A stretch of 34,317 nt of DNA from Clostridia bacterium. Its GTDB lineage: Bacteria; Bacillota; Clostridia; Oscillospirales; CAG-272. The stretch lies in assembly GCA_017935195.1 (NCBI GenBank), contig JAGBIB010000105.1, forward strand, positions 1 to 34,317, written 5' to 3'. The translations under genes were made by a program, and so were the position numbers. Shown here piece after piece: positions 1 through 34,317 of this stretch (positions within the stretch are counted from its first letter, which is position 1; each line of letters opens with the position of its first letter). The notes below the pieces were generated by a model. It did no database searches and was not told where the DNA came from. It saw only the letters and a program-made list of their open reading frames with translations.

Positions 1-2
1 TA

Positions 3-3000
3 CTGCTCGATGGTATAGGTCTTGCTTGCGGTTTCGTCGGCGACGATGAGCTTGATCTGCCATTCCTTGTTTACGAGCTTGTCGTAAAGGAGGGCGTTGC
101 TCGACGAAGTGAGGCCGGTGAGGAAGTAGGTCTTTCCGTTCCAGTTCTCAATCTTGGAGTACCAAGCGCCAACGGAAACCTCGTTGTCGATGGTGGTAGG
201 AGCACTATAGCCGGGATAGATGGGATCCATGGGACAGGTAAATCCGCTTGTGGGATCACTGTAATATACGAGAGCTTCACCGTCGTATATCTTGATGGTT
301 ACGGTATATTCAACGCCCTTAACGGGAATGAACTGATTATCACCCTTTCCAAGGCAGGTCTCAAATCTGTAAAGATCGTATTCAAGAGCCTTTGTGGAGG
401 GGGACATGGTGATGGTCTTGTTCTGACTGCCGCCTACGATAGTGATCTTCCAGGTAAGCGCAGTGCTGATATCTACCTTTTCACCATTCAGCTTGATGCC
501 TACAAGAAGCTGTGCTGCCGCATCAAGGTCACCCTTATTGGGGCTATTTCCCCAGTTTTCCCACGCGCCGTACTTGGGCTGGATGGTGATCTTATTATTT
601 ACCACGGTTAGTTCATCTACTACCGCTACCGATGAGGTAACCTCACGGCTTCCGTCATGGGTCACTGCAGTAAGGGAAAATTCACCGCACTTTACTGCTT
701 TGAGAGTAATGCTGTATTCATTTTCAGAAACGATCTGAACTGCTCCCTCGGGATCAACAAGCGTCCAAGTCACTCTCTGATCTGCAAATCTGCTGTTTAC
801 TCTCGAGTAAACCGTGAACTCTGTTCCTGCAAGGATCTGTGAGCCGTCCTTGATATCAAGGGCAACCTCGTTGATCTCGGTGGATTCGTTTTCTCTCCAT
901 ACGGTATCCAGAGGATAAATGGTTACGTCTGCAACGGTGTCACCGCCAACGGAGTACGCCTCCATGCCGATGCTTGCAAAATCGGGAAGAAGGAGCTGTG
1001 AACCGTAGATTTCGCCCTCTCCGACAATGACTTCAATTGAGCCCCAGTCAACGAAAATACGAAGATCAATGGAGCTGTCAGCATTTTCTGTTACCGTATA
1101 CTGACAAGCGAGATTATTTGCATAATCTCCCGGTTTTACATCGGAAACCTTGCCTCTGTTCATGGTCAGAAGCTTGGTTTTGGGATTGTATTTCACAAGC
1201 ATTTCGTAGTTGTTGCCCTTGAAAAGACGGAAGCCTACCTCTGTAACGCTTTCGTCGGGGTCAAGATGGGCAATAAGCTCGTACTGATCGCCGCGGCAGC
1301 CCTCAAGGATATTTTCACCGTTTTCCTTGATGATGGCATCCTTTACGTCAATGAGGGGTGTTCCGCGAAGCGAATTGTACTCTTCAACGGGATTCATGAA
1401 AATACGGAGTCCTTTACTCGTTGATTTGAGTGTCAACTCATAGCAAAGAGTGAGTGTTCCGTTCCAAGGGCTTGTGGGAATGGATTCTGCATAGCTCCAC
1501 GTGTTCATCCAACCGATCATTACAACGCGTCCGCCGGGCGCGTTTTTAAACGTCACACCTGCATAGGAGTCGTTACCGAATTCAAGAGGATAATGGGTGT
1601 TGCTATCGGGAATGTAGCAGATTCTGCCGTCAACTACTTCAAGTTCACCGATCATATACCAAGCACCTGCGCCTGTATAGATCCACTTTACGTTTTCAGG
1701 GTCTCCCTCAACGCTTATGGGGAAAAGATCGGGACATTCCGAATTGATGGCACCGATGCCCGAGGGTCTGTACTCGGGATGGTTACTGTCATAACCGCTT
1801 TCAAATTTCCAATCTATCAGATTTTTAGATGAATATATACGAAGAGGTCCGCCTGCTATGACCATGAGATACGTATTGAGCTGTTCGCACCAGAATACGT
1901 TGGGGTCTCTGAATGCGCTGTCGTTAAGGGGATCATCACTGTTTTTGATTATGGGGTTTTTGGCATATTTTGTCCAGGTGATGCCGCCGTCGGAAGAATA
2001 AGCAAGGCTCTGATCCTGACTGCCCTTAACGTTTGTAAAGTATGCAATAAGATTATCCTTGCTCTTTTCTGCGAAAAGTCCGGATACGTTTTCGGGGTCT
2101 GCAACTGCACTTCCCGACCAGATCGCACCGATCTGGTCGTCGGGGGCGATCGCTACGGGAAGCTCTTCCCAATGCACAAGGTCATCGGATACAGCGTGGC
2201 CCCAATGCATTTCCGAGCCGTTGTGATCTGTTGAATAGGGGATATGCTGGAAGAAGAGGTGCCAACGTCCGTTAAGATAGATCAGCCCGTTGGGGTCGTT
2301 GAGCCAACCCTCTGCGCATGAAAAATGATACTGTCCTCTGTAGTCCTCGGTCTTGAACTCAAGAGCGGAGGGCTGTCTTGATACGGTAACGGTAACGGGA
2401 ATCTCAACGCCTGTTGCTTCATCCTTCAAAACGATGGAAACTGTATTTTTTCCAACGCTTACCGATACCTCTGTGGGTGCGCCGATTTGAACTGTTTTTC
2501 CGTTGATCTTAAGCTCTGCGCTTCCTTCGGCGGATACCGTTATCTTAATGGTCTTGGTTTCATTTGGAAGTGTAGGAAGCGTATATGCGCCCACTTTTTC
2601 CGAAAAAGCAGGGCTGAGTGCCATGCCTTCCACCTCAATATCGGTGATTTTGGCAACCTTCTTGTCGCCAAGATCCGTATAAACGGTATTTTGGAAGGTA
2701 GCTGAGCTGTATTCTGCAGTACCGATACCGAGATATCCGTCGGCATAATAAGAGGGGAGAGTTGCTGAGCATACGGGGATACCGTCTACGTATACGGTAC
2801 AAAGACCGTCGATCACCATTACTCTCATTTTATAAGAAGCCTTATTATACTCAAAGGAATTTCCGTTATTCGTGGATATTGTGGGATATCCCTTGGAAGA
2901 GCTGAAGCAAAACACCTTCGTTTCGCCCTTGTTGGTTCTATCAAGCTTGAAAATAAAGGAGTCCTCTGAGGTGGTGTTTTTTGAGGCACCAAAGATCAGA

Positions 3001-3290
3001 TTTGCCACGTTGCCCTTTGTGAAGGTAACGTCACTTTCAAAGATGAAGTTTCCGTTTGTCTTGGTCTTGCTTATGGCAAGCGCATCGTTTGAAGTGGTAT
3101 AATTAATATTTATACCGCCGTCAACGTACGTAAGCTTGACGGGTTTATTGGTGGTGGAGGCAAGATCTGTAAGATTCGTCTCCCAGTTGTTTTCATCGCC
3201 AAATGAGCCAAATGAACCGAATGAAACAAACTGAACGATACCCAATAACATCGTCATGGAAAGTATCAAGGATGTGATTCTTTTTTTCAT
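3..3290 (-). CDS. Secreted multimodular GH32 (levanase/inulinase/beta-fructofuranosidase-like); partial, runs off left edge
   Basis: Manual translation: ATG at 3290 with AAGGAG SD, signal peptide MKKRITSLILSMTMLLGIVQF, beta-rich N-terminal and cadherin/Ig-like segments, then GH32 motifs YHFS-WLNDPNG, HWGHAVS, WSGSA, FRDPNV, ECPDLF. The frame is still open at position 3. Confidence 0.93.
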   Translation of the reverse strand, partial: MKKRITSLILSMTMLLGIVQFVSFGSFGSFGDENNWETNLTDLASTTNKPVKLTYVDGGININYTTSNDALAISKTKTNGNFIFESDVTFTKGNVANLIFGASKNTTSEDSFIFKLDRTNKGETKVFCFSSSKGYPTISTNNGNSFEYNKASYKMRVMVIDGLCTVYVDGIPVCSATLPSYYADGYLGIGTAEYSSATFQNTVYTDLGDKKVAKITDIEVEGMALSPAFSEKVGAYTLPTLPNETKTIKITVSAEGSAELKINGKTVQIGAPTEVSVSVGKNTVSIVLKDEATGVEIPVTVTVSRQPSALEFKTEDYRGQYHFSCAEGWLNDPNGLIYLNGRWHLFFQHIPYSTDHNGSEMHWGHAVSDDLVHWEELPVAIAPDDQIGAIWSGSAVADPENVSGLFAEKSKDNLIAYFTNVKGSQDQSLAYSSDGGITWTKYAKNPIIKNSDDPLNDSAFRDPNVFWCEQLNTYLMVIAGGPLRIYSSKNLIDWKFESGYDSNHPEYRPSGIGAINSECPDLFPISVEGDPENVKWIYTGAGAWYMIGELEVVDGRICYIPDSNTHYPLEFGNDSYAGVTFKNAPGGRVVMIGWMNTWSYAESIPTSPWNGTLTLCYELTLKSTSKGLRIFMNPVEEYNSLRGTPLIDVKDAIIKENGENILEGCRGDQYELIAHLDPDESVTEVGFRLFKGNNYEMLVKYNPKTKLLTMNRGKVSDVKPGDYANNLACQYTVTENADSSIDLRIFVDWGSIEVIVGEGEIYGSQLLLPDFASIGMEAYSVGGDTVADVTIYPLDTVWRENESTEINEVALDIKDGSQILAGTEFTVYSRVNSRFADQRVTWTLVDPEGAVQIVSENEYSITLKAVKCGEFSLTAVTHDGSREVTSSVAVVDELTVVNNKITIQPKYGAWENWGNSPNKGDLDAAAQLLVGIKLNGEKVDISTALTWKITIVGGSQNKTITMSPSTKALEYDLYRFETCLGKGDNQFIPVKGVEYTVTIKIYDGEALVYYSDPTSGFTCPMDPIYPGYSAPTTIDNEVSVGAWYSKIENWNGKTYFLTGLTSSSNALLYDKLVNKEWQIKLIVADETASKTYTIEQ

Positions 3291-3339
3291 TTTAATTTTC
3301 TCCTTTTAATTTTTTTATTTATAATTTACACCCTGTAAA

Positions 3340-4545
3340 TTATAGTTCCTTAAAAACAAGTTCGCCTGTCTCGCAGGCGGTGGCTGCGCGGAAGGTCATA
3401 CATCCGCCATAGCCTCCCATCTCCTTGAAGCCCGTGAATATGATCCTTTCCCCCCACACGGCACCCTTTGGCACGCCCGCACAAGGGATTATGGGCTCTT
3501 TTGGCACCTGCCAAGGTCCAAAAGGCTCTTTTGAAAACAGGTATCGCGCCCTGCCGTATAAGCTATAGATCAAGTAATACCATTCACCGTAGTGAATATA
3601 ATCGGGACATTCGGGCTCTTCGGCGCTGTCGTTTATAAGCATAGGCTCTCCCGTGTCTGTCCAGGTATGAAGATCCGACGATACGAGATGTGCAAGACAG
3701 CCCTTCTGCTCCTTTGAAAGTCTTGTGGTCAAAAGCATATGGAACAGTCCGTCCGAGTCCTTGAATACCTTGGGGTCCCGGGCAGATGAGGGTGTATATC
3801 GCTCGGATATGGTAAATGAAAAGCTACGATCCTTTTCAAAATGATATCCGTCCTCCGAAACACTTCGGCAAATGGGGGCGGGAAGACCTCTGCCCCGTCT
3901 TACCGTATAATAAAGATGCTCTGTTTTTCCATGTGCGATCCACGATCCCGTGCAAATGGAGCCCTCCCAAGGCTCGCTTATCGGTACTGCCATGGGATGC
4001 ACCGCCCAGGTTTTGAAATCTGCAGTGGAGATGTGCTCCCACTGATGGGCTCCAAGTCCCCATTTACTGCCGTGATGGCGGCGATCCTTGAGATACAAAA
4101 CGTGATACTCGTCCTCCCTTCGGTAGGGCATACAGTCTCCGACGAACACCCCGTTGCCGGGGTACCACCCCTCTGCATTTTCAAAGGTGGTTATAACGCT
4201 TGGACTTGCCAAAGGCTCCTCACTGTATTCATCGATTCTAATCTCGGCATCGGAAACAAGGTTGTCCGATAAAGAAAACAACCGTTCGCCGTTAGGCCAG
4301 TCCTCGTCGCGCAGCTCGCCGTTGCGGTAAAGCTCAATTCGGTGATCCATAAGGATTACTTCAAAGCTGTCACCTGCAGAACATTCCGAATGAAGACTCA
4401 AGGGTCGTCTTGCGTAATCATACTGAACGGATACGGTGATATACCCATCAAAAGCTTGTACCTCTAAGGTTTTTCTTCCGCTTTTTATAAAAACCGCATA
4501 CATCGGCATGGCAGATACGCCAAAAGATAGCTTAATCTTATTCAT
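3340..4545 (-). CDS. GH32/clan GH-J five-bladed beta-propeller glycoside hydrolase, cytoplasmic
   Basis: GDCMPY, HQWEH.S.D, ICTGS, ARDPKVF, ECPDY motifs; no signal peptide; SD GGAGG upstream. Confidence 0.85.
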   Translation of the reverse strand: MNKIKLSFGVSAMPMYAVFIKSGRKTLEVQAFDGYITVSVQYDYARRPLSLHSECSAGDSFEVILMDHRIELYRNGELRDEDWPNGERLFSLSDNLVSDAEIRIDEYSEEPLASPSVITTFENAEGWYPGNGVFVGDCMPYRREDEYHVLYLKDRRHHGSKWGLGAHQWEHISTADFKTWAVHPMAVPISEPWEGSICTGSWIAHGKTEHLYYTVRRGRGLPAPICRSVSEDGYHFEKDRSFSFTISERYTPSSARDPKVFKDSDGLFHMLLTTRLSKEQKGCLAHLVSSDLHTWTDTGEPMLINDSAEEPECPDYIHYGEWYYLIYSLYGRARYLFSKEPFGPWQVPKEPIIPCAGVPKGAVWGERIIFTGFKEMGGYGGCMTFRAATACETGELVFKEL

Positions 4546-4557
4546 TTAACCCCTCCC

Positions 4558-6279
4558 TTAACTGTATTTTATAAATTCGGGGAATCCTTCCTCGTACTTT
4601 AAAAGTCCGATTGCAAGTGCCGAGAACAGTGCTGCGCCCGTTGCAGCTTCCTCGGTGATCCTATTAAGAGAAACATCCATTTCAAATCTGTCCTCAATAA
4701 GATTTTTGAACACGGGATTTTTCTTTACAGCCCCGCCCGAAGCAACGACATGGCTCTTTTTTTCGGGGAAGACTGTATATAGCTGGTGCAATTCCTCACA
4801 TATTCCCTTTAAAAGCCCCAAGATCAGTGCGGACGGTGTAAAATTATAGGCGTCGATTCCCTCAATGGAGCCCCTGCAATCAGGGTCCGATCTTTTACCG
4901 TAAAACGAGGTGTTTACCCTTACTCCCCTCTCAGCACCGCTGTACGCCTCCTTTGCAATTTTATTCATTATGCTGTACTGCGGTGTATCTTTCATACCTA
5001 TACTCACGGCGTAGGATCTGAAAAATTTTTCAAGCATCGCGTAAGCGGAGCCACCGCAGAGAGCTGAACCGCACACAAGATATTTCCCTTCAATAAACGG
5101 ACGAAGCTCTATCTCGGGCTGTAACTCACAGTAATCGCTTACCGCAGAGATCTGTGATCCTGTGCCGATATTGATAAGCACGCTGTCACCGATCTGTCTC
5201 ATGGAACCGATAAAGCTTGCCTGATTATCCCCGATGGGTACTGAAATCGATATTCCGTTCCAGCTCCCTATTATCTGAGTGGACGATGTCACCCTTGGAA
5301 CAAGATCCTCTTCAATTCCTAAAATCCGAAGCTTTTCTCTCATAAAGCATCCGTTTTTAATATCAAAAAGACCGATGGCTGCACCAATCGATGTATGAGT
5401 CAGTGCTTCATTCATTCCACATAGCCTCATTGCAAACAGATCCATTATGCTGCAAAAGCCCACTGCGCTCTCGGGAACGAGTCCCCTTTTTAAATTGTAA
5501 TAATGTGTTGCAATGCCATATCCCGTGAAGACGCTTTCGCCCGTGAGCTGCTTGATTTCCTCACATGCAGTCACGCCCCCTTCAAGCACTCTGTCTGCGC
5601 GCTTGTCCTGCCAGTTTATGAGATTTGACACTGCTTTTCCGTTACTGTCAACATACACGATTCCGTGCATCTGCCCTGTAATTCCGATGCTGACGATCCC
5701 CTTGTATGCTTTGATAATGTGGCATAGAAGCTTTTCGGCTTTTTCAAGGATCACATCCACTCTTTGCTCGGAATAATCCTTTGAGGGAATATGGGATCTG
5801 TGAGGCGTTGAATATACCTCCACCTGCTCCTTGCTGTCCATATCCATCACCACCGCGCTGATGGTAGTCGTACCAAGATCTATCCCTACGCACAGCGTTC
5901 CGAATGTAAGCTGTGTTATTTCCTCGCTCTCCGTAAAGATCTTGTTATCTCCTTTTCCACCGTTTATGATCATTGAGGTGATGTTATCGCAGAATTGATA
6001 TTGTTCTGAGTTCTTGCCTTTTTCGTCAAGGATCTCTTTTTTTCTTTTGCTGAGAAGCTCGTCAAGAGAAACTACGCCGCAAAGATAAAGCTTTATATCG
6101 GTTATGGTGATGCCGGCCTCCCTGAAAAGCTTTATTGTTTTTAAGGTGTTGACGTTTTCCTGTGAATAATTTCTGTATCCGTTTTCACTTCTTGATATTT
6201 GGATAAGCCCCTTGGACTCATAAAGTCTGATTGCCTTTTGCGTAAGTCCCGTAAGCTTTTCCACGTCGTTTATCTTCAC
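4558..6279 (-). CDS. MerR-family HTH fused to FGGY carbohydrate kinase (sedoheptulokinase/xylulokinase-like)
   Basis: N-term MKINDVEKLTGLTQKAIRLYESKGLI..NGYRNYS (MerR wHTH); kinase motifs GIDLGTT, ITGQMHG, WQDKR, GDNQAS, NIGTGSQ, SGGAV. GTG at 6279 fits GGAGG spacing better than 6288. Confidence 0.9.
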   Translation of the reverse strand: MKINDVEKLTGLTQKAIRLYESKGLIQISRSENGYRNYSQENVNTLKTIKLFREAGITITDIKLYLCGVVSLDELLSKRKKEILDEKGKNSEQYQFCDNITSMIINGGKGDNKIFTESEEITQLTFGTLCVGIDLGTTTISAVVMDMDSKEQVEVYSTPHRSHIPSKDYSEQRVDVILEKAEKLLCHIIKAYKGIVSIGITGQMHGIVYVDSNGKAVSNLINWQDKRADRVLEGGVTACEEIKQLTGESVFTGYGIATHYYNLKRGLVPESAVGFCSIMDLFAMRLCGMNEALTHTSIGAAIGLFDIKNGCFMREKLRILGIEEDLVPRVTSSTQIIGSWNGISISVPIGDNQASFIGSMRQIGDSVLINIGTGSQISAVSDYCELQPEIELRPFIEGKYLVCGSALCGGSAYAMLEKFFRSYAVSIGMKDTPQYSIMNKIAKEAYSGAERGVRVNTSFYGKRSDPDCRGSIEGIDAYNFTPSALILGLLKGICEELHQLYTVFPEKKSHVVASGGAVKKNPVFKNLIEDRFEMDVSLNRITEEAATGAALFSALAIGLLKYEEGFPEFIKYS

Positions 6280-6300
6280 TTTAAACACCTCCCCATGTCC

Positions 6301-6331
6301 ATTATAAACCCTTACTTAAGGTCAATGTCAA
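6301..6331 (-). promoter_or_regulatory. MerR-type sigma70 promoter with 19-bp spacer and operator dyad
   Basis: Minus strand TTGACA-19 bp-TATAAT; spacer contains CCTTA-N2-TAAGG (6310-6321). Confidence 0.85.
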
Positions 6332-6412
6332 TAGCTTTTTAATTGTTTTTTTGGTTGTTTTTAATATTTTTTTCATTTTTTTTTAAAAACTGCGTTTATT
6401 TTTAAAAAACGG

Positions 6413-6441
6413 TTGACAAGAAAACAATAATATGATATAAG
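6413..6441 (+). promoter_or_regulatory. sigma70 promoter of GH31 gene
   Basis: TTGACA-17 bp-TATAAG with extended -10 TG. Confidence 0.7.
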
Positions 6442-6477
6442 CCATTTATCGATATGTTTTATTTGGAGGACACCGAA

Positions 6478-8412
6478 ATGTCAGTTTATAAAATAAGATA
6501 CGGCACTCCGGAGGATCTTGTGCCTACAAATTTTGCAAGAAAAAGTCTTATCAGCTATAAGTCTTTATCGGAAAATGAGGTTGAAGAAATAAGCTTTAAA
6601 AAAACAAAAAAAGGATGTCTTTTAGAGATTCCTTTAAGGGCTGGCAACGAGGTCTACGGCTTCGGTCTTCAGCTTAAAGGCTTTCGTCAGACAAATCTGA
6701 AAAAGACCATCCGTCCAAATGCCGATCCGATCTCCAACACCGGTGACAGCCACGCCCCGGTTCCTTTTTTCGTTACAACCGATGGCTGGGGGATCTACGT
6801 TGACAGTGCCCGGTATGTTGAGTTCAACTGCGGATATACCAAGGTGACCTCTGCAAGCGATAACTCGAAAGTCGAGCTTAAAACGGATTTTGAAAGTCTT
6901 TACGCTAAACGAGAGAGCGCTTATACCACCGTGCTCACAATTGACGTTCCCTTTGCCGAGGGCGTAGATATATACGTTTTCAAGGGGGAAAGCATCCTTG
7001 ACGCGGTTTGTGAATACAATCTTTTTTCGGGAGGCGGATGTGATGCTTCTCTTTGGGGACTCGGCAATCTTTACAGATGCCATTCGGAATTTACGGAAGA
7101 TCAAGTTCTTGCCATGGCAGAAAAATTCAGAAAGCTCAAGATCCCTTGTGACATTCTCGGACTTGAGCCCGGCTGGCAGTCATGCTCCTATTCAAGCTCC
7201 TTTTGCTGGGATCAGGAAAGATTTCCTAACAAGGAAGATGTGTTGAGACAAATTACGGATATGGGCTTCAAGCTTAATTTGTGGGAGCAGGCATTTGTTC
7301 ACCCTTCAAGCCCGCTTTACGATGCGCTCGTTTCTTATAGCGGAGATTACAAGGTGTGGAACGGTCTTGTGCCGGATTTTGCAACCAAGGGCGCGCAAGA
7401 GATTTTTATAAATCATCACGTCCCCTTTAACACTCTTGGCGTCAGCGGATATAAGCTTGATGAATGTGACGGAAGCGACTATACGGGTCAGTGGACCTTT
7501 CCTCTTTGTGCCGAGTTTCCCTCAGGACTTGACGGGGACCAGTACCACAGCTTGTTTGGTACACTTTTTGCACGCACCATGCTTCAGGTCTTCGGCGAAA
7601 ACAAGACGTTTTCCGAGGTTAGAAATTTAGGTGCGCTTGCCGCTCCGTATCCGTTTGTCCTTTACAGCGACCTTTATGACCACAGAGATTTCATAAGAGG
7701 TGTTGCAAATGCGGGGTTTTCAGGACTGCTTTGGTCGCCGGAGGTGCGCCATGCAAAGAGCCGTGAGGACCTTATCCGCCGCGTACAGACCGTGGTATTC
7801 AGCGTACAATCCCTTATAAATGCCTTCTATCTTGACGATATGCCTTGGATAGAAAAGGAATGTACCGATGAAATCAAACGATTGCTTGAGCTTCGTATGT
7901 CTCTTGTTCCTTATTTGTATTCTGCTTTTTATGACTACAAAACCAAGGGTAAGCCTCCCGTACGTGCTCTGGTTTGTGATTATTCCCGCGATAAGAATAC
8001 CTATAACATATGGGATGAGTACCTTTTTGGTGATGATATGATCGTTGCGCCCATGACCGAAAAGGAAAAAGAGCGCGAGGTGTATTTGCCTGTCGGTACT
8101 TGGTATAATTTCTTTACGGGCGAAAAAATCGAAGGCGGAAACAAGTTCACAGTCAAAACCGATGATATTCCCGTTTTCGTGAAGGAGGGCACGATTCTGC
8201 CCCTTGCGCGTCCCGTACAATATATTACACGGGATACGCAATTTGAAATCACGCTGAACCTGTACGGCGACACCTCAAATACACAAACAAAGCTTATTGA
8301 AGACGATGGTTGTACCTATCATAGCCCTGTACGTGTTCTGAAGATTGATGCTGATACAGATGATCTTGATTCCTTCAGATACCGCATCACGAACAAGAAA
8401 AAGATCATATAA
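6478..8412 (+). CDS. GH31 family glycoside hydrolase (alpha-glycosidase, TIM barrel)
   Basis: YGFG, PVPFF, IPCD, KLDE nucleophile region, LVPYLY, DEYLFGDDMIVAP, VYLP.G.W, IPVFVKEG. ATG at 6478 follows GGAGG. Confidence 0.88.
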   Translation: MSVYKIRYGTPEDLVPTNFARKSLISYKSLSENEVEEISFKKTKKGCLLEIPLRAGNEVYGFGLQLKGFRQTNLKKTIRPNADPISNTGDSHAPVPFFVTTDGWGIYVDSARYVEFNCGYTKVTSASDNSKVELKTDFESLYAKRESAYTTVLTIDVPFAEGVDIYVFKGESILDAVCEYNLFSGGGCDASLWGLGNLYRCHSEFTEDQVLAMAEKFRKLKIPCDILGLEPGWQSCSYSSSFCWDQERFPNKEDVLRQITDMGFKLNLWEQAFVHPSSPLYDALVSYSGDYKVWNGLVPDFATKGAQEIFINHHVPFNTLGVSGYKLDECDGSDYTGQWTFPLCAEFPSGLDGDQYHSLFGTLFARTMLQVFGENKTFSEVRNLGALAAPYPFVLYSDLYDHRDFIRGVANAGFSGLLWSPEVRHAKSREDLIRRVQTVVFSVQSLINAFYLDDMPWIEKECTDEIKRLLELRMSLVPYLYSAFYDYKTKGKPPVRALVCDYSRDKNTYNIWDEYLFGDDMIVAPMTEKEKEREVYLPVGTWYNFFTGEKIEGGNKFTVKTDDIPVFVKEGTILPLARPVQYITRDTQFEITLNLYGDTSNTQTKLIEDDGCTYHSPVRVLKIDADTDDLDSFRYRITNKKKII

Positions 8413-8567
8413 TAACTTGACATAAAGAAAACAGAAGCTACTGTCTGCTCCTTGACGCTCCAAGGGAAGCTAACCGTAGCGTGGCAGTAAGTTTGGATGA
8501 AACGATTCGGTAAATGACGGTTGATCCCAACGATGTTGCAGGCTTATAAAAGCGGAGTATAGAAAAC

Positions 8568-8615
8568 AAAAAGCACCCGCAGTGCCTTCCGATTAGGCAT
8601 CGCGGGTGCTTTTTT
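8568..8615 (+). terminator. Intrinsic terminator (probably bidirectional)
   Basis: AAAAAGCACCCGC...GCGGGTGCTTTTTT stem with U tract. Confidence 0.75.
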
Positions 8616-8628
8616 GCGTCGTTTTCCA

Positions 8629-8738
8629 CCAAACGGCAGTTTGGTGCATTCAAAGTTTTTGGGATCAAGCCCTTTTTTCAAAAAGGGCTTGCGGGTACCA
8701 AGGGCAGCGCCCTTGGCGGGGTACGGGGCAAAGCCCCG
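8629..8738. repeat. REP/MITE-like composite palindromic element, copy A
   Basis: CCAAACGGCAGTTTGG, AAAGTTTTTG, AAGCCCTTTT..AAAAGGGCTT, CCAAGGGC-AGC-GCCCTTGG, CGGGGC-AAA-GCCCCG; related copy at 10122-10217. Confidence 0.7.
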
Positions 8739-8804
8739 ACCTTTGTTTGGTGTATCTTTAAAAAATATAACACAAACTGATAATTTTTCTCGCAAAATGC
8801 GTTG

Positions 8805-8833
8805 TTGATTTCTTGCTTGTTTTATTGTATACT
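8805..8833 (+). promoter_or_regulatory. Putative sigma70 promoter of XRE regulator
   Basis: TTGATT-17 bp-TATACT. Confidence 0.55.
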
Positions 8834-8891
8834 ATGGATGTCGACAGGAGAACGCCCTTGCAAGGCCCAAAAATATTGTTTGGAGGAAATT

Positions 8892-10061
8892 ATGAAACTT
8901 ACAATTGGTGAAAATATCCGCAGATTCCGCAAGAAGAATGATTTAACGCAAGAGGCGCTTGCCGACCGCTTGGGGGTTACGTACCAGTCTGTCAGCCGTT
9001 GGGAAAAGGGAGCTACCTATCCCGATATGGAGCTGCTGCCCGCCATTGCAAGCCTGCTTGAGGTGACGGTCGACGAGCTTTTGGGCGTGCCCTCTATCGA
9101 AAAGGAGAAGCGTGCCGCGGAAGCCTTTGACGAGCTTCGCCGCGAGTGCGTGAAGCGGGACTACGACGCTGAAAAGATCGTAGAGCTCTTACGTGACATC
9201 CGCAGAAACTATCTTGACAGCGACAAGGCGTGGCGTCCTTGGTGCGAGGGGAACAGCAGAGCCTTCCGCGACCCCAAGATCCTGCCCGAGGTGCGTCTGC
9301 TGGCGCAGGCATTTCTTGAACGCCATCCGATGAATCCCCACGTGCTTGAGACCATGGCAGAGATCGAGGACGAGGAGCATCTGCAGCCTTTTCTTGATCG
9401 GTATGCCGCATCCTTCGACTGCTCTCAGCGCGCCTTGCTCTTTGACCGCTATCTGGTGCTTGGGGATGCACAGCGTTTTGAGCCCGAAAGAAGATATAAG
9501 CTTTATAAATCGATCCTTGCGTTCTTTGACACCCGCAACCTGCTGAAGATGGGGGCAAGCAGAGAGGAACGGGAGATGGCAGAGCTTTTCAGAACCCGAA
9601 TGCTCTCGCTGGTGCGCAGTGATGCCGTGGATGAGTGTCCCGATATGTGGGTAGACGAACGTATAGAGTTTGGCTTTTGGGAAAGCGCACTGCTTGCGGG
9701 GAAGGGCAAAAAAGAGGAGGCGATCTCCAACCTTGAAAAGGTGGTCGGTCTGTTAGAAGACACCATGAAGATCACCGAAAAGGTTCTTTTACCCACCTCC
9801 TGCCGCTTCCTTGAGGGGATGGAGGTTTATGCCGAGGAGAGGTGGAGCGACCGTGACAACCATCCCGACAGTCCCGACGAGCGCTTTATCTTCGTGGTTA
9901 CGCACATCGGAAAGATGTGTACCTGCAGCTGCATCTATCCCGCAAACTACAGCGACAGTCTGCACTCGGAATCCTTTGCCTCTTTGAGAGACGACCCCGC
10001 ATTTGAAGTACTTTGCGATAGGGTAAAGGCGCTGATTTTAACAAGACCCAAGCAAGCTTGA
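8892..10061 (+). CDS. XRE-family HTH transcriptional regulator with long helical C-terminal domain
   Basis: IGENIRRFRKKNDLTQEALADRLGVTYQSVSRWEKG.TYPD; ATG 8892 after GGAGG. Confidence 0.88.
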   Translation: MKLTIGENIRRFRKKNDLTQEALADRLGVTYQSVSRWEKGATYPDMELLPAIASLLEVTVDELLGVPSIEKEKRAAEAFDELRRECVKRDYDAEKIVELLRDIRRNYLDSDKAWRPWCEGNSRAFRDPKILPEVRLLAQAFLERHPMNPHVLETMAEIEDEEHLQPFLDRYAASFDCSQRALLFDRYLVLGDAQRFEPERRYKLYKSILAFFDTRNLLKMGASREEREMAELFRTRMLSLVRSDAVDECPDMWVDERIEFGFWESALLAGKGKKEEAISNLEKVVGLLEDTMKITEKVLLPTSCRFLEGMEVYAEERWSDRDNHPDSPDERFIFVVTHIGKMCTCSCIYPANYSDSLHSESFASLRDDPAFEVLCDRVKALILTRPKQA

Positions 10062-10077
10062 CAACCTATTTAAAATG

Positions 10078-10106
10078 AAAAACGACGGGAAAACCCGTCG
10101 TTTTTT
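10078..10106 (+). terminator. Intrinsic terminator, bidirectional
   Basis: AAAAACGACGGG-AAAA-CCCGTCGTTTTTT between convergent genes. Confidence 0.8.
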
Positions 10107-10121
10107 GTGCTATTTTTCTCG

Positions 10122-10217
10122 CCAAACGGTAGTTTGGAGCGTCAAAAGCTTTTGAAGATTCTAAAGGAACTTTTCACGAAAAGATCCTTGCACGGGTTTT
10201 AGGGCAAAGCCCTAAAA
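10122..10217. repeat. REP/MITE-like composite palindromic element, copy B
   Basis: CCAAACGGTAGTTTGG, AAAGCTTTTG, AAGGAACTTTT..AAAAGATCCTT, TTTTAGGGC-AAA-GCCCTAAAA; same order of modules as copy A. Confidence 0.7.
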
Positions 10218-10220
10218 AAC

Positions 10221-11126
10221 TCAGCTTCTGCTATCAATATAACGGCAAGCGGCAAGAGCGGCAACGGCACCGTCGGAGATGGCGGTCGCCACTTGTCTGA
10301 TCGACTTGGTGCGGCAGTCGCCTGCGGTAAAGATGCCGGGGGCGCTTGTGGTGCAAGTCTCGGTTGCCGAAATGTAGCCGCGGTCAAGGGTGACAAGGCC
10401 TTCAAAGGGGGCGTTGTCGGGGGCAAGTCCGATGGCAACGAAGACGCCGTCGGAGGAAAGGGTCTGCTCTTCGCCCTTCACGGTGATGGAGGTATAAAGG
10501 GTCTCGCCCTCCTTTTTGAAGGAGTTTACCGTGGCAGAGCAGATCACAGACACGTTTTTGCGGGAAGATAGAATATCCTGCAGGCTTTGCTCGCCCGTTA
10601 AAAAATCGAGGTTTTGCACCACGGTGACCTTGCTTGAGGTTTCGGAAAGCAGTACAGCCTCTTGAAGGGCAGAGTTGCCGCCGCCGATGACCAGCACCTC
10701 CTTGCCTTCAAAGAAGGCGCCGTCGCAAACGGCACAGAAGGAGATGCCCTCTCCCACCAGAGCCTCTTCGCCGGGCACGCCCAGAAGGCGGTGCTTGGCG
10801 CCGGTTGCGATGATGACGGTCTTTCCTTCATAGGATGCCCCGCCCTCGCAAAGCAGCTTTTTATGGTCACCGCAGTCCTCTATGCCGGTGACCGTTTCGA
10901 TCTCGATTTCAGCGCCCAGATTTAATGCCTGCTCCACCATCTTGTCGGCAAGCTCCATACCCGAGAGGGCGGCAAACCCGGGATAGTTTTCAATTTTGGG
11001 TGAGTAGGTCATCTGTCCGCCAAAGCTTCCTTTTTCAAGGATGAGCGCACTTTTGCCCGCTCTTCTTGCGTAAATTGCGGCACAAAGTCCCGCAGGACCT
11101 GCGCCCACGATGAGAATATCGTACAT
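10221..11126 (-). CDS. trxB: Thioredoxin-disulfide reductase (TrxB-like flavoprotein)
   Basis: GAGPAG, ENYPG, IIATGA, CAVCDG active site, GGGNSA, AGD, QVATA. Confidence 0.92.
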   Translation of the reverse strand: MYDILIVGAGPAGLCAAIYARRAGKSALILEKGSFGGQMTYSPKIENYPGFAALSGMELADKMVEQALNLGAEIEIETVTGIEDCGDHKKLLCEGGASYEGKTVIIATGAKHRLLGVPGEEALVGEGISFCAVCDGAFFEGKEVLVIGGGNSALQEAVLLSETSSKVTVVQNLDFLTGEQSLQDILSSRKNVSVICSATVNSFKKEGETLYTSITVKGEEQTLSSDGVFVAIGLAPDNAPFEGLVTLDRGYISATETCTTSAPGIFTAGDCRTKSIRQVATAISDGAVAALAACRYIDSRS

Positions 11127-11206
11127 TTTTCAAATCCTTTCGTTTTTACAGAAGACAAGGGGTTGTCTTAGATTTGCAATTTGAAGCAGACTCTTTGTTT
11201 TCTGCG

Positions 11207-11429
11207 TTTTTTATGCCGAAGACAATTCGTTGCATACTCGCTTTGCTAAAATCTGTATCTGATGATTTGACGGCAAGCCGTCATGAATTGATGCTTCGCA
11301 TCATGATTTCTCGTCGGCTTTCGCTCCTCCATGATTTGAATTGCCCTGCTTTTTTATGCCGCAGGCAATTCATGACCCGCAGGGTCAATTCATGGCGATA
11401 GCCAATTCGTGCCCATAGGGCAATTCATT
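11207..11429. repeat. Array of short hairpins separated by ATTC(A/G), in two orientations
   Basis: TGCC-GCA-GGCA, TGACCC-GCA-GGGTCA, TGGC-GATA-GCCA, TGCCC-ATA-GGGCA each followed by ATTCR; inverted units TGACGGC-AA-GCCGTCA and TGATGC-TTC-GCATCA separated by TGAAT/TGATT. Confidence 0.8.
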
Positions 11430-11463
11430 GGGGGTGTCTCAAATGTAAATTTGAGACACCCCC
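11430..11463 (-). terminator. Perfect hairpin after nrdD stop (terminator or stabiliser)
   Basis: GGGGGTGTCTCAAAT-GTAA-ATTTGAGACACCCCC, 15-bp stem; no clear U tract. Confidence 0.6.
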
Positions 11464-11470
11464 TCTTGGA

Positions 11471-13858
11471 TTATTTTGCAGAATTGATATAGCCTTTGAT
11501 CTCCGAAACGCCCACATACTTCTTGTAGTCCTTGCCGTCGCTGACCACCAGAGTGGGAGCCTGCATAATGCCGTAGGACTTGGCAAGAGCGGCGTGCTCG
11601 TTTGCCAGCAGCTTTTCAAAGCCGATACCTGCCTTTTCAAGCATGGGTACTGCGATCTTGCAGTTGGGGCAGGTGGCGGTGGTGAAGAGGATGGTTCTTG
11701 CCTCCTCCTCGGCCTGCATAATGGGAGTAGCGTCTGCGGGCGCTTCCTCTGCCGCCTTCTTGGGGGCACCGTGCTTTAAGACGGAGGTCTCGATCACGTA
11801 CTCCTTGCGGTGCTTGAACTCCTGAGACTTGCCCGCGTTCCAGTTCTGAACGGGACGGTAGTAGCCGGTGATTCTGGAGTAGACCTCGGTCTTCTTGCCG
11901 CACTTGGGGCAGGTGTATTCCTCGCCCGAGATGTAGCCGTGCTCACTGCACACAGAGTAGGTGGGAGAGAGGGTATAGTAGGGCAGAGAATAGTTTTCCG
12001 CAATCTTTCTTACCAGATTTGCCGCTGCCTGCCAGTCGGTCACCTTCTCGCCCAGGAAGGCGTGGAAGACGGTACCCGAGGTGTAAAGGGTCTGCAGCTC
12101 GTCCTGAATATCCAGTGCATCGAAGATGTCGCTGGTGTAGGATACGGGCAGGTGGGAGGAGTTGGTGTAGTAGGGGGTGTCGCCCTCGTTCTTGGCGGCG
12201 GTGATGATGTTGGGGAAGCGGGCAACGTCGTGCTTTGCAAGACGGTAGGAGGTGGACTCTGCGGGGGTCGCCTCCAGGTTATAAAGGTCACCGTACTGCT
12301 CCTGATAGTCGGACAGGCGCTCTCTCATGTGATTGAGCACATCCTTGGTGAACTGCTGAGCGCTTTCGTGGGTCAGATCCTTATGGAGCCACGATGCATT
12401 CAAGCACGCTTCGTTCATGCCGACAAGACCGATGGTGGAGAAGTGGTTTGCAAAGCTTCCGAGATAGTGCTTGGTGTAGGGGTAAAGTCCCTCTTCAAGG
12501 AGCTTGGTGATGATGGTTCTCTTGACCTTCAGGGATCTTGCGGCAATGTCCATCATCTTGTCAAGTCTCTTGTAGAATTCCTCGGGAGAGGAGGACAGGT
12601 ATGCAATTCTGGGCATATTGATGGTGACAACGCCCACCGAACCCGTGGACTCACCCGAGCCGAAGAAGCCGCCCGACTTCTTTCTCAGCTCACGCAGGTC
12701 AAGACGGAGTCTGCAGCACATGGAACGAACGTCCGAAGGCTCCATATCCGAGTTGATATAGTTGGAGAAATAGGGAGTACCGTACTTGGCGGTCATCTCA
12801 AAGAGCAGCTTGTTGTTTTCGGTCTCCGACCAGTCGAAGTTCTTGGTGATGGAGTAGGTGGGGATGGGATACTGGAAGCCTCTGCCGTTGGCATCGCCCT
12901 CGATCATGACCTCGATAAAGGCCTTGTTGACCATATCCATCTCAGCCTGGCAGTCGCCGTAGGTGTAGTTCTGCTCCTTGCCGCCCACGATTGCGGGCTG
13001 ATCCTTCAAGTCTGCGGGCACCGTCCAGTCAAGGGTGATGTTGGAGAAGGGTGCCTGGGTACCCCAACGGGAGGGGGTGTTCACGCCGTAGATGAAGGAT
13101 TCAATGCACTTCTTTACCTGATCGTAGTTCAACTGATCGTACTTGACGAATGCGGCAAGATAGGTGTCGAAGGAGGAGAATGCCTGCGCGCCCGCCCACT
13201 CGTTTTGCATGATGCCAAGGAAGTTGACCATCTGGTTGCAAAGGGTTGCCAGATGCTTTGCGGGGGCGGAGGTGATCTTGCCGGTCACGCCGCCAAGACC
13301 CTCTTTGATCAGCTGCTTCAACGACCATCCTGCACAGTATCCGGTAAGCATTGCCAGGTCGTGGAGGTGAATGTCGGCGTTGCGGTGTGCGCCTGCGATC
13401 TCCTCGTCGTAGATCTCGGACAGCCAATAGTTTGCGGTGATGGCACCGGAGTTGGAGAGGATCAGACCGCCCACCGAGTAGGTAACGGTGGAGTTTTCCT
13501 TTACTCTCCAGTCAAGGTCCTTTACGTAGGAGTCTACCACTGCCTTGTAGTCAAGGTAGGTAGAGTTCATGTTTCTGATCTTTTCTCTCTGCTTACGGTA
13601 AAGGATGTATGCCTTTGCCACGTCGTCGTAGCCTGCCTTGATCAGCACCGTTTCCACGCTGTCCTGAATATCTTCCACGCTGACCTTGCCGTCCTTGACC
13701 TTGGTGGCGTAGTCTGCGGTCACCTTCAGCGCCAGCAGATCGATGATATCGTCGTTGAATTCCTTGCTCTGTGCTTCAAATGCCTTCTTGATGGCTGCAG
13801 AGATCTTGGAAAGGTCAAAGTTTGCAACCTTACCGTCTCTTTTCACTACCTGATACAT
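11471..13858 (-). CDS. nrdD: Anaerobic (class III) ribonucleoside-triphosphate reductase with N-terminal ATP cone and C-terminal glutaredoxin-like domain
   Basis: VVKRDG ATP cone, HLHDL, SMCCRL finger loop, EATPAE, CSEHG/CPKC Zn site, YSRITGYYRP glycyl radical loop; C-terminal LFTTATCPNC...QAPTLVV. Confidence 0.95.
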   Translation of the reverse strand: MYQVVKRDGKVANFDLSKISAAIKKAFEAQSKEFNDDIIDLLALKVTADYATKVKDGKVSVEDIQDSVETVLIKAGYDDVAKAYILYRKQREKIRNMNSTYLDYKAVVDSYVKDLDWRVKENSTVTYSVGGLILSNSGAITANYWLSEIYDEEIAGAHRNADIHLHDLAMLTGYCAGWSLKQLIKEGLGGVTGKITSAPAKHLATLCNQMVNFLGIMQNEWAGAQAFSSFDTYLAAFVKYDQLNYDQVKKCIESFIYGVNTPSRWGTQAPFSNITLDWTVPADLKDQPAIVGGKEQNYTYGDCQAEMDMVNKAFIEVMIEGDANGRGFQYPIPTYSITKNFDWSETENNKLLFEMTAKYGTPYFSNYINSDMEPSDVRSMCCRLRLDLRELRKKSGGFFGSGESTGSVGVVTINMPRIAYLSSSPEEFYKRLDKMMDIAARSLKVKRTIITKLLEEGLYPYTKHYLGSFANHFSTIGLVGMNEACLNASWLHKDLTHESAQQFTKDVLNHMRERLSDYQEQYGDLYNLEATPAESTSYRLAKHDVARFPNIITAAKNEGDTPYYTNSSHLPVSYTSDIFDALDIQDELQTLYTSGTVFHAFLGEKVTDWQAAANLVRKIAENYSLPYYTLSPTYSVCSEHGYISGEEYTCPKCGKKTEVYSRITGYYRPVQNWNAGKSQEFKHRKEYVIETSVLKHGAPKKAAEEAPADATPIMQAEEEARTILFTTATCPNCKIAVPMLEKAGIGFEKLLANEHAALAKSYGIMQAPTLVVSDGKDYKKYVGVSEIKGYINSAK

Positions 13859-13939
13859 TGCGTTCCTCCGTTGATTTTGTTGTTTTTATATTGTTGTACG
13901 TTGCTTGTCTTTTTGTTCTGCGCAAACCGCAGCAACGAT

Positions 13940-13968
13940 ATTGTAGCAGATAACATCTCTCTTGTCAA
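13940..13968 (-). promoter_or_regulatory. sigma70 promoter of nrdD
   Basis: TTGACA-17 bp-TACAAT with TG extension on the minus strand. Confidence 0.75.
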
Positions 13969-13975
13969 GGGGGGA

Positions 13976-14023
13976 CAACAATATTTTGACAAAATTTTTC
14001 CTCCACACCACAAGATATAGTGG
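13976..14023. promoter_or_regulatory. Tandem NrdR boxes
   Basis: CAACAATATTTTGACA (13976-13991) and CCACAAGATATAGTGG (14008-14023), 32 bp apart, resembling acaCwAtATaTwGtgt, upstream of nrdD. Confidence 0.75.
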
Positions 14024-14077
14024 TTTGGAGGAAAAGTTAAAAAATATAACGCAGTGGTAGAAAAAGCGGGAAAAAGG

Positions 14078-14776
14078 TCAAATTCCACGCAGGGACACCC
14101 TTTTGGCGTAAGGCGTCAGATGGGGAAGGAAGGTGCGGAGCGCCTCCTCGTCATAGCCCGTCACGGTGGGGTCAAGCACCGTTTCCCCGGCCTTAAATGC
14201 CTGTAAATACCAGCTTTCCGCTCCCTTGATCAGCTCGCCCGCGCCTATGAGAGAGTCAAGATCGTGGAAGGAGCGGGTGACGGTGGTGCGGAATTCGTAG
14301 GGCGTCTGCCCCCTCATTAAAAGGTCGATGGAGGTTAAAACGGGGGCAAGGTCGAAGCGTTCCACGCCCACCGTTTGCCCGTAGCGCTCGGCTGAATTTT
14401 TGATGTCCATTGCCACGTAGTCCGCTGCCTCTGCCTCAAGGACCTTCAAAAGAGCGTCGGGTCTTGTGCCGTTGGTGTCAAGCTTTGTTTTGAAGCCCAT
14501 TTTTTTGATTTTCAAAAGGAAGTCGGCAACCCCCTCCTGCAAGAGGGGCTCGCCCCCCGACAGGCAGACGGCATCAATCTTCTTTTTTCTGCCTTCAAGA
14601 AAATAGAAAAGATCGTCAAGATCGATGAAGGTGGGCATTTCCTCGTCCTTGCCCGTGACTAAGGAGGAGTTGTGGCAGAAGGGACAGCGCATATTGCACC
14701 CGGGGGTAAAGAGGGTGGTGGCGATGAGTCCGGGGTAGTCTACCATGGAAAGCTTTTGAATGCCCTTGATGATCAT
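14078..14776 (-). CDS. nrdG: Anaerobic RNR activating radical SAM enzyme
   Basis: SMVDYPG, CNMRCPFCHN, SGGEP, LDTNG, AMDIK, EFRTT; adjacent to nrdD. Confidence 0.92.
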   Translation of the reverse strand: MIIKGIQKLSMVDYPGLIATTLFTPGCNMRCPFCHNSSLVTGKDEEMPTFIDLDDLFYFLEGRKKKIDAVCLSGGEPLLQEGVADFLLKIKKMGFKTKLDTNGTRPDALLKVLEAEAADYVAMDIKNSAERYGQTVGVERFDLAPVLTSIDLLMRGQTPYEFRTTVTRSFHDLDSLIGAGELIKGAESWYLQAFKAGETVLDPTVTGYDEEALRTFLPHLTPYAKRVSLRGI

Positions 14777-15258
14777 GGATTCTCCTCCTTTGTTGGCAGG
14801 GGATGCGTTTGGATATACTCTTCAAGGATGTCTGCGGCGGAGACAATGCTGTCGATGCACCCTTTTCTTGCGGAATAATAGCCCTCGGTGCGCTCCTCGG
14901 GCTTGCCGCCCACCTCCGCCTTTATTTTGGTGCGTTCAAGGATCTCGGCACAGATCATCGAGCCGTTTCTCTTCTCGAATTCCTTGCCGATGGTGCGTAC
15001 CCTTTCGTAGTGTGCCGCCTTGCCGTCGTTATCTCCCGGCTGATAGTCGCCGTAAAGAAGACCCAAGGCGATGAAGGCACCGCTCAGCGCCCCGCACACC
15101 AGCCGCATCCTGCCCATTCCTCCGCCGAAGGAGGCGGAGAGCGCAAGGGCGGTCTTTTCGTCAAGACCCGTTTCGTTGCCGAAGGCACAAAGCACTGCCT
15201 GAGCGCAGGTGTAGCCCTTTAAGAAATAGTTTTTTGCAAGTGTTCCTTTGGTGGTCAT
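14773..15258 (-). CDS. C-GCAxxG-C-C family putative redox-active protein
   Basis: GYTCAQAV, FGGGMG, CGALSG, GSMICAE, terminal Cys. Confidence 0.88.
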   Translation of the reverse strand: MTTKGTLAKNYFLKGYTCAQAVLCAFGNETGLDEKTALALSASFGGGMGRMRLVCGALSGAFIALGLLYGDYQPGDNDGKAAHYERVRTIGKEFEKRNGSMICAEILERTKIKAEVGGKPEERTEGYYSARKGCIDSIVSAADILEEYIQTHPLPTKEENP

Positions 15259-15286
15259 AAATGCTCCTTTGGGTAAAAATGATGAT

Positions 15287-15574
15287 GAGTGCGGAGTAGT
15301 GATGAGTGCGGAATGCGGAGTACGGAGTTGTGGAAGTTTTTCGACCGACGGTCGAAAAACACTATAAAATTAAAAGCTATTGTTTAAAAGCTATTGAAAG
15401 CTGTTCGGTTGGGTGCGGACATTGACAGTCGTTTTCTTATTTTCTTAATTGATAGTTGTTTTTTTAGTTGGTTGATAGTCGTTTTTTTTGGTCAATAGTC
15501 TTTTTTATTTCGTTTATTTCGGTAGCTTTTCTCACTTTGCGAGAAAAGCTACCGTAACTCCGCACTCCGCACTT
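15287..15574. repeat. Element with inverted heptamer-repeat ends and internal hairpins/tandem repeats
   Basis: GAGTGCG-GAATGCG-GAGTACG-GAGT on the left, ACTCCGC-ACTCCGC-ACT on the right; hairpins GTTTTTCGACC-GAC-GGTCGAAAAAC and CGGTAGCTTTTCTC..GAGAAAAGCTACCG. Confidence 0.7.
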
Positions 15575-15575
15575 C

Positions 15576-16391
15576 TTATTCCTGCTTCGCATTCCGCGCT
15601 TCTTCAAAAATCGCCATATTCCGCTCCACCGTCTTACGCCCTCTCCAGGCAAAGGCACGCTCCTTGAAGGCGTCGCCCTGCAGTCCTTCAAGGATCTCGG
15701 GAGTCAGGCTTTCGATCCGCTCTTCGTAAAAGAAGGGAATGTCGGTCTTTTGGACTCTTTTGTTCAGTGGGCAGGAGGTCTGGCAGAGGTCACAACCCCA
15801 TAAAAGCTTCGTTTTCAAGACCAACGCCTCCTCTTCTGGAGTCAGCTCGCCCTTTTTTTGCCCGATGCCCGAGGCACAGCTCTCAAAATGACAGGGGCAG
15901 GCTTTTTTGCAGGAACCGCAGTGCAGGCACAGATCTCTGTGTTCCTGCGCCATATCTGTTTTGGGCAGGACGGAGGGGTCGAGATCGGAGAGTATCTCGC
16001 AAAGAAAGACGAAGCTCCCGTATTTTTCGGTGATCAGCAATCCGTGATCACCGATGCACCCCAGCCCCGCAAGGGCGGCGGCGTGCCGCTCGTCGATGGG
16101 AGAGTGGTCTGAAAAAAGGGCGAAGCGGTTTTGGGGGTACAGCGAAGAGAGTGAGGGAGAAAGACGCTCCCAAAGCTCCTTTGCGTAAAGATGGTAGTCT
16201 TTTGATCTTGCATAAAGGGAGAGATTGCCTTCGGGTGTTCCCGCAAAATAGGGGATGATCAGCATCAGCACCGATCGGGGGACAAACTCAAGCCTTTGAA
16301 GCAGGCGGTCGTTGATCACCCGACATTCTTCAAAGGGCAGAGGGGCGAACAGCTCGATGCCTTCGTTTTTTAAAAGGATCTCTGTTGTCAT
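15576..16391 (-). CDS. queG: Epoxyqueuosine reductase QueG-like FeS protein
   Basis: SLYARSKDYH, D.SPIDER.AA.LAGLG, YGSFVFL, CLHCGSCKKACP, WGCDLCQTSCPLN; start at 16391 after AAGGAGG. Confidence 0.8.
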   Translation of the reverse strand: MTTEILLKNEGIELFAPLPFEECRVINDRLLQRLEFVPRSVLMLIIPYFAGTPEGNLSLYARSKDYHLYAKELWERLSPSLSSLYPQNRFALFSDHSPIDERHAAALAGLGCIGDHGLLITEKYGSFVFLCEILSDLDPSVLPKTDMAQEHRDLCLHCGSCKKACPCHFESCASGIGQKKGELTPEEEALVLKTKLLWGCDLCQTSCPLNKRVQKTDIPFFYEERIESLTPEILEGLQGDAFKERAFAWRGRKTVERNMAIFEEARNAKQE

Positions 16392-16440
16392 CAGCACTCC
16401 CTCCTTCGTTAAATCGACATTAAATCGACTGTTTGCTTTT

Positions 16441-16469
16441 ATCATAGCACAGGACGGAGGGAAAAACAA
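16441..16469 (-). promoter_or_regulatory. Putative promoter of queG
   Basis: TTGTTT-17 bp-TATGAT with TG extension. Confidence 0.5.
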
Positions 16470-16566
16470 GGGTACATTTGTATTTTTGTGCGGATTTTCA
16501 AAAGGAGCGAAGCGCTGTTTGCAAAAAGAAAGGGAGCAGAGAGCTAAAAGAATAGAGAAAATGCGC

Positions 16567-16595
16567 TTGACAAGAGGGTTAAAAAAAGGTACAAT
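16567..16595 (+). promoter_or_regulatory. sigma70 promoter of topoisomerase B-subunit gene
   Basis: TTGACA-17 bp-TACAAT. Confidence 0.75.
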
Positions 16596-16647
16596 ATAAG
16601 GGATATGGAATGAACCGAAAAGGAAAAACGAGCAAGGAGGAGCACCT

Positions 16648-18663
16648 ATGGCTGTCAAAAAGACCGCAGAAGAAAAGATCGTGAAAGAAGAATACGGAAA
16701 TCACAGTATTACCCAGCTAAAGGGTGCGGACAGAGTGCGCAAGCGCCCTGCGGTCATCTTTGGCTCGGATGGGCTGGAGGGCTGTCAGCACGCCGTTTTT
16801 GAGATCGTTTCAAACTCGGTGGACGAGGCCAAGGAGGGACACGGGGACACCATCATTGTCACCCGCTTTGCAGACCGTTCGGTGCAGGTGGAGGATAGCG
16901 GCAGAGGCGTGCCCATGGGCTATAACGAAAGAGAAAAGCAGTACAACTGGCATTTGATCTTCTGCGAGCTTTATGCCGGCGGCAAATACGAGAACAACAA
17001 GGAAGGGGCAAACTACGGCTACGCTCTCGGACTCAACGGCCTCGGTGCCTGCGCAACTCAGTGTGCCTCCGCCTATATGGAGGTGCGCTCCTACAGAGAC
17101 GGCGTGCTTTCCGAAATGCATTTTAAAAAGGGAAAAGCGGTGGGCAAATTAAAGGAGACCCCCTTGGCCCCCAGAGACAAAAAGCACGGTACCATCATCA
17201 AATGGTTGCCCGATCTGGAGGTGTTTACCGATATTGCCATTCCCAAGGACTACTATGTGGATATGCTCAAGAGGCAGGCGGTGGTCAACAGCGGAGTGCA
17301 TTTCATCTTGAAAAACGAGGTGTCGTCGGGCAAGTTTGAAAGCGAGGAATTCTACTACGAAAACGGCATCACCGACCGTGTAAAAGAGCTGGCGGGCGGC
17401 ACTGAGCTGACCGACCCTGCCTTTTATAGGACCGAGACGATGGGCAGGGACAGAGAGGATCAGGACGATTACAAGCTGAAGGTGGAGATCTCCTTTTGTA
17501 TCTCCAACAAGCTTCGTCAGATCGAATACTACCACAATTCCAGCTGGCTGGAGCATGGCGGTTCTCCCGAAAAGGCGGCAAGGCTTGCCTTTGCCTCCGC
17601 CATCAACAAGTATATCAAAAATGCGGGCAAATATAAAAAAGGGGAGTCGCAGATCCTCTTTTCCGATGTGGCGGAGTGCTTGATCCTTGTGGTCAACAGC
17701 TCCTCTACCAAGACCTCTTATGAGAACCAGACCAAAAAGGCGGTGACCAACAGCTTCATTGCCGAGTTTATGACCGAATGGTTCAAAAAGACCCTTGCCA
17801 TCTACTTTACCGAGCATCCCGAGGAGGCTGAGAGGATCGCCAACCAGGTGTTGATCAACAAGCGCTCCAGAGAAAAGGCAAACGAGATCAAGCTGGACGT
17901 GAAAAAGAAGCTTTCTGCCTCCATGGACGTGGCAAACAGGGTGGAAAAGTACGTTTGCTGTCGAAGCAAGGACCCTGAAAGAAGGGAAGTGTATATCGTG
18001 GAGGGAGATTCGGCGCTGGGTAGCTGTAAGATCAGCCGAAATGCCGAATTTCAGGCACTTTTTGCAGTCAGAGGAAAGACCCTCAATTGCATGAAGGCAG
18101 GCTATGACCGGATTTTTGCCAGCGATGTGATCGTGAATATGCTCAGAGTCATCGGCTGTGGGGTGGAGCTGGAGGGCAAAAAAACAGGCGATCTTTCCAC
18201 CTTTGATTTAAAGAACTTCAAGTGGAGCAAGGTGATCATCTGTACCGATGCCGACGAGGACGGCTTCCAGATCAGAACGCTGATCTTAACGGTCTTTTAC
18301 CGTCTTCTGCCTACCCTCATTGAGCTTGGAAAGGTGTATATTGCCGAAACGCCTCTTTATGAGATCACCGTGAAGGACGATACCTATTTTGCCTATAACG
18401 AAAAGGAGAAGGCAGAGATCCTTGCCTCTCTTGAGGGAAAGAAATACACTCTTCAGCGCTCCAAGGGTCTTGGCGAAAACGATGCGGAAATGATGTCCAA
18501 GACCACCATGAACCCTGCCACAAGGCGTCTTATTCGCGTTTCACCCTCTGATGCTGCCGCAACAGCGCAGATCTTCGAGACCCTTCTTGGAGATGATCTT
18601 GAGGGAAGAAAGCGCTTCATCGCCGAAAACGGGCGGAATTATATGAACGTGATCGACGTTTAA
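16648..18663 (+). CDS. Type IIA DNA topoisomerase subunit B (GyrB/ParE-like, divergent clostridial paralogue)
   Basis: VRKRP, EIVSNSVDE, DSGRGVP, AGGKY, GLNGLG (GHKL ATPase); VEGDSA, RGK, DADEDG (TOPRIM); KGLGE. Confidence 0.9.
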   Translation: MAVKKTAEEKIVKEEYGNHSITQLKGADRVRKRPAVIFGSDGLEGCQHAVFEIVSNSVDEAKEGHGDTIIVTRFADRSVQVEDSGRGVPMGYNEREKQYNWHLIFCELYAGGKYENNKEGANYGYALGLNGLGACATQCASAYMEVRSYRDGVLSEMHFKKGKAVGKLKETPLAPRDKKHGTIIKWLPDLEVFTDIAIPKDYYVDMLKRQAVVNSGVHFILKNEVSSGKFESEEFYYENGITDRVKELAGGTELTDPAFYRTETMGRDREDQDDYKLKVEISFCISNKLRQIEYYHNSSWLEHGGSPEKAARLAFASAINKYIKNAGKYKKGESQILFSDVAECLILVVNSSSTKTSYENQTKKAVTNSFIAEFMTEWFKKTLAIYFTEHPEEAERIANQVLINKRSREKANEIKLDVKKKLSASMDVANRVEKYVCCRSKDPERREVYIVEGDSALGSCKISRNAEFQALFAVRGKTLNCMKAGYDRIFASDVIVNMLRVIGCGVELEGKKTGDLSTFDLKNFKWSKVIICTDADEDGFQIRTLILTVFYRLLPTLIELGKVYIAETPLYEITVKDDTYFAYNEKEKAEILASLEGKKYTLQRSKGLGENDAEMMSKTTMNPATRRLIRVSPSDAAATAQIFETLLGDDLEGRKRFIAENGRNYMNVIDV

Positions 18664-18669
18664 ACGGTG

Positions 18670-18706
18670 AAAACGCCCGAGAAAGCAAGACTTTCGGGCG
18701 TTTTTT
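18670..18706 (+). terminator. Intrinsic terminator
   Basis: AAAACGCCCGA...TCGGGCGTTTTTT. Confidence 0.8.
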
Positions 18707-18755
18707 GTCATTTTAAACCTCTTTAACGCCCAAAATCAAAAAAGGGAGAATCCAC

Positions 18756-21700
18756 ATGCTTCAATTCGTTTACGGCTGTCCCGGAGGGGGCAAGAGCCGA
18801 TTTATATTTGAGACCATTGCCAAAAGAAGCAGAGAAGGGGCGAGGGTGATTTTGCTGGTGCCCGAGCGCTTTTCGCTTACCGCCGAGCAGCAGATCTGTG
18901 CCCTTTGCGACAAAGAGGAGATGCTCAGAGTGGAGGTGCTGTCCTTTAAGCGCCTTTGCAATCGAGTCTTTCGGGAATACGGCGGACTTTGCTATAATTA
19001 TGCGGGGATCGGTGGGCAGACGCTGATTGCCTACCGTGCTCTTTGCGGTGTGAAGGACAGACTGCGGAATTTTTCGTCGCTCAAGCTTTCCGACTATGCA
19101 ACGGTGTCGGCCATCCACGGCGGACTTGTCAATCTCCGTCGGGCGGGGGTAAGCTTCAATACCCTTTACGACCTTGCAAAAGGCGAGGACGGTGATCCCC
19201 TGCAGGGCAAGACCAAGCTCAAGGAAAAGCTGCACGATCTTGCCTTGATCGGTATGGAATACGACCGCCTTCTTTCCGAAAAATACGACGATCCCGAAAG
19301 GGATCTGGAGCGTCTGCTTGCTTTACTTGACAAGCACCCCTTTTTTGCCGATAAGGAGGTCTTTGTTGACGCCACCTCAGCTTTTTCAAAGCAGGAGCTG
19401 GAGGTTCTTTTCCGCGTGCTTTTGCAGGGTGCGCCTTTGACGGTCGCATTACAAAAAAGAGAGCGGGATGACCGCCGGATGCTCAAAAGGATCGATTACT
19501 GCAAGAATGCCCTTGTCGATCTTGCCCGCAGGTTGAATATGCCCTACAGGACTCTTGCCGAGTGCGATCATCCCTACCTGAAAGAGGCTGAAGACCTGCT
19601 CCATCTTGAAAGAAATTTGTATGCTCTTGAGGAGCGCCCCTTTGAAGGCTGTGCCGAGCATATCGTTCTTGAGCGATGCGCCTCTCCTTATGAGGAGTGC
19701 AAGCAGATCGCCGCACGGGTTTTAAAGGATGTGAGCGAGTGCGGGGGACGGTTTAAGGACCATGCCGTGGTGGTGCGCACGATGGATGAGTACGAGGGCA
19801 TTTTGAGGGGTGTGCTTGAGGCAAACGGCATTCCCTATACCTTGTCTTCCCCTGTCTGCTTATCCGGTCGGGGAGGGGCAAGGGTGCTTCTGACAGCGCT
19901 GGATCTGTTTTGCCGCAGAGGGCGCTTTGAGGACTTGCGCAGCTATCTGAAGAGTGGCTATTGCGGACTTACCGATGAAGAGTGCTTCCTTTTGGAGGAC
20001 TATGCCAATCTGTGGCATATTGAGGGGATGCGCTGGTTTTCAGACCGTCCCTTCACCATGAATCCAAACGGTCACACCACGGAACGGGACGAAGAGACGG
20101 CAGAGCGCCTTTTGCAGATCAATGAAACGAGAAGCAAGCTGATCGCCCCGCTTTTGCCTCTTTTTGCGGGACTTTCCTCGGGAACAAGGGCGTGTGACTT
20201 CGCCTCCGCACTTTATGAATATGCCCTTACATTGGGACTTCCCACTGCTTTAAAGGAGAAAGCAGCCAAAGCCATCGGCGAAGGGCAGGGACAGCAGGCG
20301 CAATGGCATCTTGCCACCTTTAAAGAGATCTGTGCGGCTCTTGACGAGCTTTGCTATTCCTTTGGAGACGAGCCTCTTACCTGCGAGCAGTTTGCCCTTG
20401 CTCTGCGTGCTCTTTTTGACAGTCGGGAGCTGGGGAGCATACCCGGCGGACAGGACAGAGTCCTTCTTTCCGATGCGTTCAATTTGAAGCCCGGTGATGT
20501 GCGCTGCCTTTATATCGCAGGGATGAACGACGGTGTGTTTCCCGCACCTCCCGCATCTCCCGTGATGTTCGGCTATGGAGAGCTGGAGGCACTGGCGAAA
20601 GTGGGTGTGGATCTTTCAAAGGATGCCGACAGAGCGGTCTTTGACGAGCAGTATACCGCCTACGCTGCCCTGACGTTGCCTTATGAAAAGCTGACCGTCC
20701 TTTGCCATCAAAAGGATGGCAAGGGCAGAACGTCAAAACCCTCCGAGCTCTTTTTGCGACTGGAAGAAATGTTCAAGGACCGTCAAGAGCAAGAGGAGGA
20801 TCTGCTTTACGGCAGAGCGATCTGCCTTGAAAAGGCCTTGAAGAACGACGGAAGCATAGAGAGCAGCGTCTTGCTTGCATGTTTTGAAGAGGAGAACGCT
20901 TCTCTGCTTTCAAATTTGGTTAACGCACCGCTGGTCACTACGGCAGAATTCTTGAGGCCCGAAAGAACGGATGCCCTTTACGGAAACGGGCCGCTGAAGG
21001 TGAGTAAAAGCCGTCTTGAGACCTTCATCAACTGTCCCTTTTCCTATACCTGCAAATATCTTCTGCGCTTAAAGGAGGATGTGACCGAGACGGCGGGTGC
21101 CAATGAGATCGGCACCATTTTCCACACCGTTTTCGAGGATCTGATCAATGGTGCGCAGAAGGAGGGTGTTTCCTTCGGATCGCTGAGTGACGAGCAGATC
21201 GAAAAGAGGGTGAAGGAGATCACCGAGCAGATCGGCAGAGATCTCACGGGCGAGGATGAGGACGAGGGGGCTGTGATGGCACAGCTTTTGAGAAGGGTAA
21301 AAAACGCTGCCGTCATTTTTTCCGAAAATCTGCGCGATGAATTTGAAGGCAGTGCCTTCAAGCCCACCTTTTGCGAGCTGCCCTTTGAGGAGGGCAGGAC
21401 CAAGGACAGCTTTTCTCTGCCGCCGTTATATTCGGACGGTGAGCATCCGGTGATCATCAACGGCATTGCCGACCGAGTGGACGTCTATCGCACCGAGGAC
21501 AAGGTGTACGTAAGGGTAGTGGACTATAAAACGGGCAAAATGGTCTTTCGTCGTACCGATCTTGAAAAGGGCTTCAATTTGCAGCTTTTGCTTTATTTAA
21601 GAGCCCTTCGCGACTGCAGGGATCCCGAATTCCTTTCCCTGGCAGGGGCAAAGGAGGGCGACTTGATCGTGCCTGCGGGAGTGCAGTACTACATGGCGCG

Positions 21701-22064
21701 CAAACCCTCCCTTTCCCTTGAAAAGGCGATGGAAAAGGAGGAGATCCGCAGCGCTCTTGCCGCGGGGATCTTACGAAGCGGATGGCTTATCGAGGATGAG
21801 CAGATGAAGGAGGCGCTCGGAATACCGGGGCTTGCCTTCAGCCAAAAGGATCACGAACGAAGTGGGGTAGAGGATTTAAACGCCACCCTTGACGGCCTTG
21901 ACGATATCCTTTCGGGCATTGCCGGACGGATGAAGGCGGGAGATGCCTGTGCCACTCCCGAGGGAGCATCCAAGGGAGAAACAGGCTGTAAATACTGTAA
22001 AATGCGTCCTATCTGCCGCAATATCGGCATGGATGAGGACGAAGACACGGGAAAGGAGGGATGA
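18756..22064 (+). CDS. addB: ATP-dependent helicase/nuclease subunit B
   Basis: G.PGGGKS, LLVPE.FS, GMNDGVFP, S.SRLETF..CPF.Y, IADRVD..VVDYKTG, QL..Y, CKYC..RPIC FeS staple. Confidence 0.92.
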   Translation: MLQFVYGCPGGGKSRFIFETIAKRSREGARVILLVPERFSLTAEQQICALCDKEEMLRVEVLSFKRLCNRVFREYGGLCYNYAGIGGQTLIAYRALCGVKDRLRNFSSLKLSDYATVSAIHGGLVNLRRAGVSFNTLYDLAKGEDGDPLQGKTKLKEKLHDLALIGMEYDRLLSEKYDDPERDLERLLALLDKHPFFADKEVFVDATSAFSKQELEVLFRVLLQGAPLTVALQKRERDDRRMLKRIDYCKNALVDLARRLNMPYRTLAECDHPYLKEAEDLLHLERNLYALEERPFEGCAEHIVLERCASPYEECKQIAARVLKDVSECGGRFKDHAVVVRTMDEYEGILRGVLEANGIPYTLSSPVCLSGRGGARVLLTALDLFCRRGRFEDLRSYLKSGYCGLTDEECFLLEDYANLWHIEGMRWFSDRPFTMNPNGHTTERDEETAERLLQINETRSKLIAPLLPLFAGLSSGTRACDFASALYEYALTLGLPTALKEKAAKAIGEGQGQQAQWHLATFKEICAALDELCYSFGDEPLTCEQFALALRALFDSRELGSIPGGQDRVLLSDAFNLKPGDVRCLYIAGMNDGVFPAPPASPVMFGYGELEALAKVGVDLSKDADRAVFDEQYTAYAALTLPYEKLTVLCHQKDGKGRTSKPSELFLRLEEMFKDRQEQEEDLLYGRAICLEKALKNDGSIESSVLLACFEEENASLLSNLVNAPLVTTAEFLRPERTDALYGNGPLKVSKSRLETFINCPFSYTCKYLLRLKEDVTETAGANEIGTIFHTVFEDLINGAQKEGVSFGSLSDEQIEKRVKEITEQIGRDLTGEDEDEGAVMAQLLRRVKNAAVIFSENLRDEFEGSAFKPTFCELPFEEGRTKDSFSLPPLYSDGEHPVIINGIADRVDVYRTEDKVYVRVVDYKTGKMVFRRTDLEKGFNLQLLLYLRALRDCRDPEFLSLAGAKEGDLIVPAGVQYYMARKPSLSLEKAMEKEEIRSALAAGILRSGWLIEDEQMKEALGIPGLAFSQKDHERSGVEDLNATLDGLDDILSGIAGRMKAGDACATPEGASKGETGCKYCKMRPICRNIGMDEDEDTGKEG

Positions 22065-22067
22065 AAA

Positions 22068-25000
22068 ATGGCTTTTAAACCAAACGAGGAACAGATCGTT
22101 GCCATTGAAAAGCGGAATACAGACCTGCTTGTTTCCGCCTCTGCGGGAGCGGGAAAGACCGCTTGCCTTTGTCAGCGTATCGTTTTGGGCTTGACCGATG
22201 AAAAGGCTCCCATGGATCTGTCAAGGCTTCTGGTGGTCACCTTTACCCGTGCCGCCGCCGCTGAGATGAGAGAGCGCATCGGCCAAATGATCAACGAGCG
22301 TCTTTTGGCCATTTCAAAGGGAGAGGAGCAGGATGCCGATGGGCGTAAGCGGTCTGTTTTACGGGATCAGCTTGTAAAATTGCCTCTGGCTCACATCGGT
22401 ACCATTGACAGCTTTTGTCTGGATCTGATCAAAAATAATTTTCAGCGTCTGGAGATCTCTGCTTCGGTGCGTATTGCCGACGATGCCGAGCTTACTCGCA
22501 TAAAGGAGCGGCTGATGCGACGGGTGATGGGCAGAGTGCGGGGAGAAAACGAGCAGATTTTCGATCAGCTGACCGACGGTCTTTTAAATGCCTATCCCGA
22601 TGACAAGCTGCCCACAACGCTGATCGGCTTTTACGAACAGACCCTTTCTTATCCCGGAGGTCTTTCCTGTCTGAAGGAGGCAGAAGCGCTGGCTCTTTCC
22701 GATGGCGAAAAATGCTATGGGGAGAGCGAAAGCGGCAGGGCGTGCTTAGAGCGTACCGCAAACGAGCTATCCTTTTTCATTCTCGATTACGAGCGGTACA
22801 CCACTTTGATCTCAAGTGAAGCAAAGAGCGTCAAGCTGAAAGCACAGCTTGAAGAGGAATCGGAGCTGCTTCGCGAGATCAGATATTTGCTGACGATCGA
22901 CCCCGATGCCGCCCTCAGGAGAGCAGAGGGCTACGAATTTCGTAATCTTGCTCCCGGTGAAAAGTGTCCCGAAAGAGAGTATTTCATGCGGATGCGCACG
23001 GTGGCAAAAAAGTTTATCAAGAGCAGACGCAGTATGCGCCTTGATTTTGATCTTTTGTCTCACGGGCAGCAGATGCTGCAAACGGCAGAGATTCTTTCCT
23101 GCTATCACCGCTTGCTTTCCCTTTACAGCGAGGAGCTTGATCAGCGGAAAAAGAAGATGGGGGTCATCGAGTTTTCCGATATTCTTCTGCTTGCCGAAAA
23201 GCTTTTATATAACGAGGACGGCAGTATCAGCGACTATGCCCGTGAGCTTTCTTCCGGGTTTGACGAAATTTATATCGACGAATTTCAGGATGTCAACGAT
23301 CTGCAGGAGAAGATCTTTACCGCACTTGCAAAGGGGAACCGTTTTCTTGTGGGCGATGTGAAGCAGAGCATCTACGGCTTTCGAGGTGCCTGTCCTCACA
23401 TTTTCAGCCGCAAAAGAGATTCCTACCCCATGCACGACAAAAACGAAGCCCAGGGCAAGCTCTTTTTGACCAAAAACTACCGCAGTAACAGCGGCGTATT
23501 GCACTTTGTCAACGCCACCTGCGGGCCCCTGCTTTCCCTTTGTACCGACATGACCTACTATAGAGAGGACGATTTGCAGGCAGGCAACGAAAAGCTTCTG
23601 CCCGTTCTGCCTCAGCTTTGCCTTGTTTCCGGTTCCAAGACCTTTTTACCCGAGACGGAAAATAAGGAGGCAAGTTATACTGCCAAATGCATTGCGGAGA
23701 TGATCCGAAAGGGTGAAAAGCCCTCGGATATCATGATTCTGGTTCGTAGCAGGAACCAGCCGCTGGTCGACCTTCTTTCTGCCCTTGAAAGAGAGGGTGT
23801 GGAGGTGGAGACCGAGCGGGGAGCCACCTTTTTCAAGACCCCCGAGATCCTGTTGATGAAGGCTCTTCTTGGGGCCATTGACAATCCTACCTCCGATATT
23901 TCGCTGGTTGCCGCTTTGAAAAGTCCTGCCTTCGGATTCACGCTTGAGGAGCTGTTTGAGATCAGAAAGGCCGGAAAAGGTAGCTTTTACAGCGCCTTGA
24001 AGGCATATGTGAAAGAGACGCAAGAGCAGAAGGTGACCTTGGCGCTTGCCTTTTTGGAGCGCTGTCGGGAAATGGCGAGAGAGCAGACGGCGGACGAAAT
24101 GGTGTGGTGGCTTCTTGATCGACTTGCTCTTGCCCCTCTGCTGGGCGTGGAGGAGGAAAGCGATCGGGGAGAGGAGATCTCCTCAAATCTTCTTGCCTTT
24201 TACGGCATTGCGCGTTCTTGCGTCCGATCGGGGGCAGGGGAGATTTCTGCCTTCCTTGAGCGGATTGCACAGATGGAAAACAAAAAGGGCAGTGCTTCCG
24301 AGCCGCCCAAAAAGGTGGAAGGCAAGATCAGGCTGATGACCTTCCACGGCTCAAAGGGTCTGCAGTCTCCCGTTTGCTGGCTTTACGGATGCGGGAACGC
24401 CCTTACCTTGAAGGGACGAGGCGTGCCTTTTGACCGCAAATACGGTCCCGGTTTTCTGCTTTTTGAAAAGGAAAACGGTGTCTTGTCCAGCAAAAGCGCC
24501 TTTTATCACAGTGTGATGAGCAATACTGTGGAAAAAGGACTCAACGAGGAGCTGCGTCTTTTGTATGTGGCCATGACCAGAGCCGAGCGAGCGCTTTATA
24601 TCAGCGGCAAGGCATCAAAAGATCTGATGTCACTTGTCGATAATATCGGTGAATCCTTTTTGCCGCTGAAAAGAGAGCATCTGCTTTATCTCAATACCCC
24701 CTGCTACCTCAGTTTTTTGCTGATGGCGCTCCACGGAAGAGGGGATGTGTGCAGGATCTATATTGACCTTTTTCCCACGGTTGAAGAGCAAAAACAGAAA
24801 GAGGAGGATCGGCAGAAAAACCTGTCCGATGAAGAACGTGAGGGAGAAACGAATGTGGAAGCCGAAAGAGCAGCGCTAAAGCAGAGCTTTGAAAAAAGAT
24901 TGGCGTTTGTCTATCCTCACGGTGCATCGGTGGATCTGCCCGCAAAGCTGGCGGCATCTACCCTTGAGCAAGGGGTGCTTGACGACAGAGGAAGGCGCCT

Positions 25001-25616
25001 GCTTTTAAAGGAGCTGGCACAGGAGCCGCCCGTGCCCGCCTTTTACGCAAACGAAAAAATGCGTCCCTCTGCCACCGCCATCGGCACAGCAACCCACGCA
25101 TTCATGCAGTTCTGCGACTTTGAGAAGGTGGAAAAAGACGGTGTGGATGCCGAGCTGGAACGCTTGAAAGCTCTTGGCTTCTTGGATGAAAAAAGCGCAC
25201 TTCTTGTGGAAAAGAAGGTGATCTCTGCCTTTTTTGAATCAGGCCTTTATAAGCGCATGAAGAGGGCGAGACGGATCTTCAGAGAGCAGCGCTTTATGTA
25301 TGAGGTGCCTGCGCATACCCTGACCGATGACCCTGAAAAAAAGAAGGCGTACGGAGAGGAAACGGTGATCGTGCAGGGCGTGATCGACTGCTTCTTTGAG
25401 GACGAGCAGGGCAGGGTGGTACTCTTTGACTATAAGACCGACCGCTTCGGCAGGCAGGCTCTTGAAAACGAAGGGGCGTGCGAGGAGCTTTTGCGCTTGC
25501 GCCACGGCAGTCAGCTGCTTCGGTATCGCTCTGCGGTGGAGGGACTGCTTTCAAAAAAGGTGGATGAGGTACTGCTTTATTCCTTTGCTTTGGGCAGGGC
25601 AGTGTCGGTGCTTTGA
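22068..25616 (+). CDS. addA: ATP-dependent helicase/nuclease subunit A
   Basis: ASAGAGKT, VTFTRAAA.EM, DEFQD, GDVKQSIYGFRGA, NYRS, TFHGSKGL, YVAMTRA, QGVID..DYKTD. Confidence 0.93.
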   Translation: MAFKPNEEQIVAIEKRNTDLLVSASAGAGKTACLCQRIVLGLTDEKAPMDLSRLLVVTFTRAAAAEMRERIGQMINERLLAISKGEEQDADGRKRSVLRDQLVKLPLAHIGTIDSFCLDLIKNNFQRLEISASVRIADDAELTRIKERLMRRVMGRVRGENEQIFDQLTDGLLNAYPDDKLPTTLIGFYEQTLSYPGGLSCLKEAEALALSDGEKCYGESESGRACLERTANELSFFILDYERYTTLISSEAKSVKLKAQLEEESELLREIRYLLTIDPDAALRRAEGYEFRNLAPGEKCPEREYFMRMRTVAKKFIKSRRSMRLDFDLLSHGQQMLQTAEILSCYHRLLSLYSEELDQRKKKMGVIEFSDILLLAEKLLYNEDGSISDYARELSSGFDEIYIDEFQDVNDLQEKIFTALAKGNRFLVGDVKQSIYGFRGACPHIFSRKRDSYPMHDKNEAQGKLFLTKNYRSNSGVLHFVNATCGPLLSLCTDMTYYREDDLQAGNEKLLPVLPQLCLVSGSKTFLPETENKEASYTAKCIAEMIRKGEKPSDIMILVRSRNQPLVDLLSALEREGVEVETERGATFFKTPEILLMKALLGAIDNPTSDISLVAALKSPAFGFTLEELFEIRKAGKGSFYSALKAYVKETQEQKVTLALAFLERCREMAREQTADEMVWWLLDRLALAPLLGVEEESDRGEEISSNLLAFYGIARSCVRSGAGEISAFLERIAQMENKKGSASEPPKKVEGKIRLMTFHGSKGLQSPVCWLYGCGNALTLKGRGVPFDRKYGPGFLLFEKENGVLSSKSAFYHSVMSNTVEKGLNEELRLLYVAMTRAERALYISGKASKDLMSLVDNIGESFLPLKREHLLYLNTPCYLSFLLMALHGRGDVCRIYIDLFPTVEEQKQKEEDRQKNLSDEEREGETNVEAERAALKQSFEKRLAFVYPHGASVDLPAKLAASTLEQGVLDDRGRRLLLKELAQEPPVPAFYANEKMRPSATAIGTATHAFMQFCDFEKVEKDGVDAELERLKALGFLDEKSALLVEKKVISAFFESGLYKRMKRARRIFREQRFMYEVPAHTLTDDPEKKKAYGEETVIVQGVIDCFFEDEQGRVVLFDYKTDRFGRQALENEGACEELLRLRHGSQLLRYRSAVEGLLSKKVDEVLLYSFALGRAVSVL

Positions 25617-25812
25617 TCGCTGATGCCCGAACTCTTTTGCCTTGATCCGGCTTCCCCTGATCTTGCCGTCGGGGGAAGTCTTTTTGATGTAATTTCCCGA
25701 CAAAAAAGGGCGGGGGAGCCTTTGCGGGAAAAGAGAGGGCGAAGAGGGTGAGAAAAAATGAAATTTTTTTATTTAAATATAAAATATAGCTCCTATCAGT
25801 AAAGATTATCGG

Positions 25813-25840
25813 TTGACTTTTTTGAAAAAAGTGATATAAT
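25813..25840 (+). promoter_or_regulatory. sigma70 promoter of mdh-hdr-flx operon
   Basis: TTGACT-16 bp-TATAAT with TG extension; overlapped by the palindrome ACTTTTTT-G-AAAAAAGT (25816-25832). Confidence 0.7.
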
Positions 25841-25972
25841 GTATAGTGTATGTGACTGTCGAAAATTCTGTGCGGTGCGAAGAACGACGAAAAAAGGGAG
25901 CGCACCCGTGGCGGAAGCGGCGGACGGATCACAAAAAAGCAGAACGCATTATGCGAAAAAAAGGAGACGAAT

Positions 25973-26917
25973 ATGAACAAAATTACCATCATCGGAACCG
26001 GTAGCGTCGGTTCCACCATCGCGTACACGCTGACCGTTATGGGTCTTGCCTCCGAGATCGTTATGATCGACATCAATAACGAAAAGGCAATGGGCGAAGC
26101 GCTGGATATCCGTCAGGGCACTCCCTTTACCAATGCTTGCTCTCTGTATGCAGGCAGCTACGCAGACGCTGCAAACTCCAATATCGTCATCATCACCTCG
26201 GGTGTTGCAAGAAAGCCCGGTCAGTCCAGACTGGATCTGGCTCAGACCAACGTCAACATCTTAAAGAGCATCATTCCCGAGATCACCAAGTACGCTCCCG
26301 ATGCCATCTATCTGCTGGTGAGCAACCCCGTTGACATCCTGACCTACACCTTCTGCAAGTATTCCGGTCTGCCCGAGGAGAGAATCATCGGTTCGGGTAC
26401 CATTCTCGATACCTCAAGACTCCGTTTCAGACTGTCCGAATACTACAACATCAACCAGCAAAACGTACACGCTTACGTTCTGGGTGAGCACGGTGACTCC
26501 TGCATGGTTCCCTGGTCTCTTGCCAACATCTCCAACATTCCGATTCAGGAATACGGCAAGGCCGTTCAGAAGAACGATAAGATCTATCCCGACCTGAACT
26601 TCCAGGAGGTTGAGGAGTACGTAAAGAAGTCGGGCGGCAGAATCATCAGCCGCAAGGGTGCGACCTTCTATGCTGTTTCTATCTCTGTTTGCCACATCTG
26701 CAAGAGACTGCTCAGCGGTATCGACACCACTATGACCGTTTCCACCATGCTGCACGGTGAATACGGCATCGACGATGTATGTCTGTCTTTGGTGAACGTG
26801 GTCGGTCACGACGGCGCACACAGCAAGGTGCTACTGCCCCTGAACGACCTGGAGGTTCAGCAGCTCAGAGCAAGTGCTGACTGCCTGAAGGGCATCATCA
26901 ACAACATTACTCTGTAA
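25973..26917 (+). CDS. mdh: LDH-like NAD-dependent malate dehydrogenase
   Basis: GTGSVG, SNPVD, LDTSR, GEHGD; substrate loop GVARKPG has Arg (MDH-type) rather than Gln (LDH-type); next to a fumC relic. Confidence 0.75.
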   Translation: MNKITIIGTGSVGSTIAYTLTVMGLASEIVMIDINNEKAMGEALDIRQGTPFTNACSLYAGSYADAANSNIVIITSGVARKPGQSRLDLAQTNVNILKSIIPEITKYAPDAIYLLVSNPVDILTYTFCKYSGLPEERIIGSGTILDTSRLRFRLSEYYNINQQNVHAYVLGEHGDSCMVPWSLANISNIPIQEYGKAVQKNDKIYPDLNFQEVEEYVKKSGGRIISRKGATFYAVSISVCHICKRLLSGIDTTMTVSTMLHGEYGIDDVCLSLVNVVGHDGAHSKVLLPLNDLEVQQLRASADCLKGIINNITL

Positions 26918-26927
26918 TTCTACGCAG

Positions 26928-26961
26928 TTCCCCGAGTGCGCCTTGCGGTGTGCTCGGGGAA
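26928..26961 (+). other. Intercistronic stem-loop without U tract
   Basis: TTCCCCGAGTGCGCC-TTGC-GGTGTGCTCGGGGAA. Confidence 0.6.
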
Positions 26962-27025
26962 ACAGACCCTTAAAACCCGCGCCGTCCGGGATACGTGAGC
27001 TTTCCGAAAGGAGGTATTGCGGCCT

Positions 27026-27343
27026 ATGGAATGTCGCAGGAACGCGATTCGAGGCGCAAGGGAAGGGCTCTGAAAAAAGCTGTGGGTGCGCAGACCGAAA
27101 GAAGCCGTGATGGCTTCACTATCGGTGCGGGTATCAAGAAACACGAGAAAACGATGCACGGTAGCCTTTGCGGCTCTTTGATGCAGGCTATCGCGCTCAC
27201 CCCCTATATCGGCTGTGAAAATGCCGCAAAAACCGCCAAAAAGGCGTTTTGGGAAAACATTTCGTTAAAGAAGCCTGCGCGGAGCTTGAACTCCCGACCG
27301 CAGAGAGCTTGACGAGGTATGCCAACCCGAAGAAATGGTTTAA
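27026..27343 (+). pseudogene. fumC: Class II fumarate hydratase relic (internal deletion plus frameshifts)
   Basis: SD AAGGAGG and ATG at 27026; N-terminal-like GAQTERS..F.IG joined directly to C-terminal-like SLMQAIALTPYIGCENAAKTAKKAF.ENISLK, then frameshifted EACAEL and ELDEVCQPEEMV-stop. Confidence 0.8.
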
Positions 27344-27355
27344 GGAGGAAGGAAA

Positions 27356-28144
27356 ATGAAGGTTAGCTACTTCCCGGGGTGTACCCTGAAGACCAAGGCA
27401 AAGGATCTGGATCTTTACGCCAGAAAATCTGCCGAGGTGCTGGGGATCACCCTTGAAGAAATTGAAAATTGGCAGTGCTGCGGAGGTGTGTTTACCACCG
27501 CAAAGGACGAGGTTGCTACGAAGCTTTCTTCGGTGCGTGTGCTGAAGGCGGCAAAGGACAAGGATCAGGCGCTGGTAACCGTTTGCTCTGCCTGCCACAA
27601 CGTGGTCAAGCAGACCAACAGCGCCATGCAAAACGACAAGGAATTTGCCGACAAGGTCAATCGCTATATGGGCGAGGACGGCGGTTACGACGGATCTACC
27701 GAGGTCTATCACTTCCTTGAGCTGATCCGCGACGTGGTCGGCTTTGACAAGGTGAAGGAAAAGGTGGTCAATCCCTTAAACGGTGAAAAGATCGCCGCAT
27801 ACTACGGATGCCTGCTTCTGCGCCCCGGTAAGGTGATGCAGATGGACGATCCCGAAAACCCCACCATCATTGAGGATCTGATCAGAGCCCTTGGCGGCGA
27901 GCCGGTGATCTACAACCAGAGAAACGAGTGCTGCGGCGGATACGTGGTGATGGAGGATCCCGCTCTTGCCGAAAGCAAGAGCAAGAAGATCACCTCCAAC
28001 GCCCGCTCCTTTGGTGCGGAGAGAATGGTCACCGCTTGTCCTCTTTGCAAATACAATCTTGAAAAGAACGGAAGCGATCTGCCCGTGGTATACTTTACCG
28101 AGTTGCTGGCGCAGGCGCTGGGCGTGAAGGAGGAATGCAAATGA
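27356..28144 (+). CDS. hdrB: Heterodisulfide reductase subunit B-like
   Basis: YFPGC, CCGG, CSAC, YYGCLLLRP, CCGG, ACPLC: two CCG domains. Confidence 0.92.
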   Translation: MKVSYFPGCTLKTKAKDLDLYARKSAEVLGITLEEIENWQCCGGVFTTAKDEVATKLSSVRVLKAAKDKDQALVTVCSACHNVVKQTNSAMQNDKEFADKVNRYMGEDGGYDGSTEVYHFLELIRDVVGFDKVKEKVVNPLNGEKIAAYYGCLLLRPGKVMQMDDPENPTIIEDLIRALGGEPVIYNQRNECCGGYVVMEDPALAESKSKKITSNARSFGAERMVTACPLCKYNLEKNGSDLPVVYFTELLAQALGVKEECK

Positions 28145-28533
28145 GCCACGGTAATAATAACTTAAAGGAAGAATTGCTGCGCATCAGCGGCGTGAACCCC
28201 AAGAAATGTATGCGTTGCGGCAAGTGCTCTGCCACCTGCCCCGCTTACGACGAGATGGAATACCATCCTCACCAGTTCGTGGTGATGGTGGAGGAGGGCA
28301 ACATCGAGCCCCTGCTGAATTCCGATTCTCTTTATAAATGTCTGACCTGCTTTGCCTGCGTTGAAAGATGCCCCAGAGGGGTAGAGCCCGCAAAGCTGGT
28401 AGAGGCAGTGCGTCTGGTGGCGACCCGCCGTCAGGGTGCAAACCACCTGAAGCCCGACGACGTTCCCGGAAAGCTTGACGAGGATCTTCCTCAGCAGGCC
28501 ATCGTCAGCGCATTCAGAAAGTATACGAAGTAA
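28141..28533 (+). CDS. hdrC: Heterodisulfide reductase subunit C-like (2x 4Fe-4S)
   Basis: CMRCGKCSATCP and CLTCFACVERCPRG; ATGA overlap with hdrB. Confidence 0.9.
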   Translation: MSHGNNNLKEELLRISGVNPKKCMRCGKCSATCPAYDEMEYHPHQFVVMVEEGNIEPLLNSDSLYKCLTCFACVERCPRGVEPAKLVEAVRLVATRRQGANHLKPDDVPGKLDEDLPQQAIVSAFRKYTK

Positions 28534-28548
28534 GGAGGAAAATGCAAA

Positions 28549-30543
28549 ATGCAAAGAATTGGCGTATTCGTATGTTGGTGCGGAAGCAATATTGCAGGCA
28601 CGGTAGACGTGCAAGCGGTTTCGGAAGCATTGAAGCTGGAGCCGGGCGTTGTATTCTCCACCAACTATCAGTATATGTGTTCTCAGGCAGGACAGCAGAT
28701 CATCAAGGATGCCATCAAGGAGCATAAGCTCACCGGTATCGTCGTCTGCTCCTGCTCCCCCCGTATGCACGAGGCAACCTTCCGCAAGACGGCTGCCGCT
28801 GCGGGACTCAACCCCTACATGGTGGAGATCGCAAACATCCGTGAGCAGTGCTCCTGGGTACATAAGGACGTTCCCACCGGTACCGAGAAGGCGATCATTC
28901 TGGGCAAGGCTGCCGTTGCAAAGGTCAACCTCAATGCGCCCCTGACCCCCGGTGAGTCGCCCGTTACCAAGAGAGCTCTGGTCATCGGCGGCGGTATTGC
29001 CGGCATCCAGACCGCTCTTGACATTGCCGACGCAGGCTTCCCCGTGGACATCGTGGAAAAGAAGCCCACCATCGGCGGCAAGATGGCTCAGCTTGACAAG
29101 ACCTTCCCCACCCTTGACTGTGCGGCTTGTATCCTCACGCCCAAGATGGTGGACGTGGCTCAGAACGAAAAGATCCGCATCTTCTCCTATAGCGAAGTAG
29201 AGGAAGTGAAGGGCTTCGTGGGCAATTTCGACGTTAAGATCAAGAAGAAGGCACGTTACGTCAACGAGGACGTATGTACCGGTTGCGGTGCCTGCACCGA
29301 GAAGTGCCCTCAGAAGAAGGTGCCCAACGAGTTTAACCTTGGTATGGACAACCGCCGTGCCATCTACATTCCTTTTGCACAGGCTGTGCCCAAGGTTGCA
29401 ACCATCGATCCCAACTACTGCACCATGCTCAAGACCGGCAAGTGCGGCGTCTGCTCCAAGGTCTGCACTGCAGGTGCCATCGACTACAAGCAGCAGGATC
29501 AGATCATTGAAGAAAAGTACGGTGCAATCGTTGTTGCCACCGGCTTTAACCCCATCAGCATGGACAAGTTCGAGGAATATGCCTACAGCCAGTCCAAGGA
29601 CGTGATCACCTCTTTGGAATTTGAGAGACTGACCAACGCCGCAGGCCCCACCGCAGGCAAGCTCCTGCGTCCCTCTGACTTAGAGCATCCTCACACCATT
29701 GTCTTTGTACAGTGCGTGGGCTCCCGTTGCGAAAACTGCGCAGAGAAGGGCAAGGAGTATTGCTCCAAGATCTGCTGTATGTACACCGCAAAGCACGCAA
29801 TGCTGGTGCGTGACAAATATCCCGACACCGAGGTATACGTCTTCTATATCGACGTGAGAACCCCCGGTAAGAACTTCGACGAATTCTATCGCCGTGCGGT
29901 AGAGGAATACGGCGTACACTACATCAAGGGTATGGTCGGTAAGGTCACTCCCGAGGGCAACAAGCTGAAGGTTCAGGCGTCTGACCTGATTATGAATAAG
30001 CAAGTGCATATCGACGCCGATCTGGTGGTGCTTGCCGCTGCCATCGAGCCCGATAAGTCTGCCCGTCCTCTGGCAACTATGCTGACTGCAAGTATGGATA
30101 CCAACGACTTCTTCACCGAAGCACATCCCAAGCTTCGTCCCGTGGAGAGCCCCACCGCAGGTGTCTTCCTTTCCGGTGCCTGCCAGGGTCCCAAGGATAT
30201 TCCCGAGACCGTTTCTCAGGCGGGTGCGGCGGCTTCCAAGGTCATCGGTCTGCTGGCAAAGGACAAGCTGACGGGTAACCCCTGTATCGCAAGTCCCAAC
30301 GAGCAGATGTGTAACGGATGCTCCTCTTGTGAGAGAGTATGTCCTTACGGTGCCATCACTTACGTTGACAAGGAATTCCGTATGCCCGACAGAACGACCC
30401 TTATGCGCCGCGTAGCACAGGTCAACCCTGCAGTTTGCCAGGGATGCGGTGCTTGTACCGTTGCTTGTCCTTCGGGCGCAATGGATCTTCGCGGCTTTGC
30501 AAGCGCGCAAATTATTGCGGAGGTGGATGCAATATGCAAGTAA
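28549..30543 (+). CDS. hdrA: Heterodisulfide reductase subunit A-like (bifurcating flavo-FeS protein)
   Basis: RIGVFVCWCG.NI, CSCSPRMHE, NIREQCSWVH, GGGIAG, LDKTFPTLDC, QCVGSR, YCSKICC, GPKDIP, ferredoxin motifs. Confidence 0.96.
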   Translation: MQRIGVFVCWCGSNIAGTVDVQAVSEALKLEPGVVFSTNYQYMCSQAGQQIIKDAIKEHKLTGIVVCSCSPRMHEATFRKTAAAAGLNPYMVEIANIREQCSWVHKDVPTGTEKAIILGKAAVAKVNLNAPLTPGESPVTKRALVIGGGIAGIQTALDIADAGFPVDIVEKKPTIGGKMAQLDKTFPTLDCAACILTPKMVDVAQNEKIRIFSYSEVEEVKGFVGNFDVKIKKKARYVNEDVCTGCGACTEKCPQKKVPNEFNLGMDNRRAIYIPFAQAVPKVATIDPNYCTMLKTGKCGVCSKVCTAGAIDYKQQDQIIEEKYGAIVVATGFNPISMDKFEEYAYSQSKDVITSLEFERLTNAAGPTAGKLLRPSDLEHPHTIVFVQCVGSRCENCAEKGKEYCSKICCMYTAKHAMLVRDKYPDTEVYVFYIDVRTPGKNFDEFYRRAVEEYGVHYIKGMVGKVTPEGNKLKVQASDLIMNKQVHIDADLVVLAAAIEPDKSARPLATMLTASMDTNDFFTEAHPKLRPVESPTAGVFLSGACQGPKDIPETVSQAGAAASKVIGLLAKDKLTGNPCIASPNEQMCNGCSSCERVCPYGAITYVDKEFRMPDRTTLMRRVAQVNPAVCQGCGACTVACPSGAMDLRGFASAQIIAEVDAICK

Positions 30544-30968
30544 ATGAAAAAAAGCCTTTGATCGTGGCATTCTGCTGCAACTGGTGCTCCTATGCCGGTG
30601 CAGACCTTGCCGGTAACAACCGTCTGGCGTATCCTGCCGACGTCAAGATCATCCGCGTACCCTGCTCCTGCAGAGTAAACCCCATGTTTATCCTGCGTGC
30701 CTTCCAGAGAGGTGCGGACGGCGTGATCATCTGCGGCTGTCACCCCGGTGACTGCCATTATACCTCGGGTAACTACTTTACCCGCCGCCGTATGGCAATG
30801 CTCTTCTCCATGCTTGATTATCTGGGCATCGAGAAGGAGAGAACCCGCGTGGAGTGGGTCTCTGCGGCTGAAGGTGCAAAGTTTGCCGCAACCATGAACG
30901 ACTTTGCCGAGAAGGTTGCAGCTCTTGGCGAAAACAAGAGATTGGAGGATCTGCGATGCAAAAGATAA
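30534..30968 (+). CDS. flxD: MvhD/FlxD 2Fe-2S subunit
   Basis: FCCNWCSYAGAD, RVPCSCRV, GCHPGDCHY..GN, WVSAAEG; ATG at 30534. Confidence 0.9.
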   Translation: MQVNEKKPLIVAFCCNWCSYAGADLAGNNRLAYPADVKIIRVPCSCRVNPMFILRAFQRGADGVIICGCHPGDCHYTSGNYFTRRRMAMLFSMLDYLGIEKERTRVEWVSAAEGAKFAATMNDFAEKVAALGENKRLEDLRCKR

Positions 30969-31954
30969 CTCGTGAAGTGCTTATTGAAAAAGCAGCTTCT
31001 CTCTTAAACGAAGGGGTCGTTTCGGCAGTATACGGCTGGAAAAAGGGCGAATTCGTCTACGACGTGACCCCCGCCCTGTTCACCACCACCGAAGAGCTTG
31101 AAAAGGAATTTGTTTGGGGTGATTTCTGCGGCGCAAACTTCTCCAAATATCTGGTGGCTTCCACCAGAAAGATCGAGGGCAAGATCCTGGTCTTCTTAAA
31201 GCCCTGCGATACTTACAGCTTCAACCAGCTGCTCACCGAGCATCGCTTTGACAGAGAAAAGGTATACGCCGTGGGCATCCCCTGCGAGGGTATGGCTGAC
31301 GTTTCCAAGGTGAAGGCGGCGGCGGGTGAAGGTATCATCGCCATCGAAAGCACCGAAGAGGGTCTTGCCGTGACCACCCTTTATAACGATGCACCCGTGG
31401 TCGTTCCCTATGCTGAGGCGCTGGCTGAAAGATGCATCAACTGCAAGAGCAAAAAGCACGTTGCTTACGACGAGCTTATCGGCGAAGAAGGGGACGTGCT
31501 TGAAAGCGGACGCTTTGATCAGGTGGCAGAGCTTGAGGCAATGACTCCCGACGAGCGCTTTGCCTTCTGGCAGAATGAGCTTTCCAAGTGCATCCGTTGC
31601 AACGCCTGCAGAGACGTTTGCCCTGCCTGCACCTGCGAAAAGTGCGTCTTCAACAACCCCGTTTCGGGCGCTGAGACCAAGGCACCTATGGGTACCTTTG
31701 AAGAGAAGATGTTCCATATCATCCGTGCCTTCCACGTGGCAGGCAGATGCACCGACTGCGGCGAATGCTCCAGAGTATGTCCTCAGGACATCCCCCTGCA
31801 CCTGCTCAACAGAAAGTTCATCAAGGATATCAACACCCACTACGGTGAATACCAGGCGGGTGCAGAGGTCGGCTCAAGAGCACCTCTGGTGAACTACACC
31901 ACCGAGGACGTGGAGCCCTGCGACGTGTTTGAAAGGGGTGACAAGAATGCGTAA
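30956..31954 (+). CDS. flxC: FlxC-like 4Fe-4S protein
   Basis: KPCD, CIRCNACRDVCPACTC, RAFHVAGRCTDCGECSRVCP; position in the hdr-flx cluster. Confidence 0.8.
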   Translation: MQKITREVLIEKAASLLNEGVVSAVYGWKKGEFVYDVTPALFTTTEELEKEFVWGDFCGANFSKYLVASTRKIEGKILVFLKPCDTYSFNQLLTEHRFDREKVYAVGIPCEGMADVSKVKAAAGEGIIAIESTEEGLAVTTLYNDAPVVVPYAEALAERCINCKSKKHVAYDELIGEEGDVLESGRFDQVAELEAMTPDERFAFWQNELSKCIRCNACRDVCPACTCEKCVFNNPVSGAETKAPMGTFEEKMFHIIRAFHVAGRCTDCGECSRVCPQDIPLHLLNRKFIKDINTHYGEYQAGAEVGSRAPLVNYTTEDVEPCDVFERGDKNA

Positions 31955-32975
31955 GTGTACTGCTGCAAATCTTGACAAGCTGTTTGCCGCAATCGCTGAA
32001 AATGCGGCACTTTACCTGCCCGTAGATGATGAAAAGGGCACTGCTCAGTATAAAAAGTGGGCAGAAGGCACCGTGATGAGCAATGCGCTCAACACCGCCA
32101 AGAGCCCCAAGGACTTCTTCTTCCCTCAGAGCGAGGATCTGATGAAGTTCAAGACCCAGGGCAAGACCATCGAGCTGACCGATATCAGAGACGAGAAGGA
32201 AGACTTCGTGGTGTTCGGCGTGAGAGCCTGCGACGTGAGAAGCTTTGACATTCTTGACAGAGTGTTCTTGGTGGATCCCCGCGACAGCTACTACGCTTCC
32301 AGAAGAGAGAAGGGCGTGATCGTTTCGCTGGCTTGCTCCAAGCCCACCGAGACCTGCTTCTGCTCTGCCTTCGGCATCGACGCCACCAATCCCGCAGGCG
32401 ACGTGACCGCGTGGAAGACCGAAGAGGGATTCTTCTTCAAGGCAAACACCGAGAAGGGCGAAAAGCTGATGGCATCCCTTGAGGGACTGACCGAGGAATG
32501 CACCGAGGAGGCTGTTGAAGCGCAGAAGGCAAAGACGGCGGCGATCCTTGAAAAGCTGCCCCTTGCAGATCTTGACACCGACAAGTTCGGCGGCGGCAAG
32601 ACTGCCGAGCTCTTTAACGATCCCGCATGGGCAGAGCTGTCCCGCTCCTGCCTTGGATGCGGCACCTGCACCTTCGTATGCCCCACCTGCCAGTGCTACG
32701 ATATCAAGGACTTCAACACCGGCAGAGAGGTGATCCGTTATCGTTGCTGGGACTCCTGTATGTATTCGGAGTTCACCAGAATGGCACACGGCAACAACAG
32801 AAATTCCCAGCTTGAGCGTTTCCGTCAGCGCTTTATGCACAAGCTGGTATACTATCCCGAGAACAACGAGGGAATCTTTGGATGCGTGGGATGCGGCAGA
32901 TGCCTGGCAAAATGCCCCATCTCCATGAATATCGTGAAGGTAATGAAGACAGTAGGAGGTAAGAAAGATGAGTGA
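31947..32975 (+). CDS. flxB: FlxB-like (AsrA-like) 4Fe-4S protein
   Basis: SPKDFFFP, RACD, CFC, CLGCGTCTFVCPTCQC, WDSC, RFRQRFMHK, CVGCGRC...CP; ATG at 31947. Confidence 0.8.
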   Translation: MRKCTAANLDKLFAAIAENAALYLPVDDEKGTAQYKKWAEGTVMSNALNTAKSPKDFFFPQSEDLMKFKTQGKTIELTDIRDEKEDFVVFGVRACDVRSFDILDRVFLVDPRDSYYASRREKGVIVSLACSKPTETCFCSAFGIDATNPAGDVTAWKTEEGFFFKANTEKGEKLMASLEGLTEECTEEAVEAQKAKTAAILEKLPLADLDTDKFGGGKTAELFNDPAWAELSRSCLGCGTCTFVCPTCQCYDIKDFNTGREVIRYRCWDSCMYSEFTRMAHGNNRNSQLERFRQRFMHKLVYYPENNEGIFGCVGCGRCLAKCPISMNIVKVMKTVGGKKDE

Positions 32976-33801
32976 GAACAGAGAAGCGTTGATCCCTCAC
33001 ATCGGGGTGATCACCGACGTGCGTATCGATACTCCCGATATCAAGACCTTCAGAGTGGTGACCCCCGACGGCAAGAAGGCGTTTGACCACAGACCCGGTC
33101 AGTGCGCAATGCTGTCCATCCCCGGCGTGGGCGAGGCGATGTTCTCCATCACCTCCTCCCCCACCAACACCGAATTTATGGAATTCTCCATCAAGAAGTG
33201 CGGATGCGTTACCGAGTGGCTCCATCAGGCTGAGGCAGGTCAGCAGATCACCATCAGAGGCCCCTACGGCAATCCCTTCCCCGTGGACGACGTTTTTGCA
33301 GGCAAGAACCTGCTGTTCGTTGCCGGCGGTGTAGGCCTTGCACCTCTTCGTTCGGTCATCAACTACTGCCGTCACTACCGTGATCGCTACGGTAAGATCG
33401 ACATCGTTTACGGTTCCAGAAGCAAGGACGATCTGCTGGACTACAAGGAGATCATCGAGGAATGGACCAGAGACGAGAACGTGAATGTCTACCTGACCAT
33501 CGACCGCGAGCAGGAGGGATGGGACGGACACGTGGGATTCGTTCCCAATTACGTCAAGGAGCTGAACTTTGACACCGATAAGGTTGCCGTTCTTTGCGGA
33601 CCTCCCATCATGATCAAGTTTACTCTTGAGGGCTTAAAGTCCTTGGGCTTTGACAAGACTCAGGTGTATACCACCCTGGAGCTTCGTATGAAGTGCGGCG
33701 TGGGCAAGTGCGGCAGATGCAACGTGGGCGCGAAGTACGTTTGCAAGGACGGACCCGTTTTCCGTTGCGACGAGCTTGACGAGCTGCCCAGCGAGTATTG
33801 A
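32968..33801 (+). CDS. flxA: FlxA-like FAD/NAD-binding oxidoreductase with 2Fe-2S (AsrB/PyrK family)
   Basis: PGQ, GEAMFSI, RGPYGN, AGGVGLAPLRS, CGPPIM, MKCGVGKCGRC, VCKDGPVF. Confidence 0.85.
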   Translation: MSENREALIPHIGVITDVRIDTPDIKTFRVVTPDGKKAFDHRPGQCAMLSIPGVGEAMFSITSSPTNTEFMEFSIKKCGCVTEWLHQAEAGQQITIRGPYGNPFPVDDVFAGKNLLFVAGGVGLAPLRSVINYCRHYRDRYGKIDIVYGSRSKDDLLDYKEIIEEWTRDENVNVYLTIDREQEGWDGHVGFVPNYVKELNFDTDKVAVLCGPPIMIKFTLEGLKSLGFDKTQVYTTLELRMKCGVGKCGRCNVGAKYVCKDGPVFRCDELDELPSEY

Positions 33802-33820
33802 TGAGAAGGAGAAGAGAACA

Positions 33821-34317
33821 ATGGAAAACATGGTAAATATTTTTCTGTTCGGCAAGAAGTATCAGGTTCCCGGAAACCTGACCATTATGAGCGCAATGGA
33901 ATATGCCGGATATCAGCTGGTAAGAGGCTGCGGATGCCGTAACGGCTTCTGCGGTGCCTGCGCAACCATTTACCGCATCAAGGGTCAGCAGGAATTGAAG
34001 GCATGCCTTGCCTGCCAGACCAAGGTTGAAGAGGGAATGTACATCGCAACCCTGCCTTTCTTCCCTCTGGTAAAGCAGGTATACGACATCGAGACCGTGA
34101 AGCCCACCGAGCAGGTGATGATGCAGCTCTATCCCGAGATCTACGCCTGCATCGGCTGTAATGCCTGCACCAAGAGCTGTACTCAGGAGCTCAACGTTAT
34201 GCAGTATATCGCTTACGCTCAGAGAGGCGAATACGAAAAGTGCGCTGAGGAATCCTTTGACTGCGTAATGTGCGGTGTGTGCTCCTCCCGCTGTCCTGCC
34301 GGTATCTCGCATCCTCA
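33821..34317 (+). CDS. FrdB/SdhB-like iron-sulfur protein (2Fe-2S + 2x 4Fe-4S); partial, runs off right edge
   Basis: Manual translation from ATG 33821 (SD AAGGAG): MENMVNIFLFGKKY..GCGCRNGFCGAC..LACQ..CIGCNACTKSCTQ..CVMCGVCSSRCP; missing from the ORF track. Confidence 0.85.
   Translation, partial: MENMVNIFLFGKKYQVPGNLTIMSAMEYAGYQLVRGCGCRNGFCGACATIYRIKGQQELKACLACQTKVEEGMYIATLPFFPLVKQVYDIETVKPTEQVMMQLYPEIYACIGCNACTKSCTQELNVMQYIAYAQRGEYEKCAEESFDCVMCGVCSSRCPAGISHP

Follow-up and report, generated by a model that had tools for sequence, protein, structure and literature searches.

MerR regulators serve as the standard example of how distorting the DNA can activate a promoter; the signals known for them are metals, drugs, oxidants, light or B12 and nitrogen status, and in the CueR/copA and mer promoters the centre of the dyad lies at about position 8 of the spacer. 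In the ROK regulators NagC, Mlc and Bacillus subtilis XylR, a DNA-binding domain is joined to an ASKHA sugar-kinase fold that senses the sugar of its own operon, and CarH is a light-sensing repressor that acts by tetramerisation. The trigger-enzyme concept is reportedly that of Commichau and Stuelke, and we know of no trigger enzyme in which a MerR head is paired with a sugar kinase. The stretch of DNA analysed here (the window; 34,317 nt, contig JAGBIB010000105.1 of a Clostridia bacterium MAG) carries such a pairing on its minus strand, at 4558..6279, as a genuine single open frame. Like CueR, MerR, BmrR and SoxR, the encoded protein has an N-terminal MerR winged helix-turn-helix (wHTH), and its promoter has the near-consensus hexamers, 19-bp spacer and dyad at about spacer position 8 of classical MerR targets. 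Unlike the classical members, whose effector module is a short metal loop or a GyrI-like or TipAS domain, it carries a complete enzyme of ∼445 aa, is predicted to have a dimerisation helix split in two at a conserved break, and its presumed signal is a carbohydrate. The logic of a DNA-binding domain on a sugar-kinase fold, here a putative sensor, is shared with the ROK regulators; however, the kinase is of the FGGY type, the head is MerR where theirs is a MarR-like wHTH, the catalytic residues are kept, and the type of promoter speaks for activation and not for repression by a blocked operator. As in the trigger enzymes PutA, BirA and NadR, a metabolic active site is combined with a DNA-binding domain for putative control of its own pathway. 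The joining of the wHTH to a large autonomous ligand-binding domain recalls CarH and LitR, in which a MerR head is followed by a B12-binding domain; unlike in CarH, the C-terminal domain is an enzyme, and the 19-bp spacer argues for MerR-style activation.

An earlier reading made from the sequence only had described an uninterrupted ORF in which a MerR wHTH is fused to a full FGGY kinase, and both parts of this description held. Translation from the GTG at 6279 is stop-free (573 aa plus stop), and Pfam MerR_1, FGGY_N and FGGY_C all score above their cut-offs. The ORF listing also gives a start at GTG 6288 (4558..6288, 576 aa), and residue numbers here follow this 576-aa frame. Because homologues begin with MKINDVEK (alignment of 38 sequences) and a Shine-Dalgarno GGAGG (6289..6293) lies 9 nt upstream of GTG 6279, the latter is the likely start. 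The protein runs from the MerR wHTH through two helices and a linker to the full kinase, and AlphaFold2 models the monomer with confidence as a single body (pLDDT 89.8, pTM 0.88). The wHTH (residues 5-69, 6082..6276, minus strand like all parts of this gene) is matched by Pfam MerR_1 (E 2.4e-17, 63.2 bits, cut-off 21.6) and MerR (E 3.7e-10, 39.9 bits, cut-off 28.2), and among solved structures it is closest to those of CueR (3.4e-12 over residues 4-64); the sequence matches of the head also include CarH (E 1.7e-4). Against the CueR, ZntR, MerR, SoxR and other equivalog models, the fusion scores far under each cut-off. A coiled coil had been expected after the wHTH, and helices are predicted where MerR proteins have their dimerisation helix (5965..6066); in the AlphaFold2 monomer they are two shorter helices (residues 75-89 and 95-108) and not a single long one. 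The break between them is a conserved S/E-G-K-N-S turn, the G of which is present in 32/32 fused rows of the alignment. The linker that follows (residues 109-131, 5896..5964) is variable apart from a semi-conserved FTExEE stretch and is modelled with a pLDDT of 71-77, compared with ∼90 elsewhere; this variability could weaken allosteric coupling. A modelled complex of two copies of residues 1-132 (score 0.15, mark 0.42) was uninformative either way.

The FGGY kinase occupies 4612..5892, with FGGY_N at residues 133-344 (E 2.6e-26, 93.2 bits, cut-off 28.8) and FGGY_C at residues 372-559 (E 2.9e-9, 37.4 bits, cut-off 27). All four motifs named in the earlier reading (DLGTT, GQMHG, GDNQA and GG) are present: D137-L-G-T-T, G205-Q-M-H-G209 and G353-D-N-Q-A357 are invariant in 38/38 aligned sequences, fused and unfused, and so are S517-G518 of the adenosine motif, where G518 is the first G of GG and G519 is at least 90% conserved. 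The same invariance (38/38) holds for the phosphate-1 DxGT[TS] residues D137, G139, T140 and T141, for the phosphate-2 GTG (G375-T376-G377, fused and unfused), and for G353-D354-N355, in which D354 is aligned with the conserved Asp of 3gbt and is presumably the catalytic Asp, as in GlpK and XylB. The best Foldseek matches of the kinase are the FGGY kinases 3gbt and 3ll3 (E ∼1e-28; target-normalised TM to 3gbt 0.79), and no Pfam match to ROK (PF00480) was found in the fusion at E up to 0.01. The proposed sedoheptulokinase-like label comes solely from automatic cluster names: the nearest ESM-Atlas clusters are auto-named ‘sedoheptulokinase (family protein)’ at cosine 0.99, and none of the curated NCBIfam FGGY equivalogs (XylB, GlpK, GntK, FucK, RhaB, AraB, LsrK) is reached by the fusion. 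The top equivalog is XylB, where 121.4 bits compare with a required 380.25, followed by GlpK (75.3 against 590.35) and GntK (75.3 against 648.55), and the remaining ones score lower.

The architecture search proposed in the sequence-only reading was then informative. All of the 120 best database relatives contain MerR and FGGY_N, with FGGY_C present as well in 115; conversely, FGGY is found in 104/105 proteins that share the N-terminal 132 residues of the fusion. Of the 150 top representatives of 50%-identity clusters, 38 align from residue 1-6, and 32 of these are full length at 36–57% identity; all five examined are MerR + FGGY_N + FGGY_C. The architecture is present in 30 species-level genomes, and the best matches include a cluster of 19 sequences (576 aa, 98% identical). 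An assembly chimera, or a recent deletion that joined two genes, had been named as the way in which the fusion might be unique to this assembly. This is refuted by the 120/120 matches, which come from several sources and include the cluster of 19, by the 30 genomes, and by the 32 full-length representatives with identities down to 36%, so that we give such an artefact practically no credence. Coverage of the contig itself was uninformative on this point, as the contigs of an independent DNA run (X9) lack 5550-6340 and leave the junction unbridged. Judged from this distribution, the MerR-FGGY fusion is real, old and conserved, and is a sizeable family in MAGs of gut Oscillospiraceae/Eubacteriales. 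The proteins are already deposited as ‘MerR family transcriptional regulator’; the idea of a new architecture thus stands in that no paper on it was found in the literature searched (subscription journals were outside the coverage), and falls in that the family is not rare. The fusion appears to be unstudied so far.

Unfused kinases of the same clade have 34–58% identity across the whole kinase and the same invariant motifs, with no MerR head and no MerR-type promoter. They are nested among the fused ones, with 6 changes of state on the careful tree, at least 5 of which are forced by starred branches, and in 0% of 200 bootstrap trees is a single change enough. On these trees the MerR head is shown to have been lost repeatedly, at least five times. 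Because unfused orthologues are nested in this manner, the fused kinase domain looks like a working enzyme. The closest unfused orthologues (∼58% identity) retain the downstream partner described below in 5/7 cases. More distant unfused kinases adjoin a glycyl-radical enzyme, its activase and a mannose-6-phosphate-isomerase-like cupin, or are fused to that cupin, and because of these other neighbours substrates may differ within the kinase clade.

The fusion gene lies behind a textbook MerR-type promoter (6301..6331, minus strand), which fits a self-activating regulator-enzyme. It consists of a -35 element TTGACA (6331-6326), a 19-bp spacer TTGACCTTAAGTAAGGGTT (6325-6307) that holds the candidate operator, and a -10 element TATAAT (6306-6301). 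A dyad had been placed over the whole of 6301-6331; the repeat CCTTA-N2-TAAGG is present, but it is confined to the spacer, and the region as a whole is the promoter. A standard sigma-70 scan with spacers of 16-18 nt gave no promoter for the fusion gene in 6289-6453, as expected from a spacer of 19 bp. The arrangement TTGACA-19 bp-TATAAT was found at 30/30 fused loci with upstream DNA, which with the window makes 31/31, and at 0/7 unfused kinase loci. The conserved core of the spacer, T-N2-CC-N3-GG-N2-A, is symmetric and centred on spacer position 8, and among the unique sites its pairs are kept in 30/30 (T/A), 30/30 (C/G) and 29/30 (C/G) cases, with one core pair deviating in the window's own site. 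Individual sites are only modestly palindromic (on average 4.5 of 7 pairs compared with 3.4 ± 0.85 in shuffles), and the argument for an operator is hence drawn from the conservation of symmetric positions, not from perfect dyads. Co-variation between operator and recognition helix is limited to one clade and counts as one event. In the 2.0-Mb, 78%-complete MAG, the fusion promoter (44.3 bits) is the only site above 14 bits, and in 752,663 b of related loci there are 44 sites above 22 bits, all of which belong to three classes: sites 5′ of the fused gene, 10 second copies, and two divergent copies in locus L056. The last two classes make up 12 untrained sites. The second copies are located 14-52 nt past the gene of the downstream partner, except that of L027, which is further downstream, and 9 of the 10 face a gene for a secreted BspA-type LRR protein. 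This pattern suggests a dedicated regulon, apparently with one site per genome.

The downstream partner (c0; 3340..4545, minus strand) is a 401-aa, predicted cytoplasmic GH32-like enzyme, whose gene starts 12 nt past the stop codon of the fusion. Its fold is an N-terminal β-sandwich followed by a 5-bladed propeller, which is atypical for GH32, where the extra β-sandwich is C-terminal. Pfam Glyco_hydro_32N matches with 2.4e-17 and 63.9 bits (cut-off 22.1), over profile positions 18-193 only; the PDB profile match to GH32 6r3r (8e-20) has the catalytic motifs aligned, and the best Foldseek match is the same structure, the BT1760 endo-levanase (5.7e-17). Residues D137, R256-D257-P258 and E312-C313-P314 of this enzyme are invariant in 32/32 sequences. 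It lies directly downstream of the kinase gene in 33/39 loci, with gaps of -26 to +38 nt, and is by this gene order a conserved operon partner of the fusion; it is absent downstream in fused locus L015 and at the fused gene of G013 (L056), which has 50% identity. The earlier reading had placed two GH32 genes in the operon and a divergent GH31 gene beside it. Both GH32 genes are indeed downstream in the window, but only the cytoplasmic one is conserved elsewhere. The other, a large secreted GH32 with cadherin-like, GH32N and GH32C parts (3..3290, minus strand, 1096 aa plus, running off the window), recurs as cluster c7 in 2/38 other loci (L025 and L037). Its N-terminus is signal-peptide-like, it starts 49 nt beyond the cytoplasmic gene, and no scanner-grade terminator was found in this 49-nt gap; it is probably co-transcribed with the fusion in this genome only. 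A hairpin at 3379-3363 was considered as a separator of the two GH32 genes and rejected, as it sits inside the end of the cytoplasmic one. The GH31 gene, assigned by Pfam, is at the position given (6454..8412, plus strand, divergent from the fusion gene), but its link to the unit was not borne out, since it is a neighbour in only one other locus (L004) and the MAG-wide site scan gave no operator-type site upstream of it. Neither the large GH32 nor the GH31 is thus a conserved partner of the fusion.

We consider it somewhat probable, from the sequence and its comparisons, that the protein is a sugar-responsive, self-regulating MerR activator-kinase, a regulator and enzyme in one component. What the comparisons show is the architecture, the conserved motifs, promoter and operator, the gene linkage and the repeated loss of the head; its DNA binding, its ligand, activation by DNA distortion and the substrate of the kinase are what we infer. 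The fusion would bind as a dimer to the pseudo-palindrome T-N2-CC-N3-GG-N2-A, which lies in the overly long 19-bp spacer of the fusion's own promoter, and, like classical MerR activators, would keep this promoter in a poor state until its sugar, alone or together with ATP, is bound by the kinase domain. On closing, the kinase domain would transmit the change through the helical neck to the MerR heads, which would realign the -35 and -10 elements and turn the operon on. The induced operon would supply the regulator-kinase together with the cytoplasmic GH32-like β-fructofuranosidase, here also with the secreted GH32, and in about one third of relatives a second identical promoter would drive the secreted LRR protein. 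The kinase would then phosphorylate the monosaccharide freed by the GH32-like enzyme, most simply fructose or a close ketose.

Several other explanations share parts of this evidence. Autoregulation might be ligand-independent or of the repressor type, possibly with CarH-like release of DNA and with no activation by DNA distortion; the dimerisation helix predicted as broken and the variable linker would suit such a protein, and large-domain MerR proteins such as CarH repress via oligomerisation. However, the strict 19-bp spacing with near-consensus hexamers, seen at 31/31 loci and in the 12 untrained sites, is a signature of realignment, and a plain repressor has no need of a defective spacer, which makes this explanation unlikely. 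It is also quite unlikely, in our estimate, that the FGGY domain is a sugar sensor with no turnover in vivo, as in most ROK repressors, and that another kinase phosphorylates the sugar. The ROK regulators Mlc and NagC are precedents, and the MAG encodes further kinases of the PfkB (5 matches) and ROK (3 matches) types, given which a dedicated fructokinase role of the fusion is not forced; the counts of PfkB, ROK and GH32 in the MAG gave no substrate inference for the fusion kinase. Against a pure sensor, the ATP, Mg and catalytic motifs are all invariant in fused and unfused proteins, and unfused orthologues with the same GH32-like partner, nested among the fused ones, are hard to reconcile with it. 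Moreover, the effector could be the product of phosphorylation, an oligosaccharide that has been imported, or the adenylate state (ATP/ADP), in which case the protein would report flux or energy and not the presence of substrate. FGGY kinases bind sugar and nucleotide and close on both, and the sequence data do not separate the candidate ligands; we regard this version as improbable, and it would refine the activator-kinase model rather than contradict it.

A bolder form of the activator-kinase model, which we hold only tentatively, is that a MerR DNA-twisting activator is driven allosterically by a catalytically active sugar kinase, with the flux of the enzyme setting the geometry of the promoter, and that the kinase has a new FGGY specificity. 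If so, substrate and ATP, by closing the cleft, would directly determine the geometry of the promoter, the protein would be the first MerR regulator gated by a carbohydrate, and the specificity would be that of a ketohexose or hexose 6-kinase on the product of the GH32-like fructosidase, a guess made because kinases of the sister clade are fused or adjacent to mannose-6-phosphate-isomerase-like cupins. A sugar kinase as MerR effector module would extend the DNA-distortion mechanism to carbohydrate metabolism, and would offer a natural case of physical coupling between enzyme turnover and transcription within a single chain, with fused and unfused orthologues (at least 5 changes of state) as ready-made controls. 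The 31-bp promoter is compact, highly conserved and apparently orthogonal, and is hence a candidate sugar-inducible switch for Clostridia. Moreover, the family is common in uncultured Oscillospiraceae of the ruminant and human gut, where it would mark an uncharacterised GH32-like pathway. New here are the conserved 19-bp promoter, its single occurrence in this MAG, its second copies in ten related loci, the linkage to the cytoplasmic GH32-like gene and the nesting of fused and unfused forms.

A PfkB match at the C-terminal end of P0104 resembles a fragment, either partial or from read-through. Three metatranscriptome libraries, from as many studies, contain contigs, 151-279 nt long and thus with the transcription start out of view and with DNA carry-over possible, that match the MerR part, the kinase part and the cytoplasmic GH32-like gene with at least 99% identity, which is consistent with expression of the fusion and its partner.

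The open frame at 4558–6288 on the reverse strand appears in the ORF listing as 576 aa, the frame used here for residue numbers, and because aligned homologues begin with MKINDVEK and GGAGG lies 9 nt upstream of GTG 6279 in the window sequence, translation likely starts at 6279 rather than 6288; the frame 4558–6279 (−) then translates into 573 aa with no internal stop. Pfam placed MerR_1 at residues 5–69 (2.4e-17), FGGY_N at 133–344 (2.6e-26) and FGGY_C at 372–559 (2.9e-9), each above its curated cut-off, so that the single-ORF joining of a MerR head to an FGGY kinase, as claimed by the sequence-only reading, is borne out. By sequence-level criteria the protein thus belongs to both the MerR and the FGGY family. 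The solved protein nearest in sequence to the head is CueR (3.4e-12, residues 4–64), and for the kinase part it is 3gbt, a Lactobacillus gluconate/xylulose-type FGGY kinase (2.7e-13, residues 133–562). A confident AlphaFold2 model from 38 sequences (pLDDT 89.8, pTM 0.88) comprised the winged helix-turn-helix (wHTH), helices 75–89 and 95–108 with a conserved turn between them, a lower-confidence linker and the kinase; the wHTH of the earlier reading therefore stood, supported by the MerR_1 match, and its coiled coil is predicted instead as a broken helix. Foldseek with this model returned FGGY kinases as sole matches.

A domain-architecture search across genomes had been proposed in the earlier reading, and in ours, which returned 1638 database relatives at E up to 1e-5, MerR plus FGGY_N was found in all of the best 120, and FGGY_C as well in 115. 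Among these 120 is a cluster of 19 sequences at 98% identity, and the named ones are called ‘MerR family transcriptional regulator’ and come from Clostridia or Ruminococcaceae MAGs. Residues 1–132 alone matched 105 proteins, all but one of them containing FGGY (104/105). With the library reduced to 50%-identity clusters, 38 of the best 150 representatives aligned from residue 1–6, 32 of which were full length with 36–57% identity, and the five checked by Pfam all had the complete MerR–FGGY_N–FGGY_C architecture. Species-representative genomes yielded 38 loci, every one from a gut MAG assigned to Oscillospiraceae, Eubacteriales or Clostridia, with the MerR part present in 30, lacking in 7 and cut by a contig end in one. 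Recurrence in the best database relatives, in the species-representative loci and in such divergent representatives excludes an assembly artefact. When the order was sampled evenly with 401 genomes, 31 had a relative (E up to 1e-40): 5 fused, counting the window's genome, 1 degenerate and 25 unfused. Gut metagenomes from at least 7 studies, bovine ones among them, also contain the stretch. Three metatranscriptome libraries, each from a different study, contained short contigs that matched the MerR part, the kinase part and c0, the GH32-like gene next to the kinase, at ≥99%, which is consistent with, though short of proof of, transcription of the fused gene and c0. Among individual relatives, P0104 (654 aa, fused) has an additional partial PfkB match at its C-terminus, and P0145 (422 aa), 45% identical to the MerR head, has ∼350 C-terminal residues without assignment where FGGY would stand. 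A 36% identical MerR–FGGY gene in the family of the window's genome (L057, G278:C3) lies behind TTGACC-19-TATAAT, is interrupted by an in-frame stop in its linker and frameshifted in its kinase part, and is followed by GH32-like remnants; it looks, from its sequence, like a decaying copy.

The MerR-type promoter of the fused gene, at 6331–6301 (−), reads TTGACA, then TTGACCTTAAGTAAGGGTT, then TATAAT. TTGACA (or TTGACT), a spacer of exactly 19 bp and TATAAT or a near variant were found in the window and in all 30 fused loci with upstream sequence, 11–72 nt before the start codon, and in none of the 7 unfused kinase loci. The spacer core is symmetric about position 8 across 30 unique sites: positions 2/14 are T/A and 5/11 are C/G in every site, 6/10 are C/G in 29 (the exception being the window), and 4/12 are complementary in 18, A/T or C/G by turns. 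Palindromy over the whole site exceeded that of shuffles modestly (4.5 vs 3.4 of 7 pairs), and the case for an operator therefore rests on the conserved symmetric positions and the 19-bp spacing. Scanned with a weight matrix of the 31-nt site, the 2.0-Mb, 78%-complete MAG gave a single match above 14 bits, the fused-gene promoter itself (44.3 bits). In 752,663 b of related loci the matrix gave 44 matches above 22 bits, all in three classes, the first being the sites upstream of fused genes, on which it was trained. The second class comprises ten untrained copies downstream of c0 (L002:12984, L007:12960, L008:5382, L009:7916, L011:4611, L013:12959, L027:14508, L028:10674, L033:12967 and L035:12964), nine of them 14–52 nt past c0. 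Nine of the ten point towards a gene whose product is a secreted BspA-type LRR protein, Cys-rich in its middle part, and one runs into the end of the locus; the regulon thus reaches beyond the regulator's own operon. The third class is formed by two divergent copies in a 50%-identical fused locus (L056:7786–7851, G013), identical promoter-operators that point apart across a GC-rich hairpin, with the contig end just beyond. In L007 the promoter-operator is tandemly duplicated upstream of the fused gene (9899 and 9952), and by eye L008, L011 and L013 have a second, more degenerate upstream copy (<22 bits). Loci with a CCCC/GGGG-type core (7/7) have TKK, (D/E)RGL and YRDY in the recognition-helix region, the other loci T-x-K, SKGL and YRNY; since the former make up one clade, this co-variation represents a single event.

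The best-supported reading of these patterns is a ligand-gated MerR-type activator whose effector domain would be the kinase of its own pathway, which would control its own two-gene operon (fused gene and c0) and, beyond it, the secreted GH32 in the window and secreted LRR proteins in other loci. A plain repressor, or feedback independent of ligand, is disfavoured because the 19-bp spacer is invariant. The effector may instead be the product, a nucleotide or an oligosaccharide. The FGGY domain could also be a sensor only, a kinase fold without catalytic role; this is disfavoured by its motifs and by the history of the head. Phosphate-1 DxGTT, GQMHG, N-W-x-D-x-R, G-D-N-Q-A and phosphate-2 G-T-G are invariant in all 38 aligned kinases (32 fused, 6 unfused), as is G518, the first Gly of the adenosine GG motif. 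The motifs named earlier (DLGTT, GQMHG, GDNQA and GG) are accordingly all retained, save that G519 is conserved at ≥90%. D354, which we take from GlpK and XylB to be the catalytic base, corresponds in the alignment to the conserved Asp of 3gbt. Moreover, in 5 of 7 loci c0 still directly follows the unfused orthologue (∼58% identity). A careful maximum-likelihood tree was built from 52 kinase domains, leaving out L033 (frameshift), L037 (truncation), L041 (no motif anchor) and L045 (miscalled ORF); on it, unfused kinases are scattered among fused ones, with 6 changes of state needed, at least 5 of them forced by well-supported branches, and a single change satisfied none of 200 bootstrap trees. 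The MerR head would thus have been lost repeatedly while the kinase–c0 pair persisted; repeated gain would account for the tree less parsimoniously. Persistence of the pair without the head argues that the kinase performs catalysis in the pathway.

Of 39 loci, 33 have the partner gene c0 (3340–4545 (−), 401 aa) directly downstream of the kinase gene, at a distance of −26 to +38 nt, and 2 of the 6 others end within 300 nt of the kinase gene. The fused gene of L056 has no c0 downstream. The Pfam GH32 match of c0 is partial, covering part of the propeller only; GH32 structures align with it at the nucleophile Asp (VGDCMPY), RDP and EC(P) motifs, which are kept in 32/32 c0 sequences. The confident c0 model (pLDDT 91.8) has an N-terminal beta-sandwich and a propeller, its closest fold being the Bacteroides endo-levanase BT1760 (5.7e-17), and by eye the N-terminus has no signal-peptide-like stretch. 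The large GH32 downstream has a signal-peptide-like start and follows c0 after 49 nt with no scanner-grade terminator, and is probably co-transcribed with c0 and the fused gene. These two are the only GH32 matches in the MAG. The proposed operon with two GH32 genes holds generally for c0, and the large GH32 cluster was found in just 2 other loci. The GH31, which is divergent, has a counterpart in one other locus, and the matrix scan of the MAG gave no operator-type site upstream of it. Inspection by eye places a standard promoter with a 17-bp spacer (TTGACA ... TATAAG, 6415–6443 (+)) before it, and an RBS-preceded ATG near 6489 suggests a start later than the first ORF ATG at 6454.

Further neighbours of the kinase loci are variable glycoside hydrolases, LRR proteins and, in 6 of 39 loci (L001, L007, L009, L026, L027 and L030), an EamA/DMT-type transporter, a candidate sugar importer that is directly divergent from the kinase gene in two loci and has no member within the window. 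XRE-type HTH_3 proteins with long C-terminal (TPR-like) parts are encoded at 8802–10061 (+) and in L029, L031, L036, L055 and L006; such genes lie upstream of 4 unfused kinase loci and are possibly replacement regulators there.

As to substrate, the FGGY part of the earlier ‘FGGY (sedoheptulokinase-like)’ label is upheld by Pfam and Foldseek, and sedoheptulokinase itself is no more than a lead, from the names that the nearest ESM-Atlas clusters received automatically (‘sedoheptulokinase (family protein)’); no NCBIfam equivalog was reached, the top one being XylB (121 bits vs a cut-off of 380). Among distant unfused relatives (34–45% identity), a PFL-like glycyl-radical enzyme adjoins the kinase in 8 of 17 loci examined, often with a radical-SAM activase and an MPI-like cupin nearby (43 of 94 neighbouring ORFs were put through Pfam). 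In L043, L046–L051 and L053, of the same order, unfused kinases 35–40% identical to the one in the window are clustered with activase, glycyl-radical enzyme, cupin and sometimes a GH38 alpha-mannosidase, an arrangement that suggests a glycyl-radical sugar pathway not yet characterised; P0203, P0254 and P0266 are kinase–MPI-cupin fusions. Because of these neighbours, the kinase–cupin fusions and the GH32-like partner, the simplest guess is a hexose or ketohexose phosphorylated at a primary hydroxyl, such as fructose, mannose or a close relative.

The fused protein would work like ROK regulators and trigger enzymes; it differs from both in head, kinase family and promoter logic, and is not ROK by Pfam. 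Since public databases already list MerR–FGGY proteins, generically named, the family is not new at the level of sequence, and the earlier ‘candidate new sugar-sensing regulator-enzyme’ stands in so far as we found no description in the open-access literature of MerR joined to FGGY, to a carbohydrate or sugar kinase, or to GH32. What the analysis newly recognises is its regulon, its promoter, its partner gene and the pattern of domain loss. Elsewhere in the window, the anaerobic ribonucleotide reductase NrdD (11471–13858 (−)) has a C-terminal thioredoxin/glutaredoxin-like tail with weak matches under Pfam cut-offs (E 1.4e-4 and 1.3e-3), and an activase-like radical-SAM gene for NrdD lies at 14078–14776.
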